This document shows, one piece after another, positions 1 to 64,000 of a stretch of DNA of 64,000 bases. Each line of letters begins with the position of its first letter. Position 1 is the first letter of the stretch. The translations under genes and the position numbers were made by a program. The notes beneath the pieces are model-generated. The model saw only the letters and a program-made list of their open reading frames with translations, was not told where the DNA came from and searched no databases. The stretch comes from Moniliella sp. 'wahieum'. Lineage: Eukaryota. The DNA is taken from contig RSEE01000013.1 of assembly GCA_003971905.1 (NCBI GenBank), forward strand, positions 248,001 through 312,000. Direction: 5' to 3'.

Positions 1-2253
1 ATGTGACAGGGAGCTCCTCGCCTCAGCGCTCAGCGCCTCAGCTTCAAGCTCCAAGCTTCAAGCTTCAAGCCCAGTGTTTGATGCTTAGTTTTGCTGCGTT
101 GGCATGTCGCCCTCTGTCCTGCTTTGCACACCGCCGACGATGAATGGATCGGCATTGCGAGGTTCACGCGCCGCTGCTACATCATGCATCATCCATCGTC
201 TATCTGATCCCAGAGCGTCCTTGGCCGCATGGGTGGCAGGCGCGCGGTGTGTGCGGTGGGTGTGCCAGCGCCGACCCCCCCAGCACGGCTCCAGTCTCAC
301 CTGTCGCATCTAGTTGGCAGTCCTATCTTGGGCGGGGATCGTCGTCCGTGTCGCCTCGCCTCCGGCACGAGTGGCCTGCCGCTGCGAGCGCCGCGGATTG
401 GATCGCACATTTTAGAGCTGCGAGCAAGCAGCTGCACTGCCGCTCCGCCACGCACGGCAGCACTCTCCACCCCTGGCCCCCTCGGGTTGGCGCGAAGCCG
501 ACGATGGGTGATGCATGATGCCTACATGATCGATGATCGCCATCCAGCAGCGCTTAGCGCTTCGCTTCTTAGTATTTGCGCGTATTCGCGCGGGAATTGC
601 CGGCCGAAAAGGCCATGCCATTCGGGGGGGCATGCACGTGACAACCAACACGTACGACATACCCGTCGTTACGCATTCTCAGTATTCAGTTGTGCGTTAC
701 GAGGCCCTCACGGGACCTACACCCTTCTCTGTTGGTCCGCCCCAGCAGGTCCCAGCCTATCTTCGTGCTGGCAGCGACGATCCTCGATCCACGGCCATCT
801 TTCCCCTCTTGTCCACCGTTCCATATATAGTCCACCATCCCATCGCCCACGCTCCCCACCGTTCCAGCATGCAGCATAGGTTAACATTCCATCATATTCA
901 GTGTGGCGTAGCACGCCGTTCCGTTGTCATTACAGTAGCAGGAAAGCATGGCAGTCAGTAGCAGGAAAGCGGGGACGATGTATCACCCACAGAGGTTCAG
1001 GTGGCCGAAAAGATATACACAGCGTCAGGGCGCATTCTGTACCTGTTATCACGGACGGGCGCAGGCAGAGGGCCCGCCCCCGGAGGGTTTAGGCGTATAA
1101 CCCCTTGGAGGTCCTAAGGTCGACTCATGATAGTTACGCGCTTGGTTTCATTGGTGGGTCCGAGGGGGCTAGGGACAAGGAGAGGCCTCTATGCGTATAG
1201 CAGAGGCGGCTACAGGTGTGGCAAGGCTGCGTAGCTCCGGCTTGGACGGCAGTAGCGTGTCTGAAGCCTTCAGGCTCAGGGACGGGGAGGAAGCAGCGGA
1301 CGGCCTACGCTGCTGGACTGAAGCGGGACTGGGACTGGGGGCGGCATGGCTGATGTAGGCGGGATCACACGCGGCTGAACTGAACTGGACTTGGACTGGG
1401 GAACAAAGACTTGAAGACGGGAGCTGGAGGAAGAACTAAGAGGAGGAGTTGCCTGTACTGATCTGAGATGAGATCAGATCGAAGCTGACCGGCCTGACTC
1501 CATGACCAACCTGGTGACGGGGCTAGCAAGGTGAAGGGCGCGCGTAGGCTCCATGACGTTTGTTATGTGATACGACGGAGAGCTAGGTCCGGCTTATCGA
1601 TCGATAGCAGACCCCTGAGGACCTGACTCTTGGTTACTGCTCCGTCTGGAAACCCCGCCGAGTGATCCTTCTTGACCAGGATGGGCCACCGTATCAGCCA
1701 TGCTTCCGTTAACCACATGACTACTGTCCACCAGCGTTGATCGTTAACTGTAGACACTACAGCCACTGTTCCACCCGTCGTGGGATGCTACCGCACAGCC
1801 ACTGTTTCCATCGTCCATGCCATGGCATGGGGGGCAACGCGGTGACGGCCAAGTTACATTTACGGGGCGCTCCGGTTATCTACGGACTCAAAGAGCCGCA
1901 TGTCGTACTCTAGACATCTCATCCAAACACGCCTCAGTGTCCGGTTAGACTGGCGAGAGAGATCCAGTGGACGCGTGTTATCCATGCTGCGGATATCATC
2001 CGCGGTTCGCCATGGTCGCATGGGCACATCGGTATACGATGTTTTGTGCCCATCGCGCCCAGTCTTGGCAGAACCCGTTACCTGCTGCGCCCGAATGTGA
2101 AGCGTCAGTGCCCTGGAAACCACAGGTTCCGTATCTCTTCGGAAGGTCCCCCACATTCCATCCCTACGTTATATTATTCCTCCACGAGGAGACCACCGGG
2201 CCTACGGCCCGGTCAGCTGGGGCTTCGCCCCAGCTTGGTGCTGCGTCGCAGCC

Positions 2254-2370
2254 GCCACCGTAGCCACCGTTCCCCCGTCGCCACCTTAGCCACCGTTCCC
2301 CCGGTCCACCATTGCCACCTTAGCCACCGTTCCCCCGGTCCCCCGTCGCCACCTTAGCCACCGTTCCCCC
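2254..2370 (+). repeat. Four copies of 23-nt GCCACCKTAGCCACCGTTCCCCC with short spacers
   Basis: Copies at 2254, 2280, 2314 and 2348, with spacers of 3-11 nt. A related inverted copy lies at 3451-3480. Confidence 0.9.
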
Positions 2371-2402
2371 CTTCGCCAGCGTAACGCCAGCGCTGCCGCG
2401 AG

Positions 2403-3254
2403 ATGTGGGAGCAAAGTCGACAGGAGCTGCTCCAGAAGCTGGACGCTGCCGATGGTCGCCATGTGGTTGAGCACAGCAACCCGCTGAGCCACAACTGGTT
2501 CTCCGCCATTCCGTCCGTCCCGTACCTCAAGCTCTCCGACCAGCAGGTCCAGGTCGGTCTCCAGCTCCGCACGCTGTGCCGCACCACGCGCAGCATGTGC
2601 AAGTGCGGCGTCATGTCCTCGCTGGAGCGCATCATGTCTTGCACCCGCTCCCAGGCCAAGTTTGGTGCGTTGCATGACGCAGTGCGGGAGCCCATTCTCC
2701 AGCTTCTACGCTCCATCCCCGACACCCATGTCCGCAACGAACCTATGGTGGAGGACGAGGATGGGAGAAGACAGAGGACGCAGCGCACCGACTACCGCGT
2801 GATGGGGCCCGGAGCACTCGGAGGATCAGGAATGGAGGTAGACCACACGCTGCGCGACACGGGATCACTGGCGGCGCAGAGCGCGTTCCGGAGGGTGGTG
2901 CATGAGAGCACCGCAACCCCCTTGGAACGCCGGGAGAAGGAGCTGCTTCGGATGCTTGAACAAGCAGAATGCGACAAGAACGCCAAGTACCAGGGACGCA
3001 CTCAAGAGCCGTTTTTCCCCCTGGTTTTGACGACGCGAGGATACTACGGCACCAAGACGGCGGGCAAGTTGTTCGCGCATTGGAAGGAGTTGGCTACTAA
3101 GTCTCAGTGGAAATGGTTCCTCGCTCGGATGTCAACCACGTTCCTCCGTGTCCACACGCGCTTCCTGGGGTACGGGACCGGATGGCGTGAGCCGGAGGGT
3201 CCTGATATCCTGGCGATCCCCTGGTTCCTTAATCTTGGTGGCGCTTCCAAGTAA
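2403..3254 (+). CDS. C-terminal Zn-knuckle + restriction-like endonuclease region of a CRE/Cnl1/MoTeR-like non-LTR retrotransposon (5'-truncated, 283-codon open frame)
   Basis: CKCG-x6-R-x3-C knuckle (His replaced by Arg), LHD (RHD equivalent), EP..RTD..EVD..DKNAKY..FFPLVLTTRG RLE motifs. Clear similarity to the minus-strand copy (WEQSRQELLQKLDAADGRHVVEHSN vs WEKGPQELLKNLNGADGRNIVEHSN). Similarity extends upstream of the ATG to about 2385 (RQRC), so the Met is internal. Confidence 0.8.
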   Translation: MWEQSRQELLQKLDAADGRHVVEHSNPLSHNWFSAIPSVPYLKLSDQQVQVGLQLRTLCRTTRSMCKCGVMSSLERIMSCTRSQAKFGALHDAVREPILQLLRSIPDTHVRNEPMVEDEDGRRQRTQRTDYRVMGPGALGGSGMEVDHTLRDTGSLAAQSAFRRVVHESTATPLERREKELLRMLEQAECDKNAKYQGRTQEPFFPLVLTTRGYYGTKTAGKLFAHWKELATKSQWKWFLARMSTTFLRVHTRFLGYGTGWREPEGPDILAIPWFLNLGGASK

Positions 3255-4813
3255 CCCCGCAAGATGAACGGTTAGGTTTAGACGTAGCGTTCCCCCTGTC
3301 CCAGCCTTAAGCTCTGTCAATGAAATGGACGTGACTTAGAGATTCGCCCTGTGCACTTTTACATCAGCTGCCCCGTGCCACGTTCCACGCCCCTGCACCC
3401 AGAACCAATCGGTGATATTTTATTTCTATGTCGGTGTTGGCGACGTGTGAAACGGTGGCTACGGTGGCGAAGGGGGAACGGCAGCTGGGGCGAAGCCCCA
3501 GCTGACCGGGCCGTAGGCCCGGCGGTTCTCCTTGTCTATAATACCCGTCATGAGGCACTTGAGGCCTGAGGCCTGATGGTTCCTTCTGCACATAAGCAGC
3601 CCTGCCTAAGGCTTGCTAACTGTGGTCCTGATCGATCATCCTGCCCCAGTTCCAACCGTTCCATTCCTCTATCGCCCGTCCACCTTCTACCACCACCCTT
3701 ACGACGACTCCTTTAAGAAGTACGACCTGACACGTGCGATCACATGTGTCAAGAGCTGTGACAAGGGATGTGACATGTGATGTGACATGTGACGCATCCC
3801 CATGGGGAAAGGGGATTGAAATGTGCAATGCGAACCCGCAGCGCGGTCGTCGGTACGCCGACAAAAGAGCGCGGCTGGAGACTGGCTCGCTTATGCTGTC
3901 ATACCCAACGCTCGCGCCATTGCCCACCACCATCGCCACCACGCGGATCGACTTGGGGATGGAATGTGCGACCAGTGCGGATGGGAAGCCATGCGACGCT
4001 TTTTTGCGGCCCCTGCATGACCGCCTCCATCTGCCTCGCTGATTCTCCTGGGTCAGGGGCAACGGCGGATGAAAGCCCCATCCCAGTTGCCGCCGAGTGA
4101 CCCAGCCCCCGGCCATGGTACCACAAGGCCCAAGTCAAAAAGGACCACCGGGCCACATGTCCACATGCCCAACCCAGACTTCCAAAAGGTACGTCGAACC
4201 GCACAGGCCAAACCTTTCTGGTTGGCGATTGTAACGTGCTAGATCAAGGCTATGTGTGTCTGATCGAGAAAACGTGTTTGATTCTGGAAGCGCAGACCGG
4301 AAGAAGATCGATCGCAGCCGGAAACGGAGGAGAATGGAGGTTGTGCCTCCTTCGTCAGAGAACCGGGGGAGAGGATCAGGGTACTTGTGATGGTGGCGAG
4401 CAGCCCACAGATACAAAAAAGCCGTTAATCATCAAGGGGAGACATTGTCCCTGCAGCGGAGCCTGAACAGGGAGCGCCCGACCTCTGGCCATCAGCCTTG
4501 GGTGCCCGATGGGAGGCCCGCCCCCTGCATTACTTGGAATGATAACCCGTGTGGTACGAGCACGCCACGATCGGGACCCGACCGACCCGGTGTCGATCGC
4601 ATTTGGGGATGGCAGAGGGGGTGAGGTGGCACGAACCACTTCGGTACGGACGATCTGTTGGGGACGAGGCAAGGTGCCACTGCGTGCCGCGTCAATGCTG
4701 GCGACCACCAGAAGAAGGGCGACCGGACCCAGTCGATGCGAGTCGGCCCATTCAGTCTCGGTTGACGGTGGGGGCATGGACATTGTGTCGGTACTGGGGC
4801 GCATACATGTCTA

Positions 4814-6225
4814 TCAAAGAACGTGTGCGCTCTTCAAAGGCCAACCCACGCTCAGGTGTACAGCTTTTTGCGGAACTGCACTGCACACTCCGGGAAGCGA
4901 CATCAGACTTGGCCCAGATACGTCTGTACAACGGAACAGTGGCCTTCTGGACTTCCCCCCACACCCCGTCGCGTCCTCTTGCTCAGTCGGTTCGTTGTGG
5001 ATGTCAATTCCCGGGATGGAGCGCACAAGATTGAAGGTTGGCTCCCGCCGAGCCTCGTTCGATGCGCCTGTTTGGACTGGGTGTGGGTGCAAGCCAAGAT
5101 GCTCCCAAGCGAGGAGATCAGACCACAGTTGCACTTGCTGCGCGAGGAACGGGACAGGGTACTGGAGACTAATCTGACTCTGCTTGCCGGAGAGCACGAG
5201 AGGTACTTGGTTGCTGGCATTGGGGCAAGTCAAGTGCAGTTGAACGCCATTGCTGTGCTCAACGATATTGCGCCCATCGGCCCCGTTGAGGTTCTTGAGT
5301 AGCTCTTGAGGACCCTTCTCCCACTTCTTCCAACAGCGCTTGTGCTGTGTCGTAAATGCGTTTGCCGTGTATGCGCGTGGGGGCAACAAAAGTGTCAATA
5401 AGATGGTCGTTGACCTCATTGACCGCAGCACACGCGTGGAGCGCAATGTGCTAACAGAGCGGAAAGCCGCATCCTCCCATCGAAGAGGCAGGCTCATGAG
5501 GGTGTCGAAGTGATCGGCCTTCCTCCCTTGAGGGTCCTCGTTCTCTCCGATCCGCCGAAACTCCGTGCGGATCGAAGCGTCAATCTCGGCTAGCACATTG
5601 TCCTGCTCTCCCACCATCTGCATGATATGAAACCAGCAGGGGTGCAGCTTGGTCTGAGGATAGTCTGGCCATATATAAAGAGGCGTCCTTGAAGGGTGAT
5701 GCTATCAAACTCAGATGCGTTCAGCCTCAGGTGTCACGACCACAGTGATGCACCTAATCTGGCCCTATACTAGTCCCGTTCGACCCACACTCGCGGATTG
5801 AGGGCGAGACCCTGACGTGTCTCCATATCCAAAATCATGGCTCCACAGGCGGAGAGGCCTGTCTCTTAGCCGAAAAGGATAATCTCGTCCAGCTACGTCG
5901 TCACGAGGTGACCCATCCCAAGCTTGGCTTGCAACTTCTCCAAACTTGGCCGCACCGCAATGAAGAAAAAGAAAGGGGCGAGGGGGTCGCCCCTGTCGAA
6001 CACCGTTGTTCCCGTCCGAAGCAACCCGAAGCTGGATGGGTGCCATAGATCCACCGGCCCAAAGAAAGGAGATAATAGTGGGCCTAACAGTGGGGCGTGT
6101 TGACGAGTGTGCGACGCACAATCGAGCATGGCGGTGTGGTTGAATTTGCTTAGCTCCAGGACCTCCTCCCGAGTTGCCGCTGTTATGCGCTCGACCATCC
6201 TCCGCACGATAATGCTGGGGGCTGT
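4814..6225 (-). mobile_element. Degenerate CRE/Cnl1-like non-LTR retrotransposon (RT plus start of the RLE region)
   Basis: RT motifs across frames: ELSKFN, GVRQG/GDPLAPFFF (about 6010-5960), and YLDD decayed to *LDEII (5895-5878). The downstream frame 5623-4814 aligns with the ORF at 2403. Multiple stops and frameshifts. Confidence 0.8.
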
Positions 6226-6476
6226 GTGGCCTGTGATGCATGATGCATGATGCGTGATGATGCATCCAAGGCAGCAAGAGCCCAGTTGAAATTGCAAGCG
6301 CGGTGCTTACGTACGGCGATTTGTTGGGGTGGGCTGGTCAGCTGGGTGCGCCAGGGTGCGCCGTGCCCGCGGCCGGCCTGAGGGTCTGAGCTGCGGATGT
6401 GCCCACAACTTCAACTTCAGCTTCGTCCTTTTACCCAGCAAAGCCAACGCACCCTTCCTTGGCTACCTTGACCATC

Positions 6477-8920
6477 ATGGAGCCTGCCGGTGAGGCAACA
6501 GACCAGCTCCGCCTCATCCTCGAGCCACCCACCACCGCTCTGGCTGAGGCCATTACCCGGGGCCGCCCGCCTGGCGCGAAGCTGGCCGGGGACGAGGACG
6601 CGTCCGGGGCCGGGGCGCGCTTGTTGGCCGTGGGAGCAACGGGGGAATTGATCTGGCAAACGTCGGCGGCCGGCACGCCGCCCTTGTCAGAGCGGGCACG
6701 GCGACTGTGGGCGCAAACAGGCGACTTCTCCAAGTTCCGCGCTGACCTACTACGGGCCGTGTGGAGCGCGGGACGGAAGACGCCGGTGGGAGCTTGCGTC
6801 TGAGACCGAGGAAATGCGGCGGCGCCCCTCTCCAGCGAAGGCAAGGAGGAAGCGGCTGAACCTGCTCAACCAGAGGCTAGCTCGGCTGCCGTTTCCAAGC
6901 CGATGAGTGGGCTGATGACGATCGAAGAGATGCGTGGGTTGAAAGAGACGATGATGGCACATCTTTCGGCCGCGCGCATGCTGCCTACTTTAGCCACATG
7001 CTCGTCTCCCTTCTCGTCCTCAGCGGCAGGGAAAAAGAGAAAGAAGCGCGTTCAGGTACGGGCGCAATGGGGGCGCGGTGTCCTGGGCGGCGCTGGCGAG
7101 GCAGGAGATCGCTCGGCTCGGGCCGTGTCTGCCGCTCCCTCTGCTTCGGCTCAGCCGCTGCTGAGCCTCCTCCTGCGGCGGAATGGGGGTTGGATCCGAG
7201 TGTTCTTGGGGTATCCCGCTGCAGCTGCGAGAAGATCCATTGGACAGTCTTGTTATCGAGGAGGATGCCGAGGCGGAGGGAGCGGAGCAGGACACCGATC
7301 GCCCCGCCAATCTGGTGGGCGCCCTCGTTTCGGATTACGAGGTGGCCCGGGCTGCCGCGCGCAAACTGGCCATCCGACGACAGGGCATGCGTTCCGCCGT
7401 CGATATTCTGCACCATGGGGCGGGGCGGTTAGCGGCAGCAGTGGGGGTGCCTCCCGAACCCAACTGGGTTCCTGCCGATCCAGCCTCAGGCCTAGCCTCG
7501 GCGCCCCTGGGCGCCGAAGCGCCACCGGACGAGGAGCGGCAACAGGCTGTGCTTACTCGTGCTACCGAGCAGAATGCACTGGTGGACCAGGCAGAGACGT
7601 TGCGATGGGAAGCCTTGCGGCGCCTGCGCCGGTCCGGTTCTGGCTGGGCCCTGAAGCCGGTAAACCAGTGGAGGACGAGTTGAGAAGGACAGAGGGCTGC
7701 TGCTACAAGGGTTGCCGCACTACAACAAACACGAAGAGGCGCGGGACTTGTGGATTGGCTACGGAGTGCCAGAGGGTATGTTTTCATTCTTTGCCTTGCG
7801 TATGCGGCTCGGCTGACTCGAGCGATGGGTGGACGTACGGTTGGGGTAGCTGCGGTGCCGTACCGACGCAACACGCTGGCCTACCTTTCTCCTAGGGTGG
7901 AATCGGACTTGGATGCTGGGGCGCTGGCGAACCGGAAGAGATACCAGATCCCATCTTGGCACGCCAGTTGGTCTTTCCACCACAAAAGGCGCAACGGCTG
8001 GCCGTCAGCTTTGTCCTACGACAACCTGCTCCAGCTGAGCCGGACGGAACGAAGACCATGGCAGATCAAGTGTGGGTTCTGACCAGTGAGCCGGTTCAGG
8101 GCATGTCCGTCCCGCGTGTCCAGGCCCAGGGACTGGACCGTGTTCTGAGCACGGCGGCCAGGCAAGCGGCCGATCGGGAGCTGTTTGACGAGATTGTGCG
8201 CCAGGCGCGCTCGCTTTCGGGCACATACGATCTTCAGATCCATCCTGGCTCAGTCGAAATGGCAATCAGCAATCACCTTTCTGTCCGCTGGTCCCTGGTC
8301 TCTGACACGAGCGGCCCGGCCCGGACGCCATCCGGCGAGGCCGAGGAGGAGGAGGAGGACACCGACGCCGGAGCGACGGTGCAGTATTCGGCATTGGCAG
8401 CAAGTGTGGGTGCGATGGCACGGCTCGCGCTCGCGGCGCGCTACCGCGCGGTGGTGGGGGGACTACCAAGGCACGACAGCGGGAACGGTGGCGGGGGTGG
8501 TGGAGCCGCTGGGGGCGTATTTTTGTATGTGCACATGGTATTGCGGGTGCGGGCTGCGCTGGGGCAAGCGCTGGGCGGGTGGGCTCGGGGGCGGAGGGGG
8601 AGGCGGGCTCGGCGTGGGTGGAGCCGCTGCTGGCGGTGGGGGATACGGAGCGCTGGCTGGCGCGGTGGGGGCGGGGCGATGGGCGTGCGCGGACAGCACT
8701 GGCGGGGAGTGCGACGGTGGTGGGCAAGGGCGGGGTGCCGGTGGCGGTGCTGGCGCTGGGGTGGCCAGACCGGGTGGCGCTGGCGCTGCCGCGGCGGGCG
8801 GTGCGGCTGGAGCGGCCGGGCGTGGAGCGGGCGGCCGAGTACGCTGCGGCCGAGGTGCGGTGGTGGGGCCGGCAGGCCGAGGGAGCAAGCGGCGGACACG
8901 CCGAGCATAGCGAGTACTGA
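6477..8920 (+). CDS. MED17: Mediator subunit Med17 (Srb4)-like; several apparent sequencing frameshifts
   Basis: LSERARRLWAQTGDF, EMRGLKETMMAHLSAAR..HMLVSLL, MRSAVDILHHGAGRL, DLWIGYG and ARQAADRELFDEIVRQARSL segments occur in the order expected for fungal Med17. Pieces lie in ORFs 6399, 6903, 7183, 7956 and 8579. Confidence 0.7.
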
Positions 8921-9575
8921 GGCCGCAGGCCTGAATGCACGCAGCATGGCGGTGCGCTGGGCAGACGAGAGTGGCGCGGTGCGTGGGGCCACGTGGGCAG
9001 GTGTGGGGCGGGGTAGGCGGGGTCAGCAACTCAGTACTCAGTCAGTTGGCCGGGTGGAGCAGAGGAGGAGCGTCGGATGCGAGGGTAAGCGGGAGCGGGA
9101 AGCGGTAGCCGGTGTAGCCGCGAGTTACTCGGATGTGCCGCCAGTCGAGTGCGCCGGCAGCAGCGCTGTGGCGGCGGAGCCACCGATGTGGATGCAGCCC
9201 CAGCTGAGCTGTGAGATGTGAGTGTGAGATGTGTGGGCTGAGAGCAGCATGCAACTCGGCTGCTCCGCTTCCCAGGTGTGTTTTGGGGCGTGTGCGGTGC
9301 GCCGCTCCCCCCTTCTGCGCCAACACGCTGTCGGCCCCATCAAGCATGCAGTGCCGCAGGCGGTGCCCCCCTTTGTCGGGCCCGCTTTCACGCCCCCCCA
9401 CCACGTGCTGCCCCCGCCGCCCCACCGCCCCCGCCTGCCGGCCACTGCCAACCGGCGGATGCCCCGCACGCACGCCGCCATGCGCCACTCACGCTCCTCT
9501 CCCATCACCATTTCCCGCGCCTTGTTCCTGCCATGCCGGCACCCACAGGCACACTCAAAGTCTGGCTCCACGGCC

Positions 9576-12500
9576 ATGTCCATGGCCACGACCATGACCT
9601 TCCTCCCTCACCCCACTCCCGTTGGGCCACCCACTCCGTGGCTTTCGCCCTCATCCTCCCCCCACCGGCCTTATCCTTCTGCCTCCCTCCTCGCCCGCCC
9701 CTCCCAGCCCCACCAACGGTCGGACCAATGCTGCATACCGCCCTGCCGCCGGACCCTTTCAATCCGCCCGCAATTCAAGTATCCATTGAGGTGCGGCCCC
9801 TATCGGACGAGGTCACAATGTTTGGGCCGAGTCAAACTTCAACCCACTACTCCCTCGCCGGCACCACCGTCTTGACCGTCAGACGCGCACCCCCATCCGT
9901 CTCGGCCCCCCTTCTCGCTCTCCTCTGGTCGACTTGCCCGATGAGCTGTTGCATGTGCGACGCATCCAAGTCGCATTTACTGGCTACTCTCTTTTTCATG
10001 ACCACGCCGGCCACTTTGCTGCCGTCAAGCTCGCCGATGTCAAACACGAGCTCCTACCACCGGAGGGCGCTCACATCTCCCTCGCCGGTCTCATTGTTCC
10101 AGGCTCTGCTCAGCCAGTCCATTCTAGCCCTCTGGATCGGACTCCTCCCCCCCCCTCTCTCGCCGACCATGCATCTAAAGAACCGCTCAGCATCCTCCGC
10201 AGTAGCTGCAGCAGGTACTACCCAAAATCCTTTCGAACCTCCAATTCGAGATTGAATTTGACATTCCAATAGCAGGGAGCTTGCCCCCATCTCTCCGGAC
10301 GTCGTTTGGGGCAACGTTTTACACATTGCAAGCACAGGTTGAGTTTTCTCCCTCGCCGTCTTTGCGTACCTCTCTTCGTACAAACAGCCCTGCGTTCCGC
10401 CCCAATGCCCCGTCACGAGTACCCCCTGCGATACGATTAATCGGCGCACGTCCAGTCTCGGCAACTCGCATGTCCGCCGTGTCGCATCCACCACGGAGTT
10501 GGGCCCCCTGGCCAAGCGGCTAGCTTCTGGGCTTCCTGGGCCATACACTCCACAGGCAACGGACCAATGTGGGACTGTCGCGGCCATTCCATCTACTTCG
10601 GCGATCCTTGAGGGCGCCCAGCGCCCGCCCTTCCAGTCCAAGGTGAAACGTCTCCCCTCAGTGGGTTCGTCTATGCAATTCTCTTTGCCTCTACGTGCAG
10701 CGGGCTATCCCGGGGCAGGAGAAGTGTACGGTGCTGAAGGCAACAGCAAGGGAAAAAGTCGATCTCGTTGGTTTGTTGGCAATCGGACTTCGCATATAAG
10801 GCGCCACAGCACATCACCTACCTCTCCCTTGCTACTGCAATACAGACCACATTTCTCTGGCCTCGCATCTCGGACAAGGCGTTGAGAGGGATGTATCGTC
10901 CCGAATTGCAGCCGCCCGTTCCGTTAGTGCTTCTGTTGCTCCGCATGGATTCGATCACAGCAGACCGTGCTCCGTGTTGGTTCTTCCCCCGTATCAAGTC
11001 CGGTGATGGTGGTGGTGCTACGCAGATGTAGGGACGTGGTGCCTGCTCCTGTAGCCAGGATTGTCCTGGGCAACTTGACAGGTATTCCCATGGACCCACC
11101 TACCACCCCGACAGCCACTGCCGCCCTACCACAACTGCAACACTACCATCCAACAGTCCAACGCCTGTTTTATCGGCATCCCTGCCGATACATCACGTGG
11201 TGTCTGGCGTTCGGCTTCTGTACTCCGCGCGACGTCGATGGAGGGAAGAACGAGCCGAGAACGGACGGGCGAGGCCAATTCGTCAGCCTCTCCCGCGCCT
11301 GAAGAGAAGCCCACCCCCCACCCCGCCTTAACGATGGCCAGCGTCGTACGAATGCAAGGCACATCTATTCCTCATCTGGAGAAACAGAAGGCGTGCGGAT
11401 GCATTACTTTGCCCATCGCCCTGTGCTGCAGGCTCCGCGTACATTCCATTCCGCAGCTGAGTCCAAGATCGCCCAGGTCCAGCGCCGTGCCGAGAAGGAG
11501 GGTAGAAGCATCCCGGCATTGGCCAGTCTTGAGCAGAAGTACTCGACTCGACTTCCTCTTCAACTCGTCCTTTCCGTCCCAGCTCACGTCCGCACACGTG
11601 GCCCAAACACAGGGATGCTCACCTTCTCCATACATCTGAGTCTGTCCCACCCACACCAGTGGGCATGGAGGTATATATGCCAGCATGGTGGCCTCCGTCT
11701 GCGTACGATGGAAATGGCCTGCATCCAGACCGAAAAGCATTGGTACGTTTACGTTCTTCTTTCTGTTGGACCCATTCAATTGATTGGCCGGTGAAATTGA
11801 CGGTGATTTCTTGACAGTACCGTCCCTTCTCGTACCTTTCGCTTCAATTTCCCCCTTTTGTTGGATAGCCCAATCGAGGCTAAGGAGCTACCAGAGATTG
11901 AGGAACCGAATCATGTCCCCCGCTCGCGTGCGTTGGGGCCAGAGGAGGCGTATTTACGCAAGGGGTACGACCGTCACTGTGTGGAGCGCTGCCGGCAAAT
12001 TCTTCTGGCCGGCTTGGGTCCCACGGCGGCGGAGCAGAATGCGGAAGTGTCGAGAGTCATCACCATTGGCCCTCCCACCGCCATGCCCAACAGTAAAATA
12101 CGAATGCTGCTGCGACTTTAGGTTCAGGGGTTGATCCGATTGGTCCCGCTCCTTCGCCCGCTCTGAACGACGTGGTCGCTCATCGTCCACTCCGGGTAGA
12201 GAGGACCAATCCGCGAAGACTGGGACTGGATGGTGGGTGGGCAGCGCGCGAAATGGGGCCGAGTCTCCCTGTGGGTTCCCTATCAGCCTTGCGCGATCGG
12301 AGCACCAAGTAACCAGGAAATGGCACAAGCGCGAGCTATCCGTGCCCACGGGATCGCCCATCCCGCTCGGCTTCACTTTCTCCCTGGTACCCCCAGCGTT
12401 CACTCCCACGCCCGATCGTCAATTTCCCGCAGGCCCGTCTCAGCGTCGGCGCCTCGCCGCGTTGGCCTGGCATCGGTTTACTGGTCTTACTTCTTCTGTA

Positions 12501-13733
12501 GGGGACACTGACGTGGATCCGATGATGCGTGACAATCCAGCCGATCCCGTGGAAGAGATGGAACAAAGAGAAGAGTTGGATTCGTCAGTGCGGGAGGGCG
12601 TCGCTCGTCGGCCCAAATAGGGACGGCTATCCCTCCTGGAGCAGGATCTGCTCCGATCGCAAGTAATGCCCCCCTGCAGCGTCTGCCTCGACCTCCGGTC
12701 AAGACACATCTGGAAAGGGCAAAGAGCCAGAGTCCCATGCTTCTTACACCTTTGATGGGGCCGATGGTCATGGGTGGATCTCACTTCCGCTGGGTAAAAA
12801 TGACGGTGAACCTGCCGCTCGTCACCTTTCCCGAGATGCAAGATGGCACGTCGGAGGCAGCGCGCTGATGCCAGATTTCGATGGTCCCTTTTCCCGCATC
12901 CGTCATCGTTTGCAGCTCAAACTCTCCTTCCATGCGCCAGGTCGGCACAATGGGGGTGGTCTCAATCGCTGGTGATCGCTGTGCCCATCCGGTTCTCCGA
13001 ACCTCCACCGGGTCTGGCCCCAGGAGCAGCTAGGCTCTGGGCATCCATCACGGCCTGTCCCGCGCGCGCGAGCGACATGGTAGAACCCTTACCGGCCTAT
13101 ACCCAGCTCTTTCATGAAGACGGCACGCGCCTCTCGGAGGAAGGAAACCTTCCGCGGTACCCGGGACGCTGCCAGCTGGGCAAAACGTCAGAGGACAGCT
13201 CGTCGCTAGAGCTGGCCGAGTCTACCCGCCCAGTCAGTCCAGCGTTGGTGTTCCGTTCCGGGGCCGGGCCGAGTTTGAGGCCGGCAGAGGGAGCGGCCGG
13301 GGCGTCTCCCTCCTGCTCCTCCGGCCTCGGTTCGAGCGTGGCAGTGGCAGTGGAAGCATCAGAGGACAGAGCCGCGGTCGCGCAGTATCATCAGGACGAG
13401 CAAGTGGACGCGGAACAGTTGGGGTGGACGAAGAGGGGTATGATGAACGGTTGTGAAGTCTGTGCTTTCGGGGGAGGGAGTAGGTGCCTCTGCTGCCATC
13501 ACATCCTAGTAGCACGGTACTCGTCCCTGTCCTTGTCGCACGCCAAAAGCCCTATACCCTTGAACCATGCACTTGCAGTACATAGGAGCTCTCGCTCCAG
13601 TATACTTCACCGAGATCTGAGTGCTGGATGCTGGACAGGGATTGAGGATATTGAGGAACAATGCACCACCAGACCACCAGACCGACACAGCGCTCTGGCC
13701 CGGGGCGGTGAGGCAGGGCAGGGGGCAGTGTAA
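9576..13733 (+). CDS. Large arrestin-like (ART/alpha-arrestin-related) protein with C-terminal PY-like motifs; frameshifted, ends approximate
   Basis: Arrestin-N-like strands (VSIEVRP..YSLAGTTVLTV, IQVAFTGYS, FEIEFDIPIAGSLPPSLRTSFGATFYTLQAQVEF), a probable intron at about 11743-11817, VIAVPIRF, and LPAY...LPRY motifs at about 13090-13160. Confidence 0.55.
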
Positions 13734-14865
13734 GCGCATGCCAAGCTGCCAGGGCACGCTATATATTCACTCTCAACATTCAAACTGGCATGCCAAGCCG
13801 TGACCAGTGCTGCCAAGGGAAGGGTGAGGCGGGACAGTGGCGGGACGCGCCGGTCCAGCTTTTCTTGTCAGATCTCACATCTCACACCCGGCCCGAGCAC
13901 ACTCTTGGATGCATGGTGCATGACGTAGACGCGTGACGTCTCGCTTCTCAGATGGGAAAGCTTATCGCATCTTCAGATTTCTACAAGACCTTGGCCTTAA
14001 GCGCTTAAGCGCCTTGAAGCGTCCAGTCCTACATCCCACCCCCCTGGTGCCTCCCTTTGCCTGCTCGTCTCCAACTTGAAGTTCAAGCTCAAGCTTGAGC
14101 TCAAGCTTGCGCGCTGAGCGCATACTAATACAGAACTTTTTTTTGCCCGTACGTTGAAAACGTCGTTGATCGAACTGCGATAACCGGTAACCCTTTGGTT
14201 TCTCTCTGTTACCCACAAAAGGAATAGCCTCTGTACCTCAGGCCTGAAGGCCTCAGTATGCAACACCTCAAGTATTTTACCCGTTTCCACAGTTACCTTG
14301 CCCGGTGACGTGCAACGCGCACGGCCCACCATAATCGCTAGTAGTCACTGTTAGTTAGTTACTCCTGTCACTATTAGCGTCACTCTCAGCATCTCCGTTC
14401 CCAGCATCTCTTGGCGCGTCGGCCGCTCTCACGTAGTAGAGCCCGCGTCCCCGGGACCTGATAGGACTAGTGATGCTTCCCGTAGGCCAAGCTAAGCCTA
14501 GCCCCGGGACACAGTCGTGTGCGGGGGGTCTCATCGATCATCGTCCAGCTCTCGAGACCAAAAACTCATCCATATGCAACAGCTGCTATAATACCTTGTT
14601 GTGGCTGGGCAAGTCTGGGCATGCCAAGCTCTTGAGACTTTTAGGCTAAGGTGACAGTGACGACGCTTATAGAATCACCCACGGGCCTATATCATTCCCC
14701 CGATACTACTAGCTATCATAATGCCGATGCCTCGTTTTCAGCCCCACTGGCCATTCCATCATCGCTTGCCATTGGGCGGTTACACCACAGGTTGTTGCCG
14801 TATTTAGCCTTTTCCCTTCCTTCCAATCGCCCCCCATTTCTTCCACATCTCTCTCTACACTCACC

Positions 14866-15753
14866 ATGGGGTTTTCCCGCTTCCTGGACCATCTGCGCCC
14901 GCGCTCCCATCAGACCAACAGCCGTCCCATCCCGACAACCCATAACCGGCGTCGCTCTGCCTCCCCTGACCATCCCAATGACGCTTCTGCCTGTCGGGAC
15001 AGTCGTGATTCCAGTCCAACAATCCACCGGCCCCGTTCTTCTTCCCCTTCCAGCTGCACGTGCCGCCGAACGTTCACGTCTTCATCGACATCTAGCGCAT
15101 CGGCCACTTCCTTGGGTCGCTCAGGTCTGAACTCCGACGAGGGCGGAGAACAATTGGACGAATTGATTGTGAAGAAGCACCGTCCGGCCGTGGAAACCAT
15201 CAAGGATGGGAGTACCCATTCGTCCTCTTCACTCTCAAAGGACCATAATGACCATCAGACGCTTCGCCAACACGAGTCCGGCACCACCACCACCACCACC
15301 ACCACCATCACCGCCGCCATCACCACCGCAAAGCAACCTGCTCGAAAGAGCTCAATCCAAAAGACATCCCTTCCACCCAACTGCCTGTACTGTCACCTCG
15401 CTCCCCGTCCTGATCCAGACCGACGATCTTCCCGCCAACCTAGTAGTTCATCGGAGTCTTCCTTGCAAAGAACCAAGGCCCAAGCTCGACTTTCTGGGAA
15501 GAAAGCAGGGGACGGTAAAAGTGCACCCGGTACGAATGCCCGACTCTCCTTCCCCCGACAGGCTCCGTCGGCCGCCCCCACGACCACAACAGCGCGTCTC
15601 TCCGTTCCGAGTGCTCGCGATGCTCCTGCTGCCGTTCCTCTCCCCACATCCTATTCTCTCATTTGGCCCCATGCCCTTCTTGCCTCCACCTTGACCCCCC
15701 ACCCATCGGTTGTGGCCAAAGGAACTCAAGGAAAGGCAATGGTCCGGACATGA
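14866..15753 (+). CDS. Hypothetical Ser/Thr/Pro-rich protein
   Basis: 295-codon ATG ORF in an ACCATGG context, low complexity, poly-Thr (ACC)n at about 15283-15306. No recognisable domain. Confidence 0.4.
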   Translation: MGFSRFLDHLRPRSHQTNSRPIPTTHNRRRSASPDHPNDASACRDSRDSSPTIHRPRSSSPSSCTCRRTFTSSSTSSASATSLGRSGLNSDEGGEQLDELIVKKHRPAVETIKDGSTHSSSSLSKDHNDHQTLRQHESGTTTTTTTTITAAITTAKQPARKSSIQKTSLPPNCLYCHLAPRPDPDRRSSRQPSSSSESSLQRTKAQARLSGKKAGDGKSAPGTNARLSFPRQAPSAAPTTTTARLSVPSARDAPAAVPLPTSYSLIWPHALLASTLTPHPSVVAKGTQGKAMVRT

Positions 15754-15896
15754 ATCGCAGTCGTCGTTGGTAATCATCTACTCTTGTGTTAGAGGCGTTG
15801 TAGGTTTTGTTGTCTTCACACCGGGTGAATGACTGTTGTTTGGTCGGGCGATGCATTATATATTGCAGTTTATCTCGTGTCATTCGAAGCCATCGC

Positions 15897-15985
15897 GGCG
15901 AGATAGCGAAGTGGTTAACGCGCTGTGTTCAGGTTCTTCCTAACCGCAGTCCTCCGGGGCGTGGGTTCGAATCCCACTCTCGTCA
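15897..15985 (+). tRNA. tRNA-Leu(CAG) with a 10-nt intron at 15934-15943
   Basis: Acceptor GGCGAGA/TCTCGTC plus discriminator A; D arm GCG..CGC; anticodon stem CTGTG/CGCAG with TT-CAG-G; variable arm; T arm GTGGG-TTCGAAT-CCCAC; T8 Pol III terminator at 15990-15997. Confidence 0.95.
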
Positions 15986-16163
15986 TCCATTTTTTTTCGT
16001 TCGGAGGCAGTCGCTCTTTCTCGATTCAGCCATTGGATGTTCCATGCATTGCATGTAGTGCGACAGGAGGACGATGCACAAAATGCAAAGCTCATGTCCA
16101 GATGATACCGGGACACATTATGCTCACATTTCGTAGTGGCCTCAATCTAATGAATGGTGCCTC

Positions 16164-16982
16164 TCACACTTTATCCTCGTCCTCTTTGACACCATAAGCG
16201 ACTTTGCGACGATACGTATTTTGATCCCGAAGCCATTGCCGGTACTCATGCAACGATCCAATCTTTTCCCCCTGCAAAGACAATGGAAACACGCGCAGTC
16301 AATAAACACACATCAGAATGACGGTCACAGTTCTGGTTATTACGGAGGGAGAAAACGCACATAAAAATCAGGGATAGGGTTCTTTCCGGAGGTGGAAACC
16401 AAGGTCAGATATGAGAACAGAGATAACAGGAACGGAGATGGAGAGGCGTACCTGGACGCTTTGCATCATGGGGTCCACACGGTTTTGACGGATATGGTCA
16501 AAGAAGGCCTTGTCTTTCTGGGCAATGGACTCGGCTTTAGACCGGTTCACCCACGCCCACAGAGTCGATCCAATCGCTGGGCCAAGGAGCAAGCCAGCTC
16601 CCGTACCGACTAGCACGCCCGCCGCCGAGAGAAGCATGGGATCAATACCGGCAAACGTAAAGGGCATCCCATTGGCGGTAAGATAAGCCGCACTGCCCGC
16701 ACCCGTCAGGAAGGTCGTGGGCCATGTGAAGAACATGCTGGCTGTGCGGCGCTGTTTGCGCAGCTTGAGATATTCGTCCCATGTCACAGGTGCTTTCCCC
16801 TGAGCTGCAGCCTCGGCTGCGGCGGCAGCCTTTGACTGAGCGTGACGGGTGCTCTCGTGGCTGGCGCGGGGGGTGGGCTCGGCACAGGCGACGCTTGAGG
16901 AGACTAGTGTCCTGTTCGCAGCGGGGGGGGAAGTCACGAGGCGGACCGGTGTGGGACGGAGGGCGCTGTTGAGGATGGACAT
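16164..16982 (-). CDS. PAM17: Mitochondrial import motor subunit Pam17; exons 16982-16452, 16381-16361, 16271-16164
   Basis: Presequence-like N-terminus, VTWDEYLKLRKQRR, two TM segments, then the spliced FFDHIRQNRVDP..SVQ|NPIPDFY|GEKIGSLHEYRQWLRDQ motif. Canonical GT-AG introns restore the frame. Confidence 0.93.
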
Positions 16983-17418
16983 GTCCGCAAGAGGTGTGGT
17001 AGCAGCCGAGCCGGGCAAGTTGGCTGGCGGTAGTGCAGGTGTGGGGCCGTGCGCCGTAGCATGTAAGCGCTACGCCGTAATCGTATTGGGATTCCGAGGT
17101 GCGGAACACGGTGCCGAAAGCGACTAGCCGCCCACGTGACAAGCAGTCTCACCAGCACAATGGGGAACGCATTATTGATGGTGGCGAGGCGTCGGAGTTC
17201 TGAGTCTGAGATCCGAGATGCGCCAGCCAGCTGAAATTTGAAACGATGGTTCCACGCTGGAAGCGGGACTTGCTGCCCTTCTACAGTCGCCTCGTCAGCT
17301 GTACTTGGCCAGTTGAAACATTGCAGCTGCAGCGAGCCAGACGACGTGTTGGTTCCGTTTCTTGACGCAGGCCATCTGATCTCGTGTGGCCTCATTGTGG
17401 TCTTGGCCGCCATCCATC

Positions 17419-17817
17419 ATGTCCAAGCGACGCGAGTATTCGTACGATGAGCTGGTGGCCCGCATCCACTACTCAGACAAGTATGCCGATGACGAGTGGG
17501 AGTACCGCCATGTGATCCTCCCAAGCAACTTCTCAAGCAGCTCCCTGAGGAGTACTTTGACCCCAACGAGCCCGGGGTTCTGCGCAAGCTCACCGACGAG
17601 CAATGGCGCTCGATTGGCATCCAGCAATCGCCCGGGTGGGAGCACTACGAAGTACATGGTATGTTGTCATTGTTTCGTACTTTCTCTCTTCTTTTACACC
17701 CAACACACCTTGTGCACTCTCTCTAACCACATTCCTTCGCCAGCCCCTGAGCCACACATCCTCCTCTTTCGCCGGGAGAAGGACTATGCGGAGAAGTACC
17801 TGCAGAATTACCAATGA
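17419..17817 (+). CDS. CKS1: Cyclin-dependent kinase regulatory subunit Cks1/Suc1; intron 17659-17743; one missing C at about 17521
   Basis: [49 protein letters not shown]. Confidence 0.96.
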
Positions 17818-18208
17818 GCCACTTGAAGCTGCGTTCGTTATCTTCTCTATCTGAGCGCCGTGGATGATAGAAATCCCAGACCCCCCGCTTCAAACCCAGT
17901 CTACGTCGGCTTTGTTGTCCATGTACCCACATGTGCCTGTCTCATTCTCCCCTACCCGATCAATTCGTTTATACGGAGGAAACGACTAGGGAAGGCAAAT
18001 AGCTATGCATGGCAGCAAAGCATGCATGCATGCACTCTTCAATCGCAGAGGAGTCCAATCGCAATGGGCGCGGCAGGCTTTGTTGGGCTGAGAGTACCGC
18101 TCCACATCCCAGTGTCCAGAAATGGGGCGAGGAAAGCTGCTAAGCCGAAGGTTGCGAGTGGGAGGGGCGAGATCCATGGCACAGCTCCCCGGCAGATGGG
18201 TTCGTAGT

Positions 18209-18750
18209 TTAGCAGGTGTCGTCATGAAATTGCCATTGAGTCTTCTTGGGGTTGCTGGGCGCAGTGCGAACATATCTGTCGTTCCCTGGAGGCAGCTCCT
18301 TTTCTGTACAGCAGGTACGTTAGCTTTGAAGGAGCAGAGGTCAAGCGAACATACCTTGCACGAGGCAAGCATGCTCTGGAGCGTCAACAAGATGGCCTCG
18401 ACGCTGAGCACGGGGGACCACTCGTCTCCCAAGATGTTGGCGCAAATGTGGCCGTTGCTGTAGATATGGGGGTGCATGGGCGCTTGCCAAGGGGCGGGCG
18501 AGGTGACAAAGGTCACCTCTGGACATTCGAATGGGTAGCGGCTGTCAAACTTGACCCGTACTCGGAACGTTTCGCCTTCAAACACCGAGTTGCCCAAGAC
18601 GCTTAATGAAAAGATCCACTCGGGCAGAGAACCGGCGCTACCTCCTGCAGCCTCGTCGCTGACGCTAACGAGCGCAATGCCAGCCGGGCATCCCTTGGTG
18701 CGCAGAGCTCGCAACTCCTTGGCAATTCGTTTTCCCGATGCTCCAGACAT
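18209..18750 (-). CDS. UBE2W: Ubiquitin-conjugating enzyme E2, UBE2W-type; intron 18354-18304; one missing A after the intron
   Basis: HPHIYSNGHIC active-site motif (HPH rather than HPN), WSPVLSV, and C-terminal PPGNDRYV..NPKKTQWQFHDDTC. Confidence 0.9.
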
Positions 18751-19529
18751 GTGGTGGGAAAAGAAAAAGCAGTTGTGGTGGCTGCCCAGGAGGTGGCAAA
18801 TGATCCGAGTGGAGCTTGTAGCTTGGAGGGGGGCGTCTACGTACAAGCTCGGGCCGTTGCTCGGCCGTTCGACGTTCAGGTGGCCGCCTCAGAGCACCCA
18901 GGCTCAGGCCGCCCCAGCCTGAGCTCAAACCGAGGGCAAGCCTGCTGTCCATGCGTACAACTTGAACGTTCAATATATCGCCACGCCTCGCCTCGAGCAT
19001 CATCGATCGATCATCGATCACCTGATCGGTCACCTGACCTGACATGTGACAGGCTGATCATAACCACGCCACCTCCCTCGGACCACACCCACCCACTTGC
19101 TTGCCTTCCTGCCTTCCTGCAACCATCCAACTGTCGTTTCCATCGGCCCTTCAATCTACCACTGCTAGGCCCACCAGCCACCCCCTTCTCCTCACTATGG
19201 TAGGCAAGCTGCCAACCTCAATGAACCAGCCCATCCTCGGACAAGGCACAGGACAATCATAACCCTCGCTCTCGAATCAACAAAAGCAGTACATCCGCAA
19301 TGTGACCTGTGACGGCCTTCTGTATGTGCTTCCTGATCGTCTCCTCAGGCCTTGGCACCATCTTTTATCCCCTTCCTATGTATTTACCGCGTCACCTAGT
19401 CCCGTGGAATGAGGAGAAGAGCCACAAGATTTGATTGGATCACACCAGTCGGCCTATGGAGGAGTTTCTTGACTTTTCCACAATCCCGGGATAGCGATCT
19501 TCCGTCTCTCTTTGATGATGCATGGGAAA

Positions 19530-21398
19530 GGAAAGCCACTGATGCCCTTGGGGAGGGAAGACGGGGCCCTCTCGTTAACCCGTTACACAGCGAGCTGTCC
19601 GCGCGAATGGTCTGATTATGGGCTTGCCATGTCAAGCCGCTAATGGCGCCTTGTGGATGTGGATCAAACCTCCATATTTGGCCCAGGGGCCTCACCCAAG
19701 AGATCAATCAAGTTCTGCACCGTGCCTACTCGCAACACCCATACACTGTAAACCGTACGCTTCTTCATTGTTGCCCATCTCCGCCCAGGCAGCACACGCG
19801 ACGGCGTGGCACTTGTACCAACCGAACTGGGACGGATGAGGTGCCAGAGAGATGTCCCGCGTGGGTCTTGGGACCGCCACCAAAGTTCTATATAGCTTCA
19901 CCGCACCCTTAAAACCTTACATCAAAATAGTGAGATATCGAAATCATCCCGCTCAGATAAAGGTCGACAGGAGCAGTGGGATTACGAGGCTTGTGGATAT
20001 CATCGGAAGATGGTCTTAAAAGCTCGAATTTAGCAGGGATCAACCAACTGGTGCGAATCACCTCACTGTTGAGGCAGTAGACAACGGTGCAGGAGGGGAC
20101 GCGGCCACCGTTGGGAAGAAAATAGAAAGCTATGCTGACTACTACGTAGCCGTGCAGCCCAACGCGCTGAGCTATCACAGACGGGAGAGCAACCGCGCTC
20201 TGCTGCTAGCGGTGGTCCTGCCAATGTACAAGGCCCCGCCCTTCCCGCCTCCCAGATCGCCCCGTCCCAGCATGTTTTTGGAGGGCCCTGTGCAGTCATT
20301 TAGGCATCCACTGGAGCCTCAGCACGGCGTATCACCCCCAATCGGACGGACAGACGGAGAGAATAAACCAGGTTCTCGAACAGCACCTTCGTTGCTACCT
20401 GAATTAGTAGCAGTCAACCTGGATTGATATTCTCCCCATGGCCGAGTTTGCTTACAACTCTTCTTCCCACTTCAGTACAGGCGCGTCCCCTTTTTTCCTT
20501 AGGTATGGCTACTCGCCCCACGGCGAGTTAGCGGCAACCTCATCGGCCGTGCTAAACACCGCATCGTAATACCTCGAGGGTCTCCGCTCGGCCCAGGCCG
20601 TAGCTCGGAAGACGCTAGCTGCAGCCCAGGAGCGGTATCAGCACTAATGCGCGGATCAGCATCGCACCGGGGCCGACTCCTTTGAAGTTGGTCAACCGGT
20701 TTTGGTCCGTCGCGATGGCTACTTGTCCACCCAACGTCCTTCAGAAGAGTTGGATTACCGCTAGCTGGGACCTTTTCCAATCGTTCGTGCTGTCGTCCGC
20801 GCTGTGTATCAAGTTCGCCTGCCTGATTGGCTTCATATCCACGATGTGTTCCACACCTCCCGGTTGCGCGCCTACAGTCCAGGCGACGAGGTCCCTAACC
20901 GCTTGGTCGAGCCCCCTCCCCCCCTTTCCGAGTATGCCGACGATGGGGCGGTTCATCACGAGGTCCAGAAGGTTCTTGACTCCCGCTGTAAGGGTCTCGG
21001 TGGACGTCTCGAGTGCTTTGTTCATTTCCGAGGCTACCCTGTCCAGGAGCGGAAGTGCATGCCAGCTGCGGACATGTCCATTGACGCCGACCCGGTGGTT
21101 CGTTTCCATGCGATGTAACCCGACAAGCCTGTTCCCCGCGGCTGTCGCATGGTCCTTGCCCTCCTTCTCCAACGCCGGGGAGGTGAGGTCTGAAAGGAGG
21201 CAATGCCATCGAATGACTAAACTCGCTCTCCAATTTCCAATTCTGCATCCTGTGTCTCTCGCTCTTCCTTTCCCTTTTGCTTCTGTTCTCTGTGCTCCGC
21301 GCGATATGCCTTCTGTTTCCGCCCACACGAACGATCTTGCCTTTCCCCTCCGCCTCTGACAGGGCCCTGGTCTCCCTCGTTTAGTCCCGACTGTTACA
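19530..21398 (+). mobile_element. Ty3/Gypsy chromovirus remnant (integrase, GPF motif, chromodomain, 3' LTR)
   Basis: HCKPY after a decayed Zn-finger (about 19740); [37 protein letters not shown] (about 20318-20465); LGPFPIV..YQVRLP..IHDVFHTSRL; chromodomain HEVQKVLDSR..CFVHFRGYP ending 21118; purine-rich tract at about 21177-21188; putative LTR TG..TGTTACA at 21191-21398. Confidence 0.9.
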
Positions 21399-21453
21399 CC
21401 CACCCACAAACAGTGGCTCGCTAGTATATAACCGCATAATGGAACTGCAACCC

Positions 21454-21516
21454 CACCTGCCCCCCTCTTCACCTGCCCCCCTCTTCACCTGCCCCCCTCT
21501 TCACCTTCCCCCTCTT
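21454..21516 (+). repeat. Minisatellite, 16-nt CACCTGCCCCCCTCTT x4
   Basis: Three perfect copies and one variant copy read directly from the sequence. Confidence 0.9.
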
Positions 21517-22359
21517 CCCTATGATACCACATCAACCGATTGTGCACATATATATCGTTTTGGTACGCACGAAGCGAAGCAGAACAACACTGTTGTTCCG
21601 AACCCTATTGAACATGTGGCTCATATAATAGCCGCAAGAAGCGTCCATCAGATGCCTCCATGACGACGCACATAACATATTGGTATCTTCCAGTAACAGA
21701 CTTCCCTTTTGCTCTCAATATGTGAGCATGAATCCTGTTTTCTTGTATATATTACCCAGGTTTCGTTCCGGTGAGTGGACTTCTGAAGTGCTTGTTGAAC
21801 GTTGACGATGTTGACGCGGGAAATTGTGATCTCTTTCATCAACCGACTGTAGGGCATTCCATGGTTCAGGGACCGGACGCCGTTTCCGGCTTCCACACCT
21901 GAGTCTACATTTGGGCGGTCTTCTTACAGCGCTGGGCAGAGGAACTGAAGCCCACGGAGTTTCAAGATATCTCATTTATCTTCATTCCCTCTGCCCTACC
22001 CAGGGCTGGTACGATAAAAAGGGCGCCGGAATATTGCGAGAGAAGCGTTCACGTAGGTCCTTCCCTCGCCCCCCCCTTCCTTTCCCGGTTGGCCGGGCAA
22101 AATAACTGGCTCAACTCATGACACCTCTCCTTCGACTTGGTTTGCCCCCCTTCCGCTGGCGAATAGGTACAACTCATTGTTCGGAAATACCGCACACATA
22201 ATGCACACCTAATCCATATGGCCTTCGAAAGCTACCCAAAGATCCCTCCTACATAGCGCTTCCCGTAACAGTGCCTGTAGAAATGATGCGGGAACACACA
22301 TGCAACATTGCATTACCGGGCATACGCCCATCATCACATAGTGTGTCGGTACCTCTCAT

Positions 22360-23133
22360 TCACCGTAGTTCATTCCTTGCCCGCATCATCTCTTCGTGGG
22401 TCTTGATTACACTGGAACAGGGCAACGGCGGCAAGCTTTCTATAGGCCCTCCCGGGGAGTTCCATCCCAACGCTCCACTCACGGTCACAGTCCTGATGAT
22501 CCTGATATAGAGGCTCTTGATCTGGTCAAGAAGCAAGCGCACAGCCGTTTCGACTTCACCATTATTTTGGTCCTTATCCTCATCATCCCTGAGCGCAAGC
22601 TCAATCATCGTCGCTTTTCCGTCGGTCAGGGTAGCTGGGTCGATAAAGGTGAGGCACGATTGTTGTTGGCACGGTCCATTGCCGCGGTAGGAAGTCTTCA
22701 CCATCTCCACCATGTATTCGCGTACAGAGGGCGTGAATGGAGGAACGGGGCGTGAGGCGCAGCGAGCAACTCGGGCGGCAGGTACCGATCAAAGTAGCCG
22801 ATCGAGCAGAATACTTCGCCAGCATCCTCAATGCCCCCTTCGATTTCTCCGTTCTCGATGATGGTCAGGATACGGTGCCGCTGCTCGAGCGTTACAGGGA
22901 CCGTGAAGATGACAAGGAAAAGCAATCATATCCGTCGGGGTGGAACGACGAAGCATCAATGGGATCCGGGTCGTTGGAGACGATGATCAGGCCGTCCTCG
23001 CCGCCGTCACGAGCGCGCAGTAAGCTTTCGTATGATTCACGCACCTTGCCATTTATTCCCAGGTCGACGCGCCGGAAAGTGTGCTCGGGCACGCCGTTCG
23101 CTGCGGCGCGGAACTCGATGTCTCGGTGGTCAT
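22360..23133 (-). CDS. Hypothetical protein (orphan, about 230 aa, frameshifted, probable intron near 23045-22998)
   Basis: TATA-like CTATATAG/CATATATAG upstream. Three overlapping protein-like ORF pieces (22892-23092, 22698-22925, 22360-22713) can be joined by single-base shifts; GTGCGT donor present. Confidence 0.45.
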
Positions 23134-23931
23134 GGGGCGGTGCGTGTGTGTGTGCTGGTGGCGGCAGGGGGGAAAAGAGCTGAAGGCGGAACCCGAGAGA
23201 AGACAGGCTGTGGCCCTATATAGGAACAAGGGAAAGTGTGGAAGGGCGTTTTGCGGAGCAAACACAGGCGCAGCCATATATAGGCGCACGAAAGTGGAAC
23301 GATTTGGGTTAGCCGCTGAGGTTTAACCTTGTAACCAAGCCCCGTAAGTTGAGCCGGCGGTCCGAAGGCCATGTGCCCCACCTTCATGTCATGCCGGCTT
23401 GGTCCTCCCTCGCTCCCGCGCTATTATATCGGCGGACCTCGTCGGCCGGCTCCCCCCCCACACATGTTTTGAAAGCGCTCCCATTTGACCGACCCCGTAC
23501 CCGTAACTCCCAGGATATTCATTGTTGTCCAATTCCTTAATTTTATTTTCCTTTCGGGGCCTTGTTGGGACACTAGTGCGGTGTGCCAAAGGCATAGCCG
23601 GACTCTGGCGCTCCCAGCCACTTCAATCCAGCGGCTAGCTCGCTAGTTCCGCTCGGGCGGAAGTGTGGCTGGCCGACTGGTCTCCTTCTAGGAGCCCCGG
23701 CAGTCGTAGCTCTTAGTCTTCTCTCTTCTCTCCACTCCCTCCTCCTCCTCCCTCTCCGCTACTCTCTACTATCGCTCACCAGCAATCAATCCCTATCGTC
23801 TATTGACCCCAGTTCTTGATTGCTGTCTTGCTTGGCATCGGGATCCGGTCACATCAGCCCTCTCACACCGTTTATGTCGTTTGACTCATCATCGCATCCA
23901 GTGTCGTTTTCGGCTGTAATCGAGTGATCGA

Positions 23932-24041
23932 TGATCTCACCCATTTCCAACTTCCTCATGTCTCGAGCGTCTCGCTCTTTTCCTGTCCTTATGCTTCTCA
24001 CCATGTCCTCTGCACCCCCTTTTGCTTCTCTTCCCCACGAA
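23932..24041 (+). repeat. LTR fragment related to 21191-21398 and 25590-25759
   Basis: Shares exact GTCTCGAGCGTCTCGCTC (23960/25620) and CACCATGTCCTCTG with the 25.6-kb copy. Confidence 0.7.
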
Positions 24042-24651
24042 TTATAGACTTTATGTCACTGCAGTTGTTGGGGCTCAAAAAGGCGAGGGAGACCAGAGGC
24101 GAAAGTAGGGCGAGGAATGTAGCCAGACATGCATGATACATGCATGATGCATGCTGGCCATTTTTTAAGAATCTGGATGGAGTACCATTTCCAATACGTG
24201 TGACTTCGTTACCGCTCATTGCTACAGTTGGATCAACCCGCTAATAGCTTGGAGACTGCACATCGAATAGAGTGCACATTACCTTCCACAGCAACACCCT
24301 TCCTTTGCTCACAATATCCGATGAGCATACGAATCATGTGTTCCTGTAGACCAATCGCGTCGTGAAGATCCTCCGCGGACGGTACCGAGCTTCACTCCTA
24401 TCCCGGGCTCCGGGTCCGAAGGCTTAAGTTGCATACACGACAAAAGGAGGAAGGGGGGGTTTTGTGGTCATGAATACGAGAGGAAAAGAAGGGGGGGGCG
24501 TCGTCGTAAGAGCAAAAAGGCCATCCCCACACATTGCATCAGGTTCCAAAACACTATTAGAGGGAAAGAGGGCGAAATGAGTGGAGTAGGATCCACGGAA
24601 GCGTCTGGAATAGCCGCTTCTGTCCTCAGGCAATGGTGCCATACTGTCTCT

Positions 24652-25158
24652 CTAGTTAGCAACACTGTACACACAAAGCGCCCCACAGCACCATTTCCCA
24701 CTGCCGCCCCCGCCCCCCCACGAATCTGTTGTGTCTCGCCGGGGTGAACAGGGATGAAAAAACAAATAACTTACCGTTATTGTGCTCCCCGGTTTCTTGC
24801 CATTGGCCGTCGACGAGGCGGGTGACGTGGGAGTTGCGACAGCAGTGGGGCGGGTGGATATGCTGGTGCGGCGGCTGGAGCGCGGGCTGCCCATAGTGGC
24901 ACGAGCGGTGCGCGGCGAGCGCACGACTGTAGGCAACAATGGCTCGTACTTGCCCCTGCGGTAGACAAACCCGTGGGGCCGGTAGCGCTCGCATGCTTGC
25001 GTGTAGAGCCAGATGACATACAGTGCCCAAACGTGGCCCACGATGGGCAGAATTCTGGCTAAGGTGGACCAGGTCCAGATGCCGCGCACCCAACTTACTC
25101 CGCCAGGAGGACAGACGAGTGCAGCCAAGTACAGCACAACGGTCTGCCGCGTGAGCAT
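24652..25158 (-). CDS. Pmp3/UPF0057-like small membrane protein with a Ser/Thr-rich tail; 3' end uncertain (GTAAGT donor at about 24774)
   Basis: VVLYLAALVCPPGGVSWVRG...VGHVWALYVIW resembles the Pmp3 pattern (l..l.PPlaV...rG...G.ihAlyii). Confidence 0.5.
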   Translation of the reverse strand: MLTRQTVVLYLAALVCPPGGVSWVRGIWTWSTLARILPIVGHVWALYVIWLYTQACERYRPHGFVYRRGKYEPLLPTVVRSPRTARATMGSPRSSRRTSISTRPTAVATPTSPASSTANGKKPGSTITVSYLFFHPCSPRRDTTDSWGGGGGSGKWCCGALCVYSVAN

Positions 25159-25589
25159 GATGGTGTGGGTTCGAGGAGAGAGTGGGGAGTAATGAGCTGA
25201 AGGCTGAAGCTAGGGCTGAAGAGTGAGGCCAGTGAGGCTTGGAGCGCTTTTGGAGAGAGCTTGGCCCACCGGCTAAGGTGCTAAGTACCCCACAGCCCCA
25301 AAGCTAAACAAGAAGATCGCTGCGCTTATCCAGCCTCTCAATTTTTCATGACGGTCTCTCGATGGGGTGACCGCGATGTTCAAAGTTCACCAACGATCGA
25401 TCAGATCAGACCAAATCGAGGCCCGTGTGACCGAGAATACTAAGCCGAGAGAGTTGTGCTATATATGGAGTTGGTATCTTCATAAGATGTGCCAGCCACG
25501 TACTATATACGGCAGCGGCACGTACATACTAGTGGACGGGTTAAACGTTAACTGATCAGCATTCCATACCTCTACTGTCATCGTTTGGC

Positions 25590-25759
25590 TGATCTCGCTC
25601 CCATTTCCAATTTCTTTTCGTCTCGAGCGTCTCGCTCCTTCCCTGTTTTCTTCCACTTCGCACCATGTCCTCTGTTCTTGCTTCTTCTCCACGAACGATT
25701 GCTACACCCCTTGGCCTAGTCCGATTCTGGTCTCCCTCGCCTTAGCCCCGACTGTGACA
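25590..25759 (+). repeat. Solo-LTR fragment (3' part)
   Basis: Ends TGGTCTCCCTCGCCTTAGCCCCGACTGTGACA, versus TGGTCTCCCTCGTTTAGTCCCGACTGTTACA at 21368-21398. Confidence 0.75.
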
Positions 25760-26629
25760 TCTATCATTTCACTCTCTTCATGCTGCGATTATCTCCCTGG
25801 CCAGCAGGGGTGAGCGCTGAGCGGAGAGCGGAGCGGACAGAAAGTCGGTTGTGAGCAATCGCAGTACTCAGTACTAGACACCCAGCTTAAAGAAGGCGTG
25901 GAAACGAGCACCGGTGCCGATGAACGGTTCCGTCCCACCTTGGGCCGATGTTACCGCATGAGCAAGAGGATGCCAGGGGGAGCGCTGAACATTTCTAGGC
26001 TGCTCGGGCATCTTCTCGTTCCAGCCAACCGTGCCAGCTGAAGCACAGCGGAAAAGTGAGCTTTTAGAGCCATTGAAAGCAACAAACCGGACTAAGTAGT
26101 GGCAGAAGCGCCAACAGGCGAAGCATGCTTGGCAGCCCCAGCAGGGGATTTCGAGAAGCGCCAGCCGCGGAGGCCACCGTAACTACATAGCATCCAGTGT
26201 CCGTGCGAGGATTACGCATTACGAGCCGTCAGGGTGCGGGAAAGCGATCGCGGTAGCTAGACGGACAGCAGCTTCGCGATTTAGTAGAAAGGCCAGTGAC
26301 GCGAGTGGCGAAGGCGGCGAGCGGGCTAAAGCCGACCCACATCGCCATTCCTCACCACATGCCCTTTTCATGCCTTCCCCACACCTTGTTCCAAGCCAAC
26401 TTGGCACCATCTCATGACAACCCAGGCAAGCTATGATTCCCACGAGGATTGTCACATCACACCAAGGCACTACCGGATATTCTCTATGGGCAAGCAAGGC
26501 ATGGCGGCCTTGCATGTGGGAACGACCAGACAACTTCGCGGCCGGGGAGACCAGCTGACCTGAACATGATGAGATACACACGTACTTCGAACCAGGGCAA
26601 TGAGCAAGGAGAAAGCGAGGGACAGAGTA

Positions 26630-28256
26630 TTACGCGGCGGCTTGCACAGGCGCAGAGGTAGAATGGTCGTTGGCGGGCGTGGGGGTGTCCTCGGTGGACT
26701 TTTGGTTCTTGGCGGACTGAGTCGATTTGTCCTTGACATCCTTGTCGGTGGACGAACCTTGTGGACGCACCTTGCGGTCCATAGCCTGACCCATGGCCGA
26801 CGTGCGGAAAACGTAGCCGCGCGTCTTTTCAATCACGTCATTGTACATGGCCTGCGGCGGCTGGTTCATATACACCATCCGCTCCTTGAGGTCGATCTTG
26901 GCGTCCACGTTGGACTCCCGAATAAGGTTAACGACCCATTTCTCCCCCTCTTCAGGCGACAGGTTGAGGCGCGTGGACAGGTTAGTAATGTCAACGCGGT
27001 GATGAACTCCGCAGTACAGTTCCGACACGAGCAGCGAGCAGACTCAAGGAACTGCTCCTTGTGCTCCGCCAAGAAGAAGTCATTGTCCACCACGAGTTCG
27101 GCTTTAGCAAGCTCGGCCTGGGCCGCCTCAAAGTCAAAGTCGTCAAAGAGGACAAGGATGAATTTGAGGACTGGGTCCACCGGGCCCACAGGGCGAGGAC
27201 TCTCCCCGGGCAGAAGCGGGGCCGGGTCCTCAAGATCCTCCTCACGCCGGTCTTGTTCTGCGAGGAGCACCTTGACAAGCTCCCGCATCGCATTCTGCGT
27301 GTAGAGTTTCGTCGTGGCAGCACGATCGGCACCCGCCGCGGCCGAACCAGCCTGGAGCACATGGTATGCGCGAGTCGTCCGACGAGTCAAGACGAGAGCC
27401 ACCACCAAGTACCGCAACAACCACGGCACTGACGTTTGCACGGCGCTCAGGTAGGCGGGGGAGAAAAAGTGCTCCACCAGCAGCTCACGACCTTGAGGGT
27501 GGTTAAAGTAGACAAACAATGACCAGTGCAAGAGCCAGACCCGTTTCTTGAGCAACTGCTCATTCACCCCTTGTCCGGAGCTCAAACCAGTTGCAGCCCC
27601 ATCGAGCGTGTCGGCCAGGTGAGAGGCATTAGTGTAATCAGCGCTCACTGTCGCCCCAGCCCCTGCACCACTGTCAATCTGATCCCGTAGTAGCTTGAGC
27701 TCCACCAATGCATCGTCCCAGTTACCCAGGAGTGTATCAGCGGCCAGCTTGCCCCAGTAGGTCGACAGGGTCAAGGCCGGGTCTGTCGAGAAAACGCGGA
27801 AGTGGTAGAGGTAGCTGGAAGCGGCAGCGTAGTTACCCGAGCTGAACTGGAAGAAACCATAGCGATAAAGGGCATTGATGTTGTCGAGCGACAGCCCATG
27901 CTGCTGCTCTAGAACCCTCAGGTTGCGCTGCTTGTCGTTGGTTAGGTTGCTGAGCACAGTGGGGTCCTCAATGACCTTGATTGCAGGCCAACAGCAGCAT
28001 CAAGCTCCTTCTCCTTGGCCGCTACCGCCTCCTCAGACTTCTGGGCAGACTCAGGAAGGGACTGTCCAGGGTACGCAGCCTGGAAAAGCTCGTTGGCGAA
28101 CTGGGCCATGTCGGTGCCACGCGCAAGCTCGTATTGGGCTTTGGCCAGGTCGGCTTCGTTGAAGAGATCGGTGCTGCTGAGGAATTGAAGCATGGGGATG
28201 GCCAAGTGGCGGTCCACATGTTGCAGGAACTTGCCGGTCAGGTCGTACTCGGCCAT
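26630..28256 (-). CDS. INT6: Translation initiation factor eIF3 subunit E (Int6); frameshifts near 27985 and 27030
   Basis: [47 protein letters not shown], and PCI-domain [20 protein letters not shown]. Confidence 0.95.
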
Positions 28257-29366
28257 GTTGGGCAGGTGGGCAGCAACAAGCGACAGGAGGATGGGGAAAG
28301 AGGTGGTCGGTTGGTCGTGGTAGCCTGTCCAGGCAGCTGAAGGAGGGGCGGCGGGGGGGGGGAAAAAGGCGAAAAGGGAAGAATTTGCTGCAGGCACAGC
28401 GCCACTCTTCTGCGTTTTATACATTTCAATAACACTGAACCCTAACGCCTCCGCTTTACAGGGGGCACCAATGGGGCACCACCGATGAGGCCCCCACCGG
28501 CTCTGGACCAGCCCTTCGCTCCCTCGACGCGAGTGCGGTATATACTCAAGCAACTCTTCCTTGGCCTTGCCTTGCTCGAGCCGAATGTATTAGCAGGAGG
28601 ACATGGCATGAACGCAATGATGGGGCTACAAAGGAGACGTACAGCAAACGAATCCACTTAATATGCATCCACTGCCGTCGACTCTCCCCCAGCTCTCCCC
28701 CGCACTTTGGGGGGCGAAAAAAGATGCCTCCTCTTCCTTTCCGGACTTACTTTACTCCATACAACAAGGAGGTAACAGAGTTTCTCGGAGGGAGGATCAT
28801 GGCATCATGGAGCGGTAGAAGTCTAATCAGGAGCAACATATTCTCCGAAGATATGTTGGTGCCTGTGGGGGAAGGAACCAGAGTAAAAGGTTTGTTACCC
28901 GCTACCTGTTCTGTCTTCCCACTCCGCTAAAAGGGCTGGCGAGGGTTGCTGATCCACTTTGGGTCCAGTGCCTACCATAGGGTGAGGAGTGGCAACAACG
29001 GGTTGGATGAAGGAGGTCACGTTGGGCTACGCGTGTCACATGCCCACGGTCATGGGTCGGCGGCAGCCTGTGCTCCAGCAGCGCCGACTGTCAGGCGCAG
29101 GTACCCGAGCTGTCCCGTTGGAAAAGCACAGGGGAGAGCGTTCAAGTTGAAAGTTGAACGTTGACGCTGGACGCAACACTGGCGCCGTGGCACCCCCGGA
29201 ATGCGGTGTGCCGGAGCCGGCGCTTGTTCTTGGTCCGGCGGCCCGGCGAGCGCGGCATGGGTGTCAGAAGCGGCATGCGGCGGGGCGAGGATTGAATCCG
29301 CCCGCCTATTTAATCCCAGCTGGGGTGCCTGCCATCTGCCCCACCGTCTCCCCCGCCGCCGCCACC

Positions 29367-31211
29367 ATGGTCACCAACGCCGACATGTTCCGCCCTGCAC
29401 CCGGCGCCAGCCTCCCCGCCGGCCCGCTCTTCGAGGCGCAGTCTGCCCTGCCCCACCTGCCTGTCCCGCCGCTTGCCCAGACGCTGGAGCGCTACCTGGA
29501 AAGCACCACCCCCTTCACCACCACTCCCGAGCAGCGTGCGTTGACAGCCGAGGCCGTCCAGAGTGCCTTGACGGGCAAGGACAGCGCTCTGTTCAAGACG
29601 CTCCAAGAGCGGCTCGAGGCACGTGCGGCCAGCTCGGATAGTTGGCTGTCCGAGTGGTGGAACGAGGACGCCTACTTCGGCTACCGCGACTCACTCGTGC
29701 CCAACGTCAACTATTTCTACCACCACCAAAATGACCGCCTGCGCAAGGACAATGTTTCACGTGCTGCTTCGCTTCTCAAGGGGTTCCTTGCCTTCCGCCG
29801 CCTTGTCGAGTCCGGCACCCTTACCCCGAGAAGAACAAGACGGGCGCCCTTTGCTCAGCCTCGTACCAGTGGCTGTTCAACACCAGCCGTCTGCCCCACA
29901 AGCCGGTCGACTATGCTCAGAAGTACGACCCCAAGACCAACAACCATGTTGTTGTTCTTCGCAACGGAAAATATTTCACCTTCGACCTCGTTGACGCTTC
30001 TGGGGCCGAGTTGAGCGAGCAGGAGTTGCAAACCCAGCTTAAGCGCGTTCTTGCCCACCCGACGCTCAGACGAGGAGAAGTACCCCATTGGGGCATTGAC
30101 GGGGGAGAATCGGGACAAGTGGGCAGATGCGCGCGACGCTATTATGGCCTCATCCCCTCAGAACGCCAAGTCGTTGGAGATCATCCAGTCGGCAGTGATT
30201 GTTGTGTGCCTCGACTCTCTTGCCCCCGTTCTGACGAACGATGTGGCATGGGAGCTCTACTTTGGGCAGGGTGCCCGCAATCGTTTCTTTGACAAGCAGG
30301 AGCTTATCATCTTTGAGAATGGTGTGTCGGGGTACAATGGCGAGCACTCGACAATGGATGGCACCCCTACGCTCCGTATGAACGACTTTGTCCTGGCTGC
30401 ACTGGAGAGGCGGGCGGGTAGACATGGGCAAGGCGAACCGTCCGGCCAGCGAGTTGCCTGCGCCTCAGGCTGTACCATTCCAAATCAACGCTGCGGCTCA
30501 GGAGGCGATTCGTGGGGCGTTGGGCGACTTTGATGACGTGATGCGCCAGCACAGCTTGGGGTGGTGCAGGTCCATGCGTACGGAAAGGGCTTGATCAAAG
30601 CTTGCCGCACCTCTCCTGACGCTTGGTCCCAAATGGTGATCCAACTGGCCTACTACAAGTTGATGGGTCAGCCATGCGGGACATACGAATCGTGCCAGAC
30701 ACGCAAGTTCCTTTTGGGGCGCACTGAGGTCATCCGCACTGCCTCGGCTGAGAGCAAAGCCTTCTGCGAAGCGATTGAGGACCCCTCTGTGGCCGACGAG
30801 GTGGTCATGGCCAAGTTCCAAGAGGCGACCAAGCGGCATCTGAAGTACGCAAGTTGGGCCTCCAATGCCCAGGGGTGGATCGCCACCTGTACGGGCTGAA
30901 GAAGCTACTTGCTCCTGGGGAGGAACTGCCCGCACTTTACAGGGATCCACATTTTCCACATCTACAACCTGAAACTGTCCACCTCTCAAATCTCATCCCC
31001 TCGCCTGACCTGCTGGGGGTTCGGTGAGGTGACACCTGCCGGGTTTGGGGGGATACGCCATCAAGGAGGATCGTGACCTTTACTGTGATGAGTAAGGGAC
31101 CCACACCATCTCTTGGGTCACTACATTCAGCAAGCTGCGCTGGATGTGCGCGACCTTCACGCCCGCTTGGCCGCAAAGGCGGCCAAGGCGGCGCAAAAAG
31201 CCAAGGCGTAA
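29367..31211 (+). CDS. CAT2: Carnitine O-acetyltransferase (Cat2/AcuJ-like); several frameshifts
   Basis: LPHLPVPPLAQTLERYL, WLSEWW, NRFFDK, catalytic GEHSTMDG, SPDAWSQMVIQLAYY, TYESCQTRKFLLGRTEVIR. TATTTAA at about 29307; ends AKA*. Confidence 0.92.
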
Positions 31212-31617
31212 ACATCTGTGGGATGCCATTTGAACCCGCCTTTTGTAGAATGCTCTTATTTCTGTCCCCCTCTCAGTACTCAGTCAGTTGGCAATGCCCC
31301 TTTGGCCCTCCGGCAATGAATTAACGATGCTCAGAGCTGATGAAACCGCTGATACATATTGACAGTGCGTTTACTGTGCAAGGGTGCAAGTTGGTTTGGA
31401 GAAACAAGAAACACATGTACGTCATGCATCATACAAAGGTAGTATCCTGCCACTACGGTTCCGTACCGGGTTACGAAGCGCTTAGACGTCATCCAAGCCA
31501 GCGCATCCTTCATCCCAGACAGAGTCGCCTACTTCGAGATGAAACAGGGGCCGGGGTATCCGTTACCCTACTACAGAACGAGCATACGCACACATCCAAT
31601 CAATTGTCATGGCCACC

Positions 31618-34001
31618 TCAGAACGACCACAAATCCATCGGGTCCACTGGATCACGGAGAAACGCTTGAGCCCGCGCATCGTCTTGTTGGTGCGCCGTAC
31701 TCAGAGCACGTTCCACAGCCGAGTCCGAGACAAAGGCACGGTACGACTTTTGACCCGGCAGCTGAGCGGGCGGCAAGGAAAAGGTGACTGGTGGGGGGGC
31801 GGCTGTTTGCGCCGATGCTCGGGCGGCTTAACGATCGGTGCCACCTGCGCCTCAAACATCGTGGCATAGGTATTGTCCAAAAGTCATCCAGGTTGTATCG
31901 TTCCCTGACAAAAGGCTCGGCCAAGATACGGCTCAAGGTGGCCACCGAGTGGTGATAATGCGATTGGCCCCCCGTCCCAGCGGCGTGGGGTCCCATCCTT
32001 GGTTCTCAGCCGCGGCAAGGGAAGCGCCCAAAGCAGCCAGTTCCCAGAGCGATGAATCGATTGCGTTCGTCTTGGTGGGGTCAGGCTCGCGCGCATCGTA
32101 GGGATCCTCTACCCCCTGCGGACCCAAGGCAAGCCGGTCGATCGCTCCGTTCATATACTCCGAAGTGAAATTGCGGTGAATGAGCACCATGCACTTTTGG
32201 TGCCGTTTGAGCAACGTCCACACCAGCGGAATCACGCTCACTGCCGCCGCAGGAGGCGCACGGAGTGCAAGCCTTGACAAACGCTTGACAAACGATGCCA
32301 CCATGGTCGCCGGAAGTAGAGGCGAGGCCAAGAAAGTATCGAGCAAGCGGAGGAAACGAGCCCGGTAACGCATATGCAACACAGAAGTTGCAACTTTTTC
32401 TTGCCCCTCGGGGGTGCGCGTCGTGCCTCCGAGAAGACTGTATAGTTTGGTGTAAACGCCGGATAGTCCAGGTTGTGATAGGCGATCAGTGTGTAAAGCG
32501 CGTTGAGGGCCAGCAAACTTGTCGCCCCGCCTGCCTCAAGGGCAATGACGAGCCAGTCCAGCAACATGTTGGGGGTTGAGAGGTGGGGGAGAATCTGGAT
32601 GTGGAGACGGAGAAGCAGGTCGTGGGTCTGAGCCAAGGAAAGTCCCCCTCCGATAACTCGTCCTTGGTCCGACTTGGGCAAGAGCAACGCCAGCCAAGCA
32701 TTGGTGAACGCAATCACTTGCTGGGTGATCATATGGACCGAATCGTGGAACGGCATTCTGCTCAATTTGGGACGGGATCGCTTGTTAGCCCGTTCCGCCA
32801 CCTCTCCCAAGACAGCAGTGGAGCTGGGGCCGGTACGACGCTTCTTCCTTGTGCTCCTTTCTCTTCCACCTCCTCGTCCTCTGAATCGGAGAACCAATCA
32901 TCCAGAGCCTCGTCGTCCTCCAGCTCATCCCCATCTTCAGTAACTTGCGCTTGGCCTTCTTTCCCTTCTTGCCTTTTTTTAGCGAACCTGGGCGTGTGGC
33001 GAGTTCCGGTACTAAAAACGCATTCAGGTCCTCTTGCTTGTCTGGCACAGCAGTGAGAAGGATAAGGAGCTGGAGAGCATGGGAGCGCATGAGGTCGCTT
33101 TGCTGAAAGGCAATAGGGGTCTTGCCCAAAAAGTATCTGAGGGTCTCTCCAGGTTAGCACGTTCCAGAGGGTAGAAGGAGGTAGAAGACACATACGCCAT
33201 TTCCCTCAGTGTAGCGAAGCGAGCGTCGTCGTATTTCTCCAAGAGTTCGTCAAACCGCTTGCGAATGTCCTCAAACACAGGCCCACCAAATGCCATGAAA
33301 CTGGCACTGATGGTGCTCTCAGATTTAAAGTTCAGATCGGGAAGAGGGGCTGGTCCAAGCAGCAGAGCCTTGATAAATGCCCTCCATGGGGTAGGGCTCC
33401 ACTCCGGGGAGGCCGAGATGTCATGGCCAACCTTAGCAGCGCGTTGTTCAGCATTGGCTTGATTTGCTTGGTCAGGGCCGAGGTGGCCGCGACCTGAAGA
33501 GCGACCAGGCACTCAAACGCATCCTTCCGCACTTGTTCACCCACCAGCCCGTGTGGGTCATCAAACGAGAGGAGAGAGGTGAGAAGTAAAATGTACGAAT
33601 TCCATCGATCCTGAAGCCAGTGTGCTACCGCTGCACTAGCCGGGTCCTCCGTGATGCAGCCGGGCCAAGTGGTCGGTCTGCATCGAGTCTTTCAGAGCGC
33701 CGCCTTCGTCCACTTGGTAGCCCAAACGCAGACGTCCATCCCCCAAGAGCGCAAGGAACGAGCGTTGAAGGATTTGAACACCGGCATGAAGCGCTTTAAC
33801 CTGGGCTGGAACAGCGTCCCTGTCAGCCGTCTGGGCCATGCCACGGGCGAGGCGGAGGACGACATTGAGGAGCTCAGCAAGCGGGTTAAGGTCGGCGCCA
33901 GAAGCCAGCTGCGTTTGCAACTCAACCACCTCGGAAAGGTACCGGTTAGATTTCTTGGACTTCTTGGGCGCCTTGCCCTCCTGCAACACTGGGCGCTTCA
34001 T
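31618..34001 (-). CDS. NOC4: Nucleolar complex protein Noc4 (CBF/Mak21 domain); frameshifted
   Basis: GGATSLLALNALYTLI..HNLDYP, HMRYRARFLRLLDTFL..LVASFVKRLSRL-like, DPYDAREPDPTKTNAIDSSLWEL, YNLDDF(L)D, and C-terminal LWSF*. Confidence 0.92.
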
Positions 34002-34607
34002 GGTGGAGGTGGATGCGTCGCTGGGCAACTCGGCAAGCGGGCGAGCAACCTGCTCTGTTTGCGAGAGGGCTGGAGGCAAAAACAAAAAAATTAGACCGGG
34101 CGGAACAAGCGATCCATTCCGCCCGCTCCCTTCCCATTGCCCGTCGCGGTGAATGACTTGAGCACCTCATCCAGTCACGTGCCACTTGCTGCGATGGAAT
34201 TGATCTCATCGTTGCTTGCGGTTGCTGGACGTCTTACGGGCCATCGGTAGGTGTGCGACTCAAGCAATGCAAGTGTGGTAATGCATAATGGTGCATGGGT
34301 TAAGCCCGAGTGAATCTCTTTCTCAGTGCCTTTGACAACTCCCAACAGTCTGGGTGCGGCCCATACCAGTTCCCCGGATCAAACGATCGTATGTACGAGA
34401 CAAGAACAACACGTCCTAGCCTGTCGGACTTTGGGGGCCTGTACTCGCGGGTGGCTGACTTTCCGTTTCTGCCCCCTGGCCCAACCCAATCGACCATTAA
34501 CACCATCAGCAAGTTGAACGCATCCACCACGTCCCCATCGGACTCCATAATACAATACAATCTCTGCCTTCGACGAGAGGGAAGGGGGGAGGGGTAGGAA
34601 ATGGTTG

Positions 34608-35264
34608 TCAAGGCAACGACTCCTCCGAGGAGGAGTAATCCCGCGTCGAGTGTCGGGGAGGGCCACGTGTACTGGAATTGGGTCCATCGCGCATGGCCAA
34701 AAGTTCCTCATCGAAGGGAGAAAGCGTCCATAGCTTCCTCCAGCGCGTGACACTCGTCGTCCTTCTTCGCCGGGCTATCGACCGACATGGCGTCATCAGA
34801 GCCGGGGTAGGCACCAGTCTCCGACACTCCGTTTTTCGCACCGTTCAAGGAAGAATGTGCTTTGAGCTGTACCGCACTGCTCCCTCCTTCGCGCCGGGCC
34901 CGCTCGGGAGTCATACCCAAGCGTTCCAGGGCTACCACTTCATGCTCCATGCGCTCATACAGTAACCTAGTCCACAGGTCCGAGGTCAGATCGCTCCCAA
35001 TTCCACCACATTGTTCGATGGGGAAAACGTACGCGCGCTCGAGTCTCACTCTTTGGATTTTGCGCTTGAGGATGAGCGTCTTGGCATGCATCCGGTCGTT
35101 TTCGGCCTCCATATCGGCCACCTTGCGCTTCAACTCGCGGTACTTGGCGCGGTACTTGGTCGCATCCGAACTCACAGCGACACTCGATTGGTACGCTTTG
35201 GACTTTTGCCTCCTGTTCCCCCAGCGCCCGTTGATCGGGTCTGCTCGTTTGGTGCTGTAGACAT
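34608..35264 (-). CDS. INO80-complex subunit F / Nhp10-N-terminal-like coiled-coil protein; ends uncertain; intron about 35032-34969
   Basis: KYRAKYRELKRKVADMEAENDRMHAKTLILKRKIQRVRLERA|LLYERM coiled coil, with GTACGT donor and TAG acceptor. Confidence 0.6.
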
Positions 35265-35968
35265 AAGCGAGTGGGGGCCAAGGTCGTCGTCGTCGTCGCG
35301 GTCGCCTCCCCAGCGCAATGGACACGCGAAAGGCCCTGGGCCACCTTGAGCCTCGGCGGGATACGTAAGCGACTCACCAGCCTGAAAATGAAATGTATTT
35401 ATTCTTGCAAGTGCTATACGTAACTGCGTTGCCAGTTCATCATGCCCGACTACTCCATTTGACCATTCAAGCTTGCAGCTTCAAGCTTCTTCCTCTCGCC
35501 CATGCTGGCCTGCTGCTGGCATTGCCAGCACGGGTATCCTGATGCAGAGATGCCCAGTTCCACTTGATATAGGGAAGAGGAAGCCACCCAGGTAGCTTTC
35601 ATTATCTCGTGCATAATCTGGGCAATCCAGCCTATCACAAAGAACAGTGGCACCCCTTTTCTGACTCTCTGCTGACCTTGTTTTCAATACACCCTTCGGA
35701 TAGCACAGGCGACACTGACTAGTTCCAGCTATTGCACTACTTACGCTCGTCCCACAAAATCACACACACACACGGATCAAAACGACCCACATGCCAGTAA
35801 AAGGGAAAGGACATGGAGCCGGGGGACAAGCCATCTCTGACAGGAGAAGGGACAGTCGTTTCCCAACGCGCACAAGGAGAGACGCCATTATCATGTTCAC
35901 CACAGCCCAAGTAGTATGCATGACACAAAGCACGCAGCCGCAGGGGCGCTGCCTCCTCAAAGCGTACC

Positions 35969-36777
35969 TTAAGCCTCAGGCTGGGCCTCTGGCGCCCCTC
36001 TGGCGCCGCCTCAGGCGGAACCTCCGCCTCAGCGGCAGGAGCAGGGGGCTGTGCCTGCTCGTGCTCCTGCATGTCCGACGTCCAAAGAGTGAGGTTGTCG
36101 CGCAGCAACTGCATGATCAGAGTCGAGTCCTTGTACGACTCCTCCGACAGCGTGTCGAGCTCAGCAATGGCATCGTCGAACGCTTGCTTGGCCAAGTGGC
36201 AGGCACGGTCGGGCGAGTTGAGAATCTCGTAGTAGAACACAGAGAAGTTGAGCGCCAATCCAAGACGGATGGGGTGGGTAGGCGGGAGGTCCTTGACAGC
36301 CACATCCGATGCGGCCTGGTACGCCTCCAGCGACTTGTCAGCGGCCTCCTTCCTCCGGTCACCAGAGGCGAACTCGGCAAGGTAACGGTAGTAGTCGCCC
36401 TTCATCTTGTGGTAGAAGACCTTGCTCTCGCCCGACTGCGCCGAAGGGATGAGGTGCTTGTCAAGGACAGCAAGGATGTCCTCGCAAATCTTGGCAAGCT
36501 CGCTCTCAATCTTCTCACGGTAGGTCTTGATCATGGCCACGTGGTGCTCATTGCCCTTGCTCTCCTCCTTCTGCTCAATCGACGAGGCGATGCGCCACGA
36601 TGCACGGCGAGCGCCAATGACGTTCTTGTAAGCGACAGAGAGCAGGTTGCGTTCCTCAATCGTCAGCTCCTGGTCGGTAGAGGCAACAGCCTTCATCTGC
36701 TCGACCATCTCCTCGTATCGCTCAGCCTGCTCGGCGAGCTTGGCGAGGTACACGGAGTCTTCACGGGACGTAGACAT
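35969..36777 (-). CDS. BMH1: 14-3-3 protein
   Basis: Near-invariant 14-3-3 sequence ([51 protein letters not shown]). The true stop is probably TAA at 35969-35971 after a missing G in the GAPEAQPEA tail. Confidence 0.98.
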
Positions 36778-36787
36778 GAGGTTTCAA

Positions 36788-36999
36788 CTGGGGCGCATGA
36801 ACGGAAGAGGTCAGCCAAAGAACCAACATACGACGCGTGGCGGAGCGGGCTCGCCCCTCCCCCACGCAAAGGAGATGGGTGGGGAGGGCGCAGCGCTGGT
36901 CCGTGCGCACGAGATGGATGCGGGCATTCGCGGCAACAGTAGGGCCAGGGATGCTGGCGGCAGCTACAACAGCAGACGGTAACAGGAGTGTATGCTTAC
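36788..36999 (-). other. Probable 5'-UTR intron of the 14-3-3 gene
   Basis: GTAAGC donor at 36999, GCTGAC branch at about 36815, CAG acceptor at 36788, 10 nt before the ATG. Confidence 0.6.
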
Positions 37000-37734
37000 A
37001 AAGACAAAGGGCGAAGGGGGTGAAGCTGGAAGCTGAAAGAGGTGGTGGTGTGGAGCTGGGAGCTCGACCGAGGCGGTGCGCAAGACGCGCCGGCGGGGCG
37101 GAGGGAGACGGTGGGAAGCCGGTGCACTGCCCTTGTGCGGCAGCAGATACAGCGCCCGGATGCCGGGCAAGGGGGCATCCCACTTGTGTACACTGGCGCC
37201 GTGCTGTGTTTCTATGTACTTCCGGCGGCGGCGCGCCAGTGTGCGAGTGGCAGCCATGAAGCTGTCGCCTCCGCCTGCGGGTGAGATTAGGTAAGCGGTG
37301 TGTTGGACGGGGAGGGGGAGGCGTAGAGTGGGGGTTACGTTACGTCAGCTCGCAGCGCGCCGCGATCGGTGAGCCTCAGGCCTCTTGAGGGGCCTCAGGC
37401 TGCGTCACGCGTCAGCGCGCCAGGCCAGCCCCTCTGGAGAAACTGGGCCAGCTGAGCGTCATGCTGACCTAAGCCGTCAAAGGCTATTTATGATGCCTGG
37501 TGACCGGTGAGCGATGAGCGATGATCAATGCGGTGATTGTGATTGGTACTGCATTTATATACTGCTCGGGGTGCCCTAGGGATACAGCACCTAAACATTG
37601 GGCTTTCGACCAAGCAGGATACATTCCCCTTTCCGCATCACATGTCCACCCTGGCCCGCTCTCCCCTGAAGGAAGGCCCTTTCCCCCCCGTTGCCTGCCG
37701 CCTCACAAGGCAGTATCCCCCCCGACAGTACTCA

Positions 37735-39886
37735 TCAGTTGTGCATCCCCTCCCATTCCAGCCCCATTGCGGCCAGTGCAACAGATGCCCAAGACCACCC
37801 GAGCAGGACAGTAGCACGCAACCCGCTACCCCCAATCTTCATCTTCATCCACGCCGCATAGCTGTCAGCCCGCAAATGGTACTGGACGGGCAGGCCACTG
37901 GCTGGGGCAAAGTAGATACTCTCTTGCCCTAGCAGTACGCAGCGCACTTGATCGGGGCTGCGAGCATAGACCCATGACACCAGGTACCCTTGGCCAGTCG
38001 GCGTGAGGCGCCACCCTTTGGGCTGCGTGCCCCAGCGGGAGAACAGGAACCCCCCTGGAATCAACGAGGGCCAGACCTCTGTTCCGTCAGAGCAAGCCAT
38101 TGCCTTGCTGGGGACGGGGATTTGGATCTGTTCCATCAACGCGATAAAGGGGTACTGACTCCCTGGTTCAAGTGCTCCTTGCTTATATTCAAACAGCGTA
38201 GTGTAGTTCTTGAACACCGCCAGCCCCCGACAGCCGTACATGAAAACCAAACTGTCCGTTGCGGGATCGAGGTAGGGCACCGAAATTTCTTGAGCCTCAG
38301 GGTCTTCCTATATATGCACAGAGCAAGTCAAAAGAAGGGTCAGCGTATCCAGCCTATCTCGGACGTTAAACACGTACGGTAAAGTGCGTGTCCCACGGCT
38401 GCGACGTTGTTACGGGATGGTTATTGCGATCTTTCTCAGTTGCAGTTCCGGGATAAGGCACTTTGGTGGGGAATTCAGAGAAGGTAATCTTCCTTTTGGG
38501 TGCCTGGATTCCAAGAGGTGTACCATCAGGCTGCAAAAGTCCGTATATGAAGCTCCAGACCAGGAATCCATTCCGTGTGTCGATTGCAATCAAGTCGGCG
38601 TGGCATTGATTCCGTTAGGAATGGTGCATCTTGCACGAGCCGAAAAGAAGATGTAGGTTCCATCGAAGCAAACGGAATCCATCACGTCCCAGTCGAGTAT
38701 GCCTGAAGCAATAGGGCGCAACAGAACTGTACTCCAGGGCCGAGTAAGGTTGGCACTCTTGACAACTTGACCCGAGTCAATGTCTCGGATCTGAACCCTC
38801 TCGACCTGGCCCTGGTCGTCGGTTTGTAATCTGAAAAGTAGGGATCAGTATAAACGGAAAATGGAGAATGATGGGTGTGAAAGGCGCACCTGGCGTAATA
38901 AGGGGGCGCAATCATTTCTTTTAGTCTCCCACATACATCTGGCAGTCGAAAGAGGTGGCCTCGTCGTGGTTCGTACCCCAGTTGCTCGGCAGTCATGGCC
39001 GATTCCGCTTTAAAAAGTACGTTGACAACGGGTGGTACATCCGGCACCACCGCCAACGCACGAGCCTGCTCCTCCATCGTTTCACCCATTCATCCAAAAA
39101 TGATACCGCTGATCCCGCGAGAGTGCACGCCTTTTATACTTGGTGAGAACCACGTACGGACCAGAGATGAAAGGAAAAAGCGCATCATCGTCGTCCGGGT
39201 TGACAGTGACTTGACTCAGTTCCTTGTATGTAAGGTTATCATGGACAAACAACCTGTTATTATGCTCACGTGCCAGGACGGTGCCATCGACAAAGGATCC
39301 CAAAATCAGCCTATCGTCGAGGAGGACGGGCACGGCGGGAAGTGTATAAGTGCTTGATCCTGCTTCCACAGCACGCGCTGCCGGCAAGGTTGCCGCCTCA
39401 CTTTCCTTGTCCCCTGAGAAGCTGAGGCAGGACTCCCAGTTATAGGCGGTACGGGAACCGAGAAGAGGGACAAGATGGGTGTTGAGAGGACTATCATTCG
39501 TCCACAGCTGGCCCGAGGAGATCTCGGCGCCAAACTGCTGAGCGACCAGGTAGTGGTATACGCACAGTTCTCGCCACGATTTGAGCAGCGGGACAGGAGG
39601 AACAAATAGGGAATCTTGAATCCCCTGACCCGGTTTGACGAGGGACCAACGAAGGGCAAGCGTATGCCAGACCATGTCCCATCTGAGGGCAGCCTGCCAC
39701 TCTATACACAAAGCGTCAGTTGGACAATGGCGCGGCACAAGTTAGCTTGCTATTGCCCTGCGAGAAGAGGGGAATTTTGCGTACTAGAAGACACGCGCTC
39801 GAAATGTGTCAATTCGTACGGGTTCAGCACCCCTGTCGAGGCAATGCTGGCAAGCACTTCGAGGGGAAAGCATGGAGACCAGTCAT
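37735..39886 (-). CDS. F-box protein with an uncharacterised beta-rich C-terminal region; introns 39784-39702 and about 38378-38310; frameshifted
   Basis: With one C restored and the intron removed, the N-terminus reads MTGLHAFPLEVLASIASTGVLNPYELTHFERVSSKWQAALRWDMVWHTL, matching the F-box pattern. Downstream ORF pieces 39082, 38682, 38366 and 37735 are collinear. Confidence 0.65.
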
Positions 39887-40496
39887 GGTCCAGGAGGTGG
39901 TGGTGGTGGTGGTTGAGTAGCTGGTGTGGGAGTTAAGGGGAGGGGTATGATGGCAATTGCGGTTGTGGCTTGCCTTTTAACATACAAGGCATACTTAGCA
40001 TGAAGTACACGGTATCGGTGGCGGTGGTGCGGCTGAATTGGGCTAGACCCCGGACAACCGTTGCCGTGGTTATGTTGTAGCACCCCTAGACAAGCTTCAA
40101 GCTTCAAGCACCTATGTACGCAGTACTCATGCAGCACCATGCGTTTGCTGGCCAAAGCAGCCCCCTTCTGTCCCTGCTCAGGTCTCACACGCCTCACAGG
40201 CCTCGCAGTTCCGCGGTTGTTCCGCCCGTCTTCCCTGCTCCACAGCCATGTGGCGCAGCCAAAGGCCTGGAGGCGACTGGCCGTCTCAGTCTGTAAGTGT
40301 TGTTGGGGCTTTTCGTCCACCACCACCACCACTAGTGCGTGAATGCATCACCCTCGAAGAGGACTATCCGGACTCTTGATGACCGTCCAACCTACGAATC
40401 AAGCTTTGCGTCTCTCTCTCTCTCCCTCCTTGCTATGCACACATGGTGAGGGGACCAGATTCCATACTTGGAATGAGCTCAAGGCCCCCTGTTTTT

Positions 40497-43100
40497 TTAC
40501 TCGCCTCCCCAGGATGTAGCCATAAGGGATCAGCCAGGATGGCCTCGACAGACAAGCCGGTGGGCTCGCTGGTAAGCTGGAGGAAGGCATCCAGCCAATA
40601 GGGAGGCAAGGACTCTGATGGAACGGGGTCAGGGGCCGGGGCCTGCCTTGGGATACCACCGAGGCCGGGAGTACTGCCATTGGTGTTTCGGGCAAGATGG
40701 CCGAGTGGGGGACGGCAGTGGTGGCTGTTCGTAAAATTGGTGGGGTGGTCGGCACAGGATTTGGAGGGGATGGGGCGGCTCTGGGTCCGAGGCGGATGCG
40801 TCCGAGGCTGGCGTGGCTGAGGCCATCGAGCTGGAGGAGGCTTTGCGTGCCTGATACATCTGACCTAGCATGTCGGACGAGTAATGCTCAATCCCGTCAA
40901 CTCGTACCCCCGCTCCCGTCGTTGTGCAGACGATTGCGCTTGATGGCCTGCACAAACAGACGCTCCAACTGTTCGCCCGACAAATTGAGCGCGGCTGTAC
41001 GCGGGTCGCGTTCGGTTCCAGCACCGTGATCCTTGGATCGCCCGCGCCGGAAAGTGAGGCTGTCCAGCAGATCAATCACAAAGGCCAACTCGCCATCAAC
41101 GCCCCAGCCGGCCCCGGCTTTGACTACCGAAGAGGGAGGACTTGCAGTGCGCCACAAGATATCAAAAATGAGGACCAGCCCACTGTTAAAGAGAGCATGG
41201 CGGGTGCTCCAGGAACGGATTAAGTCTGACTCGAGTTAGTTAACCGTTGCCTTTGGCTGAGAGGGAGGGGGAGGGGGGGAGGGCAGCAGGACGTACTAAT
41301 ACCATGTACCCAACAACGCTGCCAGCCATATGATAGCATACGCGAGCACTCGATTGCGCGCCATACAGAGTAGGTTTCTGGGTTGGGTTCGTCAGCCGAG
41401 AGAGGAAGCGCAGTTAGGTTGTCCAAAGGCTTTGGATGAAACATCTGATATGGAATACGGCTGGTGGGGTAGGACTTATCCGCCATCTTGCCATAGCCGA
41501 GCAGCATGAAGGGCATATGAAGTGATAGGAGCAGTGACATGATTCGGACGCGCAGCATGGCGGATTGGAACAAGATCTCGGGCAAGGCGGCGGCCAGGGC
41601 AATGTCGTACTCGGGCCGGTCGTACTTTCTCACCTCAATGCGGAGGTACGAAGGCCTGCGACTGGCCTCATTCTGAATCAACTGATCTTGCTGCAAAACC
41701 TGAGAATAGCCCACCGTCCGCCGGCGCGCGGCGTCGTGCACACCCAGGTCACCCTGCCGGCGGTTGAGGTCCGCCAAGGCAATGTAAAAAGGCCAGATGC
41801 ACATGCACCCCGTCATCATCTTCGGATCCGTATCGCCCAGGCTTCCATTCGAGGCTTTCAAGTCTTCGAGCGGGAGAAAATGGTCTACGGGCAAGTCCCA
41901 TTCGGTGGTGAAAGTGCCGGGGAAGAGAATGTAAGTGCCATAGGGTGCCGCATTCCAATCTTGAGCACACAACGCAAGCCAAATCGAGGCTGCTTCGAAT
42001 CGCTCCAACGTCTGAGGGCCCTGTGAAACTTTGCCTAGCCGATCCAAGCCCTGATTGCGGGCAGCGCGTATGCAGGCATCGAGGATGGCGGGATCGCCAG
42101 CGGGCCAACCACTGAAGGAGGAGCAGACGATGTTCGCCAAGCCAGCTTGGATGCGCAGCAGCGCAGTCTCAGAGGAGACAGCGAAGGCGCTGCGCTCGGG
42201 AGGGCCCTGCGCAGCATAGAAACACTCGGTGGCGGTGCGGGCAAGGCGTTTGGCCACGCCCGAGGGTTGCACCGTCTCGTCAATCAGTCCCCATAGGACA
42301 AGCCGGGTAGGAGGAAAGATCATAGACGGTGGCGCAGACGGCACAGAACCAGGAAAGAAAGGCGAGCCAGAAGGGCGGGTCGGCATAACACGCCGCGTAC
42401 GCCGTCACGATAGAGGGAGCGCACACGAACGAGCATGGTGGCGGGGTTGTACATGGGGATAGCAGGATAGACATCGGCAACATACATCTCCAGCACCTTT
42501 TCGGCCAACTCGCCGGTGGCGGGAAGCAACGTGAAGGCATGGGGGACGAGGTCTGCGGGGGATGTGCGCTGCGCTGCGGAGAGACAGGACGGGGGGCGAC
42601 GGGGGGATGTGCTAGCGACGGAGATGGTGAACTGGGTCTGGAGGCGGGCCGGAAGTAGACGGATGGGATGGAGCGGAGGGAGCGGCCGAAGACGAGGCGG
42701 CAGAGGCGTGTGGCCGGGTGCGGCGGAGGCGGACGGTGCCGGTGCGGACACATTGGGCAGCAGTCATATCGCGTGCACGGCAGGCGGAACATACTGCCGC
42801 TGCCGGTCGCACCTGGAGGACGACGACCAAGAGGGCGAGTCAGGTGCCAGGGCTCAGGCATTGGGCTGCTGGGGGCAAGGCAGAAGGGGCGAACACATAC
42901 TTGATCTTGCTGGCACGGCAGGCATCACACGACAGCTGCGGCCGTCTGCGGGGGGGGACGCCGCCCAGCAGCACCCGGGAATGCGCCTTCAGGATCCGCA
43001 CTGGGCTGCGCAGCGTCCTGGGCGGCGTGCATGGCAACGGGCGTGGCGGCGACCGGCTTTGAGAAGGGCCCAAACGGGAGGCGGTGCCCCCCATCGCCAT
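40497..43100 (-). CDS. Zn(II)2Cys6 fungal transcription factor with middle-homology region; intron 42900-42813; 3' end approximate
   Basis: RRRPQLSCDACRASKIK|CDR..VCSACRARDMTAAQC; AEKVLEMYVADVYP; CIRAARNQGLDR..IWLALCAQDW; LLSLHMPF. Confidence 0.85.
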
Positions 43101-43569
43101 GGGTCATCGATCTCATCGATCATCGATCATCGGCCATCGAATGATGCCCACCGGAAAAGGCCTGGCAGGTGCAGGTGGTTGCGCGTCAGTTAAACGTTCA
43201 GTTTCAGCTTCATTTGAAAGTTGATGTTTGAAGCTTATAAGCGCAAAGAGGGGCGCAGGGCGTGCGGAGGCGAGGCCAGGTCGCTTTTGAAACGTCGAGG
43301 ACCCGCCTTTTGTCGCTTTCGCTGCGTGTGCTGCGTAAGCATCACATCCCCAGCACGCGGCGGTAGATCTGGACTCTGAACGTCAGTTCCCCAAACCCTG
43401 CTCCACATCCCTGATGCCCTCCGCGCCGTCACCCACTGGCTCACGCGTGCCCTCTCACCCTCACCCCTCCGCTCCCTGGGTCTCCACGGACCGTCCGAGG
43501 CCCAGGGCAGAGGGAGCCCACTTATAAGCCCTCCTCCGTCCCCCCCGCACGCCCCCGCCGCCCCATCCC

Positions 43570-45893
43570 ATGTCCTCCACCCTCGCACAGCTCCACGCCG
43601 CCGCGGCCTCGCCCCCACCACAGCCTACTCCTCGCCCGCCACTTCCATCTACAGCAGCCCCTCGCTCAACTCGAGCACCAGCTCCCTCCGCTCGCTCGAA
43701 TCCACTGCCCCCGCGCGTCCCGCCCGTCGACCCGAGAGGAATTCGAGCGCACCTGCGAGCCATGCAAATCCCGCAAGCTCAAGTGCGACTCGGCGTACAA
43801 GTACGGAGACGAGAGTTGCAGCTCTTGCATCAAGCGCGGCCATCCCTGTGTCTTCCCGCCCCACAAGATCCGCATTCGCGCCGACGTTACCCCGCATGCT
43901 ACCGACGATTTTACGCTCTGGGGGATCGACCTTGCTGCCGGCTACCATGACGACTCAGACAAGACAGCCGAGGTGATCGAAACGATGATTGATCGCTTTT
44001 GCACGTCGGCCGGCATGGTTCTCCTTGCCATACCCCAGCGTGACATTTACGCTCGCTGGACGGTGTACAAGGACCATGCATTGCATGCTCGTTGGGATGA
44101 AATCCAATCTGACCCAGCCTCCCTTTCCGTCCCCCTCCTCCTGGCCATACTCACGTCTGCCGCGTCGTTGCCCGAGACGACGGATCCCAAAGTCCGCGAA
44201 TGGGGACTTAAAAACGGATGGTCGTTGGCCTACCAAGCCGTTCAGCGCGCTCTTTCTGTCGACGGCACGAATCCTCAACACATTGCTGCCGGGACCCCAC
44301 AACCCCGGCTCCTCTGTCCGGCTGGCCCATCCCTTGATTTGTTGCAGGCCAACTTGCTCGTCAACTGGTTCTGGTGCGCCCACAACCGTCCCATCCAGCA
44401 GCGCGTGCATGCCACGTCGCGTGCACGTATGGCACATTGGGAATCCCTCTTCCGTCTTACTGAAGATGCCAAAATGGGTATGATGCCGCACTTGCTCCAT
44501 CCTGCTTTGCCGGGTGCTGAGAAACACCTGGCGTCTGACATGCAATCGCATCAGGGCAGGGTCGTACTCTGGTTCCTATGGGCAATGGACAAGGTTGTGG
44601 CCCTGGTTACCCAGCGCCACCCTTTACTTTATTGGACGGAGAACGATCTCCACCCTTGTCTTTGGCAGACGTGCTCTGGGCTCGCCGAGGCATGGCAGGC
44701 ATCACCGCGGCCCATGATGCGACCGAGGAAGAACACGCATACTGGGGCGAACTGAACGGTCTGATTTTGCTGGGAAGGCACATCCTCCTCAACCAGCTGT
44801 TCAACAACCAGCTTCAAGTACGAGCTTGTCTTCTCTCCCTACCCGAAGCGGACCAGAGCGGGATAGGTTCAACTGCCGAGCAAACCCTGGTCGATAACCT
44901 CCTCCCTCGCCTGATTTGGATCAAGGAATGGGAACGACAACATAATGACCAGCGCAACAGCCCGGCAAGTTTGGCCAGCAAAGAGATCGGCTTAATCTCG
45001 GACATGATCCAATGCGCTCACTTTGAACCACTTGTGGTCATTCACCTTATGCGCGCACCTGACATGCTTTTGTCGGACGTAGCCTTGGTCAGCAGCACGG
45101 GGCAATTTGTGCCTCGCACCAGTTGGCTTTCCTCGGCGATCAACTTGCTTCGTTCCCAAGGTTCATGTGTTGAGCAGTTGCCTACTTTGCATGCTGACAT
45201 GGCAACCGCTTCTACCCCGCTCTTTTGGGGCGCCAGCATTGTGGCGGCGGGAGTGCTCAACCCATTCGTACCGCTTGCGAGGAACGGATGATCAACCTAG
45301 CCAGCTTTGTTGCTGCTCGCGAGGAGACGACGACGGCTGCGTTCCCCAACATTCCCACTCTGCCCCCTCCACCCAGTATCAACACAGCTACGACTGTACG
45401 TCTCTCTCTCGCCTCTTCTTTCCATTGAACCGCTAGACGAGATGCTGACTTTTTTGTGTGATGCATCAGCAGATGATGGACATGGACATTCGTGCCCTCC
45501 TTGACACTAAGTCACCCTCAACCGCTCGTCCCAAAATCGACCCCGTGCCGTCCGACCCAAGTTTGATGCCTCCCGAGATTTTCCCCTCCTCCCTGGCTGC
45601 CGGCTTACGTTCAGCCAACCCCGCCGACGCAATGGACCTCGCTTCCCCCTTCTCCTTCCGCAACTTTCTCAACCAAATTCCCGCCGCTGCAAGAGATGGG
45701 CGAAGGAGGCCGTGCGTCGCGGGACTTGATCTTTGGTCTGCCGCCGTTGTCGGACAATGGAGAGATGACCAACCTGTCTTCGGACTGCGCTCCCACTTGG
45801 TTCATGCCCCCATTTGGGGAGGTGATGTTTGGATCGGGCGCCAGCGCCCCCGTCCCCCTTGCCCCAACGACAACGGCAGAGGCTGCCTTGTAG
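43570..45893 (+). CDS. Zn(II)2Cys6 fungal transcription factor; frameshifted
   Basis: CEPCKSRKLKCDSAYKYGDESCSSCIKRGHPC at 43754-43849; LDLLQANLL, RVVLWFLWAMDK middle-homology region; CTTATAAG TATA-like box at about 43520. Confidence 0.88.
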
Positions 45894-46634
45894 CCCAGCT
45901 ATTATTACCGCGACCCGGTGGGCCAACCAATAAGCATTCTCCAAGGCTGCCTTGCTCGTGTGTTGTACATTATCCGCTCCCCTTTGGATTCTAACCGTCT
46001 GGACCTTATTATACCTGCTGCGCACTCCACATCCATTTTCCACTTCTGTACTCCAGTCAGTCCTGGACTGCCCAACTCGCGAATGGGCAGTTGGTCTAGC
46101 TGGCGCTGGCCTTCAATTCAACGTGTATATATCGGACAAGCAGCACATACCTATATAGACAACGTGACTGGTGCATGGCGGAAGGTGGTAACGAGGCAGC
46201 AGGTACTGGGGCCGAGTGCGAGTTTACGAGGTGACGTTTGCTGGTTCTCCTTCCAATTTGCATAGATGCCAGTATAAGGGCACGGTGTGAAAAGACCCCG
46301 GGGACAGTGTTGGTGTTCGCAGAGAGTGGTGTGAGCTTCGCTATACCTACCTCCGGGCTCGTGTTCAAACGAAAGGGGTGGGGGGGCCCACGATCAATTG
46401 AACTCCATCCAACAGAAAGGGAAATAGGAGGGAAAGCAATCGATTCATCCCGTGCGCAGAAGAGAAGACTAGCCATAATATAATTGGTCGTCTTGATCGA
46501 GAGCAACCGGACCCACCGCCGACCCCTCATCGTGACAGTTGAAACGAGCAGCAACACAACCGACCGAGCCATCCAGAGATCCACACAGGCTCCAGACGAG
46601 GCGGTAGAACGAGAGGGGACAAGGGAGTTACGAG

Positions 46635-47271
46635 TTACCAGTCTCCCCCGCCAAAGTCTCCGCCATTGTCCATGCCCTGGTCATAGCCCTGGTCGTACGC
46701 TTCTTGTTCCTTGTGATCAATCACGTCCTCCAGCAGCATGCCACCTAGAAGACCTCTCCCAGCCCCAGCGCCGCGCCGCCCCATCCGCCCAGACCGTGCT
46801 TCTTCTTGGCGGGCGCGGCTTGAATCACCTGGGGAGGCGGCTGCTGGTAGACAGGCTGCTGGTACATCTGCGGTGGCGGTCCATACTGCGCTGGACGCGG
46901 AGGGGGGCACCATAGCCACCACCAGCTTGGGGACCGTACCCGCCATTCGGTGGAGGACCACCGTATCCTCCATGCGACGGAGGACCACCGTACCCGCCAT
47001 TCGACGGAGGACCGCCGTACCCTCCGCCGCCTCCATAGTTGCCCGGGCCATAGCCGCGACTGGGGCCGTTGGCGCTATTGGGGCCCGAGGTGGCGGCCCG
47101 CTGGGCGGGGCAAAGTTTTGTTGCTGTGGATGCTCGTCGAGCGGGTGGACCCAGATGGAGAGCGGGGGGCTGGCTGGTGGTGTCGACATAGAACCAGCGG
47201 CCGTAGTTGGTGTCAAATTGTTTGGTCCACCCGGGGGGCAGGGGCCGCTTGTCCTCGTTGGTGGCAGACAT
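46635..47271 (-). CDS. WW-domain, Gly/Pro/Tyr-rich protein (Wwm1-like), paralogue A, intronless
   Basis: PLPPGWTKQFDTNYGRWFYVDT..SIWVHP; 27-nt x3 GGYGGPP repeat at 46934-47014; GLLGGMLLED..EAYDQGYDQG..DFGGGDW*. Confidence 0.88.
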
Positions 47272-48156
47272 GCGGAAAGGGCAGAGAAAGAGGGGACTAG
47301 GAGGCTGCGCTGGCGAGAGGGGGGGAGGACGCGGGTGGGGTGTGGACAGGCAGCTGGAAGCTTGGTGCAAAGGTGGAGGCCCATATCAAAATCACAGGAT
47401 GGCGCGCTACTCTGCGTCGATTGTTCTTGGCTGCCTGCCCGGGCAGGGGCGAGTGGCGAGGCTACGACGGATGGAGTGATCGTCGTCAGCTCCAGCAGGC
47501 GCACCACACCAGTGTGTCGCGCGTACTGGGCTGCTGCCTGGAGGCGCACGATGTACCCGTCAGGCCTCAGGGTACGCGCCCAGTCTGCTCTCTCCAACGG
47601 TCGTGGGGAGAGACAGCTGGGCAGACCTATCTCCTCATCGATCCAGAATCCATCATCCTCCCCCCGCATTCGCATCCACTGCACCACGCAGCCTAGAACC
47701 CACCTGGCCAACGCGACCGGCCTCTTGGCATCGAGCATTGCTTCTAGGATCTGAATACGGGAATGCGTACGTGGGGGACGGGCGGGATTCCATGTAGACA
47801 GACGCTCTGGGGCCCATGCGGCCTGTCGCCAACTGTCAAACGAGCACGACCAGATCGGAATCGGCAGGGCCATGCGTCCCGAATCAAACAAGGGGCACGA
47901 TGGGGGGAGAGGGGGGCACTAGGGGGCAAAAAGCCCCAGGAGGACATAGCACATGCACATACGACATAGGACATAAGCGACCCACCGAGGCAGGGGGCCC
48001 AACACGTTACTGGCGTCCGGGGGAGGCGCACGGTAGGGGAATCAGAGGGTAAACCACGTCTGGGCAACAGTAATATGGAGAGGGGAGAGGAAGGAGGGGA
48101 GGGGGGGGTGCAGGGGTGCAGGCCACACGGAAAAAACACAAGTGCGGCGGGAATGA

Positions 48157-51100
48157 TCATGAGTTGAGCGACCACAGTTGCATTGCTCGGTTCATCTCCG
48201 ACTGTGTGGGAAAACTGGTTAGTGGGTCTTCTTCTTCTTGACAGCTCGGTGAGTGTGAGTTGCGGGTGGGGGGGGAGAGACGTACAATTTGGTGGGCATC
48301 AGGGTACTCGCTCTCGGCGGGGTGGAACTCGGGGGGAGGGGGAAGAGTGCTGGGTCCAGAACGCAGGGCGAGGTCCGGGGCGTCGTAGGGCTCGTAGGGC
48401 TCGTAGCCAAACTGGTCCAGGGTGGGGTCGAACGGCGGGTCGTAGAGGGCGCCATCGAATGCTTCGTACTCGACACGAGGCAGCAGCCCAGCCCCAACAT
48501 CGAGCGATTGGGCACGATGACCCATCCGTCGCATGTCCTGCGGCCAAGGCGACGGGGGCGCGTCCCACCCCCGCATCGAGGATTCGCGCGCATAGGAGAA
48601 ACTGTGCGCGGCTTGGTGTCCATTCCGTCGCCAAAAATCAGGCAGGGGAGCTCGCTCGAGATAAGGGGAAGTACGCAGGAAGCCAGAGTAGGACCGGACA
48701 GAGTGTGAGCGTGGCGTGCCTGCGCTTGTGCTTGTGCCTGCGCTTGTACTTGCGCTGTGCTTGCACTTGTGCCTGCGCCTGTGCCTGCGCCGCTTGTACA
48801 GCCTGCACCGCCTGCGCCGCTTGTGTGGCTTGTGCTGCGGAGCCTGCGCCAGAAGAGGTCCGTGATCCGAGCACAGACTTGGCATGGGGTATGGAGCTGG
48901 CGGCGCGCACTCTCCGGCCTTCATCGAAACTTAGGCTGGGATACACTTCAGTTACGGGAGGAGCCGAGGGCGGAGGACCGCTTCGGACTCCCTTTCGGCT
49001 CCAGGTGGGCGAATCCGGGAGGTTGAGCCCAGAACCAGAAAGTCCCACGCCGCGGGTAGAGGGAAGATGGATGTGAGAGGCAGAGGGAGAGGAGTGCGCT
49101 GGTAGAGGGGATAGATGGGGGTAACCATAAAGCGGAGAAGGTCGGGCGGTGGCCATGGCGAACCCAGCAGCGGCAGTGGGGGCCTGGAAGAAAGTATCCA
49201 GCAACGCCCGCACCGTTGGAAGAAGCGGGGCATGGGAGCGGGTGGTAAAGAGGTGGAGACTTAAGGGCGGATCCTTTGCGTCCTCAGGATCGGGTAAGAT
49301 TGAAAGACGAAGGTTAAATTCTCGTCGTAGCATGTCCGTCAGGAGCGTGAACTCGTGCGATGTCACAAAGTTACTAGGAGGGAGGGTGTGCACTCCCTCG
49401 TACGGCACTTGCCCAGCAGCATGGGCAACTCCAGGCAATTGCAGGGCCGGGCCATAGATTGTTACCTCGTCCGATGCTGTCTCACGCGGAGGGAACGAGA
49501 TGGTGCAACTATTGCGGGCTTCGAGGTCATGCAAAAGCATAGCCCGCTCCGACGCTAGACTGCGATGGAACCAACGCGCAATAGGGAGAGTGGTGATGGT
49601 AAAGTCTCGGTCCTTGGGGGCAACCATTTCTAGCACAGCCGCTTTAAGATGCAGGGGGAGGCGGCGTTCTTGCCCGGCGTGCGAGCCACGACATTGTCCT
49701 CGTTGCTGAGGTAGCCACCCAAGGAGGCAAATTCCTCAGCAGAGGAGAATTTGACGTACACTCCATACCGTTTCATGATGCGCTGAATGTTTTTGCCGCC
49801 CACACCAATGATGCGCTTGTGATATGTCTCTGGCACATAGAAGGATATTTCGGCGGGTAACTCTTCCTCCAAGCAAGCCAAACCGAGGAGAATGTTGCTT
49901 CCTTCGCAGGGCCCCTCCAGCCCGACCAACGATGCGACGGACGCGACGGGAGGGGCAATGAGCTCGAGTGGTGTGCCAAACGCAACCAGCTCAATCACAA
50001 AGTTGTATTCGTTAAAGCCATCGTACTTGACCTGGACACTGGCCTGCTTCATAATCTTGTTGACCTTGCCGTTCTTCTTGCCTGAAATAAAGTCGCGGTG
50101 CTCGGCGGCAAGCTCAATGCGAACTGTCACTTCGGCGCGGGGATAGGTGCGCCGGACAGCGGGTGAGAGAGAAGGTGAGCGAGACCCGTTCGGACTTCAC
50201 TCGAGGTCCCGCGGATCTCCACGCGACTTGCAGAGGGCGGCATTGCTTCTCCCACCCAGTTTGGTCGCAACGGGGCGGGGGGTTCAAAGTGCACTTCGGC
50301 ACCCGATACAAGGGCCACATCCTGCACCAGCTTTGCGACCTCCTCTTGCTGGATGGGGGTGCACATGTCCAAGAGGCGACACTGGCGAGGAAAATTGAGA
50401 AGCAAGGGCCATCAGGGCACGTAAAGTGCGCTCAATCGAGGCCCGGTTGTCGCCCAGCACTTGGACTCGGCCCTCGGAGCTTCCTAGCGGAGGCAGGGAG
50501 ATATGAGTTCCATTATCAGTCCCAATGGACGTGAGTTCGTCCATCTTGTGCAACAAAGAGCCAATCCAATTTGCATGGCAGCATCCCGGCCTCCTTGGAA
50601 AGCATAACAGAGACCTTGTGCTGCGCGATCTGCAACACCATTTCCTTCGCCCTGGCCACGCCGGCAGAGGGTACCGGTAAAGTACACGGTGTGGGATGCT
50701 TGCGCCAAGAGAGCGTCTTGGTTCGAATCGGGGGGGTGGACCCAGCCAAAGGTGGTGGGGGCAAAGTAGATGGAGGTACCGGTATCGCCCTGGATTGTCT
50801 GGACCACACAACGTTTGCGGCCCCGAGGATGTTGAGCAAGGTGCAATCGCTCGCACGTGTCGGTCTCCAGCCCGTTCTGCCAGTCGGGCGCAAGATGGTT
50901 AGCGCAGTGCGACAACAAAGGAGAGGCGGTGGGCGATGGGCGATGGGACGTACCAGTTCGTCGCACAGGACCAAGACGCGGATGCGGGCCAGAGCCACGG
51001 CATCGGATGAGCCGCGGATGTCGACCTGAGCAAAGGTTTCGTCCTCGGCCTGGGCCAAGGCCGCGATGGGGGTATCATGGGAAGCGTCAGACAAGACCAC

Positions 51101-51463
51101 GTCGGTGGCGGTGGCGGCGGCGATGGCGGGCAGGCGGGGGGTGAGCTGGGGGCGGAGGCGGGAGGGAACACGGAGGTGGTGGTGGGTGTGCTGTGGGGCG
51201 TCGCGGAGGAGGGCGGTGCGTGCGCTGGAGAGGGCCGAGGGGGTCCGGCGAGGTGCCAGACAAGCTGGGTGGGGTCGGGGCGGGGGCTGGAGGTGGAGGG
51301 GAAGGGGAGGGGGAGGCGGGGGTGCGGGTGGGGGGGGCGGGCGGGGGGGGGGGGGTGGGGGGGGCGGGGGGCGCAGGACGCGTCGGCGCCGAGGGCGGTG
51401 AGGGCGGGCGCGTGCGCGTGGGGTGGCGGCGGGGACGACGAGCGCGGCCGTCGCCGACGCCAT
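48157..51463 (-). CDS. Multi-KH-domain RNA-binding protein of the Khd4/Mug60/YLL032C family; intron 50953-50877; 3' end approximate
   Basis: IELAAEHRDFISGKKNGKVNKIM, EEELPAEISFYVPETYHKRIIGVGGKNIQRIMKRYGVYVKFS, NEDNVVARTP, GRKRCVVQTIQGDTGTSIYF. Confidence 0.88.
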
Positions 51464-51718
51464 GCTTGCGGGTGAGGGGGGCTCGGCGCGGCTGCTGGGC
51501 TGAGCGCAGCGAGGCCACTGCGGGCCGCTGGGCGGTGGCCCTTGCAGCATGACGTAAGCGTATTTGTTTGTTCCGCCTCACGTGATGCTGAGGCTGTGCG
51601 GTGCGAGGGGCGGGGGATGAGATAAGCAGGCACGGGCGGGGCGGAGATGCAGACGGCATTTTTCTACGCCCGCCGCGGCTGAGCAGCGCACGGAGGGCGC
51701 CCGGAGTGGCTCGCCGCC

Positions 51719-54200
51719 ATGCACTCGCTGGGCTCGCCCAGCTGCCCGCGGACGAGCTGCGCGCGCTCCAGCACCAGCGCCAGCTCCATCTGGCAGCAGC
51801 AGCACGCGCCGCCCTCGCGCCCGCCCGCACCCACCCGCGCGCCACCCGCGCGCCCACCCGCACACCCGCTCCCGCTCCCGCACCCTCCCGCAGCACCCGC
51901 TCCGCACCACACCCGCAACTTCAGCCGCCCCTACCAGCCCGCCCCAGCTCCCCCGCCCCGCCCCCGCCGCCGCCGTGCCCCCGCCCCAGACGCCGACCCG
52001 CCGCCGCCCGCCGCCTCCGCACCCCCTGCGCCTGCGCGCGCCTGCGCCTGCTCCGCCCCAGCGCCCCCCCAGCCTCTCGGCCGACGAGCGCACCCGCATC
52101 CACTCCCTGCTCTGCGCCCTCGAATCCGAGCTAGGCGACTGGAACGCCCTTGCTCTCGAGCAGGATGCCATTCCCACATCCACCCCTCCCACCGCGCCCC
52201 TGCCCCTGCCCCCGCCCTCTCCGCGCCAGTCCCAGTCGGAGGCCCCCCGCCTCTCGCCAATGCGCCCGCCCGCACCCGGGCCTCCCACTCCCGACACAGC
52301 TCCCTCACAACCCTGCCCCGCACTAGTCGCAGCACATTCACCCTCCTACGCGGCAGCAGCCGCACCTCCTTCTCGATCAATGCCAGCCCCTCTGATTCAG
52401 CTCACCCCCTCACCGAATCCAGTCCGCCGCGCACGAACGCAAACGGGGCCTTCCATCCCCCGTATTTGGCGCCGCATCAAGCCCTCGTCCTTGCTCTTGC
52501 ACAAAGTAACCCGCGATAAGCAACGGGAACAAGCTGCAGCCCAGGAGTCGGACGGTACGACTTTTATGATTTTTGCCCCGACCTCCCTCCATTTGCTGGC
52601 GGGCTGACGCCTCGCGACCTGACCGGCGCTGGTACTTGGGCTGGGCTCGTGCGCGAGCGGGCTCCAAGCCTTGCAGCGCAGCAACGGCAACGGCAGCAGC
52701 AGCAGTTTACCTCTTTCCGTCCGCGCTCTGGCCGAATTGACACGGGCGGAGCAGACTGAATCCGAGGCGGATCTGCAGGCGCAACGGCAGCTACTCACTT
52801 CCCTTTCCTTGTCCCCCATCAACGTAGAAGGCTATGTGACCGATCACCTACAGCGAGGTGAAAGCCGCACGTCTTCCAGGGGCCTTTATGCTACTGACGT
52901 TCTCCGTGACGGCGGTGAGAATGTGGTTTGGTCCGAGGCCAATACACCCCCTTCACGCCCACCTACTTGACGAAACAGTACGCCGAAGTGGCACTTCAAA
53001 CATCCCCACGGGCCTCCCCAACACCCAGTCGAACCCCGCGGGCGTCCCCTCGACCTCCACAAGCAGGTGCCACTAGGGATGGAGGCAGCAGCGATGACGA
53101 CGAAAGGAGAAGGAGTTGGAGGCCGAAGCGGATGATGAGCAAGATGCCGAAAAAGATGACCAAGCAGAACCAGAGGAAAGCGCGCTGAATTAAGTCTGGC
53201 CTACTTGACCGACGTCGAGAGCGTTGGCCTATCACACAGCCCTTGCGCGTAGCCGTCGGAGGTGCCCCGCCCGCCCTTTCGCTCGCTCCTGCCGGTTTCG
53301 TCCACCGCTCCCACTTCGGCGTCTTCTTCCCCCCCGGTACCATTGGATCTCTTCCACTTTCGCCTCTTTCCCCGCCTTCGAGCTCTTCGTCAGCCGTCTT
53401 CCCCAGTGCCCCTGATTCTGAAGCATCCTCTCCGTGTGTCCCTGACCGATCCCTCCCTTCTCCCAATCCTTACTGCGCCAGTCTCGATTCGCTGTACGAT
53501 TCCGACTCGGATCTGGACCTGGCCGGGGACCTAGAGGAAGTAGCCGAACGTCGGGAGTTTTTACTCCCCTTCCACGTCTTCCGCGACGGCTCAGCTCGCT
53601 GCTCAACTCGACCCCACCTGCCTCCCCTCTTGTCGTCAGCATCGCCTGCCTTCCCCTCCATCGCATTGCCCCAAGGGGGAAGATCATCAACACTTGATCG
53701 ACGTCGGTCCCTCCGTCACGCCTCCTTTGACCCCCAATCCAAGAACCGCAATCGCAGCACTTTTGGACCCGACGACCTGCTTACCGATGACTCTTGGTTC
53801 ACCCAACAAGTTGAGGTACGTCTTCCCCTACCGCCGTCTTTCCGTCGCCCCCTAGTTCTCTTCCTAGCATTGCCCCCCCCCCCCTATATCATTCATGTAC
53901 TGACTCTCCCGCCAGGCTGCGAGCAGCGCTCTCGATCTGCTGGAGCAGGACCCCCCTCTGCCAGCTCCACCCGGGAGGAGAAAGTGCGCGTTTCGCACGC
54001 TCCCTCCGCCTCCGATTCCGTCGTTCTCACTGGCACCACCACGCCCGTCCCTGTCCCATCTCGGGGATCGGATAGCGTGCTTGCCGGTATCAATGCACCA
54101 TCTCTCGCCTGGCAAGGCCGAAGCGGGCTCCCGCACGCCCTCTCCCTCCGTCGGTCAGACTACTACCACTTTGCCTGTCTCAAGAGTACCGGCACTTGGC
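51719..54200 (+). CDS. Hypothetical low-complexity Pro/Ser-rich protein; boundaries uncertain
   Basis: Collinear ORF pieces (51719, 51975, 52671, 52928, 53243) with helical patches (ERTRIHSLLCALESEL; LAELTRAEQTESEADLQAQRQLL) and a GTACGT..CAG intron at about 53816-53915. Confidence 0.45.
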
Positions 54201-55282
54201 TTGCGTTCTCTCCGCCGCCCTACTCAGCTTCCCCGTCCTTCCCCGTCCCTCGGCCCGTCCCTCGCCCCGTCCTCGCTCTCTGTCACTGCTTCCCCCGCCG
54301 CTGCGCGGCTCCCCCCGGGAGGCTCACGTCTCCCCCGACCCATTCGCCGGTAAAAAACAGTCGTGGTTGTCGGATGTGCCTCGTGGGCATCCGATTTGGT
54401 CCTGTTGTGTTCTGTCTATGTGTATCCATGGTTATTGATTGTCAGGCATGCATGGCCTGCTATATGCTTCCATGCTTCCATGCTCCCATGCTTCACTACT
54501 TGTGGTTTCTATGCTTCCTCTCGTAGCAAGTGTAGCCTGGTGTAGCCCATCGAGCTGGTGGGGCACCCCACCACTCGGATTCGCTGTCGGGTGGCGAGAG
54601 CATGGTGGATGCGCTCGGTGGCGAGCAGCGAATGCCAAGACAGCAGCGGTGCATGTAAATTGGCGCAAGCGCTTTTTTCGTCCATCTGACGGATGCTCTG
54701 CTGAGCGCTCACGCTGAGCGCTGGCCCTGTTTCGACGTTGGCGGTAGTGACTAGCCTGGGGCGCTGCGACCGGCCGGTGGCTCGAGGGGGTGGGAGAGAT
54801 TTGCTGGCCGGGGAAGAAGGAGGCGATGAGGAAACGAATGGCCGAAAATGGGAATAGGAACACAGAGGCGCTAGGCCGATTGAATAGTGGTGACTAGCTA
54901 ACTAGCGACTCTTATGTTGAGTACGCTGACGAGGGACGCGCATAGTACGACAGGGGGGGAGTGTTGCCAGCAGCTGGTCTTGGCGCGCTGCGCTCCAACA
55001 CGGCGACACGTAATAAAGGAGTGCCGCGTCGGCCATCAGCTGGGTGGCCCCCTTGAGCGTGAAGCTTGAAGAAACAAGCTTCGCACCCGTGTGGCGTGTG
55101 GTGGGCCAGCGGCTGCGCGTGTCTGCGCCCCACCCACCGCACCACGCAGCAGGAACCAGACAGATACGCGATACAGGGGCACTCGAGCAGGTGCTCCCTT
55201 GCCCCCCCTCTTATATACCCTTTCGCATCCCCTCCACCCGCCCCCACCAGCCCCAGCACCGCTGCTTCCTCCCAGCTCCACC

Positions 55283-55895
55283 ATGGCCCAGGATGATTCG
55301 CGCCCGCTCCGCCCGGGTGGACCAAGCAGTACAACAACGAGTACAACCGCTGGTTTTACGTCGACACTACCGCCCAGCCGCCGCGGTCGAGCTGGGTGCA
55401 TCCGCTGGACGAGCCGTCGTATGCGCCGCCGGGGCCGCCCGATTCGAGCCGCGGGTACGGGGGATACGGCGCGCCGGGCGGAGGCGGAGGCGGGTACGGC
55501 GCACCGCCGCCGCAGCAGCCAGGGTACGGCTACGCGTCCCCAGCGCAGCAGGGCTACCCCGCTGCGCAGTACGGTCCTCCCCCCGGGCAGTATGGCGGGC
55601 CACAGGGTACGCCCCGCAGGGCTATGCCGCGCCTCCGCCGCAGACGGTGGTGGTGGAGCAGCAGGCACCGCAAAAGAAGCATGGCATGGGCGCGATGGGC
55701 GGCGCGATGCTCGGGCTGGGCGGCGGCTTGCTAGGCGGGATGCTGATTTCGGATGCGATTGGTGCGTGGGTGCGATCCTGGGGTTGGGCAGGCGGAGGCA
55801 GAGCTGACCGGAGCGCAGATGACAAGGAAGATGAAGCGTATCAGGAGGGGTACGAAGATGGCCAGGACAACGACTTTGGCGGCGGCGACTGGTAA
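55283..55895 (+). CDS. WW-domain, Gly/Pro/Tyr-rich protein (Wwm1-like), paralogue B; intron 55762-55818
   Basis: PL(P)PGWTKQYNNEYNRWFYVDTTAQPPRSSWVHPLDE; KKHGMG..GGGLLGGMLISDAI|DDKEDEAYQEGY..DFGGGDW*; TTATATA at about 55211. Confidence 0.9.
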
Positions 55896-56481
55896 ATTGC
55901 TCGTGGGGGAGCCGGGGGAGGGGAGGCGGCTGAAGAGGAGGCACAGACGTGGGGGATGGCTCGACAGACAATGGCATTCATTGGTTCCAAACCACATTGG
56001 AGGGCAACCACAGGAGGGGGCTACGACCCAACACATGGGAGGGGTGGGGGGTGGGGGGGGTGTGCTTGCTGGCCATGCTCTAGCCCGAGTAGGGCGTGCT
56101 GAATGTGCTGGCGAGCGAAGGGACTGACTATAGTGACTACGACTGCGTATGCTGAGCCCCACGTATTGCGAGGATGTTGAAACCTTGAACCGCCGCCACC
56201 CCAGCGTGACGTGGCAGTGCCTGGCAGTGCGCCGCCGTGCCTGGCCGTGCGCGAGGCCTGAGGCGGCTGCGAGTGTGGCGCACTGGCTGGTGCATGGCCA
56301 GGACGTGGTGGTCATCGGTGGTGTCACCGGTCCATCACGTCTGGTCACCGTTGCCTTCCAGCGGCCCTCGGGCATCTGACCCATCGTGGTGGGCGTTGCC
56401 TCGGCCGCCGCCATCTTCCTCGCCTTCGTCCTCTGCCACCCTTCTTCTTCGTCCGCTCCGTTGCCCCTCATCGCCACCGCC

Positions 56482-59400
56482 ATGTCCGCTGATGTGCTGA
56501 AGGCCTACGTCGCTGGCACGCGCGTCTGGCTCCCGGACCAGAAGCAGGCATGGTTAGCCGCTACCCTTTCCACTCCCCCCGCCGTGTCCGATGGCAAAGT
56601 CACCTTTCCCCTCGTGATGGACGAGACGGGCGAGGAGAAGACGATCACACTGTCCATCAAAGATATCGATGCGGCCCTTTCCGGCAAGGAATCCGCATCG
56701 CTCGATGCAGTCGCAACCTCAACGGGCCAACTTGCCACCGGCCAACTTCCACCACTGCGCAACCCCCCCTTACTCGAGTCAACCGACGACCTCACCAACC
56801 TGTCCTATCTCAACGAGCCTCGGGTGCGCCCATCTCTCCATTCTGCATATGACATGCTGACCTAGATACAGTGCTGCATACCATCCTCAATCGTTACTCT
56901 ATGCGCAGCATTTACACATACTCGGGCATTGTCTTGATTGCTGTCAACCCTTTCTACCCGCTGAACCTCTACTCGCCTGAGCTGATCCGCGCCTACAGTG
57001 GCCGCAAACGTGGGGAGATGGAGCCCCATCTCTTGCTATTGCCGAGGACGCGTACCGCTTTATGATCCGTGACGAGAAGGACCAGACTATTGTTGTGTCG
57101 GGTGAATCGTACGTGTCCGGTCCTGTTCTTGGGTGATTAGGACGAGATGCTAACATGGATACAGGGGTGCGGGAAAGACCGTGTCGGCCAAGTATATTAT
57201 GCGCTACTTTGCTAGTGTGGAGGAAGATATGGCACCCCACAAAAAGGGCATCAAGAAGGAGACCAAGAGCGGGATGAGCGAGACAGAAGAACGTATCCTT
57301 GCCACCAACCCTGTGATGGAGGCGTTTGGCAATGCCAAAACCACGCGCAACGACAACTCTTCTCGCTTTGGTAAGTACATTGAAATTCTCTTTGACAACA
57401 AGTACAAGATTATTGGTGCTCAAATGCGCACCTACCTTCTCGAACGAAGCCGCTTGGTATACCAGCCTCCGACTGAGAGGAACTACCACATCTTCTATCA
57501 ACTGGTCGCGGTGTGCCCGATTCGGAGCGCAAGGACCTGGGTCTGTCGGACCCAATGGCGTTCCATTACCTCAACCAAGGCAACGATCCTGTGGTCAAAG
57601 GCGTGGACGATGCCGAGGAGTTTGCTGCCACAAGAAAAGCGATGGAAACGGTAGGCCTGAGTGAGGCAACTCAATGGGAGATTTTCCGCTTGCTTGCTGC
57701 CCTTCTCCATCTCGGCAACGTGCAGATTGGGCAAGTGCGCAACGACGCGCTTGTTGCCGAGGACGAGCCTAGCCTGTTCATTGCGACCAACCTCCTCGGG
57801 ATCGATCCCTACGACTTCCGTCGTTGGCTCGTCAAGAAACAGATTATCACTCGTGGCGAGAAGATCGTGTCCAGTCTCTCGCCTGTGGCTGCGACGGCGG
57901 TGCGTGACTCGGTAGCCAAGTATATCTACTCGAGCTTGTTTGACTGGCTGGTGGCCCAGATGAACAAATCGTTGGCCTTGAACCCTGACACGCAGAACTT
58001 GCGTAAGAACATGATTGGTGTCCTGGACATTTACGGCTTTGAGCATTTCCAGACGAACAGCTACGAGCAGTTTTGCATCAACTATGCCAACGAACGGCTC
58101 CAACATGAGTTCAACGACCATGTATTCAAGCTGGAACAGGAGGAATACGTCAAAGAGCAGATTCAATGGAAGTTCATCGACTTTGCTGACAACCAGCCAA
58201 CGATCAACCTCATTGAGTCTCGGCTCGGCATCCTGTCACTTCTGGATGAGGAGTCGCGCCTGCCATCGGGTTCAGACCAGTCCTTCCTCAACAAGCTGTT
58301 TACGCAGTTTGACCGCAAGCCCGAGTATCAGAAGGCGTTCAAGAAACCCCGCTTTGGCCACTCGAGCTTTACAGTGTGCCACTATGCGCTGGACGTGACA
58401 TACGAGTGGATGGCTTCCTGGAAAAACAAGGATACCGTACCAGACGAACAACTGGCCTTGCTCCAGGCAACCTCCAACCCCTTTCTGAAGCAAGTGTTTG
58501 AGACTGCCTTGGCCCATTCGGCAGCAGAACAGCAACCTCCGCCTGGGCGTCGTCCACTTGGCCTGATCAAGAAGCCGACGCTCGGATCCCAGTTCAAGGT
58601 TTCCCTCATTGGCCTGATGGACACGATCGACAAAACCAATGCGCACTACATTCGCTGTATCAAACCCAACGAGGCCAAAGTGGCCTGGGCGGTGGAACCT
58701 CAGAGTATGCTGGGCCAGCTGGGCATGTGGTGTGCTAGAGACGATTCGGATCAGCTCGGCGGGCTACCCGTCGCGTTGGACGTTTGCCGAGTTTGTCCAG
58801 CGCTATTACATGCTGGTCCCGTCCAACGAGTCGGGTCATTGGGACACATCAAGCAGAAGAGGCGATCAAGTCTTTGAGCCAGGCCATCCTCCAGAAAGTG
58901 GGCGCGGGGCCCGACACGTACCAGATCGGTCTCACCAAATCTTCTTCCGCGCGGGCATGCTGGCTTCGTTTGAACAGCGCCGCAAGGACCGGCTCAATGA
59001 GCTGGTTACCAACTTGCAGAAGAACGTGCGTGCGCGCATGGCGCGCCGACAATACGTTACCCTCAAAGCTGTTACGCTGCATGTGCAGACGTGGTGGCGG
59101 ATGCGGGCGGCGCAGCTGGCGTTCGACAAGTTGCGCAAAGAGACGTTTGCGGTGCGCATCCAGGCCGCTGCTCGTGCCCACCTCGCCCGCACCAAGCTCT
59201 TTTCCGCCCAGCGGGCCATCGTTCTGCTCCAAGCGCGTGTGCGGGGCAAAATGGTGCGTGCCCACTACCTTACCTCTCGCCTCGACATGGCGGCCGCCCG
59301 GCTGCAAGCTTGCTGCGCGGCGTGCAAGCACGTCGACGGTACGCCAAGGACCGCAAGGGTGTCATTCTCCTACAGAGCCTGACACGACGTCGCCTTGCCA

Positions 59401-61348
59401 AGAAGGAGATGGGGGTGCTCAAGACGGAGGCCAAGTCGGCCAAGCACTTCAAGGAGATCAGCGGCAAACTCGAGAAAAGGTGGTGGACTCACCCAGATCC
59501 TTCAGCAACGGACCAAAGAGGCGCGTTCGAAGGGCACCCAGGTGCGCGACTTGCAAGCACAGTTGGCCGCCGCCGATGCCAAGCACAGCGAGACAGAGGG
59601 CAAGTTGCGCGATGCTCTGGCGGAGCTCGCCAAACCCACTGTGGCTCTTGCCGAGTACGAGGCACTTCAGAAGCTGCTGTCGGAGAAGGAGCAGAGCTTA
59701 CAAGAAGAACAGGCACGCAGCGCGCAGAAGGACAAAACCATTGCCGACCTGCAGGACGAGGGGACACAGCGAACGCAGGAGATCGAAGCACACCAGCGGG
59801 TCATTACGCAGGCCACCCAGTCCGAGGAGGATGCACAGCTGATCGCGGCGCTGCGGCAGGAGAATGCACAGCTGCAAGAGCAGCTCAGCCGCGCCCAGAC
59901 GCTGAATGCTCTGCAAAAGAACTCGGGTCCGCGGCCCGAGGCTGCTGAGCCGTTCCAGCTCTCCCTGGGACGGGACCTGGAGGGCCTGGGCCGGCGCAGA
60001 CGTCCTTCCGATCTTGCCCTGGGCAATGGGGAGGAGATGGAAGAAGCCAGCTCGATCACTTGCCAAGCAGGCGCGGGGAGAGATGGGCTTCCCCGACCGC
60101 CTGTCAGGTGAATACGAACTGGGTTCGGACGCCGACCCTGCCGAGGAGATCATAGCTGCTCGAGAACGAGGAGCAGCTTGACGAGGATGTTCTCAATGGC
60201 CTGATTCTCAACCTGCAGGTGCCCTCGCCATCCGCGGCGAACGCACCTTCGCCCAAGGAAGTTCTCTTCCCTGCTCATCTCATTTCGCTCGTGACAAACG
60301 AGATGTGGAAGTACGGCATGGTGGGAGAGCGAGCGGTTCCTGGCGAACGTGATGCAGACGGTGCAACAACATGTCATGACGTTCGAGGACGAGAGTGCAA
60401 TTGCTCCAGGCATATTTTGGTTGTCGAACGTGCACGAAGTGCTGAGTTTTGTCTGCATTGCTGAGAGCGACATGCTCCAAGGGATTGGTCCGGGCATGGA
60501 CATGGACGATGCCGAGCTCAACGACTTCGAATGGGGCGACTACGAGCGATTGGTGACGATTGTCAAGCACGACCTGGACAGTCTTGAATACAACATCTAC
60601 CACACCTGGATGCAAGAGGCCAAGAAGGTGCTGCACAAGATGGTCGTTCCGGCCCTGATTGAGCACCAGGCGCTTCCGGGCTTTGTCACTTCGGACGCAG
60701 GTGGAAAACTGTTCAACCGTCTTCTCTCGGGCGGGACCGGGGTGCAGTACACCATGGACGATGTACTGGGGCTGCTCAACAAGGTGTGGAAGGCGCTGAT
60801 GTGTTACTATGTTGAGGCGAGCGTGACACAGCAAGTGGTCACCGAGTTGCTCAAGCTGATTGGTGTGACGGCGTTCAACGACCTTTTGATGCGGCGCAAC
60901 TTTTGCTCGTGGAAACGGGCATGCAGATCCAGTACAACATCACCCGATCGAGGAGTGGTGCAAGTCGCATGACATGCCTGAGGGCACGCTCCAACTCGAG
61001 CACCTTATGCAGGCCACCAAGCTGCTCCAGCTCAAGAAGGCCACGCTCGGCGACATTGACATCATCTACGACGTGTGCTGGATGCTGACCCCGACCCAGA
61101 TCCAGAAGCTGATTGCTCACTACTATGTGGCGGACTACGAGAACCCAATCTCTCCTGAAATTCTCAAGGCCGTTGCGGCGCGCGTCGTGCCCAACGATCG
61201 CAACGATCACCTCCTTCTCCCGCCCGAAGTGGACGAAGCGGGACCGTACGAATTGCCCATGCCTCGCGAGGTGACCGGCATCGAGACCTACTGCCCAGCC
61301 TACCTGGATGTCCCAGTGCTCCGCCGGCTCACCAGCCAGGTCGCCTGA
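56482..61348 (+). CDS. MYO2: Class V myosin (Myo2/Myo5 type); introns 56824-56871 and 57109-57164; many frameshifts
   Basis: [12 protein letters not shown], spliced GESGAGKT P-loop, [34 protein letters not shown], six IQ motifs (about 59010-59410), coiled coil, and DIL cargo domain ([30 protein letters not shown]). Confidence 0.97.
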
Positions 61349-61720
61349 TTGTGGCGTGTCTGCGGCCAAGAGGAGAGTTAGCCGGTCCACGTCCTCTGCC
61401 CTTGACCATTTTCCTGCTATAACCCTTTTAGGCGCTACACCAACGACTCTGTACCCCTTTTCCTCACGCCAAATATAGAACCCATCATAGCGCTCAACGG
61501 AGCATCTGCAGATGGCCTGCGCGACGTATGATACGCCGACTCCGTTCGGCCGCCTGCTCAAAAAGCAGCTCCCTATGCGACAACGACTAGGGACAGGAGA
61601 GATCGGAGACAGTGGAGGCAGATTGGGTTCCCGTGGTATATGAGGCAGAGGGCTAAGGGCTGAGGGCTGAGGTTGCCGAGTTGGGCAAAAGCGATGAAAG
61701 CGGCAAAGTTGAAGACGAAA

Positions 61721-62248
61721 TTATACCGCCGACCTGCGTGCTCCAGCAAGCTTGTCTAACACCTAGTGGAAGGTTAAGGTCAGTACTAGCCCAAGGACAG
61801 GAGACGAGGGGGGGGGCATACCTCTCGGATGCCAGGGAGAAGGAGGATGTTACCAATGAAAGGCAATTGCCTCATGAAGCTCAGAATGGTGGGGAAGAAG
61901 TCGCTGGGGCACTGTCAGTGGGGCGCACGGCAGAATCAAGCAGGAGGGAACGCACCCGAAGAGATTAAGGAACCCAAATGCCTCGATGGCCATGCCGATG
62001 AAAGTCCAGCGGCAGAAGACGAGAAGGATGCCGGTGAAGAAGCATATTGTGCCTCGGATCTTTTGGCGGCGGGCAAAGAAATAGAAGGTCTTCTGCGGGC
62101 CAATAAGGAGCGTGATACCGCCGGTGAAGAGCACATTGCCCAGCGCCAGCAGGGCGGCGTCAAAGAAGAGGAGCACACCCAGCCCAAGGAAAAAAGCGCC
62201 AAAGGAAACAAGTCCCACCCCGAGTTTCTGCTGGTCCGACAGCCACAT
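61721..62248 (-). CDS. GOT1: Golgi transport protein Got1; exons 62248-61956, 61903-61822, 61762-61721
   Basis: MWLSDQQKLGVGL..LFFDAALLALGNVLF..IGPQKTFYFFARRQKIRGT..FGFLNLFG|DFFP; canonical introns keep the frame. Confidence 0.96.
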
Positions 62249-62323
62249 GGCGATTCAACACTGCAACAGTCGACGGAGGCGACAGCAGCAAAGATGGCAA
62301 TTGTGGGGGCGATGGCAAGGCCG

Positions 62324-62377
62324 ATGGTGATGGCGATTGCAATGGCAATGGCGATGGCGATGGCAATGGCAATGGCA
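62324..62377. repeat. (ATGGCR)n hexamer microsatellite, about 9 units, upstream of GOT1
   Basis: Read directly from the sequence. Confidence 0.85.
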
Positions 62378-64000
62378 AAGGCAACGACAACAAGACCCGC
62401 CAGCCCTCTCGCCTTGGCTCGTCGCTCTCGCTGGACGCGCCTCTCACGTGCCCCCCCCCCCACCCGCAGCAGGGAGGCAGTGTGCGCGCTGAAAGCTGGA
62501 CAGGCGCCTGGCTCTCACGCTGCCTTCTGTGCCGTTCCTGCAATTTCAACCACCCGCTTGCTCCACCTGGGAAGGAGATGGCGCGGTTTTGTTCGGCCGC
62601 AAGCACCAGTTATTGCTAGTTAAATAAAACCAAGACCAGAGGGAGCCCAGTGCACCAAACGAAGCATCCGCTCCAGGTCCTGGCCCAGATACTCTGGATT
62701 CCCTTGTATACACCACTCCTTCTTCTCCCCCGTGCGCCGTCTCACACCTCACCGCCTCTCTCGTCCTATCTTCCTTCACACATCCCTCAGCAAGCGCTCC
62801 GCTCCCCCCTCCCCCCGGTCTTTTTTTGCTGATAGCACATTGTGTCCACTGACCGCATCCGTCTCTCAGAACCACCACAAACTCTCTGTACTCATCGGCG
62901 CACAATTGGGTACCTCAGTAGCGCGCTGTGTGGCCGCAAAGTCAGTCACTTTGCAGACCAACGCAGATGAGTCGATGTGAGCCTCTCTCATCCGCATCAC
63001 CGTTGGAGCTTGGAGGGGATGTTCGATACTAAAGTTTAATCAACCTCTCCTTGTCAGAATGCAAAACAGGATCGCCAGTGTGCCACATATATACACCATC
63101 ACAGGTCACCTCCGCTCTGCCTTCCCTCCCATTATATACTGTGTAGACCACTCACCCTTCTGTCATGGGGGGAGTCCTGTCGGAGGAGGGACCCACCCCT
63201 GTAGTTTAGGGATACAAACCCTTTTGGACGGCGGCGGCCAATCGGAGCTACGTACGTTAGGTCCTGCTTCAGATCCTGGTTAAACGTTAAACGTTGAACC
63301 GAACGGGTGTAGAGGAACTTGGGAGCGACCCTCTAGTTCGGGTGGCTGCCTGCGTGCAAAGGCGCAACTCAGGCCTATGTAGAGCCCGCTGTGATATGCG
63401 AAATCAGACGGAGTCCTAATGAAGAGCAAGCGCCACTGAGAATAAATGCGGCTTTTGCAGAGTGGTCGACGTAACTCCTAAAATCGTGAGAGTGGTACAA
63501 GGTGGAAGGGCGAGAGAGGAGTGGAAAGAGAGGAATGGAAAGAGAGGAATGGGGGTTGCTTATGTACAGAAGGAACCGGGCTTCAAAACTGCGTCGCTTC
63601 GGGACATGTATATAAACAGAATGTGGGGAACTTTCAAGAGAGGTAAAGACCAATACGCTTCCTGTGCTCTCCAAGGCACTGACGCTGCGCCATCGGGCGC
63701 AGCAGATAATAACGGGTTCTGCCAAGCATGGGTGCGACGAGCACAAAGAGTGGTACGGTGAGGGTCCATGCCACGCTGGAGTGCCGCGGATGATATCCGC
63801 ACAGCATGAATAAGGGGTCCGCTGGCTCTCTCTCACTGGTCTAACGATACTGACGCGTTTTTTAGATGAGATGTCTATACGACTTGCAGGGCTCACTGCC
63901 CCGGAGATAACCGGAGGAGCGCGCAGTAATACTATCCTCCCTTTGGCAACACCGCCATCCGCACTCATCCTACCACCCATAATGCAGCGCGTGTCGCACC

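Follow-up and report, generated by a model that had tools for sequence, protein, structure and literature searches.

A nest of elements at positions 1860–3704

Within the window (the whole 64,000-nucleotide stretch of contig RSEE01000013.1 from Moniliella sp. 'wahieum' that was analysed), positions 1860–3704 can be resolved by sequence comparison into four layers: a solo LTR encloses mini-Helitron A, which encloses mini-Helitron B, which in turn encloses a truncated retrotransposon. The outermost host is a multicopy repeat whose relatives start with TGTTAC, and the TG start suggests that it is an LTR. Its left part (1860–2160, plus strand) and right part (3535–3704, plus strand) are colinear without a duplication, and six relatives match 3541–3704 directly after the match to the left part. 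In a flank search, all 40 scored candidates match this repeat, at 79–83% when the window itself is excluded; the same search yielded only this solo-LTR family and no homeologous empty site for the window.

Mini-Helitron A spans 2161–3534. Its 5´ end (2161–2184, plus strand) begins with A|TC and has the same letters as the start of an intact copy (L033), and its remainder (3343–3534, plus strand) contains hairpins at 3482–3504 and 3506–3522 and terminates with CTTG|T at 3534. Mini-Helitron B, which spans 2185–3342 on the minus strand, occupies an A|T site whose left base is the A at 2184. The 3´ part of B (2185–2378, minus strand) comprises GC-rich 23-nt repeats (at about 2280–2370), two hairpins and a CTCG|T end at 2185, and, read by eye, departs from the L140 copy at one position in ~195 nt. 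The 5´-terminal 9 nt of B (3334–3342, minus strand; TC start at 3342–3341) lie outside the retroelement insertion and differ at one position from the terminus of B's subfamily, while ~110 nt of B are gone beside the retroelement. The hairpin pairs beside the CTCG|T and CTTG|T ends give DNA folding z values of −4.8 and −4.2, and 0 of 200 shuffles is as good. Both the Helitron-like ends and the subterminal repeats had been recognized in an earlier, sequence-only reading of this locus.

The retroelement (2383–3333, plus strand) is the 5´-truncated 3´ part of an RT+RLE non-LTR retrotransposon; it lacks a poly(A) and corresponds to about positions 2726–3680 of a 3.7-kb natural copy (L087). It is preceded by a 4-nt junction filler (2379–2382, plus strand), and the last bases of B, CGCCA, are similar to the retroelement start (microhomology). 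At 2383, two public runs read on into native upstream retroelement sequence; their contigs cover pieces of the nest, and none spans it. The assembly contains many 1-nt indels and appears to comprise two subgenomes that are ~92% identical.

B inserted in antiparallel orientation at an A|T within A, which itself lies inside the solo LTR. Because B sits antiparallel within A, the locus displays an inverted repeat (2192–2235 and 3483–3526; 44 nt at 98%, perfect over the 40 bp of 2196–2235 and 3483–3522), which the sequence-only reading had taken to bound one 1.35-kb unit. The repeat was correctly described; its ends belong to two nested elements, the outer of which starts at 2161, outside the interval assigned to that unit. 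The alternative raised in that reading, a 5´-truncated CRE insertion between two small Helitrons, came close, except that the retroelement lies inside one mini-Helitron. L050 repeats the antiparallel nesting at this site and has the layout of the nest described here with a retroelement portion of only ~45 nt. A genome search found the full composite once.

The RLE reading frame and its retrotransposon family

The ORF (2403–3254, plus strand) runs uninterrupted from the ATG at 2403, an internal Met, to the stop at 3254, and its 283 codons encode a linker, a CCHC knuckle and an RLE without an RT. It evidently represents the 3´ part of a 5´-truncated copy from a high-copy ~3.7-kb RT+RLE (CRE-like) retrotransposon. 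A structure model of the ORF (pLDDT 87.8) retrieves R2 retrotransposon proteins as its seven best Foldseek matches (E 2e-6 to 1e-3), and five of five PDB sequence matches are also R2 proteins; a Pfam search with the ORF alone gave nothing above the cut-off. The RLE motif spacing C-x-C-x7-H-x3-C-x9-RHD-x19-33-E-x9-21-RxD-x12-14-D/E, read by eye, fits the ORF with LHD in place of RHD, and agrees with the SLACS/CRE consensus given in the accessible part of PMC12857005. 

The knuckle His is replaced by Arg in the window copy (2628–2630), as had been noted before, and this change occurs in 0 of 42 copies and is absent from the covering contig of either public run. At 3218–3221 the window has one C fewer than 27 of the 42 copies, so that the last ten residues of the ORF are in another frame; as the other 15 copies also lack the extra C, this shortening could be either a variant or a sequencing error. 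The open frame, once considered a special feature, is shared by 8 of 42 full-coverage copies, which read without a stop as far as the same C-terminal motif. The window copy has four private changes, two replacement and two silent, a number insufficient to demonstrate selection by dN/dS. The ORF, a dead piece of a retrotransposon insertion, is ordinary debris.

The domain order of the family places the RT (RVT_1, E 7e-17 in natural copy L085) upstream of the CCHC knuckle and RLE in one ORF. Across 88 copies the 3´ ends are fixed and the 5´ starts spread over positions 1–3647, which forms a truncation ladder. Only 1 of the 88 has an A-run at the 3´ end (at least six A among the 20 nt that follow it), and the lack of a poly(A) characterises the family rather than this one copy. 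Lone copies carry duplications of at least 7 nt in 8/38 cases (permutation mean 0.7) and a TA motif within the final 12 flanking nucleotides in 25/33, against a background of 19%. A protein relative (P0001) is 76% identical. The element at about 4952–6201 (minus strand), formerly called a sister copy, belongs to a different, older family (71% at the nucleotide and about 41% at the amino acid level).

The retrotransposon is probably CRE-like, a placement that uses motif spacing and domain order rather than a reference RT tree. It shares with the CRE group (Cnl1, MoTeR1, FoTeR, CRE1/2, SLACS, CZAR) an N-terminal Zn finger, an RT (YLDD) and a C-terminal CCHC+RLE in one ORF, as well as 5´ tandem repeats and many 5´-truncated copies. 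In contrast to that group, which resides in telomeric repeats or spliced-leader genes, the copies here are dispersed, the favoured site is the mini-Helitron 5´ end, and LHD stands for RHD.

Mini-Helitrons and their association with the retrotransposon

Their ends and insertion sites support the classification of the mini-elements (200–400 nt) as non-autonomous HLE1-type Helitrons: they start with TC, end with a terminal hairpin and CT(A/C/T)G, and are inserted at A|T without duplication, often into each other. Among 115 hairpin ends, 111 carry CT(A/C/T)G (CTAG 52, CTCG 32, CTTG 27; other 4), the next base is T in 111/111, and 59 of these 111, being CTCG or CTTG, depart from CTRR. The distance from hairpin to end is 11–12 nt in 91/108, and on the TC side the flanking base is present in 30 of 34 complete solos. 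Flank matches of at least 7 nt occur in 2/34 complete solos (permutation 0.9), neither of them flush. Empty sites retain the junction T and show no flush duplication (window versus L033, L064 versus L178, L038 versus L092, and likewise mini-Helitron A versus the LTR relatives). Three partial copies among the 42 matches of the best-matching set start at query 47–48, one internal A|T site.

These elements resemble the HLE1 Helitrons Pleurotus HELPO2 and Helraiser, as described in the accessible parts of PMC4289320, PMC11417382 and PMC4778049, in the 5´ TC, the 11–12 nt between hairpin and end, insertion at A|T without duplication and a CTAG-TC head-to-tail joint, of which L062 holds one exact example. 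They differ in a tandem pair of hairpins (GAA and GTA triloops), in the high variability of their first 10 nt and in many CTCG ends; the CTTG end has a precedent in the available description of HELPO2, whereas no CTCG precedent was found in the literature consulted on Helitron ends. A matching autonomous partner was not found either: 3 PF14214 matches, 10 PF05970 matches, largely PIF1 of the host-like kind, and 8 protein matches contain RepHel relics and no intact RepHel. None of the relics read outside C83 and C6 has these ends correctly oriented, and the C93 relic has a degenerate hairpin alongside in the wrong orientation. The mobility of the mini-elements may be driven by RepHel. The short element is not a 5´ UTR of the retroelement, as it is absent from the longest copies (L087, L092, L089, L084, L080).

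The genome holds 285 motif sites. For the comparison with the retrotransposon, 59 mini-Helitrons were selected on the hairpin only. A co-oriented retrotransposon fragment starts within 520 nt in 27 of them, compared with 1, 2, 1, 2, 1 and 0 of 59 in control windows further downstream and 4/59 for opposite-sense fragments. The retrotransposon lies about 9–10 nt inside the 5´-TC end, and a complete mini-element end is present beyond it in 39/50 chimeric versus 10/38 lone copies (Fisher p = 1.5e-6; 42/54 versus 8/34 with four copies re-sorted). Duplications of at least 7 nt between the upstream mini-element and the tail occur in 11/50 chimeras (permutation mean 2.0), near the lone-copy rate, and 27/50 junctions end at most 4 nt from a TATA-like motif. 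Subfamilies of the two elements are paired (p = 3e-9; 30 copies chosen by mini-element only), which could alternatively reflect shared age, and within single loci (L188, L068, L161, L183, L050) upstream end and tail agree variant for variant. Whole chimeras show a 7–8-nt match between left and right flanks in 4/40 (permutation mean 0.5), some of these being tandem-repeat targets or not flush. Since 38 of the 88 sampled retrotransposon copies have no hairpin upstream, the targeting is a preference only. A purine-rich tail was rejected as the genomic target consensus, being missing from empty sites. We consider it probable from these comparisons that one retrotransposon family repeatedly inserts just inside the mini-Helitron end, nested in the window as the four-layer arrangement.

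Possible origins of the composites

An alternative that we regard as quite improbable treats the short element, read on the other strand, as a SINE-like RNA partner of the retrotransposon, joined when the RT jumps template from broken retrotransposon RNA, with the common 3´ tail as a sign of partnership. The fixed co-orientation, the short-long-short-long chains in L085 and L090, the terminal motif common to both elements and the failure of profile and protein searches to recover an intact RepHel agree with it, as do three solos lacking the last ~10 nt (L147, L148, L057), whose flush 8–10-nt duplications are as expected of retroposition. However, a jump at the far end should leave the priming end unchanged, whereas tail completeness differs between chimeric and lone copies, and the variant-for-variant agreement also speaks against it. 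Complete solos show no flush duplications, the partial copies of the best-matching set begin at one internal A|T site instead of forming a truncation ladder, and neither a tRNA (four loci carrying the short element) nor an Rfam origin was detected (no match below E 0.6; two chance miRNA matches).

It is very unlikely, and largely refuted, that a mini-Helitron upstream of a truncated retroelement takes a TC in the tail of the latter as its 5´ end and moves jointly with it. Helitrons do take up flanking DNA (PMC4778049, accessible part), and both elements prefer TA-rich flanks, but the route described there is read-through at the 3´ end, the mini-element's own last 9–10 nt lie beyond the retroelement and are at times duplicated, and no junction is common to two loci among 50. 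Least tenable of all is the TIR-like DNA unit mobilising a stand-alone RLE nuclease gene that the sequence-only reading proposed: its 283-codon frame has an RLE fold and the outer element A, with its intact ends, might in theory transport B and the ORF, but the composite is single-copy, nesting accounts for the inverted repeat (as in L050), no chimeric junction recurs in different flanks (0 groups among 50), the His-to-Arg change is private, and the target is A|T instead of T|T. Helentrons (HLE2 with an APE endonuclease) likewise place Helitron-like DNA beside a nuclease of non-LTR origin; they differ in short terminal inverted repeats and T|T insertion, as far as the sources cover them, whereas here the ends are HLE1-type, no intact RepHel was found and the only nuclease is one dead piece of an RLE.

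For the preferred reading, repeated insertion into mini-Helitron ends, the sequences themselves show how the elements are nested, their A|T sites, the bias in position and orientation, the duplications and the subfamily pairing, and the following mechanism may be proposed. The RT+RLE retrotransposon probably uses target-primed reverse transcription to integrate after TA-rich sequence, and its favourite target is a TATA/TATG motif 9–10 nt inside the mini-Helitron 5´-TC end, on the opposite strand, where the RLE may cleave. The terminal 9–10 nt of the mini-Helitron lie outside the insertion, resembling a tail, and the 5´ side is flush, duplicated over 7–10 nt or deleted (as in the copy at 2383–3333). 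Read-through RNA tails may pair with the target. A bolder version, which we hold to be rather doubtful as a whole, makes the retrotransposon a hyperparasite of rolling-circle transposition: it would cut the mini-Helitron 5´ end, with circles or integration intermediates as possible substrates, acquire read-through tails that pair with this end, and chase its host subfamily by subfamily, which would account for the high variability confined to the first ~10 nt. If so, composites with intact outer ends (e.g. 2161–3534) could spread retroelement fragments via DNA.

Tx1L and Tx2L of Xenopus, which reportedly target Tx1D and Tx2D, are also non-LTR elements with another transposon as target; here the host is a rolling-circle element and the targeting is not strict. 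Transposons are listed among non-LTR targets in the accessible parts of PMC4640811 and PMC8869645, and the Tx1 clade is described with an APE nuclease, in contrast to the RLE found here. A literature search, with most subscription papers outside its coverage, returned no report of a non-LTR element targeting Helitrons. Known targets of RLE non-LTR elements include rRNA, snRNA, spliced-leader, microsatellite and telomere repeats, and the Helitron 5´ end would be a new target class if our reading is true. With about half of the sampled sites occupied and with matching subfamilies, the genome would then hold a natural record of RLE specificity shifts. Insertion may inactivate Helitrons, as the 5´ end is split from the body. 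For annotation, the nesting accounts for false 'nuclease cassettes' and 'terminal inverted repeats' in this genome, in which one parasite apparently exploits another as a landing site.

Two nested mini-Helitrons and a retroelement fragment

As the sequence-only reading describes, the window holds an inverted repeat, 23-nt repeats, a 283-codon ORF (2403–3254) and hairpin ends. Genome-wide, the 24-nt hairpin motif is found at 285 sites with up to 2 mismatches, and the reversed control at 0. An intact short element, such as that at locus L033, has a TC start, ~215 nt with two hairpins and a CTTG end. The window contains the L033 sequence divided at one A|T into 2161–2184 and 3343–3534, with no base duplicated or lost, and this outer mini-Helitron (A; 2161–3534, + strand) interrupts a solo-LTR-like repeat without duplication. 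The inner mini-Helitron (B), in the opposite orientation to A, occupies 2185–3342 together with the retroelement. B is nearly identical to locus L140 over the first ~195 nt; ~110 nt are missing, and the retroelement and a 9-nt remnant of B's own TC end follow. Because B lies antiparallel inside A, and because L050 repeats the arrangement at the identical site but with a retroelement of just ~45 nt, the inverted repeat is a by-product of nesting rather than the two ends of one cassette. The proposal of a DNA-mobilised cassette that moves a stand-alone RLE nuclease is refuted, since its ends come from two elements and the whole unit matches only the window itself in a genome search (40 scored of 1164 candidates). 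Five near-identical chimeric copies, in which a retroelement fragment adjoins a mini-element (L043–L047), lie on five contigs and have both flanks in common, which indicates spread within a larger repeat.

The ORF and its retrotransposon family

The predicted structure of the ORF product has a mean pLDDT of 87.8, and its seven best structural matches are R2 retrotransposon proteins. Among 177 relatives, it aligns to the C-terminal part of ~1000-aa proteins, and its motif spacing agrees with the SLACS/CRE RLE consensus given in PMC12857005. Eight of the 42 copies that cover this region are open to the C-terminal motif, while many of the remaining copies carry 1-nt indels, which are possibly assembly errors. 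The window copy has four changes found in 0/42 copies, two of which are replacements, one of them at the knuckle His. A C that 27/42 copies have near 3218 is missing from it. Contigs from two public runs have the extra C near 3218, and the single public-run contig spanning 2629 keeps the knuckle His codon. The ORF is debris, the tail of a common retrotransposon.

In the 69.5-Mb eukaryotic assembly, the region from 2383 to ~3340 is matched in 40/40 scored candidates (of 1164) at 91–100% identity. Genomic copies extend to ~3.7 kb, with 5´ tandem repeats and an RT upstream of this region (RVT_1, E 7e-17 in L085; R2 structures matched). At 2383, public-run contigs from two runs continue into native upstream retroelement sequence, and start positions spread as a ladder from 1 to 3647 (88 copies with both junctions). 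The missing poly(A) holds for the window copy but is a family-wide trait, as just 1/88 copies carries a 3´ A-run. The supposed sister copy (4952–6201, − strand) is a frameshifted RT/linker fragment of an older related family, with 71% nucleotide and about 41% amino acid identity to the young family. At L084 (4530–4601), a tRNA-Thr gene is followed after ~30 nt by the start of a near-full-length copy.

Short elements as putative HLE1 Helitrons

Judged by sequence, the short elements behave like HLE1 Helitrons, as defined in PMC11417382 and PMC4289320. Of 115 distinct hairpin ends, 111 are CTAG (52), CTCG (32) or CTTG (27), with T directly after the end in 111/111, and the hairpin-to-end distance is 11–12 nt in 91/108. 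Nine candidate empty sites were examined, of which four or five are informative and the others are tandem copies; the informative sites (L038/L092, L064/L178 and L065, L062, L181/L158) keep the junction T and show no flush duplication. Flank matches of at least 7 nt occur in 2/34 complete solos, which are mini-elements without the retroelement (permutation 0.9). L062 has a precise CTAG-TC joint, the same joint as in Helraiser circles (PMC4778049). Counting against the Helitron reading, no intact RepHel was found in searches of the assembly, and three solos (L147, L148, L057) are missing their final ~10 nt and are flanked by flush 8–10-nt duplications. These three nevertheless end at A|T, and neither model alone explains them.

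Further RepHel-like relics lie at C83:57322–57851 and C6:15426–16077 (72–76% and 40–49% to the relic on contig C15). A 78%-identical stretch in the window (859–1010) and L123 (1148–1296) is common with a region of contig C93, where a degenerate hairpin end adjoins a RepHel relic; this stretch is possibly an older, longer relative. In 5/88 scorable ends (L032, L039, L050, L057, L162), the first-hairpin loop reads TTC instead of GAA, a small inversion within the palindrome. At eight loci (L156, L176, L088, L145, L061, L067, L091, L093), a full element follows the 5´ ~90–100 nt of another copy with the joint at one internal A|T site, which fits nesting and then termination at the first 3´ end.

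Probable retroelement insertion at the mini-Helitron 5´ end

The sample comprised 59 of 100 exact motif sites listed, with most sites already in the comparison set left out. A same-sense fragment starts within 520 nt in 27 of these, an opposite-sense fragment in 4 and none in 28, compared with 0–2 of 59 in six control windows further downstream; the retroelement appears to favour the mini-Helitron 5´ end. The fixed co-orientation fits either insertion into the mini-element or an RT jump onto short RNA, and three tests (end completeness, duplications and TA-motif junctions) favour insertion over the jump. In 39/50 chimeric versus 10/38 lone copies, the sequence after the retroelement is a complete mini-element end (p = 1.5e-6). 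In 11/50, the tail, the terminal mini-element nucleotides beyond the retroelement 3´ end, recurs over at least 7 nt ahead of the 5´ junction (permutation mean 2.0). These repeats match variant for variant inside one locus, and lone copies carry target duplications at a similar rate (8/38). The junction ends within 4 nt of a TATA-like motif, where the tail begins, in 27/50, and lone copies follow TA motifs in 25/33 (background 19%; 5 rows with short-element flanks left out).

Pairing is seen between CTAG, CTCG and CTTG elements and three retroelement 3´-end types (11/1/2, 0/6/0 and 0/0/10; p = 3e-9, among copies selected by the short element alone), for which shared age could be the cause. Flank matches are slightly more frequent around whole chimeras than under permutation (4/40 vs 0.5), and this speaks against a clean split. 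No junction common to two loci was found among the 50 chimeric junctions compared, and thus there is no evidence of composites moving. Six solos (L159, L135, L152, L184, L090, L042) have short tandem duplications in the first ~20 nt; in L159, 8 nt are repeated exactly at the retroelement insertion site, which resembles a cut-and-fill scar without cDNA.

In the proposed mechanism, RepHel acting in trans would copy mini-elements into A|T sites, and the RLE would nick the Helitron-sense strand 9–10 nt inside the TC end. RNA with a 3´ end resembling that TC end would prime at the nick, and second-strand joining would yield an end that is flush, bears a short duplication or has lost sequence. The window copy would be of the last kind, with ~110 nt deleted and a 4-nt filler, and the retroelement may have arrived either before or after B's jump.

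Long colinear pairs at 92–95% identity (L102–L105, L108–L111, L114–L115, L118–L119; contig pairs C39/C15, C22/C20, C56/C59) suggest a hybrid or allodiploid assembly, and are of use for empty-site comparison. A precedent for transposon targeting is provided by Xenopus Tx1L/Tx2L, whose clade has an APE nuclease. Transposons are named among the known targets of non-LTR elements in PMC4640811 and PMC8869645, and the pertinent part of PMC3706591 offers nothing further on Helitrons. The literature searched, mainly the main text of open-access papers, contained no account of Helitrons as the target of an RLE element. Helitron-end targeting is probably a new variant of TE-targeting retrotransposons.
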